Part shown: piece after piece, positions 1 to 64,000 of the stretch
Layout: each line of letters opens with the position of its first letter
Position numbering within the stretch: position 1 is the stretch's first letter
Source: Alphaproteobacteria bacterium
GTDB lineage: Bacteria; Pseudomonadota; Alphaproteobacteria; UBA6615
Assembly: GCA_021774575.1 (NCBI GenBank)
Contig: JAJFIX010000031.1
Coordinates: 28,264-92,263, forward strand
Direction of reading: 5' to 3'
Length of the DNA: 64,000 bases
Notes under the pieces: model-generated
What the model was told of the DNA's origin: nothing
Database searches by the model: none
Seen by the model: the letters and a program-made list of their open reading frames with translations, nothing else
Made by a program: the position numbers and the translations under genes

Positions 1-307
1 ATTAACGGGGGACGCTGTCGGCGGCAAATTGATGGCGAATGCAACGGTTGAACTGCAGTTTCCGAATTTTTTGCCTGAATCCTTGGGGATCAGTACTGCC
101 GTGTTCTCCGATGTAGGCCTCCTGACGGGTACGGATCAATCGATACCGAGCCTAAGGGACACCGGCCACCTTAGGGCCTCGGTCGGTTTGGGCGTTTCAT
201 GGCAGTCACCACTCGGACCGTTCCGTGTTGACTTTGCAACACCGCTTGCCGAAGAGACATTTGACGTTACTGAAGGTTTCCGGATAAGTGTCGGAACTTC
301 ATTTTAG
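1..307 (+). CDS. bamA: Outer membrane protein assembly factor BamA, C-terminal fragment; the gene starts upstream of the window
   Basis: The C-terminal beta-barrel-like sequence ends in a terminal aromatic residue (…RISVGTSF). It lies directly upstream of the skp-lpxD-fabZ-lpxA cluster, as in many Proteobacteria. Confidence 0.75.
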   Translation, partial: LTGDAVGGKLMANATVELQFPNFLPESLGISTAVFSDVGLLTGTDQSIPSLRDTGHLRASVGLGVSWQSPLGPFRVDFATPLAEETFDVTEGFRISVGTSF

Positions 308-321
308 GAGGGGGATTTTCT

Positions 322-921
322 ATGTTGGTTAAATTGGCCCGGGGTACGGCGAGGGTGTTTTCGATCGCCGCCTTGGCGGCCCTATTGGCCGTCACTATTA
401 CCGTGGGTGAAGCAACAGCTCAATATTCCGGGGGCATCGGCATTGTCGATATGGAACGGGTATTGAACCAGTCAAAGGCGATGTTGTCGGCCCGCTCGCA
501 GCTTGATGAAATTTCATCAAATTACCAGGAAGAAATTTCCGGGGAAGAGGAATCTCTGCGAGCGCGTGATGCCGAGCTGCAGCAAGAGCGAGAGATTCTC
601 GCGCCCGATGCCTGGAATGAAAAAGCTGTTATATTACAACGGGATATTGAGAGTTTAGATCAAAAGATCTTAGCTGTCAGACGAGCCCTTGATGGGTTGT
701 TCGAAGATTCGGTCACCCGGATTCAAGAACTGTTAATTGAGGAGATCGGAATTCTCGCTAATGAACGCGGAATTACCCTTGTGTTGCCCCTAAATTCGAT
801 ATTGTTCGCGACGGAATATTTTGATGTGACCGCAGATGCTCTTGCGCGGCTTGATACCCGGGTGCCCGGCATTGAGTTGGAGCTGACAGAAGATCAGTTA
901 AGTGGCACGGATACCCCGTAA
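322..921 (+). CDS. OmpH/Skp-family periplasmic chaperone
   Basis: 199 aa with a signal peptide and a coiled-coil-rich sequence. It sits between bamA and lpxD. Confidence 0.75.
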   Translation: MLVKLARGTARVFSIAALAALLAVTITVGEATAQYSGGIGIVDMERVLNQSKAMLSARSQLDEISSNYQEEISGEEESLRARDAELQQEREILAPDAWNEKAVILQRDIESLDQKILAVRRALDGLFEDSVTRIQELLIEEIGILANERGITLVLPLNSILFATEYFDVTADALARLDTRVPGIELELTEDQLSGTDTP

Positions 922-974
922 TAAGTCGAAATTGTGCGTTGATTTTTCCTGTTTAGCCGGTTTTTGGGGGGCAA

Positions 975-2015
975 ATGGCAGATAAACGCTTTTTTCGTAA
1001 TAGGGGCCCTTACAAGCTCGCAGAAATAGCACGTATGGGCCAAGCCAAAATTTATGGCGACGCAGATCCAAATTCGCTGCATACCGACATCGGCCCGATT
1101 GGCGAAGCGGGCCGAGACCATGTAAGTTTTTTGGATAATAAGCGCTATATTGCTGCTTTTGCCGAGAGTAATGCCGGTGCGGTTGTCGTCGCGCCGCAAT
1201 ACATCGACAAAGCGCCGGCCGGCATGGCCCTTCTTGTTTCGGACAAACCCTATCGTTCATTTGCCTTGATTGCGCATGCCTTTTACGAAGAGATAGGTGC
1301 GGCGCCCAAGGTAGATGCGTCGGCGATTATCGATCCAGGTGCAATAATTGGTGATGGCTGCAAGATCGACGCCTATGTGGTCATCGGACCGGGGGTAAAA
1401 ATTGGTAATAACGTGCATCTAGGCGCCCATACAGTTGTCGGGCGGGGTGTTACGGTTGGTGATGAATGTCGTGTCGGTGCTCATGTGACATTGGAATTTT
1501 GCGATATTGGGCCTAGAACGCAACTTCACCCGGGGGTCCGTATTGGCCAGCGCGGGTTCGGCTTTGACATGGATGCCCAGGGGTTTATTGACGTTCCCCA
1601 GTTGGGGCAGGTGATCGTCGGTGCCGACGTTGAAATCGGCGCAAACACCACGGTTGACCGGGGCGCCGGGCCCGATACTATTATTGGCGACGGATGCAAA
1701 ATCGATAACCTTGTTCAAGTTGCTCATAATGTTGTATTGGGCAAACGATGCGTGCTCGTTGCACAATCGGGTATTGCTGGCAGTTCTAGGCTGCAGGACA
1801 ACGTAGTGATCGCGGCGCAGGTTGGTGTTTCCGGGCACCTTGTGCTTGGTGAAAGGGCACATATTGGTGCCCAGGCGGGTGTGATGCGGGATGTGCCGGC
1901 AGGGGCCAAATTGGTTGGCAGCCCGGCTATTCCAATACGGGAATTTTTTCGGATGGTGAGTGAGACGCAAAAACTGGGGCGAGGCAGAAAGAAAGTGACA
2001 GGCAGTGACTGTTGA
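975..2015 (+). CDS. lpxD: UDP-3-O-acylglucosamine N-acyltransferase
   Basis: 346 aa with left-handed beta-helix hexapeptide repeats ([17 protein letters not shown], etc.). Position in the lpx cluster supports the call. Confidence 0.9.
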
Positions 2016-2028
2016 GGGGCATAGTGAA

Positions 2029-2532
2029 ATGTCGGCAAAACTAGGCACCGAAGGTGCTGTGACGGCTAGTGATCCGACTGAACAGCCAGAATTGATTTCG
2101 GCAGATATTTTGCGGATCATGGAATTGATACCGCACAGATATCCCTTTTTGCTGATCGACAAAGTGCTCGATATCAAGCGAGGAATATCGGCGGTTGGTG
2201 TGAAGAATGTCAGTATTAATGAGCAGTTTTTCCAAGGCCATTTTCCCACCTTGCCGGTCATGCCCGGTGTGCTGATAATTGAGGCGATGGCTCAAACGGC
2301 CGCAGTCTTGGTCGTCACGTCGATGGGCGAGGCGGCCGAGGGCAAACTCGTCTTTTTTATGAGTATCGATAAGGCAAGATTTCGGAAACCAGTGGTACCC
2401 GGCGATGTCCTGCATTTGGAATGTCGTGTTATTCAAAACCGGGGCAATGTCTGGAAATTTGACGGGCGGGCCACAGTGAATGGCCGGTTACATGCTGAGG
2501 CAGTGTTTGCCGCGATGATTATGGATAAATAA
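2029..2532 (+). CDS. fabZ: 3-hydroxyacyl-ACP dehydratase
   Basis: Hotdog-fold sequence (…[23 protein letters not shown]…). An internal ATG at 2029 was chosen because the ORF's first codon (GTG 2005) overlaps lpxD. Confidence 0.9.
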
Positions 2533-3329
2533 TGGCGGATATACATTCGACCGCCGTCATCGACGAGACGGTCATACTTGGCGCTGACATTGAGGTCGGT
2601 CCCTATAGCGTAATTACCGGAAAAGTAGAAATTGGTGCCGGTACAAAAATACACTCTCACGTGGTCATTGGCGGACACACCCAAATCGGTCCAGGGTGCG
2701 AAATATTCCCTTTCGCCTCAATCGGCTTAATTCCGCAGGATTTAAAGTTCGGCGGAGAAACGTCGCGGCTGGTCATTGGCGCACGCAATCGTATTCGCGA
2801 ACATGTGACGATGAACCCTGGGACGCAAGGCGGCGGCCTGCTAACCCGGGTTGGCGATGATTGTTTGTTCATGATTGGGGCCCATGTTGCCCATGACTGT
2901 CAGGTTGGAAACCACGTCATACTGGCCAATAACGCGACCCTCGCCGGTCATGTTGAGGTCGGAGATCATGCGATTATCGGCGGATTGTCGGCGATCCATC
3001 AATTCGTCAAAATCGGCGCTCATGCGATGGTTGGCGGCATGTCGGGGGTCGAGCATAATGTTATTCCGTTCGGGTCGGCAATGGGCGAACGAGCCCGGCT
3101 GAACGGCCTGAACATAATCGGCATGAAGCGGCGGAAATTATCGCGAGACGAAATTCATGCGGTTCGAGATGCCTATCAGCATCTTTTTTCTGATTCGGGT
3201 GTAATGTCGGAGCGTATTTTATCTGTGACCGAGAATTACGCGGCGGTTGAACCGGTCATGTCGATCATCGATTTTATCAATGAAGAGTCCTCACGTGCGG
3301 TATTGCAGCCGAAAAATGGTGACGGCTAA
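2532..3329 (+). CDS. lpxA: Acyl-ACP--UDP-N-acetylglucosamine O-acyltransferase
   Basis: 265 aa of hexapeptide-repeat protein directly after fabZ. Confidence 0.9.
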   Translation: MADIHSTAVIDETVILGADIEVGPYSVITGKVEIGAGTKIHSHVVIGGHTQIGPGCEIFPFASIGLIPQDLKFGGETSRLVIGARNRIREHVTMNPGTQGGGLLTRVGDDCLFMIGAHVAHDCQVGNHVILANNATLAGHVEVGDHAIIGGLSAIHQFVKIGAHAMVGGMSGVEHNVIPFGSAMGERARLNGLNIIGMKRRKLSRDEIHAVRDAYQHLFSDSGVMSERILSVTENYAAVEPVMSIIDFINEESSRAVLQPKNGDG

Positions 3330-3376
3330 ACCAGATGGCGTGACGGCCATCGCGGATCGATTGGATCACAGGCAAA

Positions 3377-4216
3377 ATGGGGACCAAACTCGGTGCCAAA
3401 CTCGGAATTGTGGCGGGTGGGGGTGATCTGCCGCTGAAAATCGCTGAGGCCTGTCGGGCGACCGGGCGACCGTTTTACGTTCTTGGGCTCGAAGGGCAAG
3501 CCCCGGCCGGACAATTCGACGGATTGCCCCATGGGTGGATACGGTTGGGCGCTGTGGGCGAGGGGGTTTCAATCCTGCGCCGCGAGTTGGTCTCTGAACT
3601 TGTTTTCGCCGGTGCTGTTTTGCGTCCGTCCTTGAAGGAATTGCGTCCTGACGCATTTGCCACCCGTGTCTTGGCAAAAAGCGTGTTGCGGCGGGGCGAC
3701 GACGGCTTACTGCGGGCTCTGATGGACATGTTGGAACGTGAATTGGGAGCAACTTTCGTTGCTCCTGAGGCGTTGCTTGGAGACTTGGTCGCCCGGCAGG
3801 GAATATACGGGCAACACCAGCCCGATGAAGATGCCTGGGCAGATATCGAGCATGGCGCCCATGTCGCGCGAACACTAGGTGCCCTCGATATCGGGCAGTC
3901 GGTTGTCGTGCAAGGCGGGTTGGTGCTGGGACTTGAAGCCGTCGAGGGAACCGACGCACTTTTGGCACGATGCATTGACCTGGCAAAGGAGGGGGATGGC
4001 GGGGTTCTGGTTAAACTCGCCAAGCCGCAGCAAGACCGTCGCGCCGACTTGCCGACCGTCGGCTTGCAAACCATCGACGGTGCGATTTCTGCAGGTTTGC
4101 GGGGGATTGCCGTTGAAGTAGGGGGCGCGTTAATTCTCGATGAAGACGCAATGGTGGAACGGGCCGACGCGCAGGGAATTTTTTTCGTTGGATTGGGACC
4201 GGGCGGCACAAGGTGA
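3377..4216 (+). CDS. lpxI: UDP-2,3-diacylglucosamine hydrolase, LpxI (DUF1009) family
   Basis: 279 aa beginning …IVAGGGDLPLKIAEAC…. It lies between lpxA and lpxB, as in alphaproteobacteria that use LpxI in place of LpxH. Confidence 0.8.
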   Translation: MGTKLGAKLGIVAGGGDLPLKIAEACRATGRPFYVLGLEGQAPAGQFDGLPHGWIRLGAVGEGVSILRRELVSELVFAGAVLRPSLKELRPDAFATRVLAKSVLRRGDDGLLRALMDMLERELGATFVAPEALLGDLVARQGIYGQHQPDEDAWADIEHGAHVARTLGALDIGQSVVVQGGLVLGLEAVEGTDALLARCIDLAKEGDGGVLVKLAKPQQDRRADLPTVGLQTIDGAISAGLRGIAVEVGGALILDEDAMVERADAQGIFFVGLGPGGTR

Positions 4217-5418
4217 CCGACCAGGAGCAAGATCAGCATTTTTTTCTGATTGCCGGAGAGCCGTCGGGCGATGCCCTCGGTGCGGCGCTCATGGCCGGTT
4301 TAAAGTCCAATGCAGAACGGGCGGGCCAAAGGTTGAAATTCAGTGGTGTCGGCGGCCCGATGATGGCCAAAGAGGGCTTGGTTAGTCTCTTTGATTATAA
4401 CGAACTCGCAATCATGGGACTGGTTGAAGTCTTGCCGCGGATCGCTGCTGTTCGTCGGCGCATGCTTGAAACCGTCGTGGCGATCGAAGCGGACCCGCCG
4501 ATCGCGCTCATTACCATCGATGCCCCGGGTTTTACGGTTGGCGTGGTCAAACGGCTGAAGTCGCGTGAATTTGCTCGCATTCACTATGTCGCCCCGACAG
4601 TTTGGGCTTGGCGACCCCGCCGTGTGCATAAATTTCGCCGGCATTTCGATCATTTGATGACGTTGCTGCCTTTTGAACCGCCATATTTCGAGGCTGTCGG
4701 TCTATCGTGCGGTTTTGTCGGCCATCCGGTGTTGCAAAGCGGGGCCGACAAGGGCGATGGTGCAGGTTTTCGCCAACGTCATAAAATATTACCCAAAACA
4801 CCCCTTATCTGTGTCTTGCCGGGCAGCCGAAATGGAGAAGTCCGGCGTATGCTTGAGCCTTTTGGCGAAGCCCTTGCGATACTGGCGGTGGACCGGCCTG
4901 ATATGCGTGCTGTCATTCCTGCAATGCCTGCCGTCGAAGAGTTTATTCGAACGACGACTGCCGATTGGGCGGTACCGGTGGAAATAGTATCGGCGCTTGA
5001 TGAGCGTTTGGATGCGATGGCGGCTTCAAATGTTGCCTTGGCCGCGTCGGGAACAGTTTCTCTGGAACTGGCGATGGCCCGAATTGCCCCGGTCATTTCC
5101 TATCGTATGGCGCCGATTACCGTCTGGCTGCTCAGGCGTATGGTAAAGGTAAAATACGCAAATTTGATCAATATCATCCTTGATACCGAAGCGGTTCCCG
5201 AATTGATTCAGGAAAAATCCACGCCAGAGAATTTGGCCGCCGAACTCGCCGCTATTTTGAGCGACAGCGTGCGCCGGCACCAAATTATCACGGCCCAAGA
5301 TACCGCGATAAAGGCTCTGTCACCACCGGCCGTTAACGGTACGCAACGGCCGGGGGACTGTGCTGCGCAGGCTGTTGGCAATATCGTCGACGCCTGGAAG
5401 CCGACGGACCGACCCTAG
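4213..5418 (+). CDS. lpxB: Lipid-A-disaccharide synthase
   Basis: 401 aa with the motif …FFLIAGEPSGDALGAAL… and a glycosyltransferase fold. Its start overlaps the lpxI stop by 4 nt. Confidence 0.9.
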   Translation: MTDQEQDQHFFLIAGEPSGDALGAALMAGLKSNAERAGQRLKFSGVGGPMMAKEGLVSLFDYNELAIMGLVEVLPRIAAVRRRMLETVVAIEADPPIALITIDAPGFTVGVVKRLKSREFARIHYVAPTVWAWRPRRVHKFRRHFDHLMTLLPFEPPYFEAVGLSCGFVGHPVLQSGADKGDGAGFRQRHKILPKTPLICVLPGSRNGEVRRMLEPFGEALAILAVDRPDMRAVIPAMPAVEEFIRTTTADWAVPVEIVSALDERLDAMAASNVALAASGTVSLELAMARIAPVISYRMAPITVWLLRRMVKVKYANLINIILDTEAVPELIQEKSTPENLAAELAAILSDSVRRHQIITAQDTAIKALSPPAVNGTQRPGDCAAQAVGNIVDAWKPTDRP

Positions 5419-5420
5419 GG

Positions 5421-6737
5421 CTAGAGCCGGTCCTTTAAGGTGATAAAGTTACGCTCGGCTTCGCCGGTGAAAATTTGGCGTGGCCGGCCGATCCGTTGGC
5501 TGGGATCCTCAATCATTTCTTTCCATTGGGCTACCCAGCCAACCGTGCGAGCGAGGGCGAACAGCACCGTAAACATGCTTGTCGGAAAACCGATGGCACT
5601 CAAAATGATGCCCGAGTAAAAATCAACGTTGGGAAAGAGCTTGCGCTCGACGAAATACTCGTCTTCCAGGGCAATTCGCTCCAATTCCATAGCGAGTTCA
5701 AGCAAGGGGTCATCAATTCCCAATTCTTCAAGAACCTCATGGGTCGATTGCCGCAATACAGCAGCGCGCGGATCGTAGTTTTTATAGACTCTGTGGCCAA
5801 AACCCATCAGGCGGAAGGGGTCGTCTTTGTTTTTGGCCTTTTCTAGATACTCGGGAATTCTCTCCTTCGACCCAATTTCATTGAGCATATTCAAGACCGC
5901 CTCATTGGCGCCGCCATGAGCTGGCCCCCAAAGTGACGATATACCGGCCGCAATACAGGCAAAGGGATTGGCACCCGACGATCCAGCGAGACGCACTGTC
6001 GATGTTGATGCGTTTTGTTCGTGATCGGCATGCAGGATGAAGATGCGATCCATCGCCTTGGCGACCGAAGGGCGCACTATATATTCTTCAGTCGGGACGG
6101 CGAAGGTCATGTGAAGGAAGTTTTCGGCGTAAGAGAGATCGTTTCGCGGGTAGGTAAACGGTTGGCCGACCGAAAATTTATAAGCCATGGCGGCTATCGT
6201 CGGCATCTTGGCGATCATGCGATGAGCCGAAATCATTCGATGGGTCGGGTCATCAATGTCGATACTGTCATGATAAAAGGCTGACATAGCACCGACCACG
6301 CCAACCATGATGGCCATCGGATGGGCATCCCGGCGAAATCCCCGATAGAGATAAAGCAGTTGCTCGTGGACCATGGTGTGGCGAAGAATTGTAGCCTCGA
6401 ATTCTTGCTTGCGATCCGCATTGGGTAGGTCGCCATAAAGCAGCAAGTGGCAAACTTCCAAATAATCGCTGTTTTCCGCCAGCTCTTCGATCGAGTAGCC
6501 ACGGTGTCGTAGAATACCGACATCGCCGTCGATATAGGTGATTTCGGATTCGCAACTTGCCGTCGAGGTAAAGCCGGGGTCATAGGTAAACATGCCCGTT
6601 TCCGCATAAAGCTTGCGGACATCGATGGCACGGGGGCCGAGAGTGCCACCCAGGACTGGCAAGTCGAATGTTTTGCCTGTGGAATTATCGGTAACGGTGA
6701 CGGTTGCATCCGTCGTTTTTGCGGCCTTAACGTTCAT
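5421..6737 (-). CDS. gltA: Citrate synthase
   Basis: 438 aa containing the citrate-synthase signature [14 protein letters not shown]. Confidence 0.95.
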
Positions 6738-6790
6738 TAAATCCCTGCCTTATAGCTTCGGTTAACCCAAATTTTGACGGCAACTGGATT

Positions 6791-8194
6791 CTAGCCAGCC
6801 GCAGCCGCGCGGATGCGCGCAATTACTTCATCTTTGCCGAGGATCGCCATGACCTCGAATATGCCCGGCGACGCTGTCGATCCGGTTAGTGCGGCCCGCA
6901 ACGGCTGGGCAATTTTGCCCAGCTTTAAATCTGCAGCCTCACAAAAAGCCCGTATTTTTGCTTCAATTCCGGATAAGTCCCATGGTTCAACCTCCGAGAA
7001 CTCATCCGCCAGACTGCTCAATCTAGAAATTGCGTCTGAATTCAACAGGTTCTTCGCTTTTTCTGACATGACGCCTGGAGGGCCGGGACAATATATCATT
7101 GATGCGTCGGTAAGTTCTACTAGGCTGTGCGCTCTTTCTTTGAGACTGCCCAGGCCAAGGCGAATTCGCGCGATCATTTGCGGCTCGGGAGCGACCTCGG
7201 TGCTGGCTGTCATGAACTCGGTCAGCGCGGTCAGCAATGGTTCGTCATCCATTTGGCTGAGGTAGTGGCTGTTAAGACTGTCGAGTTTGGCAAAGTCAAA
7301 ACGGGCCGCACTTTTGTTAACTTGCGCGAGGTCAAACCAGGCGACCGCCTGCTCGGTCGAAATGATTTCATCGTCGCCGTGGGACCAGCCGAGCCGCAGG
7401 AGATAATTGCTGATTGCCGCCGGCAGATATCCCATTTCGCGATAAGCCTCGACCCCAAGCGCTCCGTGACGTTTTGAGAGTTTGGCGCCGTCGGGACCGT
7501 GAATGAGCGGAATATGGGCAAATTCCGGCACCTCCCAATCGCAGGCGGCAAACAGATGATGCTGGCGAAAAGCATTGTTGAGATGGTCATCGCCCCGGAT
7601 AATTCGGGTCACACCCATCTCATGATCATCGACAACCACGGCAAGCATATAAGTTGGCATCCCGTCGGCCCGTAAAAGGATGAAATCGTCTAATTGCTGG
7701 TTGGGAACGGTCACCTCGCCTTGCACCAGATCGGCGATTGTTGTGCTGCCCTGCCGGGGCATCTTTATTCGGATAGTTGGGGAGATCCCATCGGGGGCGT
7801 CCGCCGGGTCGCGATCGCGCCAGCGTCCATCATAAAGCGTCGGACGGCCCGCAGCGCGGGCCTCTTCACGCATTTTAGTAAGTTCTTCGGGAGTACAATA
7901 GCATCGATATGCATGACCAGCTGCCAGCAACTCGTTGGCCACCTCCGCGTGACGGGCCCGGTTTGCCGACTGATAAATTTCATCGCCGTCCCAATCGAGG
8001 CCCAACCATCGTAATCCATCGATGATTTTCTCAATTGCGTCGGGAGTTGAGCGTTTGGTGTCTGTATCTTCGATGCGCAAAAGAAACTTGCCACCGGCGT
8101 GGCGTGCGGCCAGCCAATTAAAGAGGGCGGTTCGTGCGCCTCCAATATGGAGCAATCCGGTTGGTGATGGAGCAAACCTGGTAACGAGGGTCAT
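6791..8194 (-). CDS. gltX: Glutamyl-tRNA synthetase
   Basis: Carries the HIGH motif (PSPTGLLHIGGARTALFNWL) and a KMSKR-like motif (KLSKRHG). The start is set at the internal ATG at 8194 (MTLVTRFAPSPTG). Confidence 0.9.
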   Translation of the reverse strand: MTLVTRFAPSPTGLLHIGGARTALFNWLAARHAGGKFLLRIEDTDTKRSTPDAIEKIIDGLRWLGLDWDGDEIYQSANRARHAEVANELLAAGHAYRCYCTPEELTKMREEARAAGRPTLYDGRWRDRDPADAPDGISPTIRIKMPRQGSTTIADLVQGEVTVPNQQLDDFILLRADGMPTYMLAVVVDDHEMGVTRIIRGDDHLNNAFRQHHLFAACDWEVPEFAHIPLIHGPDGAKLSKRHGALGVEAYREMGYLPAAISNYLLRLGWSHGDDEIISTEQAVAWFDLAQVNKSAARFDFAKLDSLNSHYLSQMDDEPLLTALTEFMTASTEVAPEPQMIARIRLGLGSLKERAHSLVELTDASMIYCPGPPGVMSEKAKNLLNSDAISRLSSLADEFSEVEPWDLSGIEAKIRAFCEAADLKLGKIAQPLRAALTGSTASPGIFEVMAILGKDEVIARIRAAAAG

Positions 8195-8262
8195 GGTGGA
8201 GGCCTTGCAAGAGGTGACAGAGCGCGGCGCACCCCATACCATATGACTCGAAAAGGAACAAA

Positions 8263-8326
8263 CCCGGAGCCGCTACGCGGCTGCATAGTCCATTCCCGGA
8301 GCCGCTATGCGGCTGCATAGTCCATA
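8263..8326. repeat. Two tandem copies of a 32-bp unit, each containing a short hairpin (AGCCGC-TAC/TAT-GCGGCT)
   Basis: Seen directly: cccggagccgctacgcggctgcatagtccatt and cccggagccgctatgcggctgcatagtccata. They sit in the divergent gltX/comEC intergenic region. Confidence 0.85.
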
Positions 8327-8329
8327 ATT

Positions 8330-10537
8330 GTGTTCGTATCAGAGTTTTTGATGACTTCGAGCCAGCCAGAGCCCTTAGACGCCCAACCGAAACAATTGGG
8401 CGATACCGCCTTATCGCAAGAGCCGGCTAATTTTTTCGTCGTTACTCTGGTGGCCGAGAGAGATCAATTACCCCAATGGCTGGCGGTTGCATTTGGTGGC
8501 GGCGCGCTGCTCTATTTTTCACTGCACGTAGAACCGCCCTGGTGGCTGACATGCGCCAATATCGCGGTGGCCACCTTGCTTGCCTGGGGAATGCGGCGTT
8601 GGGTTGCTTGGTCTTTTGTCGCCTATGTATTGCTGTCGGTGGCATTGGGGGTTGGGATGGCTCAATGGCGGGTAAACCGAGTTGCTGCGCCGGTGCTCTC
8701 GTCAGAAATTGATTTCACCAATATTACCGGGCGCGTCGTCACCTTTGAGCCACAGCAGAGCGGTTACAGGCTGGTTCTAGATAATGTGACCATTGATGAT
8801 GTCTCCGGCGACCAAGTGCCGTTACGCGTTCGGGTGACGGCGCGAGGTGCGCAGGAAAATTGGATTGATATTCGGCCCGGCGATTGGATCAGCGGTCGCG
8901 CTGGATTATCGCCGCCGTCTGGCCCTGCCTATCCCGGTGGATTTGATTTCCAACGAAATGCCTGGTTCCAAAGGTTGGGGGCAGTGGGGTTTACTTTCGG
9001 TCAGCCTGAAATTATTCCGCCGCCCCCTGGGCCAGGCACGGGCGGCGCTGAGCGGTTTCAACCTTTCAGGATTTTTTCGACCGGGGTCGAAGGTTTGCGC
9101 CAAAAAATATTTCTTCGCATAAGCCAAGCTTTGCCGGGTCAGACAGGGGCGGTTGCGGCGGCCCTAATGGTCGGCAAGCGTGGCGCCATACCCGAGGAGG
9201 TCCAGGTGGCGATGCGCCAAGCCGGATTGGCGCATTTGCTGGCAATATCGGGTTTGCATCTCGGCCTATTGGCGGGGCTGATATTTTTCATTGTGCGCGG
9301 TGGGCTGGCGCTTTTTCCGCGATTGGCTTTGCGGTATCCGATAAAGAAATGGGCCGCCTTCATTGCTCTTGGGGCTAGCCTTTTTTACCTCTTCATTGCC
9401 GGGGCGACGGTGCCGACCCAGCGCTCTTTTGCCATGCTGGCGCTGGTTCTAGGAGCGGTCATGATTGATCGGTCGGCAATATCCATGCGCCTTGTCGGAT
9501 GGGCGGCGGTGGTCATATTGGCATTTCGCCCGGAAAGCCTCGTCGGAGCGAGCTTTCAGCTATCATTTTCTGCCGTGATAGCTCTCGTCGCAGCCTATGA
9601 GGCGATGGGGGATCGATGGCGCTTCAGCTATGGTCGCGGCCGATTTTTGCGACGGGCGCTCATCTACCTGGCCGGAGTGAGCATGACAACGGTCATTGCT
9701 GGCACCGCCACGGCGCCGTTTGCCCTGCAAATTTTTCATCAAGTCGCGGTGTATGGGGTCGCTGGTAATATAGTCGCGGTGCCCATTGTAGCGCTCTGGG
9801 TTATGCCGTTGGCCTTGCTCGCCTTTGTCCTGATGCCGTTCGGTCTCGATTTTATTGCGTTGATCCCGATGGGGTGGGGGATCGATTTGGTCATTTCTGT
9901 CGCAACACATGTCGCCGCATGGCCGGGCTCGACATTTCACGCACCCTCTTTGCCGGGATGGGGATTTGGCTTGGTTGTTTCGGGTGGGCTGTGGCTTGCC
10001 CTTTGGCGGCGACCCTGGCGCCTTTGGGGGGTGGGCGCGATTGCCATTGGTCTCTGGTCGGCGAGTTTCATTAATCCGCCCGATATTCTGGTTGCCGGGG
10101 ATGCGTCGCTCGTTGGGATCCGCGTGACCCCCCCTCAAGGCACAGAAAAATTGCTGGTATCGCAAAGTCGGCGCAATAGATTTACCCGCGGCGTTTGGCT
10201 TGAGGCGCTTGGCCTAGATGAATGGGAGAAATTTCCCGACAGCGAACCCTCGCAAAGTGCGGAATTAATGTGCGACCGGTTGGGCTGCATTTATCGAAAG
10301 TCGGGAACACTGATCGCCGTGCCAACCGATATCCGCGCACTGAACGAAGATTGTGGATCTGCCGATATAATCATTTCGACCGTACCGGTGCCGCGAACCT
10401 GCACCGGACCGCGTCTGGTCATCGATTTTTTCGATTTACGGTATCGCGGCGCACATTCTATTTGGCTAGGCACCGACGATGCGGGGCGTAGCCAGTCGGC
10501 CAATGAACGACGCGGGCGCCGACCATGGGTTCGCTAA
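8330..10537 (+). CDS. comEC: ComEC/Rec2-family DNA internalization channel protein
   Basis: 735 aa multi-pass membrane protein. The competence-domain segment …HLLAISGLHLGLLAGLIFF… is present. The C-terminus has no HxHxDH metallo-beta-lactamase motif. The start codon is uncertain (GTG 8330 or ATG 8351). Confidence 0.8.
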   Translation: MFVSEFLMTSSQPEPLDAQPKQLGDTALSQEPANFFVVTLVAERDQLPQWLAVAFGGGALLYFSLHVEPPWWLTCANIAVATLLAWGMRRWVAWSFVAYVLLSVALGVGMAQWRVNRVAAPVLSSEIDFTNITGRVVTFEPQQSGYRLVLDNVTIDDVSGDQVPLRVRVTARGAQENWIDIRPGDWISGRAGLSPPSGPAYPGGFDFQRNAWFQRLGAVGFTFGQPEIIPPPPGPGTGGAERFQPFRIFSTGVEGLRQKIFLRISQALPGQTGAVAAALMVGKRGAIPEEVQVAMRQAGLAHLLAISGLHLGLLAGLIFFIVRGGLALFPRLALRYPIKKWAAFIALGASLFYLFIAGATVPTQRSFAMLALVLGAVMIDRSAISMRLVGWAAVVILAFRPESLVGASFQLSFSAVIALVAAYEAMGDRWRFSYGRGRFLRRALIYLAGVSMTTVIAGTATAPFALQIFHQVAVYGVAGNIVAVPIVALWVMPLALLAFVLMPFGLDFIALIPMGWGIDLVISVATHVAAWPGSTFHAPSLPGWGFGLVVSGGLWLALWRRPWRLWGVGAIAIGLWSASFINPPDILVAGDASLVGIRVTPPQGTEKLLVSQSRRNRFTRGVWLEALGLDEWEKFPDSEPSQSAELMCDRLGCIYRKSGTLIAVPTDIRALNEDCGSADIIISTVPVPRTCTGPRLVIDFFDLRYRGAHSIWLGTDDAGRSQSANERRGRRPWVR

Positions 10538-10600
10538 ACTGGGTTCGCTAAACTGGGTTCGCTAAACATGGGTTCGATAATAGGGGTTTGCTAACTGCGT
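10527..10600. repeat. About five tandem, progressively degenerate copies of a 14-bp unit (gggttcgctaaact)
   Basis: Seen directly. The first three copies are perfect or near-perfect, and the array spans the comEC stop codon. Confidence 0.8.
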
Positions 10601-10617
10601 AAACTCCAAAATATTGT

Positions 10618-11403
10618 TTAATAACTGCGCATTAGGCCAACTAATTTACCTTGTATTTCAACTTGGTCAGGGCCGAATATGCGGGTTTCATAGGCCTGGT
10701 TTGCTGGTTCAAGGGCAACCGACTTATGGCGTTTGCGCAGCCGCTTGAGTGTCACCTCATGACCATCGACAAGGGCAACCACGATCGCTCCATTTTCGGC
10801 GGTGCGGCATCGTTCAATGAGTACGGTGTCGCCGTCATGAATACCGGCCTCGACCATCGAATCGCCGCCGACGGTTAGGCAATAAAACTCGCCGCGGCCA
10901 ACCATTTCAGGCGGCACCGATACTCGCGAGCTTTCATCACGCAGTGCTTCGATCGGTGTGCCTGCGGCAATAGTGCCGAGCATCGGCAGTTCGACGGGTG
11001 CCTTGGCTGACTGTCCGGCGACGGTCGGATTGCCGCTGCCATGGCCGCCTTCAATGACTTTCGGGTCAAATTTGCCATTTGGTCCTGACGAGGGCGCGGC
11101 ACCATATGCGGTTTGGCGCGCTGTCGCCCGATTGTTCCTCGAAGCTTTTCCGGCAGCGGCTTTGAGCCCCAAGCCCTTCAGGGCAACATCGTCCGGTAAT
11201 CTGAGAATTTCAAGCGCCCTTGCGCGATGGGGCAGGCGGCGAATAAAACCTCTCTCTTCAAGTCCGGTAATCAAACGATGTATGCCGGATTTTGATTTCA
11301 ACTCCAGCGCATCCTTCATTTCATCAAAGGATGGCGATACCCCGTGCCGGTTTAAATGGCTATTTATGTAGACAAGCAGTTGATTTTGTTTCTGCGTAAG
11401 CAT
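10618..11403 (-). CDS. lexA: LexA repressor (SOS regulon)
   Basis: N-terminal winged-helix domain ([17 protein letters not shown]…). C-terminal S24 peptidase domain (…[19 protein letters not shown]…) with a Ser/Lys dyad region. The 261 aa length reflects a long linker. Confidence 0.9.
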
Positions 11404-11580
11404 CGATTAGACAATTCCACTCCCGGTGACCCCCCGTCTTGGGTTCCCGACACGTTTTCGGTCGGGTAAACGCCACCTGCCCAGAGTTCCCGGCGCCAGT
11501 CCTCGGCACCGAAATTCTATATGCAGTACACCGAATTTGTCCGAATCCCAGATTTAGAACAAAACGGCAACCTTATAAAT

Positions 11581-11603
11581 GTTCTAAAGATGTTCTTTTG
11601 TTC
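11581..11603. promoter_or_regulatory. Candidate alphaproteobacterial SOS box: GTTC-N7-GTTC, with a third GTTC 4 nt downstream
   Basis: Seen: GTTCtaaagatGTTCttttGTTC upstream of lexA. This matches the alphaproteobacterial LexA direct-repeat consensus GTTC-N7-GTTC. A degenerate copy, GTTCccgacacGTTT, lies at 11443-11457. Confidence 0.55.
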
Positions 11604-11653
11604 GGTCAAGGCGGTTAATGGTCAATTAACGATATTTGAAGAGAGAGTTTGGG

Positions 11654-12877
11654 TTAGGAATTCTCAAAATTGAGGGTATCGACCGTCTCGCCCGCACGCG
11701 ATGCCGGCGCGCCCGGTGGCCGAATTATCAGGCAGTCGGCTTCATGCATTGTTCGCAGCATTGAGCTGTCTTGGCGCGAATAGGGGTGTGCCGTTGTGCG
11801 ATTACCGTCGCGGACTAGGCGGGCGCGCAAATAGGACTGCCGGCTGTCATTCGCGGCCAAATTTTCGGCTAGGGTGGCCGGTTGAACCTGCGGCAGGAGG
11901 TCACGCTCATGGCGCCCAGACATTTTGGCAATGGCGGGACTTAGGAACAGCAGGCCACAGACCAAACTCGAAACAGGATTTCCGGGCAGACCGAGGAATG
12001 CCATATCTCCACCCTCGGGTCGAAATTGGCCGAAAATAAGTGGTTTTCCAGGACGCATGGCGATTTTCCAGAAATCGACACTGAGGCCCATTTTACCCAA
12101 AACCGGTTGAATGAGATCATGGTCGCCGACTGACGCACCGCCCGTCGTAACCAGCATATCGCACCCAGCGGCCGCTTTAGCCCGTGAGGTGAGACCGTCC
12201 TCGTCATCGCTCGCGATACCAAGGTCGACGGCAATGCCGCCGGCGTTTTCAATCAGTGCGGCTAGGGCAAAATTATTGGAGCTAACGATCCGGGTCGCCC
12301 CGGTTTCATCACCGGGTAGAACAATTTCATCACCAGTCGCAAGCAGTGCTATTCGCGGTTTGCGCGCGACATTGAGCCACGAAACGTTCATCGCTGCAAT
12401 CAGTCCGATGGCGCGGGGGTTAAGCCGAGTGCCGGGCGTGACGAGGGTCTCTCCGACACTGAAATCCAGTCCGGCCGGTCGCACGTAATGGCCGCTCGGT
12501 ACCGTGACGCCAATTTCTACCGTTCCGGCCGCCGCATCTTCTTTTGTGTCTTCTTGAATGACGATGGCGTCGGCCCCGGCGGGCAAAGGGGCGCCGGTAA
12601 AGATACGGGCGGCCTGGCCTGGACCAATTATTTTCGAACTCATTTTCCCCGCAGGAATGCGATCAACAATCTCCAACGTCGTTGGCGCTGCACCGACATC
12701 GCCTGCTCGCACCGCATAGCCATCCATCGCCGAAAGAGCGACAGGCGGTTGGGTCGTCCGGGCGACCACCGGGCCGGCGAGAACTCTGTTGTTTGCCGCG
12801 GCAATGCCGATTTGCTCGCTTGGGCTTGGCGCCAGTGTGGCAAGAATGCGTGCCTGTGCTTCGTCGACGGAAATCAT
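11654..12877 (-). CDS. moeA: Molybdopterin molybdotransferase
   Basis: 407 aa in the MoeA family (…LPGNPVSSLVCGLLF…). Its start overlaps the moaC stop by 4 nt. Confidence 0.9.
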   Translation of the reverse strand: MISVDEAQARILATLAPSPSEQIGIAAANNRVLAGPVVARTTQPPVALSAMDGYAVRAGDVGAAPTTLEIVDRIPAGKMSSKIIGPGQAARIFTGAPLPAGADAIVIQEDTKEDAAAGTVEIGVTVPSGHYVRPAGLDFSVGETLVTPGTRLNPRAIGLIAAMNVSWLNVARKPRIALLATGDEIVLPGDETGATRIVSSNNFALAALIENAGGIAVDLGIASDDEDGLTSRAKAAAGCDMLVTTGGASVGDHDLIQPVLGKMGLSVDFWKIAMRPGKPLIFGQFRPEGGDMAFLGLPGNPVSSLVCGLLFLSPAIAKMSGRHERDLLPQVQPATLAENLAANDSRQSYLRARLVRDGNRTTAHPYSRQDSSMLRTMHEADCLIIRPPGAPASRAGETVDTLNFENS

Positions 12878-13362
12878 TTGAGCCGGCCGGCAACCGAATA
12901 GGGCCCCGACTTGCCGCCGGATTTATGGACGAGGTGAATATCGGTAATTCTAATCCCCTTATCGGCGGCTTTGCACATATCGTAGATTGTCAGGGCGGCT
13001 ATCGAGGCGGCCGTCATCGCTTCCATCTCGACCCCGGTTCGTGCCGTTGTTCGGGCTGTTGCAGTGACGTCAATCGTTGGGCCCTTTTCGTCGAGCGCAA
13101 AGTCGACCGTAATTTGGGTGAGCGGCAGCGGGTGACAGAGCGGAATGAGCTCGGCGGTCCGTTTTGCCGCCATAATGCCGGCAATCCGAGCGACGGATAG
13201 AACGTCGCCCTTGGCGACTTGCCGGTCATTAATCAGATCGAACGTTTCCCGGTTGAGGCAAACACGGGCGCTAGCGCCCGCGACTCTTTCGGTTTCGGCT
13301 TTGCCGCCAACGTCGACCATTTTTGCCTTGCCGTCGGTATCGATATGGCTGAGTTTTGCCAT
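12874..13362 (-). CDS. moaC: Cyclic pyranopterin monophosphate synthase
   Basis: MoaC fold ([21 protein letters not shown]…). The internal start at 13362 was chosen. TAATG overlaps the trpC stop. Confidence 0.9.
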   Translation of the reverse strand: MAKLSHIDTDGKAKMVDVGGKAETERVAGASARVCLNRETFDLINDRQVAKGDVLSVARIAGIMAAKRTAELIPLCHPLPLTQITVDFALDEKGPTIDVTATARTTARTGVEMEAMTAASIAALTIYDMCKAADKGIRITDIHLVHKSGGKSGPYSVAGRLK

Positions 13363-14180
13363 TATGCGGCCTCTTTGGGGTGGAGCAGCGCTTGGGTTGC
13401 CGCGGTCACATCGGCTTTGCGCATTAAGGCTTCGCCGATTAAAAAGCATCCGACGCCGCACGCGGCCATGCGGTCGAGATCACTTCTGGTGAACAATCCG
13501 CTCTCACTGACAATGAGCGGCGGCGTTGCAAGCCCGGCCTGCGCAATCAGTGGCACCAAGGTTTCGGTCATCGCAATATCTACCGCCAAGGTCTTTAAGT
13601 TTCGGTTGTTGACGCCAATCAAGGTGGGGGAGAGTTTTAGCCCGCGTTCGACCTCTTCCGCGCTGTGGGTTTCGACCAGTACGTCCATCGACCAGGCCGC
13701 CGCCGCTGCGGCAATTTCGAGCGCCTGCGCGTCGGAAAGGGCGGCCATGATGATCAATATACAGTCGGCGCCGAGAGCCCGTGATTCAGCAACCTGATAG
13801 GGGTCGACCATGAAGTCTTTGCGCAAAACCGGCAGATTTGTGGCCGCCCGTGCCTCGACTAGATAAGTATCGTGTCCCTGAAAATAGGGTGTGTCGGTGA
13901 GCACTGAGAGGCAGGCTGCGCCGCCGGCTTGATAGGCGGCAGCGAGAAGGGACGGATTGAAATCGGATCGGATCAGGCCTTTTGACGGCGAAGCCTTTTT
14001 GATTTCCGCAATTAAACCATAGGATCCGGCCGATTGTTTTGCCTTGAGGGCGGCGGCAAATCCGCGAACGGGTGATTGCTCGTTGCCCTTGCGTTCAAGC
14101 TCAGCAAGGCTGGTTTGGGCCTTGCGTTCGGCAACCAGCTTGCTTTTTTCGGCGCAAATTTTGGCTAATACATCCGACAT
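13362..14180 (-). CDS. trpC: Indole-3-glycerol phosphate synthase
   Basis: TIM-barrel IGPS sequence (…LAELER…, …FLIGEALM…). Start set at MSDVLAKI. Confidence 0.9.
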
Positions 14181-14205
14181 GGTTTTAGGCTCTTGCTTTC
14201 CAATT

Positions 14206-15246
14206 TTAGCTGCGGTTGGTGATTTCAATCATACGGTCCAAATGTCTTCTAGCATCGCCGCTATCGATTGCATTTTCGCCCATCCTGCAGGCTGCATTAA
14301 TCTCGCTGGCCTGTCCGGCAACGATCAGACCGGCCGCGGCGTTTAGCACGACAATGTCGCGGTAGGCGCCGGGCTCGCCGTCCAGCATTGTTTTCAAGGC
14401 AGCGGCATTATAGTCGGGGTCGGCGCCTTTCAAATCGGCGAAAGTAGCGCGAGGCAATCCGGCATCCTCGGGAGTGATTTCGAAGGTGCGGACGGCGCCG
14501 TCCTTCAATTCGGCAACCTGCGTCACCCCGGTCGTGGTCATCTCATCCATGCCGTCGCCATGCATCACCCAGGCTTGTTCAAGTCCCAGTTTACCCAGCG
14601 TTTTTGCCATGGGTTCGACCCATTGGGGGGCGAAGACCCCAATAATTTGGCGCTTTACATGGGCCGGGTTGGAAAGGGGGCCGAGCAAATTAAAAATTGT
14701 TCGTGTGCCGAGCTCGACCCGGGGGCCGCCGACATTGGCCATGGCCGCGTGGTGGCGGGGGGCCATCAGAAAACCGACATTATTTTCCCATAATGATTCA
14801 CGAACGAGGCTCATATCCGCGTCGATATTGATGCCGAGCGCTGTCAACACGTCTGCAGCACCGGTTTTTGAACTCAGAGCCCGGTTTCCATGCTTGGCGA
14901 CAGGAACGCCGCAGGCGGCGATTAAAAAACTCGCAGCGGTTGAGATGTTGAGCGTGCCCTTTGCGTCTCCCCCCGTGCCACAGGTATCAATAGCGCCGTC
15001 GGGCGGGTCGATATGCAAGGCTTTGCTGCGCATTACCCGCGCCGCACCGGTAATTTCGTCAACGGTTTCCCCGCGAGTCCGCAGGGCCATCAGGAAACCG
15101 CCAATTTGGGCCGGAGTTGCGTTGCCCGACATGATTATCTCAAAAGCGGTCTCGGCCTGGTTTTGATCGAGGGATTGGCCGGTGGCGACGATAGCAAGCA
15201 GCGGCTTGAGGTCGCTGTCGGCCCGGTCATGGGTGGCGTTGTTCAT
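14206..15246 (-). CDS. trpD: Anthranilate phosphoribosyltransferase
   Basis: 346 aa with a TrpD glycine-rich motif (…[16 protein letters not shown]…). Confidence 0.9.
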
Positions 15247-15872
15247 GCGATAACCCGTTCAAATTCCGGCACGGCATCGATAGTCTTGCCTGTCGCAATT
15301 TTTAGAAAATTTGCCAGCAAACTGTGACCGGCCTGTGAAGCGATGCTTTCGGGATGAAATTGAGCGCCAAATATTGGCAGAGTGCGATGAGCAAGCCCCA
15401 TAATGACCGAATTGTCACCTTCGCCTTCAATTTCAGCCGTCACCTCAAGCTCGCTAGGCAGGCTAGAACGCTCAACGACGAGCGAGTGGTATCGGGTGGC
15501 AATGAAGGGGTTTGGCAGGCCTTCGAATATGCCGGTTTCGCCATGTTGAATTGGGCTTACCTTACCATGAACGATTTCCGGGGCTGCCACGACTTTGCCG
15601 CCGAAAGCTTGGCCGATTGCCTGATGGCCGAGGCAGATACCCAACATTGGGATGCCAGCATCAGCGGCGGCGCGCACGAGATCAAGACAGATACCCGCAT
15701 TGTCGGGCACTGACGGTCCTGGCGACAAAACGATGGCTTCCGGTTTCAGGGCAATTGCCTGTTGGGCCGAAAGTTTGTCGTTGCGCTGCACCGACGTCTC
15801 CGCACCCAACTCGCCCAAAAAATGGACGAGGTTGTATGTGAAACTATCGTAGTTATCGATTAATAAAATCAT
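15243..15872 (-). CDS. trpG: Anthranilate synthase component II (class I glutamine amidotransferase)
   Basis: 209 aa amidotransferase with catalytic Cys ([10 protein letters not shown]). It overlaps trpD by 4 nt and sits between trpE and trpD. Confidence 0.85.
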
Positions 15873-15917
15873 TTCATAGTCTTATTTTGTATACTGAAGG
15901 TGTTACTTTACCAGTTT

Positions 15918-17423
15918 TTAGCGCCTCGCGGCAAATCGAATGGCCTCATCTGCGGCTCGAAGCAGTGCTTTGGCTTTGTTCTGACTTTCTTCATATTCGG
16001 ATTTTGGCTGACTGTCGGCAACCACACCGCCTCCGGCCTGGGCATACATTTTACCGTCTTTGACTAGGGCGGTGCGCAAGGCAATGCAGGTATCCATCTC
16101 GCCACCGGCGCCGAAATAACCGACGGCCCCGCCATAAAAGGACCGGCGCACCGGCTCCAACTCGTCAATTATCTCCATGGCGCGAACTTTTGGCGCGCCG
16201 GAAACGGTTCCGGCGGGGAAGCCGGCAATCAGTGCTTTTAAAGCGTCATAGGTCGGCGATAACTTGCCGACGACATTGGAGACTATGTGCATGACGTGGC
16301 TGTAATTCTCGATGACGAATTTTTCCGTCACTTTGACCGTACCGATTTCGGCGACCCGGCCGACATCATTGCGCCCGAGATCGAGCAGCATGATGTGTTC
16401 TGCGCGCTCTTTGGGGTCGGCGAGCAGGTCGGCGGCTAATTCGGCGTCCTCAGCCTTGGTTTTGCCACGGGGGCGCGTTCCGGCGATGGGACGGATGGTT
16501 ACCTCGTCGTCGCGTAGCCTCACCAATATTTCGGGACTGGATCCGACGATGGCGAAATGATTAAAATTGAGGAAAAACAAAAAGGGTGATGGATTGAGCC
16601 GCCGAAGAGACCGGTACAGCGAAAACGGCGGCAGGGTGAAAGGCAGCTCAAACCGCTGGCTCGGGACAACTTGAAAAACATCGCCCTGACGAATATAGGA
16701 TTTGGCTTTTTCGACCATATCGAAGTAATTTTCTGGGGTCATATTGGCCGTCGGCTTCGGCGGCTCGGCATCGACCTCGGTCGCCTCACGGCGATAGGGG
16801 AGCGATCGGGAAAAATCATTTTCAATATCGCTCAGTCTTTCGCGGGCTTGAGCATAGGCGGCTCCCGCACTCACATCCGGCGCCGGTCGAACCGGTGTAA
16901 CGACAGTAACCACATCCTCGATACTGTCGAACACCGCCATCACAGTCGGGCGAACGAAAACGGCGTCGGGAATACCGATTGTATCGGGGTTGGCGTCGGG
17001 CAGCTCTTCCATCAGCCGCACCATGTCGTAGCCGAGATAGCCGACGAGACCAGCCGCCATCGGCGTGATACCCTCGGGCAGGTCAATCCGGCTCTCGTCG
17101 ATAAAATCGCTTAATGCGTCGAGGCTTGGTTTGTCGCAGGGGGCGAATGCATCCAAGTCAAATCGGGCCTGGCGATTGATTTCAGCCCGGTTGCCGAAGG
17201 CGCGCCAAATCACATCGGGCTTTAATCCAATACCCGAATACCGACCGCGGACAGCGCCGCCTTCGACGGATTCAAGTAAAAAACTATATGGCCGCTCGTC
17301 GGCAAGCTTCATGAAGGCCGACACCGGCGTTTCCAGGTCGGCGACCAAACTTGTCCAGATAAGCTGCGGCTTACCAGAGGCGTAGACCGCTTCAAATGCG
17401 GCAAAATCCGGGGAAACGGTCAT
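15918..17423 (-). CDS. trpE: Anthranilate synthase component I
   Basis: 501 aa chorismate-binding enzyme (…GAVGYFGAGGEMDTCIALRT…). Confidence 0.9.
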   Translation of the reverse strand: MTVSPDFAAFEAVYASGKPQLIWTSLVADLETPVSAFMKLADERPYSFLLESVEGGAVRGRYSGIGLKPDVIWRAFGNRAEINRQARFDLDAFAPCDKPSLDALSDFIDESRIDLPEGITPMAAGLVGYLGYDMVRLMEELPDANPDTIGIPDAVFVRPTVMAVFDSIEDVVTVVTPVRPAPDVSAGAAYAQARERLSDIENDFSRSLPYRREATEVDAEPPKPTANMTPENYFDMVEKAKSYIRQGDVFQVVPSQRFELPFTLPPFSLYRSLRRLNPSPFLFFLNFNHFAIVGSSPEILVRLRDDEVTIRPIAGTRPRGKTKAEDAELAADLLADPKERAEHIMLLDLGRNDVGRVAEIGTVKVTEKFVIENYSHVMHIVSNVVGKLSPTYDALKALIAGFPAGTVSGAPKVRAMEIIDELEPVRRSFYGGAVGYFGAGGEMDTCIALRTALVKDGKMYAQAGGGVVADSQPKSEYEESQNKAKALLRAADEAIRFAARR

Positions 17424-17445
17424 TGGGGCTTTGCTTGTCTATCGG

Positions 17446-19335
17446 TTAACGATTGAAAAAGAGCTCTTCAATTGTCGAGCTTTCCACGTTGACTTTGATG
17501 TCGGCGCGCAAGGCCTCGGTCATTTGGACGATGAGGTCCTGAGCCATGCTGAATTTCAGCTGGTCGACCAAGCCGGTCCATTCCTCGACATCGTCCCCAG
17601 GCTCGGCAATATCGACTGCAGTTAAACGGCCAACCAACATCGCAGTATCGAGATCGACGCTAAATGCGTCTCCAACCTCGACACCAAACAGGGGGTCAAT
17701 CAGTCCCGAGGGCAGGCCGCCGGTGTGACCTGAGCGGGTGAAGGGCTCGGGAGCAATGACGTCATAGCCAAACCTGGTGCTGACGGTGTCGCTGCTTGCC
17801 CCGCCGCGCAGCTGCTCTGTTATTTCTTCGGCTTGCGCACGGGCGAGGTCCATTTTTCTCTCCGATACCCAGGCCGCGCTCACCTTATCGGCAATTTCGG
17901 CCTGATCGGGAATGCGGTCGGCGATCACTTCATCGATCGAAACGAAAAAGAAACCGCCATTATCGGTAAAGATCAATTGGCCCGACTGGCCGTCGGACAG
18001 GGAGAATATCTCTGTCAGGACTTTTTGGTCGAATGGCAGGTTTTCGGCAAAATTGCCCTCGCCATCGGTTCCGTCGTGGGCTACCGGACCGACATTTAGC
18101 ACCGGCAAGCCGACATCGCTGGCCGCTTCATCTAAATTGGCGCCTCCGGCCAAAGCATCGTCGACCAGGTCGGCATAATCGAACAAAACCAAATTGGCCT
18201 CTTCCAATGCAAGACCCAGGCGCAAATCTTCGTGTACCTCGTCGAGGGGCGGAACAACACCACCTTCGCTCGATTGAACATGGATGAGCACCCACCCAAA
18301 AGCGGTTTCGAACGGTTCCGTCACCCCGCCAACCTCGGCTGAAAATGCCGGACCAGACTGTTCGGGCAGCAATTCCTCGCGCCTGACAACGCCAATTTCA
18401 TCGGCACCGACGCCAAGGGCGGCCGCGACCGCATCACCAAATGCAGCACCGTTGGAGATGGCGTCATAGGTCGATTGTGCCGTCTCGACGTTGGGGAAGA
18501 TGGCTTGTTCCAAAAAACGGCGTTCCGGCGGCGTGAACTGGTGCCCACGTTCTTCATAGGCGGTAACAATTTGCTCTTCAGTGATTTCAATGTCGGCGGC
18601 AAGGCTGTCCGGGGTCACCCAGAGCACCGTCGCCATACGCGTCGGCACTGTACGGAAACTCTCTTGGTTATCGGAATAGAACTGCGCCAACTCACCGGCA
18701 CTCGGCGTCGCAGGGTCAGCTTGGCTTGCCGCATCGATGAGGAATATTTCGGCTGTCCGCTGCTCGTAATAATAATGATACAGCGCTTCAGCCAGCGGCT
18801 TGGGGGCGGTAACGCCCAAAAACAGGCTGCCTACATATTGGTCTTGGACAATGATTTGGCCGCGCAGCGACTCGGCAAACTGACTTTCGCTCATTCCCCG
18901 CTGCAGCAAATACGTATCAAAGGCGATTCGATTGAACTGGCCGCCGGCTTGGAACGCAGATTGCGAAATGATCTGATCGGCGATGATATCGTTGCCGACG
19001 ACGAGCCCGAGCCGGTCGGCACCCTCTTCGAACAGGGCTTGATTAACCAATTCACTGACTGTTAGCGCCATCACTTCGCGTTGTTGATCCAGGTTTAGGA
19101 TGCCCTGAGATCCATTCTGCTGCGAGGCGCGGCTCGTTTGAATGTTGAATTGTGTTTGAACATCGTTAACGCCGTAGGATATCGACCCCACTTCCACCAA
19201 CGCATTGACATTGCCCAGAAAGGCCGAGGTCAGGTTGCCAGAGACGCCAAAAAAGGCCACGAATGTCAGCGCAAGAAGGCCAAGCAAGGCTTTCATATAC
19301 CAGGTCTTCGACCCTTCACGAAGAGAGCTGAGCAT
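17446..19335 (-). CDS. ppiD: Periplasmic chaperone PpiD (SurA-like/parvulin-type PPIase family)
   Basis: 629 aa with an N-terminal membrane anchor (…YMKALLGLLALTFVAFFG…) followed by a long periplasmic domain. It follows trpE, as in many alphaproteobacteria. Confidence 0.7.
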   Translation of the reverse strand: MLSSLREGSKTWYMKALLGLLALTFVAFFGVSGNLTSAFLGNVNALVEVGSISYGVNDVQTQFNIQTSRASQQNGSQGILNLDQQREVMALTVSELVNQALFEEGADRLGLVVGNDIIADQIISQSAFQAGGQFNRIAFDTYLLQRGMSESQFAESLRGQIIVQDQYVGSLFLGVTAPKPLAEALYHYYYEQRTAEIFLIDAASQADPATPSAGELAQFYSDNQESFRTVPTRMATVLWVTPDSLAADIEITEEQIVTAYEERGHQFTPPERRFLEQAIFPNVETAQSTYDAISNGAAFGDAVAAALGVGADEIGVVRREELLPEQSGPAFSAEVGGVTEPFETAFGWVLIHVQSSEGGVVPPLDEVHEDLRLGLALEEANLVLFDYADLVDDALAGGANLDEAASDVGLPVLNVGPVAHDGTDGEGNFAENLPFDQKVLTEIFSLSDGQSGQLIFTDNGGFFFVSIDEVIADRIPDQAEIADKVSAAWVSERKMDLARAQAEEITEQLRGGASSDTVSTRFGYDVIAPEPFTRSGHTGGLPSGLIDPLFGVEVGDAFSVDLDTAMLVGRLTAVDIAEPGDDVEEWTGLVDQLKFSMAQDLIVQMTEALRADIKVNVESSTIEELFFNR

Positions 19336-19495
19336 ATCTGTGTATCTCCTTAAAACTCGAACGGCGAATTACGGGCCGAAGACTGTCTCGGCCGACTATG
19401 AATCAGAGGGCGTTTAAGGGTATATGACAGCCGAACGGGTTCCGCAACGCCCGACATTTCATCAGGGTTTTTCAAGGATAGATTGAGGATGGGTA

Positions 19496-20266
19496 ATGAG
19501 CGAGCATGATCGCCGACCGTTGGTCGCGGGAAACTGGAAAATGAACGGATTACAGCAAGATGGGCTTGCGCTGGCACGCGCGGTGGCCAACGAAATGCCG
19601 AAGCCTGGACCTGAAATCCTCATTTGCCCACCGGCAACATTGGTCAACGCTATTGCCCAATGCGTGGAAGGAAGCTCGGTCTTGGTTGGGGGCCAAGATT
19701 GTCACCCAGCCACCAGTGGCGCGCATACCGGCGACATAAGTGCTGAAATGCTCGTCGATGCCGGTGCGACCCATGTCATTTTGGGCCACTCTGAGCGCCG
19801 TCAAGATCACGGTGAAACCAGCCCCGACATACGAGCCAAACTCACCGCCGCCCACGACGCTGGACTGGTCGCCATCGTCTGCATCGGCGAAACTCTTGCC
19901 GAGCGCGACGCGGGCCAGACCCTCGACATCCTGTCGGCTCAACTCGAAGCAAGTCTGACCCCTGCCGGAGACCATCGAGTGACAGCGGGAAATACGGTCA
20001 TTGCTTATGAACCAATATGGGCAATCGGCACCGGGCGAACACCGAGCCTGGATGATGTTGGCGTTGCCCACGCCCATATTCGCAGTTTTCTTGCCACTTT
20101 GATCGCCGCAGAGGCTGGTGGTATGCGCCTACTTTACGGCGGCTCAGTGAAGCCTGGGAACGCTGAAGAACTACTGGCAATAGCCGATGTCGACGGCGCC
20201 CTGGTCGGTGGGGCCAGTCTCCAGGCTGAAGATTTCTGCGCAATTGCGGCTGCAGCACACTCATAA
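19496..20266 (+). CDS. tpiA: Triosephosphate isomerase
   Basis: 256 aa (…VAGNWKMNG…, …[11 protein letters not shown]…). Confidence 0.95.
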
Positions 20267-20357
20267 CAATGTAGGTGATTGTGGTTGGGTTCGAAAAGAC
20301 TGGCGCGCGCGCCGATTTGGGCCTAAATAGCGTGGCTTCATATTATAGGTTAGATCA

Positions 20358-20726
20358 ATGACGTTTTTGCTAGTCATACATATGCTGTTGGCCCTTGGAA
20401 TTGTTGGGCTGGTATTGCTGCAGCGATCAGAGGGCGGTGCGCTCGGAATTGGTGGTTCCGGGGGCGGCGGCATGGGCGGTTTGATGGGAGGCCGCGAGGC
20501 CGCCAACTTGCTGACCAGAGCAACCGCTGTTTTCGCCGCACTGTTTTTTACGACAAGTATCGTCTTGTCGATATTGTCCGGCGGCACTGGTGGCAGCCGG
20601 TCGATATTGGATGATCGGCCGCAACCGGTTTCCGTGGATCCGGCGGCTACGACACCGGCTGACGGTGCGGTGAGCGAGGATGGCTCTGAGGATATACCGG
20701 CGGCAGGTGTTCCGTTAGATGAGTGA
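20358..20726 (+). CDS. secG: Preprotein translocase subunit SecG
   Basis: 122 aa (MTFLLVIHMLLALGIVGLVLLQRSEGG…), with a Gly-rich middle region and a second TM. Confidence 0.9.
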   Translation: MTFLLVIHMLLALGIVGLVLLQRSEGGALGIGGSGGGGMGGLMGGREAANLLTRATAVFAALFFTTSIVLSILSGGTGGSRSILDDRPQPVSVDPAATTPADGAVSEDGSEDIPAAGVPLDE

Positions 20727-20759
20727 TTGGGTAACCCAGCAACATAGTCTTTCGAATTT

Positions 20760-20783
20760 GGCGGCACAGGTGCCGCCTTTTTC
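20760..20783 (+). terminator. Rho-independent terminator after secG
   Basis: GGCGGCAC-AG-GTGCCGCC hairpin followed by TTTTTC. Confidence 0.7.
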
Positions 20784-20864
20784 ATGCGCGGCGGTTGATT
20801 TTTTTACGGTTTCGGGGCGTTGCTGACTCTGCGACGCGTGTATTCTCTGATATAGAAGAACACT

Positions 20865-22493
20865 ATGGCGAAATTCATTTTTATCACCGGCGGCGTGGTC
20901 TCTTCTCTAGGTAAGGGGCTTGCATCAGCCTCGATTGGGGCATTGCTTCAGGCCCGTGGCTATACCGTGCGGGTGCGCAAACTCGATCCCTACTTAAATG
21001 TCGACCCGGGGACTATGAGCCCTTACGAGCATGGCGAAGTGTTTGTCACCGATGACGGTGCGGAGACCGACTTGGACCTCGGTCATTACGAACGATTTAC
21101 CGGCGTTGCGGCAAAACAGTCCGACAATGTCACGTCTGGACGTATCTATTCCCAGGTGTTGGCGAGGGAACGGCGCGGGGCCTATTTAGGGGGTACGGTT
21201 CAAGTAATTCCCCATGTCACCGACGGTATAAAAAAATTCGCCACCGATGATCTCGATGGCGAAGATTTCGTGTTATGTGAAATTGGCGGCACGGTTGGCG
21301 ATATTGAAAGCTTGCCGTTTTTGGAGGCGATCCGACAATTGCGCAATGACTTGGGTGAACGACAAACGATGTTCGTTCATTTGACCTTGGTGCCCTATCT
21401 TGCCGCTGCTGGCGAACTCAAGACGAAACCGACCCAACATTCGGTAAAGGAATTGCAAGGCGTCGGCATTCGGCCCGATATCATTATTTGCCGGTGCGAA
21501 CGAGAGATTCCCGACGGTCACCGGCTTAAAATTGCCCAGCTGTGCAATATTCGTTCGGAGGCTGTGATCCAAGGGCTGGACGTCGACACGATTTATCAAG
21601 TGCCCCTCGATTATCATGCGCAAAAAGTCGACGAAATTGTACTTGAACATTTTGATTTGCCGGCGGGTAAGGCACCGGACCTCGGCAAATGGCACACAAT
21701 CGTTAATAGGCTTCGTGAACCCGAAGGGACGGTAAATATCGTCGTAGCGGGAAAATATACCGATCACGCCGATGCTTATAAATCGTTAGCCGAGGCCCTG
21801 ACTCATGGCGGCATCGCCAACAATGTTCGGGTCAAAGCCCATTGGGTTGGCAGTGAGCAATTCGAAAATAATCGGGATTTCAAAATATTCGAAGACGCCG
21901 ATGGAATTTTAGTACCTGGCGGCTTTGGGGAGCGGGGCTCTGAAGGTAAAATTGCTGTCGCGCAATATGCCCGTGAGAAAAACCTGCCCTATTTCGGCAT
22001 ATGTTTTGGCATGCAAATGGCGGTGATCGAGGTCGCGCGTCACCTCGCTGGGATAGAAGGCGCTGGATCAACTGAGTTCGGCGCTTGTGAAGACCCAATT
22101 GTCGGCCTCCTGACCGAGTGGCGCCGCGGCGCCGACATTGAGACCCGGCAAGCGGACGATGATAAAGGCGGGACTATGCGGCTCGGTGCCTATCCGGCCC
22201 AAATCGGCGTTGGCACGTTATTGGCTGGGATATATGGCGAGGACAATCTCTGTGAGCGACATCGCCATCGATATGAGGTCAACATTGATTATCGTGAACG
22301 ACTAGAGGCGGTCGGGCTGAAATTTTCAGCCTTGTCCCCCGACGGTACCCTGCCGGAGGTCGTGGAACTTGAAGGCCATCCTTGGTTTATCGGCGTGCAA
22401 TATCACCCGGAGTTAAAATCGAAACCGTTTGATCCGCATCCGCTATTCATGTCTTTTGTCGCCGCCGCTTTGAATCAATCAAGACTAGTGTAA
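20865..22493 (+). CDS. pyrG: CTP synthase
   Basis: 542 aa ([18 protein letters not shown]…), with a C-terminal GATase domain containing GICFGMQ. Confidence 0.95.
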
Positions 22494-22503
22494 TCGCAAC
22501 ATT

Positions 22504-22539
22504 TACCAGCCATTTCTACCAGCCATTTCTACCAGCCAA
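22504..22539. repeat. 13-bp tandem repeat (taccagccatttc) x 2.8, immediately upstream of the kdsA RBS
   Basis: Seen directly between the pyrG stop and the kdsA start. Confidence 0.8.
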
Positions 22540-22549
22540 TGGAGAAGTA

Positions 22550-23389
22550 ATGACCTCGGTTAAAGTTGGAGACCTCGAAATCGGCAATGAATTGCCATTG
22601 ACCTTGATCGCGGGTCCGTGCGTTCTCGAATCGCGCCAACATGGGCTGGAGATGAGCGCCGCGTTGCAGGAAATGGCCGCCGCCAAGGGAATAGGCCTGA
22701 TCTATAAATCCAGTTTCGATAAAGCCAACCGCACATCAATCAGTAGTGAGCGTGGCCTTGGTTTGGCAAAGAGCATGGAAATATTCGCCGAAATCCGTGA
22801 GACCACCGGCCTGCCGATCTTGACCGATGTCCATACACCCGAGCAGTGCGTGGCGGTGGGCGAAGTTGCCGACCTACTGCAAATCCCAGCTTTTTTGTGC
22901 CGCCAAACCGATTTATTGCTGGCCGCTGCTGGAACGGGCAAGGCCGTCAATATTAAAAAAGGGCAGTTTTTGGCTCCTTGGGATATGGAGCATGTCGTTG
23001 CCAAGGCGCAGAGCACCGGCAGCGAAAAAATTATGGTTTGCGAGCGCGGGACGAGTTTCGGCTATAACACGTTGGTTTCCGATATGCGGTCCCTGGCGAT
23101 CATGGCGGACCAGACAAATTGCCCGGTGGTGTTTGACGCAACCCATTCGGTGCAGCAGCCGGGCGGTCAAGGCGGCACAACCGGCGGCCAGCGGGAATTT
23201 GTGCCCCTTTTGGCGCGGGCAGCGGTTTCGGCCGGGGTCGCGGCGGTTTTCATGGAAACCCACCAGGACCCGGATAATGCGCCAAGCGATGGGCCAAATA
23301 TGGTGCGTTTGAGCGATATGCCCGAATTGATCGATACGTTGATGGCCTTCGACGCGGTCGCCAAGGCCCGTCCATTTCGTCTCAGCTGA
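22550..23389 (+). CDS. kdsA: 3-deoxy-8-phosphooctulonate synthase
   Basis: 279 aa DAHP-synthase-like TIM barrel (…LIAGPCVLES…). Confidence 0.95.
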   Translation: MTSVKVGDLEIGNELPLTLIAGPCVLESRQHGLEMSAALQEMAAAKGIGLIYKSSFDKANRTSISSERGLGLAKSMEIFAEIRETTGLPILTDVHTPEQCVAVGEVADLLQIPAFLCRQTDLLLAAAGTGKAVNIKKGQFLAPWDMEHVVAKAQSTGSEKIMVCERGTSFGYNTLVSDMRSLAIMADQTNCPVVFDATHSVQQPGGQGGTTGGQREFVPLLARAAVSAGVAAVFMETHQDPDNAPSDGPNMVRLSDMPELIDTLMAFDAVAKARPFRLS

Positions 23390-23394
23390 TTTAA

Positions 23395-24714
<1,320 letters not shown>

Positions 24715-24802
24715 GGTCAGTTCGCTAACCCGCACAACTTGTTGAAATAAAACACTTCAGCAGCCTTGACGCGATGCGGAAATATATGATTCGTTAACAT
24801 CC

Positions 24803-25114
24803 ATGTCGGCTTTAACTGAAATACAATCTCGCCTGCGTGCGGTCGCTGTTCCAACAGCCATCGCACTGGTTGGCAGCTATTTTGCCTATCATGTTGTGCA
24901 GGGCGAGCATGGCCTAATCTCGTATATTAAATTACGCTCTCAAATATCTGAGGCGACTTATGTATCTCGAGAAATATCTACCGAACGCCAGAGGCTCGAA
25001 AACGATGTCGCCTTGCTGCGACCAGACAATCTAGACCTGGATATGTTGGAGGAGGCGGTACGCCGTCAACTCAATTTCAACCATCCGGATGAAATCGTAA
25101 TTTTACTTGATTAG
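24803..25114 (+). CDS. ftsB: FtsB/DivIC-family septum formation initiator
   Basis: 103 aa with one TM plus a coiled coil. The eno-ftsB-pdhA arrangement is conserved in alphaproteobacteria. Confidence 0.7.
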   Translation: MSALTEIQSRLRAVAVPTAIALVGSYFAYHVVQGEHGLISYIKLRSQISEATYVSREISTERQRLENDVALLRPDNLDLDMLEEAVRRQLNFNHPDEIVILLD

Positions 25115-25496
25115 GCTTGATTGCGGCGCTGCGACGGAACATTTTTCCGGCATCAAGGCATCCCCTTTCTAACTGGTTGAAACACCGTGTAATTTTAGGC
25201 GCGGTGGAAAAAACCAGTAATAAGTTGCAAGTATTTGGTGTTGCAGCGAAATTAAATTTCCCTGTGTAGTTATTGGCAGCTTCTTTGTTCCGGCACCCAT
25301 ATTTGATATTAACCGAAATTCAGTTAATTCCTTTTAAACGTTGAAAATTCACGCATTTTTGGATTGTTGACGCTTGCGCGCGCTCTATTTCATACGTACA
25401 AGTCCGATGCGACCGGGGGCAAATTCGATGATTTTCTTCGGTTGTCGTGCGGCAACTTATTTTGTCGGCAGACGCGCAGGTAAAAGGGGCGATCAC

Positions 25497-26582
25497 ATGG
25501 CATCATCCGGCTCAGCAACTCAGAAAAAACGCCCTAAATTGGCTTCGGGACGGGGCACGAAGCGTAAATTGACCCGGCGTAACAGCCCGAATTCCAAAAC
25601 CAGTGCGGCCCCATTGGTTGTCGGCGGGAACCAGGCGCTGGATTTCTACCGAAATATGCTGCTGATCCGCCGATTCGAGGAAAAAGCCGGGCAACTTTAC
25701 GGCATGGGCCTAATCGGTGGGTTTTGTCATCTCTATATTGGGCAAGAGGCCGTTGTCGTCGGTATGCAATCGACCCTTGGAGAGGTCGACTCGGTGATAA
25801 CTGCTTACCGCGACCATGGCCATATGTTGGCTGCGGGTATGGACCCTAAGGGTGTAATGGCGGAATTAACGGGGCGGCGTGGTGGCTACTCAAATGGCAA
25901 GGGCGGCTCAATGCATATGTTTTCAAAAGAGAATAGGTTTTTTGGTGGCCACGGAATTGTCGGCGCCAATGTTTCACTTGGCACCGGAATAGCCTTTGCC
26001 AACCGGTATCGTGAAGACGGCGGCGTCTGTCTAACTTATTTCGGTGATGGTGCCTCTAATCAGGGACAGGTTGCCGAAAGTTTCAATATGGCCGCCTTGT
26101 GGGGGTTGCCGGTAGTTTATGTCATCGAAAATAATCGCTATGGCATGGGGACTTCCATTGAACGGGCGTCTGCCGAAACAGAGCTTTATCTTCGCGGCGC
26201 AGCCAATGGGATCGAAGGTGAAGCGGTTGACGGCATGGATGTCGTCGCTGTCGCGGAGGCCGCCGAAAAAGCGGTTTCTTACGCGCGTAGCGGCAAGGGG
26301 CCGTATGTGCTTGAAATGCACACATATCGTTATCGCGGCCATTCAATGTCGGACCCAGCGAAATATCGGTCCCGGGAAGAGGTGCAAAAAATTCGCACCG
26401 AAAAAGACCCCATTCAATCCTATTCAGATAAATTGACCGCCAACAAATTGGCCAGCACGGCCGATTTAAAGGCGATTGACGAAGAGGTCAAAAAGACAGT
26501 TCAAGAGGCGGCGGATTTCGCTCAAAACAGCCCCGAGCCAGACGATAGCGAACTCTACACAGATGTTTATGTTGCCGCTTAA
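25497..26582 (+). CDS. pdhA: Pyruvate dehydrogenase E1 component alpha subunit
   Basis: Contains …YRNMLLIRRFEEKAGQLYGMGLIGGFCHLYIGQEA… and a ThDP-binding motif. Start set at MASSG; the upstream extension of the ORF was judged spurious. Confidence 0.9.
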   Translation: MASSGSATQKKRPKLASGRGTKRKLTRRNSPNSKTSAAPLVVGGNQALDFYRNMLLIRRFEEKAGQLYGMGLIGGFCHLYIGQEAVVVGMQSTLGEVDSVITAYRDHGHMLAAGMDPKGVMAELTGRRGGYSNGKGGSMHMFSKENRFFGGHGIVGANVSLGTGIAFANRYREDGGVCLTYFGDGASNQGQVAESFNMAALWGLPVVYVIENNRYGMGTSIERASAETELYLRGAANGIEGEAVDGMDVVAVAEAAEKAVSYARSGKGPYVLEMHTYRYRGHSMSDPAKYRSREEVQKIRTEKDPIQSYSDKLTANKLASTADLKAIDEEVKKTVQEAADFAQNSPEPDDSELYTDVYVAA

Positions 26583-26610
26583 AGTAATAAATTAGGAATA
26601 GGAAAAAATC

Positions 26611-27972
26611 ATGCCAATTCCGGTTCTTATGCCAGCGCTCTCACCTACTATGACAGAGGGTAATTTGGCGCGTTGGCTCAAGGCTGAAGGTGACAATGTC
26701 GGCAGTGGCGATATCATTGCCGAAATTGAAACCGACAAAGCGACGATGGAAATTGAAGCCGTTGATGATGGTATCATGGGCCGCATTCTTGTCGCCGATG
26801 GCGCCCAGGGGGTGGCGGTGAATACGCCGATCGCTCTGCTGCTTGCCGAGGGAGAAGATGCATCGGCGCTTGAACAGTCAGATGCTGCGGAGGCATTGAA
26901 CGACGAGTCCCAAACGGGCGGTGCGCGATCAAGCCCCGCGTCGACCATTGCTGCTCCGATAGAGGTCGCTCCGACAGAGATTGAGTATGAGGGCGAAACG
27001 GCAGTAATGACCGTTCGTGAGGCTCTTCGGGATGCGATGGCCGAGGAAATGCGCAGTGACGACAACGTGTTCTTGATCGGTGAGGAGGTTGCCCAATATC
27101 AGGGCGCCTATAAGGTCAGCCAAGGTTTGCTCGACGAGTTTGGGGCGAAGCGGGTTATCGATACGCCGATCACCGAGCATGGGTTCGCCGGCCTGGGGGT
27201 CGGCGCAGCTTTTACCGGATTAAAACCAATCGTCGAGTTTATGACATTCAATTTTGCGATGCAGGCGATCGACCATATCATCAATTCGGCCGCCAAGACC
27301 CTTTATATGTCTGGCGGTCAATTGGGCGCTCCGATTGTTTTTCGCGGACCGAATGGAGCCGCATCACGGGTCGGCGCGCAACATTCCCAATGTTATGCCA
27401 GCTGGTATGCGCATTGCCCCGGTTTGAAAGTGGTCGCCCCCAATTCGGCTGCGGATGCGAAGGGATTGCTTAAAGCGGCCATTCGCGATCCAAATCCGGT
27501 TATATTTTTGGAAAATGAATTGCTATACGGCGTCAGTTCGCAAGTGCCTGTGTCCGGCGATTTTGTCGTGCCCCTTGGCAAGGCTAAAGTGGTGCGCGTA
27601 GGCACCGACATAACCATTGCCGGGTTTTCCATAATGGTTGGCAAAGCCCTGGAGGCCGCAGAAATATTGGCCGAGCAGGGCATTAGTGTTGAAGTTATCG
27701 ATTTGCGCAGTCTGCGCCCCCTAGATACCGAAACCATCATCCAGTCGGTACGCAAAACTAACCGACTGGTTACTCTAGAGGAAGGTTGGTTATTTTCGGG
27801 CATTGGCGCGGAGATATCTGCCAGAGTTACCGAGCAAGCATTCGACTGGCTCGACGCACCGATATTGCGTGTTGGCGGTGCCGACGTTCCGATGCCCTAT
27901 GCGGCGAATTTGGAACGCCTCGCCCTGCCGCAAGTCGCCGAAATTGTCGCGACAATTCAGTCGATTGCCTAA
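26611..27972 (+). CDS. pdhB: Pyruvate dehydrogenase E1 beta subunit with N-terminal lipoyl domain
   Basis: N-terminal lipoyl domain (…[12 protein letters not shown]…) fused to a transketolase-like E1 beta. This fusion is typical of alphaproteobacteria. Confidence 0.9.
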
Positions 27973-28029
27973 TCGTTGGCGATCGCCTAACCGCTGGAAT
28001 AACTGCTTTCGAGACGAAGGAAATCCGCC

Positions 28030-29289
28030 ATGCCTATTCCCGTCCTGATGCCGGCCCTGTCGCCAACAATGACCGATGGTACCTTGGCCCGTTGGCTGAA
28101 AAATGCCGGTGATCCCGTTAGCGCTGGCGACATCATTGCCGAGATTGAAACCGACAAGGCAACAATGGAAGTCGAGGCCGTTGACGAGGGCACATTTGGG
28201 CGGGCCTTGGTCGAAGAGGGTAGCGAAGGTGTTGCGGTAAACGCGCCGATCGCTCTTCTGCTCGGCGAAGGCGAGGATGCCGCAGAACTCGATAAATTTG
28301 AGGCGCCACAGCAACCGGCATCGGTTGCGCCTGAAAACCCACCAACTCCTGAAGTGGCGACGGCTTCCGTAACTGCGACCGTGGCAAAACAGCCCGCGCA
28401 AAAACCGGTTGTGGCGAGTGGTGGACGTATTTTTGCCAGCCCCCTGGCGCGCCGTTTGGCGGCGGATCAATCCATCGATTTGGCTCAGGTAACTGGCTCC
28501 GGGCCCCATGGTCGGATCGTCAAAATTGATATTGAAAATTTTGTACCAAGCGCGGCCGCAGGCGGAAACGCAGCACCTGTATTTTCGGGTGATGCTCCGT
28601 TCGATCTCGTTCCCCACACCAATATGCGCAAAGTCATTGCCCAACGGCTCAGTCAATCCAAACAAACTGTGCCGCATTTCTACCTGACGGTGGACATGGA
28701 AATTGATCGCCTGCTGGAGGCGCGCAAGCAAATTAATGCCAGCTTGGCGGATGATGGCATGGGCGCAAAAATATCGGTAAACGATTTTGTCATTATGGCG
28801 TCGGCCAAGGCCCTGATCGCGGTGCCCGCGGCAAATGCATCCTGGTCCGATGATGGGCTGCGCCAATATACGCGATCCGACATATCCGTTGCGGTGGCGA
28901 TTGAGGGCGGCCTAATCACGCCGGTGATCCGGGGCGCCAACGCCAAGAGCCTGAGTGCTATTTCTTCAGAAATGAAACAGCTTGGCGCGAAAGCCAAAGA
29001 CGGAAAATTGCAGCCGGAAGACTATCAGGGCGGCACGTTCTCGATTTCTAATCTTGGCATGTACGGCATTCGTGAATTCGCCGCCGTGATCAATCCGCCG
29101 CAAGGCTGCATCCTGGCGGTCGGCGCCGGTGAGCAACGTCCCGTGGTTCGTGAGGGTACTCTCGGTATTGCGACGGTAATGACATGTACTTTGTCCGTTG
29201 ACCATCGGGCTGTCGACGGCGCTGTCGGGTCAGAGTTTTTGGTGGCCTTTAAGAAGTATATGGAAAATCCCCTGGCGATGCTGGCCTAG
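28030..29289 (+). CDS. pdhC: Dihydrolipoamide acetyltransferase (PDH E2)
   Basis: Lipoyl domain, E3-binding domain, and catalytic domain with the DHRAVDG motif. Confidence 0.9.
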
Positions 29290-29329
29290 GCATCTTCGCA
29301 ACCAAGGTGTAGAGCAAGGAGTACGCGGC

Positions 29330-30742
29330 GTGGCCAATACAAACTATGACGTCATTGTTATAGGGGGCGGACCCGGCGGCTATGTCGCCGCAATCCGCGC
29401 GGCCCAACTGGGCCTCAAGGCCGTGGTTGTAGAACGTGAGCATTTGGGTGGTATCTGCCTCAATTGGGGCTGTATTCCGACAAAGGCTCTCCTTCGGTCT
29501 GCCGAAGTCTTGCACCAGATTAAAGATGCGAAATCTTACGGCTTGCAGGTTGAAGGTGTCTCCTTTGATATCAAAAAAATCGTGCGCCGATCACGTCAGG
29601 TTTCTCGACGCCTGACCCATGGCATCGGCCATCTGCTGGGCAAAAACAAAGTTGATGTTATCGAGGGCGTTGCCAAATTGGGCGGCAAAGGTAAAGTCTC
29701 GGTGACATTGAACGAGGCCGATGACGGGAAAAAAACAACCGAGCTTACCGGCAAACATATCATTCTTGCGACTGGCGCCCGGGCACGGGAATTGCCGGGA
29801 CTTGAAATCGATGGCAAGCTCTTGTGGAGTTATAAGGAGGCTATGGTTCCCGAAGCCATGCCAAAATCTTTGCTGGTCATTGGCTCGGGTGCGATCGGCG
29901 TTGAGTTTGCATCCTTCTATAATGACCTCGGTGCCGAGGTGACGGTCATTGAAATGGTCGATCGAATTTTGCCAGTTGAGGACGAGGAAATTTCCGCTCA
30001 GGCAGCAAAATCATTCGCCGGCGCCGGGATCAAAATACACACGAAGACGACGGTCAAATCCCTGAAAAAGGGAAAAGACAATCTCACCGCGGTCATCGAT
30101 ATTGCTGGTAAGCAGGAAGAACTTGTTGTCGACCGGGTCATTGTCGCGGCGGGCATTGTCGGAAATGCCGAAGGTCTTGGCTTAGAGGGAACAAAGGTCA
30201 AAATCGAGAAAACCCACATTGTTACAAATGAATGGGGCGAAACCGGTGAGCCAGGCGTTTATGCCATTGGTGATGTCGCCGGCCCGCCTTGGCTTGCCCA
30301 TAAGGCCAGTCATGAGGGCGTTGTGTGTGTCGAAAAAATTGCCGGTGTCGAGGGCGTTCATCCCATGGATGCAAGCTCTATTCCTGGGTGCACATATTCG
30401 CGACCGCAAATCGCCTCTGTTGGCATGACCGAGGCCCAAGCTAAAGTGGCAGGGCGAAAAGTAAAAGTCGGACGTTTTCCGTTTGCCGGTAACGGCAAGG
30501 CGGTTGCTCTTGGCGAGCCGGATGGCCTGGTAAAAACAATTTTCGACGCGGGGACCGGCGAGTTTCTCGGCGCCCATATGATCGGCGCCGAAGTTACGGA
30601 ACTCATTCAAGGCTATGTCATCGCCAAATCGTTGGAAACGACTGAAGCCGAGCTAATGCACACGGTCTTTCCGCATCCGACATTATCGGAAATGATGCAC
30701 GAGTCCGTGCTCGATGCGTATGGTCGGGCGATCCATTTTTAA
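29330..30742 (+). CDS. lpdA: Dihydrolipoyl dehydrogenase (E3)
   Basis: FAD-binding motif YDVIVIGGGPGGY and a redox CxxxxC (GGICLNWGCIPTK). GTG start at 29330 after an AAGGAG RBS. Confidence 0.9.
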   Translation: MANTNYDVIVIGGGPGGYVAAIRAAQLGLKAVVVEREHLGGICLNWGCIPTKALLRSAEVLHQIKDAKSYGLQVEGVSFDIKKIVRRSRQVSRRLTHGIGHLLGKNKVDVIEGVAKLGGKGKVSVTLNEADDGKKTTELTGKHIILATGARARELPGLEIDGKLLWSYKEAMVPEAMPKSLLVIGSGAIGVEFASFYNDLGAEVTVIEMVDRILPVEDEEISAQAAKSFAGAGIKIHTKTTVKSLKKGKDNLTAVIDIAGKQEELVVDRVIVAAGIVGNAEGLGLEGTKVKIEKTHIVTNEWGETGEPGVYAIGDVAGPPWLAHKASHEGVVCVEKIAGVEGVHPMDASSIPGCTYSRPQIASVGMTEAQAKVAGRKVKVGRFPFAGNGKAVALGEPDGLVKTIFDAGTGEFLGAHMIGAEVTELIQGYVIAKSLETTEAELMHTVFPHPTLSEMMHESVLDAYGRAIHF

Positions 30743-30763
30743 TCTAGAGACACGGATTAAGTC

Positions 30764-31720
30764 ATGAGCACAGCGACGAATTTTCGCCATCCGGAAAAAC
30801 GGAACAGGCCCGATAATCCGATCCAGCGCAAGCCTCCTTGGATCCGGGTCAAGGCACCTTCATCGACGTCGGAATATCACAAGGTCGCAAAAATGATGCG
30901 CGACCTTAATCTGACGACAGTGTGCGAAGAAGCGGCTTGCCCAAATATTGGCGAGTGTTGGGCGCAGCGTCATGCGACGATGATGATCATGGGCGATACT
31001 TGCACGCGGGCTTGCGCCTTTTGCAATGTCGCGACCGGACAGCCACGGCCACTTGACCCTGCCGAACCGGCAAATGTTGGGTTGGCGGTTGGTGGGCTAG
31101 GGCTTTCGCATGTGGTCATAACGTCGGTTGACCGGGACGATCTGGAGGATGGCGGGGCGGCACATTTTGCCGAGACAATTCGCCAAATTCGGATGGCGGC
31201 GCCCGAAACTACAATCGAAATACTCACACCGGATTTTAAGGGTAAGACCAAAGCAATTGAAGCATTTGACGGCGCTATGCCGGAAATATTCAATCACAAC
31301 CTAGAGACGGTGCCGCGTCTATATCCGACAATTCGTCCGGGGGCCCGCTATTTCACCAGTCTCTCGCTGTTACAGGCGGCGAAAATTCGCCAGCCGGAAA
31401 TTTTCACAAAATCTGGCATGATGGCTGGCCTTGGTGAAACCCGGGAAGAAGTTGGCCAAGTGATGGATGATTTACGGGCGGCCAACGTAGATTTTCTGAC
31501 GATTGGCCAGTATTTGCAGCCGACGGTTAAACATGCTGCGATTGATCGCTTTGTCACCCCGGATGAATTTGAAGATTATGCGAGGATGGCCCGGGCGAAG
31601 GGGTTCTTGCTGGTGTCGGCGACGCCATTGACCCGTTCGAGTTATCACGCCGGCGAAGATTTTGCCAAGCTGAAGGCGGCGCGGCTGGCCGAATTGGCAA
31701 AGGGTCGCGAGGCGGGCTGA
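30764..31720 (+). CDS. lipA: Lipoyl synthase
   Basis: Two cysteine clusters ([12 protein letters not shown] and CTRACAFC). Radical-SAM enzyme. Confidence 0.95.
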
Positions 31721-32164
31721 ATGCCGGTCCATACGGAAAAACGAACGTCTCCCTATCGCGCCGATCAGATGTACGATCTCGTCGCCGATATTGACCGCTA
31801 TCCAGAATTTTTACCTTGGGTAACGGCGACCCGAAAAATTCGGAGCGATGATCTGGCGACGCTCTATGAAATGGCAATCGGCTTTCGGATGATGCGGGAG
31901 AAATTCACATCCAAAGTTGTATTCGAACGTCCCAACCGAATAACCGTTGATTACATTCGCGGACCGATGCGGCACTTAAAGAATAGTTGGGATTTTAAAG
32001 AACGGGCGGAGGGCGGCTGTGAAATCGAGTTTCATATCGATTTTGAGTTTCGCTCCAGCTTGTTGCAGCGTTTGATTGGACCGCTTTTCTATGATGCGGT
32101 CGTGCGTATGGTGGGTGCATTTGAGACCCGCGCGACGGATGTTTACGGCGCGCCCAAAACCTAG
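31721..32164 (+). CDS. SRPBCC-family protein (RatA/Coq10-like START domain)
   Basis: 147 aa (…YRADQMYDLVADIDRYPEFLPWV…). TGAATG coupling with lipA. Confidence 0.7.
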   Translation: MPVHTEKRTSPYRADQMYDLVADIDRYPEFLPWVTATRKIRSDDLATLYEMAIGFRMMREKFTSKVVFERPNRITVDYIRGPMRHLKNSWDFKERAEGGCEIEFHIDFEFRSSLLQRLIGPLFYDAVVRMVGAFETRATDVYGAPKT

Positions 32165-32658
32165 CCTTTGCCAGCCAGTACTTGGGCAATTATGCCAAAG
32201 GCGGTGAATATCGTTTGGTGGCGAATATCCGTCCGGTCACCGGAAAAAATATTTCGACGATGAATGGTCGGTCTGCCCGTTCCCGCACATGCAATATGGA
32301 CCAGGCCGACGGGCTTATCCTGGGTGCCGCCCCCCGGACCGGCCACTCCAGTGACGGCAATTGTGATATCGGCTGCCGATTTTTTTAAGGCGCCCTCGGC
32401 CATCGATCTGGCAACTTTTTCGCTGACCGCACCCTCCAGATTTACCAACATCGCCGGTACGCCGAGCATCTCGGTTTTCGAGGCATTTGAGTAGGTGACA
32501 AACCCGCGCTCAAAAACATCAGAAGATCCTGGGATTTCAGTTAGCATACCGGCAATCAAACCACCGGTACAGCTCTCCGCCGTGGCCAATTTTACATCGG
32601 ATCGCCGACAGGCCTCGAGCAAGGTCTTTGCCGCAGTTTCTAAATTTTGCAGGTCCAT
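32161..32658 (-). CDS. CinA C-terminal domain protein (nicotinamide-nucleotide amidohydrolase PncC-like)
   Basis: 165 aa (…LATAESCTGGLIAGMLTEIPGSS…). Confidence 0.8.
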   Translation of the reverse strand: MDLQNLETAAKTLLEACRRSDVKLATAESCTGGLIAGMLTEIPGSSDVFERGFVTYSNASKTEMLGVPAMLVNLEGAVSEKVARSMAEGALKKSAADITIAVTGVAGPGGGTQDKPVGLVHIACAGTGRPTIHRRNIFSGDRTDIRHQTIFTAFGIIAQVLAGKG

Positions 32659-32671
32659 CGGGTCAACAATC

Positions 32672-33142
32672 CTAGGTTAGCATGAGGGTGGCGGGCCAAA
32701 CGATAGCCAGGGCGTAAAGCCCGGCGACAATGTCATCGACCATGATGCCCCAGCCGCCGGGTAGCAATTCAAATTTGCGGACCGGCCAGGGTTTCCAAAT
32801 ATCGAACAATCGAAACGCGATGAAGGCGAGTCCATAGAAGAGCCAATTGCTAGGGGAGAAATAAGCAACCGGCAGTAAGGCCAGCCACTGTCCCGCGACC
32901 TCGTCGATGACGGCGGAGCCGGGGTCCTTCGTACCAAGCAATTTTGCGTAGTGTCCCGATGCAACTACTCCGACAAAAAAAACAAGCATCGTGGCAATGG
33001 CTAGGCCAAGCGGCCCCGACCGGACAATGATTACCCAACCAAAGGGCAGGGCGGCGAGGGACCCCCATGTGCCCGGTGCACCAGGCAGGCGGCCACTGCC
33101 GAACCAGGTCGCCAATAAAACGGCCAACATATTTTGGATCAT
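32672..33142 (-). CDS. pgpA: Phosphatidylglycerophosphatase A
   Basis: 156 aa membrane protein (…GPGTWGSLAALPFGW…). Confidence 0.8.
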   Translation of the reverse strand: MIQNMLAVLLATWFGSGRLPGAPGTWGSLAALPFGWVIIVRSGPLGLAIATMLVFFVGVVASGHYAKLLGTKDPGSAVIDEVAGQWLALLPVAYFSPSNWLFYGLAFIAFRLFDIWKPWPVRKFELLPGGWGIMVDDIVAGLYALAIVWPATLMLT

Positions 33143-34338
33143 GTCGGGCCAACGGTGGCGACAGCTTGGGCGGCGATGCCTTCGCCGCGACCGGTGAAAC
33201 CAAGTCGTTCCGTTGTTGTTGCCTTAACGCTAATTTGTGTCGGCGCGACCCCGCAAATTTCTGCCAATCGCGCGGTCATAGCGGTGCGGTGCGGGCCGAT
33301 TTTCGGCGCTTCGCATATCAAGGTGATATCGAGGTGAATGAGGTCCAGTCCGGCTTTTTGGGCAAGGGCAACGGCATGTTCGAGAAATATGTGGGATGCC
33401 GTTCCCTTCCATTGGGGGTCGGTGGGCGGAAAATGATCGCCGATATCGCCGGCGCCCAAAGCCCCCAAAATTGCATCGGTTGCCGCGTGCAAGCCAACAT
33501 CGGCGTCCGAATGTCCGGCCAGTTCATAGGGATGGGGGATCGCCACGCCGCATAAAATGACGTTCACGTTGTTCTTGTGATCCGGTCCACCGGGACTTTT
33601 GTCAAAGGCGTGAACATCAATACCGAAGCCGACCCTGGTCTGCATGGTTGCCTCTCCGAGCGCGACGGCGGCGCGATCAAGATCGGTCGCCGTAGTGACC
33701 TTGAAGTTTTCACTGTTGCCCTCGACGATGGTGACTCTTAATCCCGCCGCGCGGGCCACGGCAGCGTCGTCGGTGTGGTTTTGGTTGGAATTGGCGGCTG
33801 TTTGATGGGCGGCCAAAATGTCGGAATACCGAAAACCCTGAGGCGTTTGGGCGGCCCAAAGCTGAGACCTATCGACGGTTTCCTCGATCAGCCCCTCTTG
33901 AACCCGGGCGATGCTGTCGCTGACGGCGCGGGCCGCGATAGCGCCCATACCAATATCTGTCGCCTCGATGACTTTTGATATTGTATCGACGTCGACCAAG
34001 GGGCGCGCCGCGTCGTGAATAAGGACACTTTCGGGTGGGTCGCTGGCAAGATCCACCAATCCCAGGCGGACTGAATCCTGGCGCGAAGAGCCGCCATTAA
34101 TTGGCGGTCCCAGCTTTTCGCTGGCCGAGCCTAGTTCGGCTGTGGCTTGATCATAAAGTTGCCGGTCATCGGGATGGATGACTACCCGAATTGTGTCGAT
34201 GCTTTGGTGGCGGGCAAAGCAAAGAATAGTGTGGTGCAGCATCATTCTGCCTTCGATAGGGCAATATTGCTTTGGGATCTCGGCACCGAAGCGGTGACCG
34301 CGTCCGGCGGCTACAATGAGGGCAGCGATGCGTGGCAT
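33139..34338 (-). CDS. ispDF: Bifunctional 2-C-methyl-D-erythritol 4-phosphate cytidylyltransferase / 2-C-methyl-D-erythritol 2,4-cyclodiphosphate synthase
   Basis: N-terminal IspD (…ALIVAAGRGHRFG…) fused to C-terminal IspF (…GHSDADV…). Start set at MPRIAAL. Confidence 0.9.
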   Translation of the reverse strand: MPRIAALIVAAGRGHRFGAEIPKQYCPIEGRMMLHHTILCFARHQSIDTIRVVIHPDDRQLYDQATAELGSASEKLGPPINGGSSRQDSVRLGLVDLASDPPESVLIHDAARPLVDVDTISKVIEATDIGMGAIAARAVSDSIARVQEGLIEETVDRSQLWAAQTPQGFRYSDILAAHQTAANSNQNHTDDAAVARAAGLRVTIVEGNSENFKVTTATDLDRAAVALGEATMQTRVGFGIDVHAFDKSPGGPDHKNNVNVILCGVAIPHPYELAGHSDADVGLHAATDAILGALGAGDIGDHFPPTDPQWKGTASHIFLEHAVALAQKAGLDLIHLDITLICEAPKIGPHRTAMTARLAEICGVAPTQISVKATTTERLGFTGRGEGIAAQAVATVGPT

Positions 34339-34488
34339 TTTGTTCAAACAAATTCGACGATTACAAAAGGGTTGGCGGAGACTACAGCGCAATCACAGCA
34401 TTGCCAATATATCGATTTAGGCTTATGAACCAGGGCATAAAAGAATTGATTGCCTAACAATTAGACAGAAATTATACTTGCACAAATT

Positions 34489-35505
34489 ATGACCATTCAA
34501 GTTGGCCCCCTCAGTCTCGACGCGCCGGTGATCTTGGCGCCGATGTCAGGCATCACAGATCGACCATTCCGCCGATTGGCCCGGCGATATGGTGCTGGGC
34601 TGGTGGTTTCGGAAATGATCGCCGGCCCTGAACTTTTACGCCAGACGACAAAAACTCGGCGCCGCACGATGCGCAGTCATGATGAGGGCGTAAATGCCGT
34701 TCAACTGGTCGGTATTGACCCGGCGATTATGGCCGAAGCGGCAAAGTTTTGCGCCGATGAAGGCGCAGAGATCATCGATATAAATTTCGGCTGCCCGACC
34801 AAGAAAGTGACGAAAAAGGCGTCGGGTTCGGCGATCATGCGAGACGAGGGGCTGGCCACCCGGATAATGGCCGCCGTCGTGGCGGCGGTCGATGTCCCGG
34901 TAACAGTAAAAATGCGCCTGGGCTGGGATGACAGTCAGCGTAATGCACCGGGCCTGGCTGCGATGGCCCAGGATGTCGGCATACAAATGATTACGGTCCA
35001 TGGGCGGACCCGCTGCCAAATGTTTAATGGCAGCGCTGATTGGAACTTCCTCGGTGAGGTGAAATCAGCCGTGACCATCCCGGTGGTAGCCAATGGCGAT
35101 ATCACCAGCATTGATCAAGCACGTAAGTGCTTGCAGATTTCCGGGTGCGACGGCGTGATGATTGGCCGAGCCAGTCTGGGCCGCCCATGGTTGCCAGGAC
35201 GGATAGCGGCGGCGCTGACAGGACGCGCCATGCCAGCGGAATTGAACGCTAGCGAGCGGCTGAAGATCGTGCTGGAACATTTCGATGGATTGCTCGATCT
35301 ATACGGATTTGCCACCGGAATGCGCGTGTCGCGCAAGCATTTTGCTTGGTATGCGCAGGCAGCAGCAGCGGATAATTGCAAGGGGCTGGAAACGTCGGGA
35401 GCGACCGGCTTGATGAAAGCAATCGTTCAATGCCGACGCGCCGATGAAGTTCGTCGGGTGCTGGCTAAATATTTTGATCCAACTCTTCATCCGGTCAACC
35501 TGTGA
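34489..35505 (+). CDS. dusB: tRNA-dihydrouridine synthase B
   Basis: 338 aa FMN TIM barrel (…LAPMSGITDRPFR…). Upstream of ntrBC, as in alphaproteobacteria. Confidence 0.85.
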   Translation: MTIQVGPLSLDAPVILAPMSGITDRPFRRLARRYGAGLVVSEMIAGPELLRQTTKTRRRTMRSHDEGVNAVQLVGIDPAIMAEAAKFCADEGAEIIDINFGCPTKKVTKKASGSAIMRDEGLATRIMAAVVAAVDVPVTVKMRLGWDDSQRNAPGLAAMAQDVGIQMITVHGRTRCQMFNGSADWNFLGEVKSAVTIPVVANGDITSIDQARKCLQISGCDGVMIGRASLGRPWLPGRIAAALTGRAMPAELNASERLKIVLEHFDGLLDLYGFATGMRVSRKHFAWYAQAAAADNCKGLETSGATGLMKAIVQCRRADEVRRVLAKYFDPTLHPVNL

Positions 35506-36626
35506 CCGGGTCTTTGCAAACCGGTGCGGAGAGGAACAATTGCCGGCAGATAGACCCGGCTTTGGTGTTGAGTGCGATCGGTGAAATCGTGTTGGTCGTT
35601 GGCGATGGGGATAGCATTCTTTTTGCCAACCCGGCAGCCGAACATTTTTTCAGCATGAGCGCCGCCGTTTTGAAAAGCCATACTTTGGGCGATTTTTTGG
35701 CCGAGGACAGTATTTTGGCAAATGTTGTTGATCAGGCACGGCGAACCGGGGCGAACGTACTCGAGTCTGAAATATCACTAGAAGGGCCGCGTATCGAGCG
35801 GTGCCAAGTCAGCATTCGGGCGGGGCATTTGGGCGACACTGTCGGGCCAATCGTCGTTTCTCTGCATGAACGATCGATCACCCGCAAAATTGATCGCCAA
35901 TTACTTCATCGCACCGCGGCGCGTTCGGTCACGGCAATGGCGCAAATGTTGGCCCATGAAGTCAAAAACCCACTCTCGGGAATTCGCGGGGCCGCTCAGT
36001 TACTGGCCCAAACGATCGATAGTGGCGACCGTAAACTCACTCAACTTATCTGTGATGAGACCGACAGGATTGTCAGGCTTGTTGATCGTATGGAAGTTTT
36101 TTCCGATGGGCCGTCCCTAGACCGGGAACCGGTAAATATTCATGAGGTGCTGCATCATGTGCATGACCTGGCGCATTCGGGTTTTTCAAATAGGGTAAGG
36201 CTGGTTGAAGATTATGACCCATCTTTGCCGCCGGTAATTGGTAATCGCGACCAACTCATCCAAGTCTTCCTGAATTTGGTCAAAAATGCGGGCGAGGCCC
36301 TCCTGGAGGGCAGTGGCGAAATTGTCATTCAAACGAGCTATAATCACGGAATGCGCGTCGCACCAATTGGCGGTGAGACCCGGATTGATCTGCCATTGAA
36401 AGTAACTATCCGCGATAGTGGCACCGGCGTGTCGGAAGATCTTTACCGTCAAATTTTTGATCCCTTCGTAACGACAAAACAAAACGGATCAGGGCTTGGT
36501 CTTGCCTTGGTGGCGAAAATTATTAATGACCATGGCGGGATCGTGGATTTGGAAAGTATCCCAGGTCGCACCGAGTTCCACGTTCTGCTTCCATTAAACG
36601 AAAATAACACCCGGCAAGGGGAGTAG
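35502..36626 (+). CDS. ntrB: Nitrogen-regulation sensor histidine kinase NtrB
   Basis: PAS domain plus an H-box (…LAHEVKNPLSGIRGAAQLL…) and an HATPase domain. Confidence 0.85.
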   Translation: MTGSLQTGAERNNCRQIDPALVLSAIGEIVLVVGDGDSILFANPAAEHFFSMSAAVLKSHTLGDFLAEDSILANVVDQARRTGANVLESEISLEGPRIERCQVSIRAGHLGDTVGPIVVSLHERSITRKIDRQLLHRTAARSVTAMAQMLAHEVKNPLSGIRGAAQLLAQTIDSGDRKLTQLICDETDRIVRLVDRMEVFSDGPSLDREPVNIHEVLHHVHDLAHSGFSNRVRLVEDYDPSLPPVIGNRDQLIQVFLNLVKNAGEALLEGSGEIVIQTSYNHGMRVAPIGGETRIDLPLKVTIRDSGTGVSEDLYRQIFDPFVTTKQNGSGLGLALVAKIINDHGGIVDLESIPGRTEFHVLLPLNENNTRQGE

Positions 36627-36632
36627 CGGGAT

Positions 36633-38069
36633 ATGGCGACTATTCTTGTGGCCGATGACGATAGTGCCATTCGCACAGTGGTAAGCCAGGCCCTCGCCCG
36701 GGCCGGTCACGAGGTGCGGGCAACTGGATTGGCAGCGACATTGTGGCGTTGGATCGAGGACGGGCAGGGGGATTTAGTGATAACCGACGTTGTCATGCCC
36801 GACGAAAATGGTCTCGACATGATCCCGCGTATTCGCAAAATTCGCGCCGATCTGAAAGTTATTGCGATGAGCGCACAAAATACGGTTTTGACTGCGGTGA
36901 AGGCCGCAGAACGAGGGGCATTCGAGTATCTGCCAAAGCCGTTTGATTTGGATGTGTTGCTACTAACCGTGGACCGCGCTCTGGTAAAGCCGGCGCAAGG
37001 TGATGGCAGCGGATATGCTGCGGCATCTGAAGATGAGGGGCTGCCACTGATCGGTCGTTCTCCGGCGATGCAAGATGTCTATCGGGTGATTGGCCGTTTG
37101 GTGACGACGGATTTGTCGGTTGTGGTTACGGGCGAATCGGGAACGGGAAAAGAATTGGTCGCCCGCGCCATTCATGATTTCAGCGGTCGCAAACATGGGC
37201 CCTTTATCGCCATAAATATGGCCGCAATCCCGAAAGAATTGATCGAGAGCGAGTTGTTCGGCCATGAGCGCGGGGCTTTTACCGGTGCGACGCAGCGTTC
37301 GGAAGGTCGGTTTGAGCAGGCCGATGGTGGCACTCTTTTCCTTGATGAGATCGGTGATATGCCGCTTGAAGCGCAAACAAGGCTATTGCGCGTCTTGCAA
37401 GAGGGAGAATTCACATCAGTCGGCGGGCGGACACCAATCCGTGTCGATGTGCGAATTATTGCGGCCACCCATCGCGATCTTGCGCAAGCTGTGCGCCATC
37501 GTCTGTTTCGCGAAGATCTATTCTACCGCTTGAATGTGGTCCCATTACGGTTACCGCCTTTGCGTGAACGCAGTTCCGATATTCCCGATTTGGTCAGGCA
37601 TTTTTTGACCGAGGCCCAGGCGTCGGGATTGCCCGCAAAAACGGTTGATGCGGTAGCCCTCGAGCGGCTAAAGCACCATCGTTGGCCAGGCAATGTCCGC
37701 GAACTGGAAAACCTTGTTCGTCGATTGACGGCTCTTTATTCGGAAAACAATATTTCGATTGAAATTATTAATGCTGAATTAGCTGACGTTGTATCGGATG
37801 CGCCGAGCCAAATTGCCCCCGATGAGTCGCTCAGCGAAGCTGTCGAGCGGCATTTGCGCGCCTATTTTGTCGCCCATGAAGACGAATTGCCAACTGCGGG
37901 CCTTTATGACCGGGTGTTGCGAGAAATTGAACGTCCGTTAATAACCTTGTGTCTGAATGCGACGAATGGCAATCAGATAAAGGCGGCCGATGTTCTTGGC
38001 TTAAATCGAAATACCTTGCGCAAAAAAATCCGCAGCCTTGAAATCGAGGTCGTGCGTGGCGCTCAATAA
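36633..38069 (+). CDS. ntrC: Sigma-54-dependent response regulator NtrC
   Basis: Receiver domain, AAA+ domain ([14 protein letters not shown]) and a C-terminal Fis-type HTH. Confidence 0.9.
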
Positions 38070-38275
38070 GCAAGCATGAGGCAAAACTAAGTGCCGGCCA
38101 GGTAGATGCAGACCGTTCTCGTTTCGGCTCCTGGGTTATGCTATAGCGATCAAATGTTCGGCGCATCGCGGCGGATTTGACCTCAACCTTGAGCGGGTGG
38201 CCCAAGGTCAATGGTTTCTTTTTCCAGCGGTTACGCCCCTAATTTGGCCCCCCGAGGAGTTCTGACCCAAGTATC

Positions 38276-40537
38276 ATGTCTGAGCCAATCGAAACATCAA
38301 AACAACGGTCACCTGCAAAATTGTTACGCCGCGCGAGAATTTGGGCGGCACAAACCGGCCTCGGGCGACGGCTGGTGTTTTTGTTGTTTGCAATCGCCGT
38401 AATTGCCGGTGTTTTCTCATTCTTGGTTTTAAGTGAAAATATTGGGACCGGCGTTTCCGAAGAACTTGTCTGGTGGGTATTGGTTTCGGATCTTGCTCTG
38501 GTATTGACGCTGGCGGGGGTAATTACGTGGGGACTGGTGCGATTATGGGCCCGACGGCGCACCGGGGCGGCGGGCGCCCAGCTCCATGTAAGATTGGTCG
38601 CCTTATTCGCCGTTTTGACCGTTGCACCGGCGATCGTCGTCGCTGGCCTAGCGGCCGGCTTTTTCAACGCGGAAATGCGGAGTTGGTTTAGCGAGAGCGT
38701 GCAGACCACTGTCGAAAACTCAAAATTAATTTCAGCAGTCTATTTGCAAGAGCATCTTGAGGTGATCAAAGCCGACGCGTTGATGACCAAGATTGACCTG
38801 GAAAACAGGTGGCTGCTTATTCGCCGCAATCCGCGGATGATAGAGGATTTATTAAACGCGGAAGTGCAAAACCGACGATTGACCGCGATGATCGTGTTTG
38901 ATGAACAAGGCCGGATCATTGCCAGCAGCGGCATCACCAGCACAATTATGTTTTCGCAAATACCACCCGAAGTGCTGGAAATGGCGAATGCGGACCGGGT
39001 CGCGCTGATCGATGTGCCGAACGATCGAATTGCTCGGGTGCGCGGACTGGTTCGACTGCGGACGGTGCCGCGCACATATCTCTACGTTGATCGACTTATT
39101 GATCGCGACGTGATGAATTTCTTGCGCCAATCGGAGCAAGCCGCGGCGCAATATGAAGAGCTGCAAGAAGAACGATTGGGGATCGAGTTTACCCTTGTCG
39201 GTTTGTTTGTTCTGGTGACTGGGTTGCTGTTGTTATCGGCGGTGGGCATTGGTTTGGCCTTTGCCAATCGGCTCGCGGCTCCCTTGGGAAGACTGGTCGA
39301 AGCGGCCGAGCAAGTGCGGCAGGGAAATTTGAGCGTGCGGCTTGGCGCCGATGTGGCGGAAGGCGAATTTGGTACGTTGGCACGGGCATTTAACCGAATG
39401 ACCCGGCAACTTGATGAACAGCATGGAGAACTCATTTCTGCCAATCGCGAGCTCGAAGAACGGCGACGTTTCACCGAGGCCATTCTGTCAGGGGTAACGG
39501 CGGGTGTTATCGGCCTTGACGCCGAAGGCAGGGTCAATTTGCCAAATCGGTCGGCGGGGGCATTGCTCGGATTGAAATTGGATGAAATGCAGGGCAATCC
39601 GCTCGCCCAGATCGTACCCGAAGTCGCTGACTTGCTGGCGCGGGCGCGACGGGATCCTCAGCGCTTGGTTGAGGGTGAGATACAGGTTGAGCAGCCGGCG
39701 GGCGTCCATACGTTCCTTGTCAGGATCGCCGCCGATCAAAGTGACGAGGGACAAATCGAAGGGTTTGTCGCCACTTTTGACGACATGTCAGAGCTTGTAC
39801 AAGCCCAGCGAACGGCTGCATGGGCTGACGTAGCGCGGCGTATTGCTCACGAAATCAAAAACCCCTTAACGCCGATCCAACTCTCGGCGGAGCGGTTAAA
39901 ACGGAAATATTTGAAACAAATTTCCGACGATCCAGATACTTTCGTCCAGTGTACCGATACGATTGTCCGTCAAGTTGGCGATATCGGACGAATGGTTGAC
40001 GAATTTTCCTCTTTCGCGCGCATGCCAGCGCCCAAAATGGTCCTCAGCGATTTAGTATCAATTTGTCGGGATGCAGTATTTTTGCAGAGAAATGCGCATC
40101 CGGGCATAAAAATTAACCATGACTTGCCAACGGAAAAATGCGCGATTGGCTGCGATGAACATCTGGTAAGTCAGGCGGTTACCAATTTATTGCAGAATGC
40201 AGCCGACGCAATTACCGGTGCACAGGTGAAAAATATTGATAAGACGGGTGGCGGTCGGATCGATTTGACCCTAAAGTCAGGTTCTGGCTATGTGTTGATC
40301 GAAGTTTTAGACGATGGTCCTGGCTTACCGACTAAGGTTCGAGACCGATTAACTGAGCCATACGTGACGACCCGTGCCGAGGGCACGGGATTAGGTTTGG
40401 CAATAGTAAACAAGATAATGGAAGATCATGGGGGCGAGTTGCGGTTGAGTGACCGTGATGACGGAAAGACGGGGGCTCGGGTTGAGCTAATCTTTGACGC
40501 CCATGCAAATACTTCCCTGAAAGCGAAGGCTGGCTAA
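38276..40537 (+). CDS. ntrY: Sensor histidine kinase NtrY
   Basis: 753 aa with N-terminal TM segments, a HAMP domain, a PAS domain, and a kinase core (…HEIKNPLTPIQLSAERL…). Confidence 0.85.
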   Translation: MSEPIETSKQRSPAKLLRRARIWAAQTGLGRRLVFLLFAIAVIAGVFSFLVLSENIGTGVSEELVWWVLVSDLALVLTLAGVITWGLVRLWARRRTGAAGAQLHVRLVALFAVLTVAPAIVVAGLAAGFFNAEMRSWFSESVQTTVENSKLISAVYLQEHLEVIKADALMTKIDLENRWLLIRRNPRMIEDLLNAEVQNRRLTAMIVFDEQGRIIASSGITSTIMFSQIPPEVLEMANADRVALIDVPNDRIARVRGLVRLRTVPRTYLYVDRLIDRDVMNFLRQSEQAAAQYEELQEERLGIEFTLVGLFVLVTGLLLLSAVGIGLAFANRLAAPLGRLVEAAEQVRQGNLSVRLGADVAEGEFGTLARAFNRMTRQLDEQHGELISANRELEERRRFTEAILSGVTAGVIGLDAEGRVNLPNRSAGALLGLKLDEMQGNPLAQIVPEVADLLARARRDPQRLVEGEIQVEQPAGVHTFLVRIAADQSDEGQIEGFVATFDDMSELVQAQRTAAWADVARRIAHEIKNPLTPIQLSAERLKRKYLKQISDDPDTFVQCTDTIVRQVGDIGRMVDEFSSFARMPAPKMVLSDLVSICRDAVFLQRNAHPGIKINHDLPTEKCAIGCDEHLVSQAVTNLLQNAADAITGAQVKNIDKTGGGRIDLTLKSGSGYVLIEVLDDGPGLPTKVRDRLTEPYVTTRAEGTGLGLAIVNKIMEDHGGELRLSDRDDGKTGARVELIFDAHANTSLKAKAG

Positions 40538-40612
40538 CGCAGGCTGGTAGCGAATATGGCAAAGGGTTTGGTAATTTGATCTGGACAACGGCGAAAAAAA
40601 AGGTCGTCAACA

Positions 40613-42043
40613 ATGGCGCATGACATATTAATTGTCGATGATGAGGACGATATTCGTTTTCAAATTTCGGGAATACTTAACGACGAAGGTTACGACACGC
40701 GAGAGGCACATAGTGATGTCACTGCTCTCCAAGAGATGGAATCTCGTCGGCCTAGTCTGGTTATTCTCGATATCTGGCTCGAAGGCAGCCAACGTGATGG
40801 AATTGAGCTCCTGAAAATTATTCATCAGGAACATCCCGACGTTCCTGTTGTTATTATCAGCGGGCACGGCACCATTGAGATGGCCGTGCAGGCGATACGT
40901 TTTGGCGCCTATGATTTTATTGAAAAACCGTTCAAGGCCGACCGGTTGCTGCTGATCATTCAACGGGCCATGGAATCGACACGCCTGAAGCGGGAAAATC
41001 AGGAATTACGGGCGAGAACCGGTGGTAAGGTAGAGCTTGTAGGCGCATCGCAACCGATTAGCCAGCTTCGACAATCCGTTGAAAAAGTGGCCCCGACGAG
41101 CAGCCGCGTTCTCATAACCGGCGTATCGGGCACGGGTAAAGAGGTTATTGCTCGCCTCATTCATGCCAAATCCAAGCGAGCGGAAGGCCCGTTTGTCGTT
41201 GTTAATTGCGCCACAATGGCCCCTGAGCGAATGGAAATTGAGCTCTTCGGGACCGTCTCGGACGGGTTGGCTGAGGACGGTTCGGGCAAAGTTGGTCTGT
41301 TTGAGCAGGCACATGGAGGCACCTTATTTCTTGACGAAGTGCCTGATATGCCCATGGAAACGCAGGGAAAAATTGTCCGCGTTCTTCAGGAGCAGACCTT
41401 TGAACGGGTCGGCGGTGGCGGCCGAGTGGAAGTTAGTGTTCGCGTGATCGCCAGTACGTCTAAGGATTTGCCCGAAATGATCTCTCTGGGTGGATTCCGG
41501 GAGGATCTATATTATCGGCTCAACGTCGTTCCGCTGGCAGTACCACCGCTTGCCGAGCGGCGTGAGGATATACCTGCCTTAACCGAATATTTCATGAATA
41601 GGGCTGCTGAGGTCAGTGGGTCGACGCCACGCAAAATCGGACCCGATGCCATGGCGGCGTTACAAGCCTATGACTGGCCGGGCAATGTCCGCCAACTCCA
41701 CAATGTGGTCGATTGGTTACTGATTATGGTGTCGGGCGACGGTGAGCAGCTTGTTCGGGCAGACATGCTCCCCCCAGAAATCGGAACGATTACGCCGCCG
41801 ATCCTGCGTTTCGAGCAATCCTTCGAGTTTCTCGGTCTGCCTTTGCGCGACGCACGCGAGGAATTTGAACGGCAATATTTAGGCGCCCAGGTTACTCGTT
41901 TTGGCGGCAACATATCGAGAACGGCAAATTTCGTCGGTATGGAACGCTCTGCTCTGCATCGCAAATTGAAATCACTGGGTGTGCAGGGTGGAAATCAGGA
42001 CGCGCAGCAGCCTCGCGAAGAGGGACTTTCCCGCAGTGCCTGA
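40613..42043 (+). CDS. ntrX: Sigma-54-type response regulator NtrX
   Basis: Receiver domain plus an AAA+ domain (GVSGTGKE) that lacks a canonical GAFTGA motif, plus an HTH. It follows ntrY. Confidence 0.85.
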   Translation: MAHDILIVDDEDDIRFQISGILNDEGYDTREAHSDVTALQEMESRRPSLVILDIWLEGSQRDGIELLKIIHQEHPDVPVVIISGHGTIEMAVQAIRFGAYDFIEKPFKADRLLLIIQRAMESTRLKRENQELRARTGGKVELVGASQPISQLRQSVEKVAPTSSRVLITGVSGTGKEVIARLIHAKSKRAEGPFVVVNCATMAPERMEIELFGTVSDGLAEDGSGKVGLFEQAHGGTLFLDEVPDMPMETQGKIVRVLQEQTFERVGGGGRVEVSVRVIASTSKDLPEMISLGGFREDLYYRLNVVPLAVPPLAERREDIPALTEYFMNRAAEVSGSTPRKIGPDAMAALQAYDWPGNVRQLHNVVDWLLIMVSGDGEQLVRADMLPPEIGTITPPILRFEQSFEFLGLPLRDAREEFERQYLGAQVTRFGGNISRTANFVGMERSALHRKLKSLGVQGGNQDAQQPREEGLSRSA

Positions 42044-42150
42044 TTGGCTCGCCCAGAATGGGACTGAATGTCTGGGTGATGTGTTTTTTGCGCCGCCAGC
42101 ATCTTATATACTGTAGCTGGGGCAAACGGCCCCGTCGGAGATAGCCTCCT

Positions 42151-43527
42151 ATGAAAGCCATCATTTGTGGTGCTGGCCAAGTCGGTCATAATATTGCCCT
42201 TGAATTGGCGGCGGAAAAAGTTGACGTCACGGTCATCGATCAGCGCGCAGATTTGATTCAAAAAATCGGCGACAATATGGATGTGCGTGCCATTGTCGGG
42301 CATGCCTCTCACCCAGATATCTTGGAAGCCGCCGGCGCGCGCGATTGCGATATGCTAATCGCCGTTACCTTCGCCGATGAAGTGAATATGGTGGCCTGTC
42401 AGGTCGCCCAGTCTCTATTTGACGTCCCGATGAAGATTGCCCGGCTGAGGGCCCGTAGTTATTTGCAGCCAATTTGGTCGGATCTATTCAGCCGGGATAA
42501 TTTGCCGATTGATGTCATCATTTCACCGGAAATTGAGGTGGCGCGGGCAATTGGGCGCCGGCTGACTGTGCCTGGAACCTTTGACATGATCACCCTGGCA
42601 GACGACAAGCTGCGGCTGATCGGTGTCCGTTGCGGTGAGGATTGCCCCATTCTAAATACGCCGCTACGGCAATTATCGGCCCTATTTCCCGATCTGCATT
42701 TCACCACCGTCGGCCTGGTGCGCGGCGAGACGGAGATCGTACCGACACTCGACGATCAGCTGTTTGCCGGTGACGAGGTTTATATTGTTGTAAATACCGA
42801 TCATGTCGCCCGCGCCATGGCTGCTTTCGGTCACGAAGAAGCCGAGGCACGGCGCATCGTTATCGTCGGTGGCGGCAATATTGGATTGAGTTTGGCCGAG
42901 GATATAGAAGCCCATTCGTCGGGGAAAACGGCAACATTGATTGAACTTGATCCGGAAAGGGCAAAATCTGTCGCCCAAATCTGCACGCGAACGGAAATTA
43001 TTAATGGCGACGCGCTTGATCTGGAAATTCTAGAGGAAGTTAACATCGCCAAGGCCGAAACCATCATTGCTGTTACCAATGATGACGAGGTTAATATTTT
43101 GGCTTCCTTGTTGGCCAAGCGTAGCGGTGCGAAAAGTTCGATTGCCCTGATAAATACGGGAACCTATACGTCGCTGGTCGGACCTTTGGGGATTGACGTG
43201 GTGGTCAATCCAAGAACCATTACGGTCTCGACAATATTGCAATATTTCCGCCGCGGACGCATTCGATCCGTGCATTCTATACGCGATAATTTCGGCGAAA
43301 TTATTGAGGCCGAAGCACTTGAGACCTCCAGCCTTGTTGGAGTACCTCTTGGCCAAATTGAATTGCCGCCGAATGTGGTGATCGCCGCCATCGTGCATCA
43401 GGGTGAGGCAATGATGGCGACACACGAGACGGTTATTGCCGTGGGTGACAGTATCGTGCTGTTTGCCGCCAAGGGCGCGGTAAAACAGGTCGAAAAAATG
43501 CTCGCTGTTCGCCTCGAATTTTTTTGA
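42151..43527 (+). CDS. trkA: Trk potassium uptake system NAD-binding protein TrkA
   Basis: 458 aa with two Rossmann RCK domains (MKAIICGAGQVGHNIA…, …IVIVGGGNIGLSLA…). Confidence 0.9.
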   Translation: MKAIICGAGQVGHNIALELAAEKVDVTVIDQRADLIQKIGDNMDVRAIVGHASHPDILEAAGARDCDMLIAVTFADEVNMVACQVAQSLFDVPMKIARLRARSYLQPIWSDLFSRDNLPIDVIISPEIEVARAIGRRLTVPGTFDMITLADDKLRLIGVRCGEDCPILNTPLRQLSALFPDLHFTTVGLVRGETEIVPTLDDQLFAGDEVYIVVNTDHVARAMAAFGHEEAEARRIVIVGGGNIGLSLAEDIEAHSSGKTATLIELDPERAKSVAQICTRTEIINGDALDLEILEEVNIAKAETIIAVTNDDEVNILASLLAKRSGAKSSIALINTGTYTSLVGPLGIDVVVNPRTITVSTILQYFRRGRIRSVHSIRDNFGEIIEAEALETSSLVGVPLGQIELPPNVVIAAIVHQGEAMMATHETVIAVGDSIVLFAAKGAVKQVEKMLAVRLEFF

Positions 43528-43549
43528 TATCTCATAGATAGGACTATCG

Positions 43550-44425
43550 ATGTCGCGAATTGCCTATGTTGACGGACGCTATGTCCCTCATTCCCATGCG
43601 CAGGTTTCGATGGATGACCGGGGATATCAGTTTGCCGACGGCGTCTATGAAGTTGTTACCATACGCCAAAAACGGATGGTCGATGAGCTAGGGCATCTCG
43701 CCAGATTGGATCGGTCGCTCAGGGAGTTAGAAATTGAGCGGCCGATGAAGGAACGACCGATGCGCCAAATAATGCGGCGCTTGGTCACTTTAAACAAAGT
43801 CGAAAACGGCATTCTTTATATCCAAATCACCCGTGGCGTGGCGCGCCGAGATCACGCTTTTCCAGCGGATGCAAATGCAGTCTTGGTAGTGAGCGCTAGG
43901 CCAACCAGACCGCATCCGGCAGCCTATATTGAAGACGGTGTGTCGGTTATATCCATTCCCGATATCCGCTGGGCACGCCGCGACATTAAATCGACTTCTT
44001 TATTACCCAACGTTTTGGGCAAACAACAAGCCGTAGAGGCCGGTGCCTTTGAAGCGTGGATGGTCGATGATGCGGGGGATGTTACCGAAGGGACGGCTTC
44101 CAATGCCTGGATCGTCACAAAAGAAGGACATATTATAACCCGCAATCTCGGCACTGAAATTTTAAGTGGAATAACCCGCCTGGCGGTCTTGAAAATCGCT
44201 CAGGAGAGCCAAATTAAGATTGTGGAAAGATCGTTCACACTCGAGGAAGCAAAGCAGGCCGCCGAAGCCTTCGTGACCAGCGCATCTGCCTTTGTCATGC
44301 CGGTGACCCAAATTGATGGTTCGGCAATTGGTGCCGGGAAACCTGGCCCGATCAGCCAAAAACTACGTGCTGCGTATATTGCTTTCATGGAGTTGGAACC
44401 GTTGATTTCTAACGAACTTGAATGA
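43550..44425 (+). CDS. Class IV aminotransferase (D-amino-acid / branched-chain family)
   Basis: 291 aa (…VDGRYVPHSHAQVSMDDRGYQFADGVYEV…). It lies between trkA and hfq, as in Rhizobiales-like genomes. Confidence 0.75.
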   Translation: MSRIAYVDGRYVPHSHAQVSMDDRGYQFADGVYEVVTIRQKRMVDELGHLARLDRSLRELEIERPMKERPMRQIMRRLVTLNKVENGILYIQITRGVARRDHAFPADANAVLVVSARPTRPHPAAYIEDGVSVISIPDIRWARRDIKSTSLLPNVLGKQQAVEAGAFEAWMVDDAGDVTEGTASNAWIVTKEGHIITRNLGTEILSGITRLAVLKIAQESQIKIVERSFTLEEAKQAAEAFVTSASAFVMPVTQIDGSAIGAGKPGPISQKLRAAYIAFMELEPLISNELE

Positions 44426-44612
44426 TGTTATTTTCTTGCATTGGATGTAAAAATGCTTGTAATTCATTGAAAAGACAAGCATATGGTGGATTGGCGACAG
44501 CTCATATTTTAGGGGCCGACAAAAAGCTCGCGACCCTGTAGCGTTAGCTGCCTAAACCGGATCCAAAAAAATTCGGATACGACAATAAAATTACAATAGA
44601 TCGGAACGAAAA

Positions 44613-44870
44613 ATGGCTGCCGATAAAACGCAAAATGTTCAGGACGTTTTTCTGAATCACGTGCGCAAAAACAAGACACCCGTCACCGTTTTTTTGGTGA
44701 ACGGGGTTAAATTGCAAGGCGTGATCACATGGTTCGATAATTTTTGTGTATTGCTGCGTCGCGACACCCATTCCCAACTCGTTTATAAACATGCCATCTC
44801 AACTGTCATGCCGTCTCAGCCAATCCAACTTTTCGACCCCGAAAAGACCGATGAGGAGTCCGAAGGCTAA
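44613..44870 (+). CDS. hfq: RNA chaperone Hfq
   Basis: 85 aa with Sm motifs (…[36 protein letters not shown]…). Confidence 0.95.
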
Positions 44871-44872
44871 AT

Positions 44873-46219
44873 TTGGCAAAGGACTTATATCCGACTGATA
44901 GACCGACCGGAGGCAAGACCGGCCGCGCAGCTGTTGTGCGACCATGGTGGCGGGCTGGGGCCAGACGAGGGACCCGTAGTGATGCCGAGACCGGCCTTGA
45001 GGAAGGCGTCGGCTTGGCTAGAGCGATATCGCTTAATGTCGTCCATCATGAAGTCGTTGCGATTAGTAAGACGCGACCGGCAACCTTGCTCGGCGGCGGT
45101 GCAGTCTCCGCCCTCGGTACTACGTTAAACGCCTTGGACGTAGATTTAGTCGTAGTTGATGGCTCTCTCACACCTATCCAGCAGCGCAATTTGGAACGGG
45201 CCTGGGACAGAAAAGTCATTGACCGCACTGGTTTGATTTTAGAAATCTTTGGCGCCCGAGCCCGGACCCGCGAGGGACAGCTACAGGTCGAATTGGCGGC
45301 GCTAACTTATCAACGCAGTCGACTTGTCCGGTCTTGGACCCATTTGGAGCGTCAGCGCGGTGCGCTAGGTTTTGTTGGCGGGCCTGGCGAAAGCCAGCTT
45401 GAAATTGATCGACGCCTGATTGGTGAGCGGATCGGTAAGCTGCAACGGCGATTAGCCCAAGTTCGACGTACCCGAACTTTGCACCGTGCCGCACGGGCCA
45501 GAGTTCCGTTCCCGGTGGTGGCGCTGGTTGGGTATACCAATGCTGGCAAATCGACCCTATTCAACCGAATAACTCAGGCAGAAACGTTCGCTCACGACCA
45601 ACTATTCGCTACCCTGGATCCGACCATGCGGGGGCTGACCCTAAAAACCGGACGCAAAATTATTTTGTCGGATACTGTCGGCTTTATCTCGGACCTGCCG
45701 ACCGATTTGGTCGAAGCTTTTAGCGCGACTCTCGAAGAAGTCGCTGGCGCAGATTTGATTTTGCATGTGCGTGATATCTCGCATCCCGAAAGTGACCGCC
45801 AAAAAAGGGACGTTGAAACAATTCTGTCCGATCTGCATTCGGTAAATGGAGACGATGAAGAGGCGAAATTTCCGCGAGCCTTGGAAGCACGAAATAAAAT
45901 TGACTGCCTTGAACCCGAAATTCGGGCTGAATTCATCCGAGCCGCTGCGCAAAACCCGTCTGCGGTTGCCGTCTCGGCTGCAAACGGGGAGGGGGTCGAT
46001 GAACTGCTGGCGGCAATTGATGCCCGCCTAGCTGAAAACCAGCTTGAGGTCAGTGTCGACGTTGAAATTTCCGATGGCGCCAATATAGCCTGGCTTTATC
46101 GCTCAGGCACTGTGTTGGAACGCCATGACGACGATGCAGCAGCGCATTTGAAGGTGCGCCTAGATCCGGCCGATTTTGAACGGATGTCTTTACGCAACGG
46201 TATTACCATCCAGGCATAA
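44873..46219 (+). CDS. hflX: GTPase HflX
   Basis: G-domain motifs (GYTNAGKST, DTVGF). Immediately follows hfq. Confidence 0.9.
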   Translation: MAKDLYPTDRPTGGKTGRAAVVRPWWRAGARRGTRSDAETGLEEGVGLARAISLNVVHHEVVAISKTRPATLLGGGAVSALGTTLNALDVDLVVVDGSLTPIQQRNLERAWDRKVIDRTGLILEIFGARARTREGQLQVELAALTYQRSRLVRSWTHLERQRGALGFVGGPGESQLEIDRRLIGERIGKLQRRLAQVRRTRTLHRAARARVPFPVVALVGYTNAGKSTLFNRITQAETFAHDQLFATLDPTMRGLTLKTGRKIILSDTVGFISDLPTDLVEAFSATLEEVAGADLILHVRDISHPESDRQKRDVETILSDLHSVNGDDEEAKFPRALEARNKIDCLEPEIRAEFIRAAAQNPSAVAVSAANGEGVDELLAAIDARLAENQLEVSVDVEISDGANIAWLYRSGTVLERHDDDAAAHLKVRLDPADFERMSLRNGITIQA

Positions 46220-46223
46220 AAAT

Positions 46224-46255
46224 GGCCGCCCCAGGGAAGGGGCGGCCTTGGATAT
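46224..46255. terminator. Bidirectional rho-independent terminator between convergent hflX and icd
   Basis: GGCCGCCCC-agggaa-GGGGCGGCC hairpin, with T-rich runs on both strands (TTGGATATTTGG on the plus strand, ATTTTTAT on the minus strand). Confidence 0.75.
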
Positions 46256-46259
46256 TTGG

Positions 46260-47474
46260 TTATCCAATCGCTTTTTGTAAATTTTTATCGATGGCGTCAA
46301 AAAAGGCGCCTGTCGTCAACCATTGCTGATCAGGCCCGATCAAGAGTGCCAAATCCTTGGTCATCTGACCGCTCTCGACGGTATCGATGCAGACTTGCTC
46401 CAAGGTCTCGGCGAACTTCACAACATCGGGTGTTTCATCGAATAGTCCGCGATATTTAAGCCCCCGTGTCCAAGCAAAGATCGAGGCAATTGGATTGGTC
46501 GATGTGTCGTTACCCTTCTGGTGTTGTCGGTAATGGCGGGTAACCGTGCCGTGCGCTGCCTCGGCTTCGATGGTTTTGCCGTCGGGGGTCATCAACACCG
46601 ACGTCATCAGACCAAGGGAGCCAAAGCCCTGGGCGACGGTATCCGACTGGACATCGCCATCGTAGTTCTTGCACGCCCAAAGGAAATCGCCGTCCCATTT
46701 TAGGGCCGACGCGACCATATCGTCGATCAAACGATGCTCGTAAATCAGGCCCTTCGCCTTGAATTGGTCGGCGAAATTTTTGTCAAACTCGTCCTGGAAT
46801 ATTTCCATAAAACGACCATCATACTGCTTGAGGATGGTGTTCTTGGTTGACATATAAACCGGATAGCCACGCTCCAAGCCATAGTTGAAACAGGCACTGG
46901 CAAAGCCACGAATGGAATCGTCAAGATTATACATAGACATCGCAACGCCGGAGCTCGGGAAGTCGAAGACTTCGCGCTCGATCGTTTCTCCACCGTCTTC
47001 GGGGGTGAACTTCACGGTAAGTTTGCCCGGGCCCGGGACTTTAAAGTCAGTGGCGCGATACTGATCGCCGAAGGCATGACGGCCGATGACGATCGGTTTT
47101 GTCCAGCCAGGAACCAAGCGGGGGACATTTTTCATAATAATCGGCTCGCGGAAAACAGTGCCGCCGATAATATTACGGATGGTGCCGTTCGGTGACCGCC
47201 ACATTTCCTTCAGGCCAAACTCCTCGACCCGAGCCTCATCAGGGGTGATGGTGGCGCACTTGACGCCGACACCATGTTCTTTGATTGCATTGGCTGAATC
47301 AATAGTGACCTGATCGTTGGTCGCATCCCGATGCTCAACGCCGAGATCATAATAGAGCAGTTCCACATCCAAATAACGTTGGATAAGGCGTTCCCTGATC
47401 CACTGCCAGATAATCCGGGTCATCTCGTCGCCATCGATTTCGACGAGTGGGGTAATCACCTTAATCTTGCTCAT
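46260..47474 (-). CDS. icd: NADP-dependent isocitrate dehydrogenase (dimeric, eukaryote-like subfamily)
   Basis: 404 aa ([23 protein letters not shown]…, …NYDGDVQSD…). Confidence 0.95.
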
Positions 47475-47639
47475 AAAACTGTCTCCATTTTCTAAAAGCG
47501 CGGAGGCGCATTTTCACGACCCTTTGGTCTGCGGGTGAAATTTGCGCGCACTCTAGGCGCGGGCAGGCCAAGTCGCAAGCCCGTAGCGGAACTGTGATAG
47601 TTGCTGTTCATCTTTGCCTGAAAAACGCATTTGTTCGAA

Positions 47640-48224
47640 TTAAAGTTTTTCCGCTTCAACTGCCAGTTTGGCATCGGGTAATGCGTCGAGAGTGGTAAAG
47701 AGATCGTCGATTGTATCGACAAAATTAACCAGCTTCCTGGCCTTAGGGGCGGCATAATTGCTGTCAATAATATGGTCGATCAGCTTCTTTGCCGGCGTCC
47801 AATAGCCGTCCTGGTCCAAAATAAGTATTGGTTTGTCGTGCAAGCCAAGCTGGCGCCAAGTCAGTATTTCAAATGTTTCGTCCATCGTGCCGAGGCCGCC
47901 GGGCAAAACGGCGAAGGCATCGGATAATTCCGCCATGCGGGATTTACGTTCATGCATACTGTCAACGATTTCCAAGCGCGTTGCCTCGAAGTAGCCGACT
48001 TCAAGTTCGTCGAGAAACTTTGGAATGATCCCAATTACTTCACCGCCGGCGGCAAGCACGGCGTCGGCGAGAATGCCCATCAGGCCGACGCGGCCGCCGC
48101 CATATACCAGCTGGATATTATTTTCCGCCATTCGGCGCCCGAGTTCGACTGCGGCGGCAGCGTGGCTCGCCGGACCCTTTGCCGAAGAGCCGCAATAGAC
48201 GCAAATAGATTTTACTGTAGCCAT
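47640..48224 (-). CDS. LOG-family protein (putative cytokinin riboside 5'-monophosphate phosphoribohydrolase / TIGR00730)
   Basis: 194 aa (…ICVYCGSS…, …VYGGGRVGLMG…, PGGLGTMDE). Confidence 0.85.
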   Translation of the reverse strand: MATVKSICVYCGSSAKGPASHAAAAVELGRRMAENNIQLVYGGGRVGLMGILADAVLAAGGEVIGIIPKFLDELEVGYFEATRLEIVDSMHERKSRMAELSDAFAVLPGGLGTMDETFEILTWRQLGLHDKPILILDQDGYWTPAKKLIDHIIDSNYAAPKARKLVNFVDTIDDLFTTLDALPDAKLAVEAEKL

Positions 48225-48364
48225 GATTTATTTTCAGACGATTGTTCGTGGAGTGTAGTTGGACCGCGTCGGCCCAAATGGGGAGAGTGCTTTCCAATCA
48301 CGCTTGTTTGCCAGTATATGACCCGAACATAACGTAAAAACCAACGAATAATGAGCGCCGATAT

Positions 48365-48988
48365 ATGTTTGATAAAGCCGCACGCAAGATAATCGACCCA
48401 CCGCTAAATATGGTCGGCCGGTTTTTGGCTGGGGCCGGGGTCAGCGCCGATTTAGTTACGGCGTGCGGCTTTGCTGTTGGTTTGGCTGCCTTGCCGTTAA
48501 TTGCGGCTCAGCTCTATGGTTGGGGGTTGGCAGCGATTTTGGCCAACCGCGTATTTGACGGAATCGACGGCGCCGTAGCCCGACATAGCCAAGTCACTGA
48601 CTTTGGCGGTTATCTCGATATTGTGTGTGACTTCATATTTTATGCTGCCGTTCCTGTTGGCTTTGCCTTGGCGGTGCCGGATGTGAATGCGCTTGCGGCA
48701 ATCGTCTTGGTTTTTAGCTTCGTCGGGACAGGCTCGAGTTTTCTTGGGTTTGCTATTGTTGCCGCCAAACGAGGTATCGGCACCCGGGTTCGTGGGCCGA
48801 AATCCTTTTTTTATCTCGGGGGCCTGACCGAGGGCAGTGAGACTATTGCCTTCTTTGTCGCCATTTGCCTTTGGCCAGGGGCGTTTGTCCCGCTGGCCTT
48901 GGTTTTTTCAGGCTTTGCCTGGATTACCGTCATTTCCCGCATCGCCATGGCTTGGTCGACTTTTGGCAGCGAAAATGATGAGCACTAA
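48365..48988 (+). CDS. CDP-alcohol phosphatidyltransferase family protein
   Basis: 207 aa membrane protein carrying the D-G-x2-A-R…G-x3-D-x3-D motif (DGIDGAVARHSQVTDFGGYLDIVCD). Confidence 0.75.
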   Translation: MFDKAARKIIDPPLNMVGRFLAGAGVSADLVTACGFAVGLAALPLIAAQLYGWGLAAILANRVFDGIDGAVARHSQVTDFGGYLDIVCDFIFYAAVPVGFALAVPDVNALAAIVLVFSFVGTGSSFLGFAIVAAKRGIGTRVRGPKSFFYLGGLTEGSETIAFFVAICLWPGAFVPLALVFSGFAWITVISRIAMAWSTFGSENDEH

Positions 48989-49000
48989 ACCGGACGCGCC

Positions 49001-52000
49001 TTAAAACGGCTGTACGATATCCGTCGGCTGATCTTTATTGGCCCGCCGTTGTTGAAAATTGGCCCGAATCATGAGGGCGCTCGGCGTCACGATAAGCGTC
49101 AGCACCGTGGCAAATGTTAGACCGGAAACAATAGCGGTCGACAATTGGACCCACCATTGGGTTGAAGGGGCTCCCTGACTAATTGTCCGACCGATGAAGT
49201 CGATATTAATCTGCAGGACCATCGGCATCAGGCCCAAAATGGTGGTGACAGTGGTCAACATGACCGGCCGTAGGCGCTGAGCGCCGGTCCGCAATATCGC
49301 CTCTTTTTGATCGCTAATGGTAAGTTTTAGCCGGTCAAATGTGTCGATCAAGACGATATTGTTATTGACGACAATTCCGGCAAGGGCGATCACGCCGACA
49401 CCACTCATCACAATGCCGAAGGGTTGGCCGATGACAAGTAGGCCCAGCATTACACCCACCGTCGACATGATGACTGCCGAAAGGATCAGCATCGCGCTAT
49501 AAAAGCTGTTGAACTGGGTGACCAAAATAACCGCCATAAGAAACAGCGCGACGAGAAAAGCCTTTTGCAGGAAGGCCTGTGCATTTGCCTGGTCCTCATT
49601 CTCACCCTTGAAGGTGATCGAGACGTCTTCGGTCTCCAAGCCGGCTGCTTCGACCCAGGCCTCTATCTCTTTAACCTTATCGTCGACCAGGACGCCCGGC
49701 GAGACATCGGCTTTCACCGTGATAACCGGTTTGCCGCCGACACGGGTTATTGTGCCGACCCGGGGCACCGGGATGCGCGTCACGAAATTGCTGATCGGAA
49801 CGAGACCCGATGCCGTTGCAACCCGTACCTGATCGATTTGAGTCAAATTTCGGTATTCCTCAGGAAACCGGGCCACAATATCAACCTCGTCATCGGCGCC
49901 ATCTGGCCGATACTCGGTGACTTCAAGTCCGTTGGTGACAAAACGAATAGCCTGTCCGACGATTGCCACATCGGCCCCAAATTTCGATGCTTGAGCGCGG
50001 TCAACATCGATCTGCCATTCAATTCCCGGCATCGGACGGCTGTCTTCCACGTCTCTGAGGTCTTCGAGAGTATCCATATAGGCCCGAAGCTCGGCGACGA
50101 CGGGAGGGATATTATCCAAGCTATCTGACGCCAACTCAATGACGATTGGCTTGCCTCCGCCGGGACCTTGCTGCTGTTTGCGGATCTCAATATGGATCCC
50201 TGGAATGTCATGGGTCCGGGCAAGGATATCTTCGATAATTTCATCGGCTGAGCGTCGGTATTGCCATTCGACAAATTCCATTGAAATATTACCGATCACG
50301 TCCTCGGCAATATCGGCCCCGCCACTGATATTTCCCGCGATGGTGTAGATCGACTGTATTTCACCGCCTTCATTTTGTAGTGCGAGAATTTCTTGCTCGA
50401 CGCGCATGACGATGGTCGCTTTTTCGTCAACCGACAGATTTCCCCTGGCGTGGATCTGAATTGCCGCCTGATCCGGTTCGATGTCGGGAAAAAATTCGAC
50501 ACCATTCCCGAGCATAAAATAGGCTGCCCAAGATCCGACAAGGGCCAGTCCGGCGCTGGCGAGAATTAGCGCAGGGCGCCGAAGTGCTAACTCAAGTATG
50601 CGAACATACACACCTGTGCCGCCGCCCAACGTGGCCGGGTCAAACTCGCCGTCACCAGCAAGAGCTTGCGCCTGCTCGGAAATTTCCGAGCCGCCGCCCG
50701 AAAGTGACTTTTCTGCACGGCGGCCGAGCGGCAGCCCTAGTTTGGCAGCAAAAAAGGCGCCAATCCCCGCAATAAGAATAATTGGCAATATCGTGAGTGG
50801 TCCGGTTGTTAAGCCCAACACTTTGTGTAAAAGCGTCGAGGCAATTCCTGCTGAGATCGCGGCTCCGCCAATAACCACGGCCAGGGAAATAACCAATCTT
50901 GCCAATGCCGCCAGATTGGCCCCGACCACCGGGACAAATAACAAGGCCATGGCCAATGAAGCCACGAGAACCGCGATGAGGGTAAGGGGCAAGAATTTCA
51001 TAAACTCGCCGATCAAGTCAGGCCAAAACAACAATGGCAGGAATGCCGCCAAGGTCGTCGCGGTCGACGCGATAATTGGCCAGGCCATACGCTTTGCGGC
51101 AAGGGTGTAGGCGGTCGACGGGGGATTGCCCTCACTCAGCTTTCTGTCCGCATATTCATTCACCACGATGGCGCCGTCGACCAACATGCCGACAGATAAA
51201 ATCAAGGCAAACAGAACAACTACATTAACCGTGAGGCCGAGCAAGGATAGGACGAGAATTGCCGTCAAAAACGACCCAGGGATGGCCAGCGCTACGAGGA
51301 GACCGCCACGCACGCCAAGGGCGGCAACAATGACGATTAGGATCAGCAATATCGCGCTCAAAATATTGTTTTGCAGATCCGAAAGCATGATCCGGATATC
51401 GTCCGACTGATCTTGGCTGAAGGTGACATCGACCCCGGATGGCCATTCGGCGCTTTCTGCCTCGACGAGGGTTCGTACGGATTCGGTCGCATCGATGATA
51501 TTCGCCCCCGTGCGCTTGATGATATCGAGAGAAACAGCCGCATGTCCATTTATGCGCGCATAATTTTGCCGTTCTTCAAATCCCAATCTAATTGTCGCCA
51601 AATCCCCGACGGTTATAACGGCGTCGCCGCGGGTAGCGATTGGCTGACTATATAGGTCTTGGGAATCCTCATATAGCCCCGGCACCTTTACCGGAAAACT
51701 GCCGTTTGCCGCGGTCATATTGCCGGCGGCCACAAGCCGGTTCGAACGTGAAATCCCTTGAATGAGTGCATTCGTGTCGAGTTCGTAAACCTCGAGCAGG
51801 CTCGGGTCGATAATCAGCTCGAGCTGCTCTTCACGATTTCCCCCGATATTGACCTGAAGGATTTCATCGGGAAAAGTGCTTTCAATTTCCTCCTGCAGAT
51901 CGTCGGCGAGACGCTGCAATGTGCGTTGGGGGACATCGCCAGAAAGAGTAACGACAAGCACCGGAAATAGGGAAAGGTTGACCTCTTGTACTGTCGGTTC

Positions 52001-52372
52001 GTTGGCGTCTTCGGGCAATTCATCGCGGGCTAGTTCGACAGCCTCCAAAACATCTGTGCGGGCCTTGTCTGCATTGAACCCGGCAGTGAATTCCAACGTG
52101 ACATTGGCGCCACCTTGATAAGCGGTCGAGGTTATCTCTTTAACGCCCTCGATACCGGTGAGTTCGGCTTCAATGGGGCGCGCCAATAATCGTTCGGCAT
52201 CTTCGGGAGAAATACCCTGATGGCCGAGAGAAACATAAATTATCGGAATGCTGATATCGGGGTTTGCTTCTTTGGGAATGCTTAAAAAAGCAGACGTTCC
52301 AGCAATTAACAACATCACAAGTAACGCTATAAAAGTCCTCGCCCGGTTTTGGGCGGCGTCAATGAGGCTCAT
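49001..52372 (-). CDS. RND-family multidrug efflux transporter permease subunit (AcrB-like)
   Basis: 1123 aa with twelve-TM RND architecture and two large periplasmic domains. Operonic with the adaptor subunit. Confidence 0.9.
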   Translation of the reverse strand: MSLIDAAQNRARTFIALLVMLLIAGTSAFLSIPKEANPDISIPIIYVSLGHQGISPEDAERLLARPIEAELTGIEGVKEITSTAYQGGANVTLEFTAGFNADKARTDVLEAVELARDELPEDANEPTVQEVNLSLFPVLVVTLSGDVPQRTLQRLADDLQEEIESTFPDEILQVNIGGNREEQLELIIDPSLLEVYELDTNALIQGISRSNRLVAAGNMTAANGSFPVKVPGLYEDSQDLYSQPIATRGDAVITVGDLATIRLGFEERQNYARINGHAAVSLDIIKRTGANIIDATESVRTLVEAESAEWPSGVDVTFSQDQSDDIRIMLSDLQNNILSAILLILIVIVAALGVRGGLLVALAIPGSFLTAILVLSLLGLTVNVVVLFALILSVGMLVDGAIVVNEYADRKLSEGNPPSTAYTLAAKRMAWPIIASTATTLAAFLPLLFWPDLIGEFMKFLPLTLIAVLVASLAMALLFVPVVGANLAALARLVISLAVVIGGAAISAGIASTLLHKVLGLTTGPLTILPIILIAGIGAFFAAKLGLPLGRRAEKSLSGGGSEISEQAQALAGDGEFDPATLGGGTGVYVRILELALRRPALILASAGLALVGSWAAYFMLGNGVEFFPDIEPDQAAIQIHARGNLSVDEKATIVMRVEQEILALQNEGGEIQSIYTIAGNISGGADIAEDVIGNISMEFVEWQYRRSADEIIEDILARTHDIPGIHIEIRKQQQGPGGGKPIVIELASDSLDNIPPVVAELRAYMDTLEDLRDVEDSRPMPGIEWQIDVDRAQASKFGADVAIVGQAIRFVTNGLEVTEYRPDGADDEVDIVARFPEEYRNLTQIDQVRVATASGLVPISNFVTRIPVPRVGTITRVGGKPVITVKADVSPGVLVDDKVKEIEAWVEAAGLETEDVSITFKGENEDQANAQAFLQKAFLVALFLMAVILVTQFNSFYSAMLILSAVIMSTVGVMLGLLVIGQPFGIVMSGVGVIALAGIVVNNNIVLIDTFDRLKLTISDQKEAILRTGAQRLRPVMLTTVTTILGLMPMVLQINIDFIGRTISQGAPSTQWWVQLSTAIVSGLTFATVLTLIVTPSALMIRANFQQRRANKDQPTDIVQPF

Positions 52373-53574
52373 GGTTGCGGCTCCTCATCGAGCTCAGCAA
52401 TGCTCTCGTCTTGAGCAATCAATGGCACCGTTTCCCCAGAGGTGACATCGGCCGCTGCGAGGTCTACGGCAACGACCTGCTCTCCGACGACAACGAATTC
52501 CTGGCCACCAACAATAACCTGTGCCGTTTCGGGCAGGCCGTCGACCCACATACCTTCAATCGTTTCCTCAAGAATTCGAATTTCGTGAAATTCCACCAGG
52601 GCATCATTGTTAACCGTCTTGACCCCGATCTTTCCCAATTCAGATAGGGATAGCGCCGAAGGTGGTATCAGGTGCGCGACACTTTGGCCCGCATCAACAA
52701 GAATACGGGCGGTCAAACCGGCGCGAATTGCATAATTGGGATTAGCCACCTCGACCTCGAAACGATAGGTGCGAGTGGTCGTGTCTGCTTGGGCTGCAAT
52801 ATAAGTGACGGTACCGGTTATAATGGTGCCGTCGGAAAGTTCCGCTCCGCCGAGCCCGTTGAGTGATAAACGCGAAACTTCTTCTTCAGTCGCGTTGCCG
52901 ACGATCAGGATAGGGTCGAGGTCAAGCAATGTGCCGACGGGGTTTCCCGACTTGACGTAATCACCGACTTCCAAATGTCCGCTATGGATCATGCCCGAGT
53001 AGGGCGCACGAATATTGGTCCGCTCGATATCAGTCGAGCGTTGTTCGACGATGGCCCGCGCCGCATCGAGTTGGGCCTGGGCCCCGGCATGTTGAGTGGT
53101 TGAACGAAAACCTTCTTCGACCAAGCTCGCCGAGGCGCTGTATTCAATTTGTCGTTGCCTGAGCAACGCTTGAGCTTCGGAAAGTTTGGCCTCTCGATCA
53201 TAGAGCGCTATTTTGGCAATGACATCGCCTTCGGTGACTTCTTCACCCCGATAAGTGTTGAGTTCTAGTATTCGCCCCTCGGTTTCGGCCCGAATTTCCA
53301 CAGTACGGTAGGGCTCGGTACGCCCATTAACTACAATCTTGCTTGTTCGCTGAGCAGCTTGTGAATTTATCACCCGAACAGCAAACAAGTCTGCGGAGGC
53401 TTGCTCTGTCGTCGGTGCTTGATCGTCCGGCGATGTCGGGACATCCGCCGAACCGACAAAACCCGATCCGACCCATAAGATTGCGCCGACAGCGAGGGCG
53501 ACTGAGACCAAAACGGCCGGCTTACGGCGTAGGAATTCAGTTAGCCGAAATTTGGTTTTTGATTGCTCGGACAT
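52369..53574 (-). CDS. RND efflux periplasmic adaptor subunit (membrane fusion protein)
   Basis: 401 aa with an N-terminal anchor, coiled coil, and lipoyl/beta-barrel domains. It overlaps the RND permease start by 4 nt. Confidence 0.85.
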   Translation of the reverse strand: MSEQSKTKFRLTEFLRRKPAVLVSVALAVGAILWVGSGFVGSADVPTSPDDQAPTTEQASADLFAVRVINSQAAQRTSKIVVNGRTEPYRTVEIRAETEGRILELNTYRGEEVTEGDVIAKIALYDREAKLSEAQALLRQRQIEYSASASLVEEGFRSTTQHAGAQAQLDAARAIVEQRSTDIERTNIRAPYSGMIHSGHLEVGDYVKSGNPVGTLLDLDPILIVGNATEEEVSRLSLNGLGGAELSDGTIITGTVTYIAAQADTTTRTYRFEVEVANPNYAIRAGLTARILVDAGQSVAHLIPPSALSLSELGKIGVKTVNNDALVEFHEIRILEETIEGMWVDGLPETAQVIVGGQEFVVVGEQVVAVDLAAADVTSGETVPLIAQDESIAELDEEPQP

Positions 53575-53586
53575 TTAAATCACCTC

Positions 53587-54147
53587 CTAATCGGCTGCGG
53601 CGGCAGAAACCGCATGATCCAATTTGCGGTCTGCGGCAACGAGCTTGTCACCGTTTTCCAAAATATAGGCGCGCATCGCGCGATAAATTGCGAGACCAAA
53701 GCCTGAGACGAATGCCTCCCTTGGCCCCATTTCCTCAGTGCCATGGTCGCAATTTTCAAGTCGGTCTATATTTGCCCCTAAATCGGCAACCCGTCTGTCG
53801 ATCATGGTTTGTGTCGACGTCGGTCCCAACAACTGGGAATATAGGGCTTTAAACAAAAAATCGCAGGTGACCTTATCGCCTGGTGTCTCTTTAGCGAATG
53901 CGTCTAACAATGCGCCCCGGCCTTTACTGGTAATTGCATAAACCTTTTTTCCCGGCCGACCTGCTTGCGGGAAATTGGTAACAGACACCAACTCGTCTTC
54001 CAATGCCCGGGTTAGCGCGGGATAAATCGACCCAAAGCTAACATCCTGAAAATATGAGAAAGGCCCTTCCTCGAACGCGCCCTTGATTTCATACCCGGTT
54101 GCGTCGCCTTGACTGAGGACGGCTAAGCATATGATTTTAGTATCCAT
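53587..54147 (-). CDS. PadR-family transcriptional regulator
   Basis: 186 aa (…AVLSQGDATGYEI…, …SFGSIYPALTRLE…-like winged helix). It lies upstream of the RND pair. Confidence 0.85.
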   Translation of the reverse strand: MDTKIICLAVLSQGDATGYEIKGAFEEGPFSYFQDVSFGSIYPALTRALEDELVSVTNFPQAGRPGKKVYAITSKGRGALLDAFAKETPGDKVTCDFLFKALYSQLLGPTSTQTMIDRRVADLGANIDRLENCDHGTEEMGPREAFVSGFGLAIYRAMRAYILENGDKLVAADRKLDHAVSAAAAD

Positions 54148-54209
54148 TTAGTGCCCATCCCGTTCCAAAGGTCGCAGTCGTCACCAGTTGAACTTTCATT
54201 AATTTACCC

Positions 54210-54228
54210 ATATATCGGCTCGATATAT
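54210..54228. promoter_or_regulatory. AT-rich inverted repeat ATATATCG-gct-CGATATAT, a candidate PadR operator
   Basis: Perfect 8-bp arms about 60 bp upstream of the padR start, in the divergent padR/TRAP intergenic region. Confidence 0.4.
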
Positions 54229-54473
54229 GCTCGGTTTATATATAGGCGCTCAGCCAAGGGTCAACATTTAGCTTGGGTAGTCGTCGCAAATAGTAATGAT
54301 ACGTATACGTTGACAAGGATATGGGGCGCCTACAGCCGGTCATAAATCATCGATTTACCTCTTGTGATGTTTTGGGTTAATTTGGCGAATAGTTGGCGAC
54401 ATGAACTAATTTTGCCAATTGCCGAACATGGCGGCAGGAGCCGACGTGTACATATAAGGGAGGATTATTTGTT

Positions 54474-55535
54474 ATGAAAATTTACTCTGCTGTTGCCGCG
54501 GGTACGCTCGCTGCGGCTATGGCCCTGGTCAGCGCGCCAGCGTATGCTCAGGGGCAAAGCCTGATTGCCTCGACCAGCCATCCGCTGGGATTGCCCTGGG
54601 TCGGAACTATCCAAGACTTTTTCATTCCTGAGGTGAACAGCCGGCTGGAAGCCGCTGGCCTTGATCCGATCAGCTGGAATGCCCAATTCCCCTTGCCGGG
54701 TTTGCCACCGACCGGCGTTCTCGAGACTTTGGAAGATGGAACGAATCATTTGTCCTGGGTGGGCACGCTATTTGAACCGCAAAAGATGGGACTTTTGAAC
54801 GTTGCATTTAATGCGCCTTTCGTCACCGACAATACTCTCGATCAACTCGAGGTGTTTAATAGCCTCTATGACCAGTTCCCCGAAATGGGCGCGGTTTGGG
54901 AAGCCAATGGCGCTGTGTTTCTTGGAGCGCAGGCGACGGCATCTTATGAATTGATCACCAATTTTCCGGTCAATTCGATGAACGATTTGGACGGACGCAA
55001 CATCATGTCACCGGGGCCGCAGGCCCAATGGTTGCGTGGCACCGGCGCGGTAATCGCCGACGGTAGTTTGCCCGAGGCCTTCAACTTGCTGCAGACCGGT
55101 GTTGTCGACGGTGTCATTCTGCCTGTGACCAATGCCTTTGCCTTCAAGTTATTTGAAGTTGGGGAGTTTTTGACGCTGATTAATATTGGTGCGCAAACCA
55201 CCGGTGGCTTGGCCATGGGCAAAGAGACATTCGATAGCCTGACACCTGCGGCGCAGGATATTATGCGCGAGGTCGGTCGGGAATGGTCTGGCGTCCATGG
55301 GGCAGTTGTAACCCAGCGTCAGCAAGGAGCACTGGCAAATTGGGAGGCCAACGGCGGTACCGTTACGCGGATTGGCACCGGCGCAAAGGCGGCATGGCTG
55401 AATGCATTGCCGGCTCTTGGGACCGAGTGGGTTGGCCGGAATGCTGCAGCCGGACCGTCTGCGGCAATTTTGAACGCTTATCTCGATGGCATGGCCGCTA
55501 AGGGCCATGAGCCGTTGCGCGATTGGCGCCAATAG
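54474..55535 (+). CDS. TRAP-type transporter periplasmic solute-binding protein (family assignment uncertain)
   Basis: 353 aa with a signal peptide (…AAMALVSAPAYAQ). It sits directly upstream of a fused DctQM permease. It does not carry an obvious canonical DctP or TAXI signature that I can recognise by eye. Confidence 0.6.
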   Translation: MKIYSAVAAGTLAAAMALVSAPAYAQGQSLIASTSHPLGLPWVGTIQDFFIPEVNSRLEAAGLDPISWNAQFPLPGLPPTGVLETLEDGTNHLSWVGTLFEPQKMGLLNVAFNAPFVTDNTLDQLEVFNSLYDQFPEMGAVWEANGAVFLGAQATASYELITNFPVNSMNDLDGRNIMSPGPQAQWLRGTGAVIADGSLPEAFNLLQTGVVDGVILPVTNAFAFKLFEVGEFLTLINIGAQTTGGLAMGKETFDSLTPAAQDIMREVGREWSGVHGAVVTQRQQGALANWEANGGTVTRIGTGAKAAWLNALPALGTEWVGRNAAAGPSAAILNAYLDGMAAKGHEPLRDWRQ

Positions 55536-55665
55536 AGCGACGTCATATTGCCACCTTGCCCTTGAGGCTAGGTGGCAACGAATTGCGGCCGATTGGTCGT
55601 GGGATGGGAGGCGCGGTGCGTCTCCCATTGAATTTATAAGAATATCTTTTGGTAGGTCTCTCGAA

Positions 55666-57804
55666 ATGAGCACAACTCAGGCAGCAACCGATACGCCGCG
55701 CATAGCTGACGATCTCGGTTTAATGCGAGTTTTGCGTAAAATACTTTCAGGCCCGATCACCGTTTCCAATGCCATCGGAACCGTTTGGATCTTTGCCTTA
55801 ATGCTGATGATCGTTGCAGACATTTTGGGCCGGAAGTTTTTCGGCACTCCTGTCCGCGGTGTTGTATTGATCGTTTCTCATTCGATTGTCGGCATTATAT
55901 TTCTTCAAATGGCGTCGAGTCTTGAAGTCGGTCGTATTACCCGGACCAGTGTTTTCATTGGCGGCCTGTTGAAAACCAGGCCTTTTGCCGCGGCTTTTTA
56001 TCAGCTTGTTTTTCACGGTCTTGGCGCCGTGGTGCTTGCCGAAATCGCCTACTGGACCTGGCCGAAGTTAGAAAAAGCTTGGAATACGGGTGAATGGGAA
56101 GGAGCGGCTAATGATGTCGTACTTCTCGTTTGGCCGCTTAAGGCCATCATTGTATTCGGTGCCTCGGCAACGGCACTACAATTTCTCCGCTTGGCTATTC
56201 GCGACGTTGCCGTACTTGTTACCGGCGTGCCCCAAGACCCGAGCGCCCCCAAAGACGCGCCCAAGGGATGGATGGCAATAACATTTTTGATCTTCGGGAT
56301 CCTACTTGTTTCACTGTTGGCGATGAATTCCGACGGACTAACCAATTTGCAAATCGGTATGATTTCCGTTGGTGCGATGTTGATGCTGATTTATTCAGGC
56401 ATGCATATTGCGATCGCTTTATTGTTACTCTCAATTGGCGGCAGTGCGGTCATCTTTGACGGCGCCGTGGTCCTTGCAATGAAGCAGATGGCCGGTGTCA
56501 CTAATACGGCTGTCGGTAATTTCACCTTCGGCGTTGTCCCGCTATTTGTTCTCACAGGCTTACTCGTCAGCGCGGCTGATTTCGGGCGCGAGGCGTTTGA
56601 AGTTGCGGAATGGATATTTGGTAAAATCGTTGGCGGGTTGGGGGTCGCGACCGTTGCGGCCAATGCCGTGTTTGCTGCGATTACCGGCGTTTCATTGGCT
56701 TCGGCGGCGGTCTTTACCCGTGTCGCGGTTCCGCCAATGGTCGAGCGTGGGTTTACGACTAAATTTGCCGTTGGTACGGTTGCCGGCAGTTCGGTACTCG
56801 GCATGTTGATCCCACCAAGTTTACTGCTCATCATTTATGGAATTGTCACCGAAGCGTCGGTTGGCAAATTGTTTCTCGCGGCCATTATTCCCGGCATCGT
56901 ATTGGCTACGGCTTTTGCCGTGATGATCATTCTGCTCGCCAAATTCATGCCAAACTTTGTTGGGGTCGAGGCACCCGAGCATAAACGCAAGCGGCTGGAA
57001 GCCGAAAAAGACGGCAATTTGGATCCGATGAGCAAAGCTGGTGTGGCGTTACTAGCCGGATGGCCGTTGCGTTTGACCGTTGGGCCGTCCGGTGCGGTAA
57101 AATTGCTCGGCGCACTCGTCAAGCTCACCCCAATTTTATTGCTGATGCTAATCGTCCTTGGCGGTATCTATGGCGGGTATTTCTCACCGACCGAGGCTGG
57201 GGCAGCCGGTGCATTCGCCGCTTTGGTCATCGCCCTCATAAAGCGACGGCTGACCTGGAAATCGTTTTGGGAAGTGATGTTGCAGACCGGGCATATCGCC
57301 ACCGGTGTTCTGTTCTTGATTACTGCATCGATGTTTTACGCACAATTTCTAGCGCGCAGCGGTTTGCCTGGTTTTATCATGGGCTTTGTGACGAATTCTG
57401 ATTTCGGGCTGGTCGGCCTCATCCTAGCGTACATGGTCGTGTTGTTGATCTTGGGAATGATTCTCGATCCCATTTCGATCGTACTCATCACCGTTCCGAT
57501 GATCTATCCGGCAATTGTTCAGGGCGGTGGCGATCTGATTTGGTTTGGCATCGTGACCATCATTGCCGTCGAAGCCGGTCTGCTGACGCCACCTCTCGGG
57601 CTGACCGTCTTTGTTGTTCAGGGGATAATGGGCGACGAACATGTCACTGTGCCCGAAGTCTTCCGAGGCGCCTTTCCCTACGTCATAACGATGATTCTGG
57701 TGCTCTTATTGCTGATCAGTCAGGAATGCATAAGCTTGGTCATGCTCGAGCGCGAAGGGGCGGCATGCCGCGAAGTCTTTGCCGGTTGGTTTGGGCGCGG
57801 TTAA
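55666..57804 (+). CDS. TRAP transporter fused small/large permease (DctQ-DctM fusion)
   Basis: N-terminal DctQ-like 4-TM region followed by a DctM-like 12-TM region (…GGLGVATVAANAVFAAITGVSLASAAVFTRVAVPPMVERG…). Start set at MSTTQ (55666). Confidence 0.8.
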   Translation: MSTTQAATDTPRIADDLGLMRVLRKILSGPITVSNAIGTVWIFALMLMIVADILGRKFFGTPVRGVVLIVSHSIVGIIFLQMASSLEVGRITRTSVFIGGLLKTRPFAAAFYQLVFHGLGAVVLAEIAYWTWPKLEKAWNTGEWEGAANDVVLLVWPLKAIIVFGASATALQFLRLAIRDVAVLVTGVPQDPSAPKDAPKGWMAITFLIFGILLVSLLAMNSDGLTNLQIGMISVGAMLMLIYSGMHIAIALLLLSIGGSAVIFDGAVVLAMKQMAGVTNTAVGNFTFGVVPLFVLTGLLVSAADFGREAFEVAEWIFGKIVGGLGVATVAANAVFAAITGVSLASAAVFTRVAVPPMVERGFTTKFAVGTVAGSSVLGMLIPPSLLLIIYGIVTEASVGKLFLAAIIPGIVLATAFAVMIILLAKFMPNFVGVEAPEHKRKRLEAEKDGNLDPMSKAGVALLAGWPLRLTVGPSGAVKLLGALVKLTPILLLMLIVLGGIYGGYFSPTEAGAAGAFAALVIALIKRRLTWKSFWEVMLQTGHIATGVLFLITASMFYAQFLARSGLPGFIMGFVTNSDFGLVGLILAYMVVLLILGMILDPISIVLITVPMIYPAIVQGGGDLIWFGIVTIIAVEAGLLTPPLGLTVFVVQGIMGDEHVTVPEVFRGAFPYVITMILVLLLLISQECISLVMLEREGAACREVFAGWFGRG

Positions 57805-57825
57805 TCAAGTTAGAGGAATAGATTT

Positions 57826-58638
57826 ATGGGTATGCTCGACGGCAAGAAAATTGTCGTTACCGGCGGGGCCAGCGGTATTGGTCGCGCCACATGTGTTCTT
57901 GCCGCGACGGAAGGCGCAGATGTTGCCGTTGCCGACATAGATCTGGAACGTGCCGCTGAAACCGCCGAACTCGTTCGGGCCGCCGGCGGAACGGCGATCA
58001 CGATTGAAATCGATACGTCGAAGAAAGCTGATGCGGATCGTATGGTGGCGGAGACCCTTGCTGCATTTGGAACCATTGACGGGATCGTGTGCGGAGCGAT
58101 CAAATTGGTTCCAGGCAAATTAGAGGAATTGCCCGAAGAAGATTGGGACATGGTGATTGATATTGGGCTTAAAGGTTATTTTCTCTGTGCCCAAGCGGCC
58201 GGCCGAGTGATGTTGGACAAAGGCGCCGGGTCAATCGTCTTCTTATCTTCGGTCGGTGGCGTGCAGGCCTATAATGGGGCAGGGGCCTATTCCATAGCAA
58301 AAGCCGGTGCGATCATGTTGGGCAAGCTATTCGGTGTTGAATGGGGGGGCAGGGGCGTGCGCGCCAATACAGTTTGCCCCGGCCAAATTCGAACCCCGAT
58401 GACCGAGGCAATGTTTGCCGATCCTGAAATCGCCGCAGGCAGAGCCGCCGTCGTTCCGATGGGGCGGGTCGGTTTGCCCGAGGAAATTGCCGAGGCATGC
58501 GTGTTTCTGCTTTCGGACCGGGCGAGCTACGTCAATGCCGACAGCATGCAGGTCGATGGCGGCCAGGCGGAAAGCAAAATGATGCACACGCCAGGACGCA
58601 ATTGGGGCGGCAAAAAAATGGATTATTCGACGAATTGA
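57826..58638 (+). CDS. SDR-family oxidoreductase
   Basis: TGGASGIG cofactor motif and a YxxxK catalytic motif (YSIAKAG). Confidence 0.9.
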   Translation: MGMLDGKKIVVTGGASGIGRATCVLAATEGADVAVADIDLERAAETAELVRAAGGTAITIEIDTSKKADADRMVAETLAAFGTIDGIVCGAIKLVPGKLEELPEEDWDMVIDIGLKGYFLCAQAAGRVMLDKGAGSIVFLSSVGGVQAYNGAGAYSIAKAGAIMLGKLFGVEWGGRGVRANTVCPGQIRTPMTEAMFADPEIAAGRAAVVPMGRVGLPEEIAEACVFLLSDRASYVNADSMQVDGGQAESKMMHTPGRNWGGKKMDYSTN

Positions 58639-58651
58639 AGAGGGCAACCTG

Positions 58652-59431
58652 ATGGGACGGTTTGAAGGTAAAGTCTGCATTGTGACCGGTGGTGCGAGCG
58701 GCATCGGGGCAAAGACGGCGGAAATGTTTGTCGAGCAAGGCGGGTGTGTCGTCGTTACTGACGTTAACGATGCGGCGGGCGAGAAATTAGTTGGCGATAT
58801 TGGGGCAAGCAAAGCGGCTTATTTACACCTCGATGTTACCGACCCGGACGCCTGCCAGGCAGGTGTCGACTTGGCTGTCGAGAAATTTGGCAGCGTCGAT
58901 TACCTGCTCAATTCGGCAGTGAAAATGGCACCGGGAATGCTTAAGGATCTTTCCTTGGCCGACTGGAACACGATGGTCAACATCGGTTTGACCGGCTCTT
59001 TTTTGATGACACAGGCCGTCGGAAATTGGTTGATAGAGAACGAACGACCGGGGTCAGTTGTGATGATGTCTTCGATTGGTGGGCGCCAGCCTTATGGCAT
59101 GTCGGGTGCCTATTCGACGGTCAAGGCGGCGGTAAAAATGCTGGCAGATCATTTCGGCATCGAGTGGGGCGGGTATAATATCCGGGTCAATTCAATCGTC
59201 GCCGGTCATATCGAGACACCGCTGACGGCTTACTTGAAGGACCCAGAAATCAAGCGCGGTCGCAGCGAAGTAACGCCCCTCGGCCGGGTCGGTCAGCCGG
59301 TCGATATTGCCAATGCGGTTTTGTTTCTTTTTTCCGACGAAGCCGATTATGTGACGGCAACAGCGCTCAATGTTGATGGGGGCATAACGCGCAGCGTCAT
59401 GAACCACATGCCCGGCCGCAAGTGGAGCTAG
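58652..59431 (+). CDS. SDR-family oxidoreductase
   Basis: TGGASGIG motif and a YSTVKAA catalytic motif. Confidence 0.9.
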   Translation: MGRFEGKVCIVTGGASGIGAKTAEMFVEQGGCVVVTDVNDAAGEKLVGDIGASKAAYLHLDVTDPDACQAGVDLAVEKFGSVDYLLNSAVKMAPGMLKDLSLADWNTMVNIGLTGSFLMTQAVGNWLIENERPGSVVMMSSIGGRQPYGMSGAYSTVKAAVKMLADHFGIEWGGYNIRVNSIVAGHIETPLTAYLKDPEIKRGRSEVTPLGRVGQPVDIANAVLFLFSDEADYVTATALNVDGGITRSVMNHMPGRKWS

Positions 59432-60255
59432 CAGCAGTGAGTTCGCGCCAACCAGCCGGATACAGCTGAACTAACCGCAGCCTCTTGGCCGACATAGAAG
59501 TGACCGCAATTTTCGATAATCTCAACATCGCAGGGACCCGAACATTTTTCCGCAAATTCATCGGCTGGGTAAATATCGTCGGACTCCTCGTCGCCTTTAA
59601 GAAAAAGCACAGGGCAGGAAATTTTTTCCGCCCAGTCCAAAATTCCGGGCACCGAAGTCATGAAATCGACCGCACTTTGTGCGCCAATGACCCGCCACCA
59701 CCCGTCCAACAGTAATAAATCGCGTGGGCGTCCGGCGGCTATACTGGTCACCGCGCGCGCAGCAATTTTGTCATAGTCTGCACCGGCCCAATTTCCGGCG
59801 GCGCTGATCTTTGCAGCGATATCAGTTCCGCCCGCATGGGCCGAAAGCAAAATCAGGGCCGGTGTGTCGGAATGGTCTGCTGTGTAGCGCACCCCCAGCA
59901 TTCCGCCATTGCTGTGGCCGATGACGATTGGCGAACCAAATCCTTTGGCGCGCAGCCATTCCCCGGCCGTTATATTATCCGCCATAGCTTCGGCTGCTGT
60001 TTGGTAGGCGCCGCCTTCCAATTCACGGCTATCGCGGGTCGATAGGACATCGTGCCCACGTCGATTAAAGGCGAGGCAAGCAAAACCCATCTGGGTCAAA
60101 ATAGGTGGCAGGAAACGCGGCGCACCAACATAAAAATTCATGCAATTGCCATGCATCAGCATGACGGTGCCGCGAATTTCACCATCATCGGGTTCATAAT
60201 AGGCGCCGTCCAGCGGAACCGTGTCGGTTCCAATGGAGACCAATTCGGTCCGCAT
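59428..60255 (-). CDS. Alpha/beta-fold hydrolase
   Basis: 275 aa with a GHSNGG nucleophile elbow. It is 17 nt downstream of the nitrile-hydratase alpha-like gene on the same strand. Confidence 0.7.
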   Translation of the reverse strand: MRTELVSIGTDTVPLDGAYYEPDDGEIRGTVMLMHGNCMNFYVGAPRFLPPILTQMGFACLAFNRRGHDVLSTRDSRELEGGAYQTAAEAMADNITAGEWLRAKGFGSPIVIGHSNGGMLGVRYTADHSDTPALILLSAHAGGTDIAAKISAAGNWAGADYDKIAARAVTSIAAGRPRDLLLLDGWWRVIGAQSAVDFMTSVPGILDWAEKISCPVLFLKGDEESDDIYPADEFAEKCSGPCDVEIIENCGHFYVGQEAAVSSAVSGWLARTHCC

Positions 60256-60272
60256 GTTTATTGGTCTGCTTC

Positions 60273-60908
60273 TTATTCTAAGACAGTGGGCAATGTCACG
60301 CCAACCATGGCATCGCGGGTAATAATCTCTTCCAACTGTGCTTCGCTCCAGCCTTGCGTCCCCTCGGGGCGCATTGGAATGACGACGTAGCGCATATCGG
60401 CATTGCTATCATGTACCCGCAGCGTCACGTCATCAGAAAGTTGGGTGCCGAATTCCGCCAGCACGGGGCGCGGTTCGACAACGACGCGCTTGCGATAGTT
60501 ATCGGATTTGTACCAAGTCGGTGGTTGCCCGAGGAGGTGCCGGGGATAGCAGGAGCATAGAGTACAAACGATCACGTTATGAATTTCGGGAGTGTTTTCG
60601 ACGGCGACGAGCTGGTCGGTTTCCAGGTCAATCCCCATGGAGGCAACTGCCGCCTTGCCGTCGCGCAGCAGGAATTTTTTAAATGCGGGGTCGGTCCAGG
60701 CCCGTGCAATTACTTTCGCGCCGCGATTTGGATAATCGGACTCAAAGGCCTCCATGGTCGCCCTGACCTCATCCGCCGTCATCACCCCTTGGTCGATCAG
60801 CAGTTCCTGCATTGCCCGGCTCATGATTTCGTATTCGCTCGGCACACCGTCTCTCTGGCCGGCAGTTTGATGAGGATGTTGGTGATCGTCGACGTGATTA
60901 TTTACCAT
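60273..60908 (-). CDS. Nitrile hydratase alpha-subunit-like protein, cobalt-type metal centre (or thiocyanate hydrolase gamma-like)
   Basis: 211 aa carrying VCTLCSCYP, the Cys-Thr-Leu-Cys-Ser-Cys claw of Co-type NHase alpha. The flanking sequence (…WYKSDNYRKRVV…, …RYVVIPMRPEGT…) matches the NHase alpha fold. Confidence 0.85.
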   Translation of the reverse strand: MVNNHVDDHQHPHQTAGQRDGVPSEYEIMSRAMQELLIDQGVMTADEVRATMEAFESDYPNRGAKVIARAWTDPAFKKFLLRDGKAAVASMGIDLETDQLVAVENTPEIHNVIVCTLCSCYPRHLLGQPPTWYKSDNYRKRVVVEPRPVLAEFGTQLSDDVTLRVHDSNADMRYVVIPMRPEGTQGWSEAQLEEIITRDAMVGVTLPTVLE

Positions 60909-61254
60909 TGGATTTTTCGCTCCCTTCGGCCCGCTCTTCAGCTTGATTGAGCCAATGCTCGTAGATTTCCAACTCTATCGTGTCGTATTGCGGACCGGCG
61001 TAAGTTGGCCAGACATGAGTTTGCGAGAATCGAACTCGGTAGAGAATGCGTTCGGGCAGTCCGTCTTCACCATAGGCCCTGGTTTCCGGGTCTGGAAAGG
61101 CGCCACAAATGCGCTCGATCTCCCCGCTTTTGCCTCGAATATAATAGGGCACCCGACAGTGACCCGCCGGATAACCGATTTGCACGGTTACACTATCACC
61201 GACGTCGAATTTTCGGTTGGGGGCTGGGCGGTAGGTTGAGGTCGCACCGGTCAT
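60898..61254 (-). CDS. Nitrile hydratase beta-subunit C-terminal-half homologue (SCNase-alpha / ToyL-like small subunit)
   Basis: 118 aa (…FDVGDSVTVQ…GHCRVPYYIRGKSGEIERICGAF…ILYRVRF…) resembling the C-terminal beta-barrel domain of NHase beta. Confidence 0.75.
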   Translation of the reverse strand: MTGATSTYRPAPNRKFDVGDSVTVQIGYPAGHCRVPYYIRGKSGEIERICGAFPDPETRAYGEDGLPERILYRVRFSQTHVWPTYAGPQYDTIELEIYEHWLNQAEERAEGSEKSNGK

Positions 61255-61632
61255 CTAGCTTGCTCTATTTTTCGATTGGCCCGTCGCAAACCTGGCCCTG
61301 ACAACTTCCATCTTTTCATCCAGTTCGGCCTGGGTGAAAGTCCCTTTTTCGATAAGGAGATTGCGGATCGCCTTTGTTGTTCGTTCAAAATAGCTGAGCC
61401 GGTAATAATCGGGTAAATCCTCGGCCGCCCGCCGCATCTCATCAAGTGCAGAGATCCCCTTGGCGACCATCACCATACGCATACCATTTGCCTGTTTTTC
61501 CCAAAACAGCATGCCGTGATCTCTGGTGTCGATGGGGCCAGCATCGGCACTACTCACATCGCCCCCCATATCATGGGCACGGGGGGCGTGGGGGCCATCT
61601 TCGGCAGTGGGACCGTGCTTAGGGGTTTTCAT
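61255..61632 (-). CDS. Nitrile hydratase beta-subunit N-terminal-half homologue (SCNase-beta / ToyK-like small subunit)
   Basis: 125 aa (…HDMGGDV…GPIDTRDHGMLFWEKQANGM…DYYRLSYFERTTKAIRNLLIEKG…) resembling the N-terminal helical domain of NHase beta. Confidence 0.75.
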   Translation of the reverse strand: MKTPKHGPTAEDGPHAPRAHDMGGDVSSADAGPIDTRDHGMLFWEKQANGMRMVMVAKGISALDEMRRAAEDLPDYYRLSYFERTTKAIRNLLIEKGTFTQAELDEKMEVVRARFATGQSKNRAS

Positions 61633-61732
61633 GATTTATCGTCCTCGTGTGCGTGCAACATGACCGGTTCCCACGATAGCGAATTTATTCGCCCTTGTAG
61701 AAATTGAATTATGTAGAATATGTATTTTGGCA

Positions 61733-61762
61733 TAAAAAACCCCCCGGCGTTATCGCCGGGGG
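61733..61762 (-). terminator. Rho-independent terminator after the Gfo/Idh/MocA gene, insulating it from the NHase-like operon
   Basis: Minus-strand hairpin CCCCCGGCG-ATAA-CGCCGGGGG followed by TTTTTTAT. Confidence 0.8.
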
Positions 61763-61793
61763 TCAAATCAAGCTAACCGCCTGTATGTCAGGG

Positions 61794-62798
61794 TTAGCCG
61801 GTAATGTCGCTTATAGCGACCGGCTGCCCACTGGCGACAGAATTAATCATCGCCTGCAATGCCTCGATGGAGTGCAGGGCATCGGCAGGGCTGATATGGT
61901 AGGCGCCTTTGCCGGCAATTGCATTGGCAAAAGAGCGTTGCTCTTCGGCGATGCTGGCAATCGGGTCTGAGACAAAATCAAAGTCATAGGTCAATGTCTC
62001 GGGCTCACCATCAACCGGCCTGAAGGTCAAATTGTTATAGGCTCGACCAGTGATTTCTGCCGAAGCCTTGGTTCCGAAAATTGTAATGTTCATGCCAATC
62101 GCCGTCGCAACTATGGTCGCGATTGACCCGGTTGCACCGCTTTGGAGTTTGAACATTGCTGACGAGGTGTCATCGACATCGGCTTCAACCGCTATCCGAT
62201 CCGACAATGCGTAAACCGTATCAAAACGGCCGAATAAATCGATAACATGATCGATTTGATGCATGCCGAGCGGAGCCATGCCGGCAATTGGCAATTCGGT
62301 CCGCGACATCCTCCAATTCTCGGCCGGCATTTTCAGGGCCATTGGGATGGTTTCGGTTGCTGAAAAATGCAATAATTTGCCGAAATATCCTTCGGCAATC
62401 CGATTTCTTATTTCGACAATAGATGGATGGTTTCGACGATTGTGGCCGACAGCGAGAACCAAGCCTTTTTCAGCCGCAAAGTCTGTGACTTTCTTGGCGC
62501 CTGCGTAGGTCAAGGTAAGGGGTTTTTCGACGAGCACATGTTTTCCGGCTTTAAGTGCCTTTGCAATATCTTCATCATGTTGTGTGTTCGCGGTTGAGAC
62601 AAAAATCGCCTCAATATCGGCGTTTTCTAGCATATCATCGATGCTGGTGAAAACCTTGATACCGTATTTCTCTGCCGTTTCTTTCGCTTTTTCGGCGTCA
62701 CGTACGGTGGTCGCGGTGAATTGGACATCGGAGTCGGCACCTGCGCGCACGCGGTTTTGAGCCCACCAGCCGAGGCCTGTGATACCTGCTTTAATCAA
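61794..62798 (-). CDS. Gfo/Idh/MocA-family oxidoreductase
   Basis: 334 aa with an N-terminal Rossmann fold (MIKAGITGLGWWAQNRV…). Confidence 0.85.
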   Translation of the reverse strand: MIKAGITGLGWWAQNRVRAGADSDVQFTATTVRDAEKAKETAEKYGIKVFTSIDDMLENADIEAIFVSTANTQHDEDIAKALKAGKHVLVEKPLTLTYAGAKKVTDFAAEKGLVLAVGHNRRNHPSIVEIRNRIAEGYFGKLLHFSATETIPMALKMPAENWRMSRTELPIAGMAPLGMHQIDHVIDLFGRFDTVYALSDRIAVEADVDDTSSAMFKLQSGATGSIATIVATAIGMNITIFGTKASAEITGRAYNNLTFRPVDGEPETLTYDFDFVSDPIASIAEEQRSFANAIAGKGAYHISPADALHSIEALQAMINSVASGQPVAISDITG

Positions 62799-62914
62799 AA
62801 TCTTATCCTTCCGGGTGGAAATTAGGGGCCGCAGCCGACCTGGCCCAATTGGGCCAGGGTTTCATATCGAAAAGGGGGGCGCGCCGCAAGGCCGAGGACA
62901 CGGGGCAAGCCCGG

Positions 62915-63892
62915 TTACGGAACCAGAATGATCGATCCGGTGGTTTTTCGTCCGGCAAGGTCGATATGCGCCTGTGCGGCGTCTTCCAGCGCGTATTTAC
63001 GGCTGATATCAACGCTGAGAGTCTCGTTTCCGATGAGATCAAAGACCTCCCGTGCCATGGCGGCGGCCTTTGCCTTTGTATCGATAAAATGTTTCAACGA
63101 TGTCTTACCGAAAAACAGAGATTTTTTGTTTAGCGCCATGGCGTCGATTGGCGGTAGCAAACCCGACGCATGTCCAAAATTGATAAAAAATCCGGTCGGT
63201 GCGAGTGCGGCAATATTGCCGCCAAACGTATCCTTGCCGATGCTGTCATAGACAACGTTGACGCCCTTTCCGTCAGTAATTTTTTCGACCGTTGGCGCGA
63301 ATGGTTTGGTTGAATAGTCGATGACATGATCACAGCCAGCGGCGCGCGCGGCCGATATCTTGGCAGGGCCCCCAACCGTGCCAATGACCGTCGCGCCGAG
63401 ATGTTTCGACCATTGGCATAGCAGCGACCCCATACCCCCGGCGGCCGCATGAACCAGGACTGTATCGCCTTCGTTTACACGATAAGTCTGGCGCAATAGA
63501 TATTGGGCGGTAAGCCCGCGCAGCAGGGCCGCCGCGGCAACTTCTTCGCTGATGCCGTCGGGTAATTTAACCAGTCGATCTGCGGCGATCAGACGCTCGC
63601 TGGTATAGGCGCCCATGGAGAAGAGATAGGCCACTCGGTCGCCAACAGCTACGTTTTCGACGCCGTCACCAATCTGAGCAACGATGCCGGCGCCATCCAA
63701 CCCGATCGCCGACGGCAGGTCCGGTTTGAGAAAATAGGTGCCTTGGCGGGTCAAAATATCGGCAAAATGTACCGCCGCGGCTGTTTGCGTGATCCGAACC
63801 TCACCGGACCCCGGATCGCCAATATCGACTTCACTAACGTGCAGGTTTTCCGGACCGCCAAAGGCGTCAATTACAACCGACCGTGCCATCAT
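62915..63892 (-). CDS. NADPH:quinone oxidoreductase / zinc-independent MDR-family alcohol dehydrogenase
   Basis: 325 aa (…AAAVHFADILTRQGTY…, …AAGGMGSLLCQW…). Confidence 0.85.
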   Translation of the reverse strand: MMARSVVIDAFGGPENLHVSEVDIGDPGSGEVRITQTAAAVHFADILTRQGTYFLKPDLPSAIGLDGAGIVAQIGDGVENVAVGDRVAYLFSMGAYTSERLIAADRLVKLPDGISEEVAAAALLRGLTAQYLLRQTYRVNEGDTVLVHAAAGGMGSLLCQWSKHLGATVIGTVGGPAKISAARAAGCDHVIDYSTKPFAPTVEKITDGKGVNVVYDSIGKDTFGGNIAALAPTGFFINFGHASGLLPPIDAMALNKKSLFFGKTSLKHFIDTKAKAAAMAREVFDLIGNETLSVDISRKYALEDAAQAHIDLAGRKTTGSIILVP

Positions 63893-64000
63893 TTCTCCTT
63901 AAAAGGATTATAGTCTGCCGAGCATTATCAGCTCTTCGCGTGCACCGGTATTCTGCAACCAAGTTTCCAAATCTTGGTCCAGCGTCTGCTCAAATAAATC

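Follow-up and report, generated by a model that had tools for sequence, protein, structure and literature searches.

Canonical Co-type nitrile hydratases (NHases; EC 4.2.1.84), such as those of Pseudonocardia thermophila (1IRE) and Pseudomonas putida (3QXE), have a beta subunit that is a single polypeptide, and canonical NHase loci usually include an activator gene and frequently one for an amidase. To our knowledge, the only characterized enzymes of this superfamily with a split beta subunit are thiocyanate hydrolase (SCNase), which converts SCN- into COS and NH3, toyocamycin NHase and one enzyme from Streptomyces. In the SCNase of Thiobacillus thioparus (ScnB/ScnA/ScnC; PDB 2DD4) the Co-type metal motif CTLCSCYPR is followed by LGQ. 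The Streptomyces enzyme, ScNHase of Streptomyces canus CGMCC 13662, consists of three subunits, AnhD-AnhE-AnhA (Guo et al., 2019, 2020; PMC7329996). It contains cobalt, has no activator gene, requires both of its small subunits, has been reported as AnhD2E2A2, and hydrates acetamiprid, thiacloprid and benzonitrile (PMC7329996). Toyocamycin NHase (TNHase; ToyJKL) of Streptomyces rimosus forms a hexamer of the type (alpha-beta-gamma)2, its subunits measuring 21.2, 10 and 11.4 kDa (PMC8574189), and has no activator (PMC12648386); PMC7329996 cites Nelp et al. (2014) for the ability of the TNHase alpha subunit to assemble the metal site on its own. The eukaryote-type NHases are the opposite of a split enzyme, with beta and alpha fused in one chain; those of the Monosiga brevicollis type have no activator, and their alpha part is preceded by a His-rich segment (Marron et al., 2012; PMC3323583). 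An earlier note on the DNA described here had named SCNase and ToyJKL as the only three-subunit relatives, a list that was incomplete since the three-subunit ScNHase (AnhD/AnhE/AnhA) was already known (PMC7329996).

Organization of the locus

The window, i.e., the whole stretch of 64,000 nucleotides that was analyzed, contains on its minus strand three genes transcribed in the order betaN-betaC-alpha (61632 to 60273), as the earlier note had described. Two small genes, betaN (61632..61255; 125 aa, 14.0 kDa) and betaC (61254..60898; 118 aa, 13.4 kDa), precede on the same strand the gene for a Co-type alpha, the catalytic metal-binding subunit (60908..60273; 211 aa, 23.7 kDa). The TAG stop of betaN directly abuts the ATG of betaC in the same reading frame, betaC and alpha overlap by 11 nt, and Shine-Dalgarno sequences are present 9 nt upstream of betaN (GAGGA) and before alpha (AGGGAG). 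A gene encoding an alpha/beta-fold serine hydrolase of 275 aa (59428..60255, minus strand; Pfam Abhydrolase_1/6 and Hydrolase_4) starts 17 nt past the alpha stop and probably ends the operon. An intrinsic-terminator-like hairpin (61741..61762, minus strand; 9 G-C pairs, then a T run), situated 3' of a GFO/IDH/MocA oxidoreductase gene and 5' of betaN, is the predicted 5' limit of the NHase transcription unit.

Convergent with this operon, on the plus strand (54474..59431), lie the genes of a TRAP transporter (54474-57804), comprising DctP (54474-55535) and a single ORF with DctQ and DctM domains (55486-57804), and of a paralogous pair of SDR dehydrogenases (57826-58638 and 58652-59431). The flanking genes also include the GFO/IDH/MocA oxidoreductase and a Zn-ADH-type oxidoreductase, so that Pfam bears out the adjoining TRAP transporter and oxidoreductases recognized earlier. 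Elsewhere the window contains lpxD/B, gltA, gltX, pyrG, eno, a fused ispDF, ntrBC-ntrYX and hflX, together with a pyruvate dehydrogenase (PDH) complex that has a lipoyl domain on E1-beta. This gene content fits the housekeeping-rich alphaproteobacterial chromosome that had been proposed. Rfam and tRNA scans of the window gave no matches.

Two halves of a beta subunit and a Co-type alpha subunit

Profile searches gave significant matches for both small proteins: betaN to PF21006 (NHase_beta_N; E 9.1e-16, profile positions 4-101 of 115) and betaC to PF02211 (NHase_beta_C; E 3.3e-20, positions 8-97 of 98). On TIGR03888, the single beta model of NCBIfam (226 positions), betaN covers positions 4-101 and betaC positions 130-226, and they are, therefore, collinear halves of one beta subunit. 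At the level of sequence this confirms the earlier assignment, made by eye, of betaN to the N-terminal helical half and betaC to the C-terminal beta-barrel half of NHase beta. Among solved structures the three ORFs matched NHase or SCNase chains exclusively; the top match of betaN was the Comamonas NHase beta (4fm4_B; E 4.7e-9), and betaC matched residues 117-217 of the P. putida Co-NHase beta (3qyg_B; E 2.3e-14).

The motifs of betaN are the start motif HDMGG (20-24), DEMRR (64-68) and SYFER (80-84). Its DEMR aligns with DEYR/DEFR of solved beta chains, and Arg67 is the canonical Arg that contacts the oxidized cysteines. The second conserved Arg, Arg34, lies in the betaC motif GHCRVPYYIRG (31-41), of which GHCR aligns with GHTR of 3QYG_B. 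Both arginines are at least 95% conserved among 81-85 family members. Most homologues of betaN (n = 127) are stand-alone proteins of approximately 119 aa. A betaC search of 1.84 billion protein representatives returned 1232 matches; among the best 150 of these 1232 betaC-like clusters, 121 are free-standing and no longer than 135 aa, and fused proteins of 370-540 aa also occur among these nearest relatives. Many betaN-type halves are still labelled as hypothetical proteins in databases.

The alpha subunit matches PF02979 (NHase_alpha) over its full length (E 4.2e-79, 264.7 bits) and passes the NCBI nitrile hydratase alpha equivalog TIGR01323 (259.2 bits, cut-off 249.85). It is 48% identical to PtNHase alpha and 51% identical to ReNHase alpha, with 44% for a true SCNase gamma. 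The VCTLCSCYP motif seen before is located at residues 114-122 (in full V114-C115-T-L-C118-S119-C120-Y-P-R123) and matches the Co-type signature with Thr116 and Tyr121, which by rule of thumb assigns cobalt as the likely metal. The catalytic motif is at least 95% conserved among 85 relatives. The N-terminus of alpha is His-rich (HVDDHQHPHQ), as is the segment before alpha in the Monosiga-type fused NHases. The window enzyme shares the alpha fold, VCTLCSCY and the beta arginines with the canonical Co-NHases (1IRE, 3QXE), but its beta subunit consists of two ORFs and the canonical enzymes have Trp at the third position past the last metal cysteine (Cys+3). No P15K- or activator-like ORF was found in the window or in loci L001-L087; matches in relatives fall only on betaN itself.

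A probable three-polypeptide nitrile hydratase

We consider it likely, with a probability of roughly 0.75, that the locus encodes a functional Co-type NHase of the three-polypeptide kind from an operon of betaN, betaC, alpha and the alpha/beta hydrolase. This reading is founded on homology, intact catalytic residues, a conserved split, purifying selection and the operon layout, from which we infer the metal, the stoichiometry and the chemistry. By homology, alpha would hold a non-corrin Co(III) via Cys115, Cys118 and Cys120 and the backbone amides of Ser119 and Cys120, with Cys118 oxidized to a sulfinate and Cys120 to a sulfenate. Arg67 of betaN and Arg34 of betaC would both hold the oxidized cysteines, and both small proteins would therefore be needed for one active site. 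A metal-bound nitrile would then be attacked by the sulfenate oxygen and released as the amide, and the chemistry is presumably the same as in the canonical Co-NHases. The complex is probably (betaN-betaC-alpha)2, by analogy with TNHase and the AnhD2E2A2 assembly of ScNHase. Cobalt is probably taken up by alpha directly, with betaN perhaps acting also as a subunit-swapping chaperone, as has been reported for ScNHase; more speculatively, the His-rich N-terminus, which is conserved in alpha, may contribute to metal capture. Genes for HupE/UreJ Ni/Co permeases adjoin the operon in 12 related loci.

ScNHase, with the same gene order (anhD-anhE-anhA), cobalt and likewise no activator gene, would be the characterized precedent for this layout. 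The comparison is one of architecture: ScNHase comes from an actinomycete, its subunits are smaller (10.4, 11.4 and 21.3 kDa), and neither an alpha/beta hydrolase gene downstream nor a TRAP context has been described for it. The earlier suggestion of an uncharacterized superfamily member with an unknown substrate holds with regard to the natural substrate, but it overstated the novelty, since the layout is common and has a precedent in ScNHase.

An arginine in the active site and the nature of the substrate

Arg was found at Cys+3 in all 140 of the alpha subunits that are paired with a split beta, the true SCNases included, whereas canonical NHases have Trp. This tracking of the split beta by an Arg-for-Trp exchange is a new observation; our literature searches, within the library searched, returned nothing on the CSCYPR motif, gamma-Arg136 or a survey of split-beta NHases. 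In the eukaryote-type fused NHases the Cys+3 residue varies (R, T or A). Arg123 of the window alpha aligns with gamma-Arg136 of SCNase, a residue that Yamanaka and colleagues are said to have found in 2013 to govern selectivity. Because this active-site Arg is common to both, the kinship with SCNase proposed earlier is not only borne out but closer than could be seen by a reader of the sequence, and sharing of the pocket Arg leaves room for a non-nitrile substrate. In the alpha tree, which had also been called for, the window falls within the clade with split beta and Arg at Cys+3, which is separated from the canonical enzymes with a bootstrap of 86/100; the window groups with two of its relatives (L082 and L084) at 99/100, and this trio with a Burkholderiales group at 90/100.

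The Arg and the adjoining organic-anion transporters hint at a small or anionic nitrile, whose amide the hydrolase would take onward. This hydrolase contains an HG oxyanion motif (35-36), GHS115NG, Asp222 and His252, and may be a partner that cleaves amides or esters. No match in solved structures or NCBIfam names its function, and a single-sequence AlphaFold model (pLDDT 32) was unusable. No signature amidase was found near the window operon, unlike at many canonical NHase loci. Nor could the SDRs, DctP or the unknown ORFs be named specifically from NCBIfam, and the matches of DctP among solved structures were remote TRAP binding proteins that are uninformative.

It is possible, though on balance unlikely, that the enzyme is a specialized hydratase for an anionic (e.g., carboxylate-bearing) or very small nitrile within a dedicated route of uptake and breakdown, a refinement of the main explanation that leaves the enzyme class the same. 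The TRAP transporter would then import the compound, Arg123 would bind its negative charge, as proposed for gamma-Arg136 with SCN-, the alpha/beta hydrolase would be an amidase of an unconventional type, and the product would be handled further by the SDRs and oxidoreductases. Apart from the Arg that SCNase shares and canonical NHases lack, this is consistent with the same hydrolase following alpha in three relatives (L082, L083 and L084; 68-70% identity), with the nearest relative (L082), which keeps SDR2, SDR1, DctQM and DctP in the same order (75-88% identity) and has an extra amidase in this region, and with a TctC-type binding protein that immediately flanks the operon in 18 of approximately 73 loci of the Burkholderiales group. 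However, the Arg is universal across a very diverse clade, and if ScNHase and TNHase belong to it, the clade includes enzymes for neutral nitriles, in which case the Arg would not have to point to an anionic substrate. Synteny was seen among fairly close relatives only (60-88% identity) and may reflect common descent, DctP has no informative solved relative, and TctC genes, like those for SDRs, are very abundant in Burkholderiales. The Burkholderiales loci contain SDRs that are not orthologues of the window pair (25-35% identity); with this identity and the abundance of SDR genes, their co-occurrence was set aside as a functional link. Still more doubtful is the stronger proposal that operon, hydrolase, TRAP transporter and two SDRs form in the window subclade a module dedicated to the catabolism of a natural anionic or carboxylated nitrile. 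If it were true, the pocket Arg would bind negative charge throughout the clade and the hydrolase would be a new kind of amidase partner, replacing the signature amidase.

Thiocyanate hydrolase and toyocamycin NHase as alternatives

That the window enzyme is itself a thiocyanate hydrolase, the best-known three-subunit member of the superfamily, is very unlikely, even though the T. thioparus enzyme has its beta split at the equivalent point, the same gene order (scnB-scnA-scnC corresponding to betaN-betaC-alpha), the Arg at Cys+3 and the LGQ motif in common with the window, and lies on the same side of the alpha tree. The window alpha fails TIGR03887, the model for thiocyanate hydrolase gamma (224 bits, cut-off 291.45), on which the true SCNase gamma of locus L089 scores 399.7 bits. 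It lacks the 12-residue insertion of gamma, to which it is only 44% identical. The counterpart of SCNase beta-Arg90 is Met66 of betaN, at a position not conserved in the family (81 members). SCNase-like loci (L088, L089, L099, L100 and L104) carry a P15K-like fourth gene after scnC, whereas the window has none, and they form a separate clade in the alpha tree (99/100). Moreover, genes for sulfur oxidation or COS handling are absent nearby. SCNase was thus rejected on the profile cut-off, beta-Arg90, the gamma insertion, the missing P15K gene and the tree. A 42-aa fragment of SCNase gamma had no matches in a protein index; padded to 49 aa, it served for a metagenome scan.

Highly improbable is a tailoring enzyme of secondary metabolism like ToyJKL. 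In TNHase, too, two subunits of approximately 10-11 kDa replace beta, and the three subunits, their similar sizes and the lack of an activator (PMC8574189, PMC12648386) recall the window enzyme, a likeness of architecture. However, the ToyJKL genes lie within the gene cluster of a deazapurine antibiotic, and the substrate of their enzyme is a nucleoside. No deazapurine (toy) or other biosynthetic genes were found among the ORFs scanned, which were most of the large ones in the window; the neighbors are transporters, dehydrogenases and housekeeping genes. The family is, furthermore, widespread among soil and freshwater Burkholderiales MAGs, with varied neighbors.

Conservation of the split

The halves of the window beta share one frame with a single TAG between them, as would be expected if a nonsense mutation (giving a pseudogene) had recently interrupted a canonical beta gene or if there were a sequencing error. 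The earlier note had raised the case that close relatives all carry an intact single beta gene; however, in all 72 related genome loci with both halves these are two ORFs in the order betaN-betaC-alpha, and the same was found in the closer metagenome relatives (L082-L087). The break is at the same place in these relatives, but their halves do not share a frame and in most cases overlap as ATGA. The start of betaC aligns with its relatives from residue 1, both halves are constrained, as judged from residue conservation and from dN/dS values of 0.07-0.20 where these could be computed (dS being saturated elsewhere), and an identical sequence was independently assembled from a public read set (L081). 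Since the split is conserved and both halves are under constraint, the pseudogene reading was rejected and is extremely improbable. The betaN-betaC-alpha layout in fact prevails throughout a large, diverse clade (114 of the 140 alpha subunits that were sampled). Only in the window are the halves in frame across the TAG, and a fused beta of 244 aa may be formed there as a minor read-through product.

Finally, the possibility that alpha is no enzyme but a precursor of the nitrile-hydratase-like leader peptide (NHLP) type, from which a ribosomal natural product is made, prompted by its score on TIGR03793 (leader_NHLP; 62.9 bits, cut-off 50.9), was rejected and deserves practically no weight, since NHLP models derive from NHase alpha and hence cross-match it, and the window alpha is full-length with an intact CTLCSC metal site, adjoins both beta halves and has no RiPP maturation genes nearby.

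Implications

Environmental bacteria commonly have the split-beta layout, which was characterized earlier in Streptomyces, and split-beta NHases appear to be a large and very little-studied family. Cobalt NHases that need no activator make attractive biocatalysts, since their expression is simpler. The replacement of Trp by Arg adjacent to the metal site tracks the split architecture across the superfamily and provides a testable handle on substrate selectivity. The gain from this particular locus is modest: judged from its sequence it encodes a conserved and probably active enzyme, and the hydrolase and transporter beside it suggest where to look for its role.

The Three-Gene Operon and Its Family Assignment

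The three-gene nitrile hydratase (NHase) operon of the window is real and conserved and, judged from its sequence, very probably functional. Its product is an uncharacterised addition to the known three-subunit, activator-free, Co-type NHases, within a large clade that also holds thiocyanate hydrolase (SCNase). The anatomy proposed in the earlier note, with two beta halves and a Co-type alpha, therefore stands, but its novelty does not, as the kind is already known (e.g., from the ScNHase of Streptomyces canus). The three ORFs lie consecutively on the minus strand of 60273-61632, as had been claimed: betaN (61632..61255; 125 aa), betaC (61254..60898; 118 aa), and alpha (60908..60273; 211 aa). 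The profile searches suggested earlier gave significant matches for all three (Pfam NHase_beta_N, E 9.1e-16; NHase_beta_C, E 3.3e-20; NHase_alpha, E 4.2e-79), the E-values excluding chance, and solved-structure matches were NHase or SCNase chains only. On the NCBI single beta-subunit model (226 positions) betaN matches 4-101 and betaC 130-226 and, consequently, they are collinear halves of one beta subunit, as the earlier note had read them by eye. Alpha passes the nitrile hydratase alpha equivalog (259.2 bits; cut-off 249.85) and falls below that of thiocyanate hydrolase gamma (224 bits; cut-off 291.45). Its metal motif, V114-CTLCSC-Y-P-R123, has intact ligands and carries the Thr/Tyr signature that is associated with cobalt enzymes, which agrees with the claimed Co-type at the level of the motif.

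Conservation of the Split Beta Subunit

At 61252-61257 the TAG stop of betaN abuts the ATG of betaC in the same frame, and one base change at this TAG would restore an unsplit beta of 244 aa. Recent breakage of a beta gene is nevertheless rejected, since relatives carry the split with the two ORFs in different frames; the in-frame junction is a peculiarity of the window's genome. Scanning one genome per species for alpha relatives yielded 479 loci, the best 80 of which (64-75% identity) are nearly all from Burkholderiales or Betaproteobacteria MAGs. Among these 80, all 72 loci with both halves show the order betaN-betaC-alpha in different frames, mostly with a 4-nt ATGA overlap at betaN/betaC. 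The same split occurs in closer metagenome relatives (L082-L087; betaN 60-79% identical), so that the survey of orthologous loci proposed in the earlier note came out in favor of a conserved arrangement. The protein collection contains 127 homologues of betaN, most of them stand-alone proteins of ~119 aa. An exhaustive search with betaC against 1.84 billion cluster representatives gave 1232 matches; among the top 150, the length stays within 135 aa for 121 and reaches that of a normal beta for only 4. The alpha metal motif, D64/E65/R67/R68 of betaN, and G31-H32-x-R34 and R40-G41 of betaC are at least 95% conserved in 81-85 family members, and the beta arginines are intact in the window. For betaC, alpha, and the downstream hydrolase, dN/dS comes to 0.07-0.20 where synonymous change was unsaturated.

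NCBI names the betaN halves P0040, P0098, and P0119 “hypothetical protein” and the neighboring alpha “nitrile hydratase subunit alpha.” The beta of Roseobacter sp. CCS2, which “appeared truncated” and was replaced in the dataset of Marron et al. (2012; PMC3323583), may represent the same split in an alphaproteobacterium.

Operon Layout and Gene Neighborhood

BetaC and alpha overlap by 11 nt. Shine-Dalgarno sequences, read from the sequence, are recognizable for betaN and alpha and weak for betaC, which may be translated by termination-reinitiation. With a strong terminator-like hairpin (61762..61741, minus strand) between the upstream GFO/IDH/MocA gene and betaN, and an alpha/beta-fold hydrolase (60255..59428, minus strand; catalytic Ser115/Asp222/His252 intact) starting 17 nt past alpha, betaN-betaC-alpha-hydrolase is the most probable transcription unit. 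The region shows an even GC content.

The TRAP transporter and oxidoreductases noted earlier beside the operon are indeed present (two SDRs, GFO/IDH/MocA and Zn-ADH-type enzymes), together with PadR, an RND pump, and the hydrolase. Of the relatives on long contigs, the closest one, L082, keeps this gene order at 60-88% protein identity; the hydrolase follows alpha there and in L083 and L084, and the more distant Burkholderiales loci lack these neighbors. Between DctP and PadR, L082 carries a signature amidase (9653-11053; NF004815, 617 bits), the only one seen near split-clade loci; the corresponding site in the window (54148-54473) is only a 327-nt gap, and the 64 kb of the window contain no amidase. 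A TctC-type binding protein directly flanks the operon in 18 of ~73 Burkholderiales loci, and a HupE/UreJ permease (Ni/Co permease family) adjoins it in 12 related loci (L004-L057; e.g., L019:4477-5256), which fits a cobalt enzyme. No informative characterised relative of DctP or the hydrolase was found among solved structures or NCBIfam. These observations are compatible with a possible route: an organic-anion transporter would bring in a nitrile, which the enzyme would hydrate and the hydrolase might then take further.

Several neighboring ORFs deserve mention. In the window, a single 772-aa ORF (55486-57804) contains both DctQ and DctM domains, and its listed start runs 50 nt into the DctP end; gene calling gave two genes (126 and 569 aa) for L082. 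The relatives L082 (1024-1638) and L084 (1972-2523) have a divergent ORF of ~183-204 aa, without family match, separating betaN from the GFO gene; it is absent from window 61633-61793. Directly downstream of alpha, 11 Burkholderiales-type loci (L062-L077; e.g., L070:6566-7813) have an ORF of ~385-415 aa, with 61-69% mutual identity and no Pfam or NCBIfam match.

Comparison with Characterised Enzymes and Proposed Mechanism

The earlier note gave SCNase and toyocamycin NHase (TNHase) as the only three-subunit relatives it knew of, but ScNHase is a third characterised one (PMC7329996). Its AnhD and AnhE are N- and C-terminal beta fragments encoded in the order anhD-anhE-anhA; it has no activator gene and needs none for cobalt insertion, AnhD being a proposed subunit-swapping chaperone in an AnhD2E2A2 complex that hydrates acetamiprid, thiacloprid, and benzonitrile (PMC7329996; also PMC13243292). 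TNHase forms an (alpha-beta-gamma)2 hexamer whose subunits weigh 21.2, 10, and 11.4 kDa (PMC8574189). At the level of organization, the window's operon fits this kind: the architecture and gene order agree, and an activator is likewise absent. SCNase P15K-like proteins as queries matched nothing in the window and, in relatives, only betaN itself.

By analogy with the family, Co(III) would be bound by Cys115, Cys118, Cys120, and two backbone amides; Cys118 and Cys120 would be oxidised, and the sulfenate would make the nucleophilic attack on a nitrile coordinated to the metal. The assembly would be (betaN-betaC-alpha)2, matured without activator and with betaN as chaperone. It is speculative that alpha's His-rich N-terminus, in which H5 and H9 are at least 80% conserved, captures the metal, and an anionic substrate is equally a matter of speculation.

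Relation to Thiocyanate Hydrolase and the Arginine beside the Metal Site

Alpha and SCNase gamma share CTLCSCYPR..LGQ where canonical enzymes have CYPW..LGL (a 44-aa fragment searched against solved structures) and, therefore, alpha Arg123 (codon at about 60540-60542) aligns with gamma-Arg136. Two arginines, gamma-Arg136 and beta-Arg90, reportedly control SCNase selectivity, a result attributed to Yamanaka et al. (2013). The scores of the 44-aa fragment, 4 bits lower for variant chain 3VYG_C and 3.8 bits higher for 3VYH_A than for the wild-type counterparts, are consistent with this role. Alpha is 44% identical to SCNase gamma; against the canonical references, identity is 48% (PtNHase alpha) and 51% (ReNHase alpha). 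That the window's enzyme is itself an SCNase is rejected: Met66 occupies the beta-Arg90 position, the 12-residue insertion of gamma is missing from alpha, and the fourth, P15K-like gene is absent.

An SCNase fragment as query retrieved 80 further metagenome loci, some of them true SCNases (e.g., L089; gamma 399.7 bits on TIGR03887). In six loci (L099, L100, L102, L104, L105, L108) alpha passes the SCNase gamma model (L100, 386.6 bits) and beta is one unsplit ORF; the three alphas read (L099, L100, L104) have CALCSC, with Ala for Thr, and a P15K-like ORF comes next. BetaN is fused to alpha via a His/Asp-rich linker in L116 (3269-4300), L121 (3239-4595; betaC encoded past alpha), and L131 (3182-4309).

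We compared 156 alphas, among them two partial solved-structure sequences as canonical references. At the third residue past the final metal cysteine, 140 alphas, true SCNases included, have Arg, and all 140 go with a non-canonical (split or rearranged) beta: three separate ORFs in 114, a beta left whole in 5, and betaN fused to alpha in 3, with contig ends truncating the others. The 15 canonical alphas, including PtNHase and ReNHase, all have Trp; their beta is unsplit in each case where the contig permits a call, apart from one apparent exception (L162). In a neighbor-joining alpha tree, which is rough and whose sampling is biased by the search patterns, the Trp group forms one bipartition (86/100 bootstraps), as do the SCNase-like group (99/100) and the window with L082 and L084 (99/100; 90/100 with the Burkholderiales group). 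No description of a link between split beta and Arg-for-Trp at the metal site was found in the searchable literature. This clade-wide link of a split beta with Arg-for-Trp beside the metal site is the most useful by-product of the analysis.

Follow-up and report, generated by a model that had tools for sequence, protein, structure and literature searches.

The locus analysed here raises the question of why the two halves of a predicted nitrile hydratase (NHase) beta subunit lie in two open reading frames that meet at a TAG directly followed by an ATG and share one reading frame, and whether such a junction marks a broken gene, a site of stop-codon readthrough or the boundary between two genes. 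In the 64,000-nucleotide stretch of DNA under study (the window), the minus strand reads ...AAA AAT AGA GCA AGC TAG ATG ACC GGT GCG ACC... across the junction. The upstream gene, betaN (61632..61255, TAG included, minus strand; 125 aa, 14.0 kDa), ends with the TAG at 61257..61255, and the first codon after it is the ATG (61254..61252) that opens betaC (61254..60898, minus strand; 118 aa, 13.4 kDa). The spacing between the two genes is 0 nt, hence the single shared frame of 125 + 1 + 118 = 244 codons. The preliminary description had reported this abutment, the common frame and the 244 codons, and both the sequence and the list of open reading frames bear out its account, coordinates included. 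We conclude that the TAG-ATG junction is very probably the natural boundary of two genes in a three-gene operon (betaN, betaC, alpha) for a cobalt-type NHase-like enzyme.

Each of the two products corresponds to one domain of an NHase beta subunit. BetaN matches Pfam NHase_beta_N (E 9e-16) and betaC matches NHase_beta_C (E 3e-20); on the NCBIfam beta-subunit model TIGR03888 (226 positions), betaN spans positions 4-101 and betaC 130-226. Because each represents half of the model, both score far below its whole-protein cut-off of 152.2 bits (49 bits for betaN and 67 for betaC), and beta is not encoded here, as in canonical NHases, as one polypeptide of ~205-235 aa that passes TIGR03888. In the structure of the 206-aa beta subunit 4fm4_B, residues 5-95 are matched by betaN residues 20-108 and residues 114-203 by betaC residues 11-103, the latter also aligning to 3qyg_B 117-217. 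These alignments place the junction in the ~18-residue linker between the two beta domains. We propose that beta is made as two polypeptides, cut between a helical N-domain and a C-terminal domain that the NCBIfam description calls SH3-like.

Within the betaN family alignment R67/R68, Y76 and Y81 are invariant, while betaC carries GHCRVPYYIRG at residues 31-41, of which GHCR...YIRG aligns with GHTR...YTRG of 3qyg_B. In canonical NHase beta, two arginines and a tyrosine contact the oxidised cysteine ligands. On the basis of published NHase structures, we take R67/R68 and Y76/Y81 of betaN together with GHCR of betaC to be the active-site arginine and tyrosine positions. The betaC N-terminus bears a conserved S-[ST]-Y-x-P-A-P motif that is kept by no start other than the ATG at 61254. 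This ATG is the sole usable start of betaC, since an in-frame TAG adjoins it upstream and the next start downstream would lose the motif.

The third gene of the operon, alpha (60908..60273, minus strand; 211 aa, 23.7 kDa; Pfam NHase_alpha, E 4e-79), begins before betaC ends, the two overlapping by 11 nt (ATGGTAAATAA). Its product passes the NHase alpha equivalog TIGR01323 with 259.2 bits (cut-off 249.85) and, at 224 bits, falls short of the thiocyanate hydrolase gamma model TIGR03887 (cut-off 291.45). The metal-binding motif CTLCSC occupies alpha residues 115-120 (60549..60566, minus strand) in the context VCTLCSCY (residues 114-121), the cobalt-type form of the NHase metal-binding motif. Alpha has both marks expected of a cobalt-type NHase alpha subunit, the C-(T/S)-L-C-S-C motif and a pass on the curated alpha model. 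Alpha residues 1-20 (60908..60850, minus strand) form a His/Asp-rich N-terminal extension, MVNNHVDDHQHPHQ, which takes the form HDHDHGDHDHDDH in many relatives; at least three histidines occur in the 40 residues ahead of the alpha alignment start at 46 of 78 loci.

One explanation for the shared frame is that a once-intact 244-aa beta gene was recently interrupted by a nonsense mutation, or appears interrupted through a sequencing or assembly error. The frame itself and the joint length of the two ORFs, which is that of a normal beta subunit, would fit such a history, and the junction lies close to an A5 run, where indel errors can arise. The homologues of betaN argue otherwise. A betaN search of a 90%-clustered set returned 127 homologues, and the 120 that were listed all consist of the N-domain (PF21006) only; their median length is 119 aa, and 116 of 120 do not exceed 160 aa. 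An exhaustive HMMER scan with betaN over 1.84 billion cluster representatives (50% clustering) gave 515 representatives at E up to 1e-3, canonical beta subunits included; among the best 150 of these 515 matches, 121 were no longer than 160 aa.

The genomic arrangement of the relatives was examined in a one-genome-per-species scan that yielded 77 loci, mostly from metagenome-assembled genomes of Burkholderiales/Betaproteobacteria with a few from Rhodospirillales. At each locus betaN, betaC and alpha were located by tblastn and then extended to stops and starts. In each of 72 non-redundant related loci, N-half and C-half occupy ORFs of their own and never share a frame (0/72 in frame), frame relations being taken from tblastn coordinates and so independent of start choice. 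The commonest junction is a four-base NTGA overlap (49/72, two of them after a betaN-alpha fusion ORF), followed by overlaps of 8-17 nt of the ATG...TAG type (19/72, with the starts of these relatives inferred), a one-base overlap of the form TAATG or TGATG (2/72) and a short gap of 7 or 19 nt (2/72). No intact beta was found in the relatives, as the 120 listed N-domain homologues and the 72 split, out-of-frame junctions attest. The in-frame state is not conserved and is unique to the window sequence among the 72 related junctions.

Other domain arrangements occur among the longer betaN matches, which include betaN-alpha fusions, betaN-betaN tandems, a betaN-betaC-alpha triple fusion and canonical beta subunits. 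P0135 (206 aa), P0143 (212 aa), P0224 (528 aa) and P0162 (348 aa) all depart from the simple betaN layout; the betaN-betaC-alpha fusion is full-length in P0224, while the alpha domain of P0162 is matched only in part. In two Rhodospirillales loci, L055 (3950-4933 and 4930-5271) and L057, betaN and alpha share a 327-aa ORF that is followed by betaC with an ATGA overlap. L028 (3905-4933), L026 and L075, and the proteins P0170, P0129 and P0194, are betaN-alpha fusions too; such fusion ORFs measure ~320-340 aa, and a His/Asp linker of the DHDHDGKP type joins the betaN part to the alpha part. At L028 the separately encoded betaC is not adjacent to the fusion. At L058 (4283-5292) a betaC-like match lies ~1 kb downstream of the betaN stop, and at L061 the extended betaN frame continues across the betaC match.

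Fusions of betaN to alpha with a separate betaC indicate that the two beta halves are independent modules, and since alpha can sit between them, the family cannot consist of recently broken beta genes. On the sequence comparisons above, the split of beta was already present in the ancestor of a large family whose members come mostly from metagenome-assembled genomes of Burkholderiales and Rhodospirillales.

How the shared frame came about could be traced in the closest relatives, which are metagenome contigs with 79% (L079-L081), 72% (L082) and 60% (L083/L084) identity to betaN. All have the ATGA overlap, and they have the GFO/MocA and alpha/beta-hydrolase neighbours in common with the window; they also use the same ATG as the betaC start. 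The preliminary description had proposed a nucleotide comparison with orthologous loci, and an alignment of the junction DNA of the window with its three closest relatives was informative: ATGA is kept in all four, the window reading TAG ATGA CC, and the variable C-terminal tail of betaN (61258..61290, minus strand) contains exactly one extra base in the window, seen as a single-column gap in the three relatives. As a result of this base betaN stops at a TAG three bases before the ancestral TGA, and the frames of betaN and betaC coincide. If this base is left out, the betaN frame runs ...AGA TGA and closes in the usual ATGA overlap. We therefore propose an ancestral junction with an ATGA overlap, in which one base gained in the dispensable betaN tail would have shifted the betaN frame, so that it now ends at a TAG just before the same ATG. 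The tail is unconserved in the protein alignment of the family, and the shared frame, to which the preliminary description had attached meaning, is best read as an accidental by-product of a +1 indel that altered only the last few residues of this tail.

The same comparison bears on sequencing error. Two ORFs result with or without the extra base, so an indel error in the A5 run close by would leave the conclusion that beta is split unchanged; one base fewer in the tail restores the ATGA overlap and yields no fusion. In addition, a Logan contig (SRR15505518_235980, L078, 3944 bp) agrees with the window at every position of its length, TAGATG included. This contig possibly derives from the same reads and is accordingly counted as a second assembly, not as independent re-sequencing. 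Taken together, these observations make a broken or misread beta gene extremely improbable. A pseudogene created by nonsense mutation was rejected, since beta is split in the closest relatives (79, 72 and 60% identity) and equally in 70-odd loci at greater distance.

Another explanation is programmed or otherwise functional readthrough of the UAG, which would give a fused full-length beta beside the two halves. Since the ATG follows the TAG directly and in the same frame, the product would be a beta of canonical length joined through its natural linker. However, the in-frame layout occurs in 0/72 relatives, and a layout unique to the window cannot have been maintained by selection. The fold of the 120-nt junction RNA does not stand out from those of its shuffles (z = +1.17), TAG serves as a normal stop for 10 of the 45 long open frames of the window, and no tRNA gene of any kind lies within its 64 kb. 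We consider functional readthrough highly improbable, and rejected the programmed form in view of the unconserved frame, the insignificant fold, the lack of a tRNA gene in the window and the ordinary use of TAG. The preliminary description had left three options side by side: the conserved split and the domain assignments speak strongly for its first, a genuine split in the inter-domain linker with coupled translation, whereas nonsense mutation or sequencing error founders on the 120 listed homologues, the 72 split junctions and the identical second assembly, and programmed readthrough on a unique layout, an RNA fold at z = +1.17 and an ordinary stop codon.

Basal misreading of UAG would still be expected to give traces of a 244-aa beta through the natural linker, with no sign of selection for it. 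After the one-base insertion, one substitution that turns the TAG into a sense codon would be enough for the window lineage to rejoin a beta subunit that was split long ago. It is conceivable, but very unlikely when both parts are taken jointly, that basal or suppressor-mediated UAG misreading already supplies a little functional full-length beta and that the family represents an activator-independent three-subunit NHase. If true, low-level full-length beta beside the halves would be a natural intermediate of gene re-fusion.

Returning to beta as two separate gene products, the next question is how betaC is translated. For each start, we calculated how strongly the preceding 22 nt pair with the 16S anti-Shine-Dalgarno (anti-SD) sequence. 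BetaN is preceded by an SD-like GAGGA (61642..61646, minus strand; anti-SD duplex -5.9 kcal/mol) and alpha by an SD-like GGGAG inside betaC (60920..60924, minus strand; -7.6 kcal/mol). The betaC start has no Shine-Dalgarno sequence, its pairing of -2.1 kcal/mol being set against a mean of -2.56 (SD 2.25) at random window positions; the RBS for the second ORF inside the 3' end of the first, which had been suggested as worth looking for, did not rise above background. Zero spacing between stop and start, together with a betaC that lacks an SD of its own, is the geometry of termination-reinitiation, and on these two features betaC is likely translated by such coupling. Ribosomes ending betaN at the UAG would re-initiate at the adjacent AUG of betaC, and this coupling would tend to give betaN and betaC in equal amounts.

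Alternatively, the split could be genuine and betaC could initiate independently, from a weak or non-canonical RBS or from an A-rich, unstructured region. The sequence upstream of the ATG is indeed A-rich and unstructured, and an SD of -5 kcal/mol or stronger lies within the betaN tail of 57% of relatives, so that betaC probably initiates independently elsewhere in the family. At the present junction, in contrast, anti-SD pairing is at background, and directly adjacent stop and start codons are the classic geometry of re-initiation. Independent initiation of betaC therefore appears unlikely, though it deserves considerably more weight than either of the explanations discarded above.

A strong intrinsic-terminator-like hairpin (61741..61762, minus strand), with 9 G-C pairs followed by GTTTTTT, lies between betaN and the upstream GFO/MocA oxidoreductase gene (62798..61794). 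Its position 3' of the GFO/MocA gene marks betaN as first in its transcription unit; a sigma-70 promoter scan upstream of betaN gave no convincing match. At the other end, an alpha/beta-hydrolase gene (60255..59428, minus strand; Pfam Abhydrolase_1 and Abhydrolase_6) starts 17 nt downstream of alpha and probably shares its operon. An alpha/beta hydrolase also follows alpha in L082-L084 and is found nearby in L055/L057.

Further out lie a zinc-ADH gene upstream of the NHase operon (63892..62915), two SDR genes convergent with the alpha/beta-hydrolase gene (57826-58638 and 58652-59431), and genes for a TRAP transporter DctP (54474-55535) and a fused DctQM (55486-57804). Most genes of the neighbourhood from 54474 to 63892 recur in L082-L084, and part of them in L055/L057. 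This gene content suggests that the cluster serves the catabolism of an imported substrate bearing a nitrile. On the very unlikely reading of an activator-independent enzyme, the His/Asp-rich alpha, the betaN-alpha fusions and the hydrolase/oxidoreductase/TRAP neighbourhood, considered together, would hint at an imported nitrile as well. Upstream of the TRAP/NHase cluster, the minus strand encodes an RND efflux pump (AcrB-like, 1123 aa), an HlyD-family membrane-fusion protein and a PadR regulator (49001-54147), a region with no evident link to the betaN/betaC junction.

Cobalt-type NHases are characterised by an adjacent gene for an activator or self-subunit-swapping chaperone, and none lies within the 64-kb window. 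No beta-like paralogue or activator was detected in the window by tblastn, the neighbours being the hydrolase, GFO/MocA, ADH, SDR and TRAP transporter genes. An activator gene could be located elsewhere in the genome. The His/Asp-rich N-terminus of alpha may serve as a built-in metal-acquisition tail, there being no activator gene in the window. For the same reason, maturation and activity of the predicted NHase-like enzyme count as putative.

For annotation, these findings mean that the two short ORFs should be neither merged nor called a pseudogene or a recoding site, and that they are to be labelled as subunits betaN and betaC of a three-subunit NHase-like enzyme. Predicted split-beta NHases extend beyond thiocyanate hydrolase (SCNase) and toyocamycin nitrile hydratase (TNHase) and form a large, mostly unnamed family in which the domain arrangement varies (betaN/betaC/alpha, betaN-alpha plus betaC, and betaN-betaN). 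Domain shuffling, a His/Asp-rich alpha N-terminus, no activator in the window and a conserved neighbourhood give this family an interest of its own. Enzymologists might look to it for new nitrile-hydrating activities and for NHases that mature without a separate activator.

Our literature search found no account of this betaN/betaC/alpha family; the work it brought up concerned only SCNase, TNHase and fusion NHases that were engineered or eukaryotic. SCNase (scnB-scnA-scnC; PDB 2DD4) resembles the present system in having three subunits and in carrying the equivalent of NHase beta as two polypeptides. The betaN family profile matches residues 43-145 of the 157-residue SCNase beta chain 2dd4_B (E 4e-10), and betaC matches residues 32-126 of the 126-residue SCNase alpha chain 2dd4_A (E 1.3e-8), which indicates that the cut falls in the same inter-domain linker in SCNase and here. 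The preliminary description had placed the junction exactly where SCNase is split; the PDB alignments uphold the common linker and not the finer exactness. These alignments also give the half-to-half correspondence with the SCNase chains. The SCNase gene order scnBAC runs N-half, C-half and catalytic subunit, the same as betaN, betaC and alpha, and SCNase assembles as a complex of its three subunits. Unlike in SCNase, alpha lies below the TIGR03887 gamma cut-off and passes the NHase alpha model TIGR01323, and a single-sequence search with betaN matches canonical NHase beta, not SCNase beta. The neighbourhood, with its GFO/MocA, ADH, hydrolase, SDR and TRAP genes, is not typical of sulfur or thiocyanate metabolism.

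TNHase (ToyJKL) from Streptomyces rimosus is an NHase with three subunits in place of two (PMC12648386). Its chains of 21.2, 10 and 11.4 kDa assemble into an (alpha-beta-gamma)2 hexamer (PMC8574189). Here, too, one large subunit is accompanied by two small ones (23.7, 14.0 and 13.4 kDa), a likeness in composition, and the halves here are larger than the small subunits of TNHase. No toyocamycin/sangivamycin (deazapurine) biosynthetic genes were found near the locus in the window. By analogy with TNHase and SCNase, the three proteins would be expected to form an (alpha-betaN-betaC)n complex with enzyme activity.

With canonical cobalt-type NHases (alpha2beta2; PDB 3QXE, 1IRE and 4FM4), the present system shares an alpha equivalog, VCTLCSCY and both beta domains, and the arginine- and tyrosine-containing motifs of canonical beta align with those of the halves. 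It differs in encoding beta as two genes, in having no activator or accessory gene in the window, and in the His/Asp-rich N-terminal extension of alpha.

Finally, the junction can be compared with coupled operon genes in general. Those joined by ATGA, TAATG or TAGATG have in common an adjacent stop and start, a downstream gene without SD and products that are subunits of one complex. Compared with ATGA coupling, the zero-spacer, in-frame TAGATG is a rarer geometry that does not differ in kind and that is here derived from ATGA. In kind the junction holds no surprise: it joins two operon genes in an ordinary way, and the enzyme concerned is an uncharacterised one of the split-beta three-subunit NHase superfamily.
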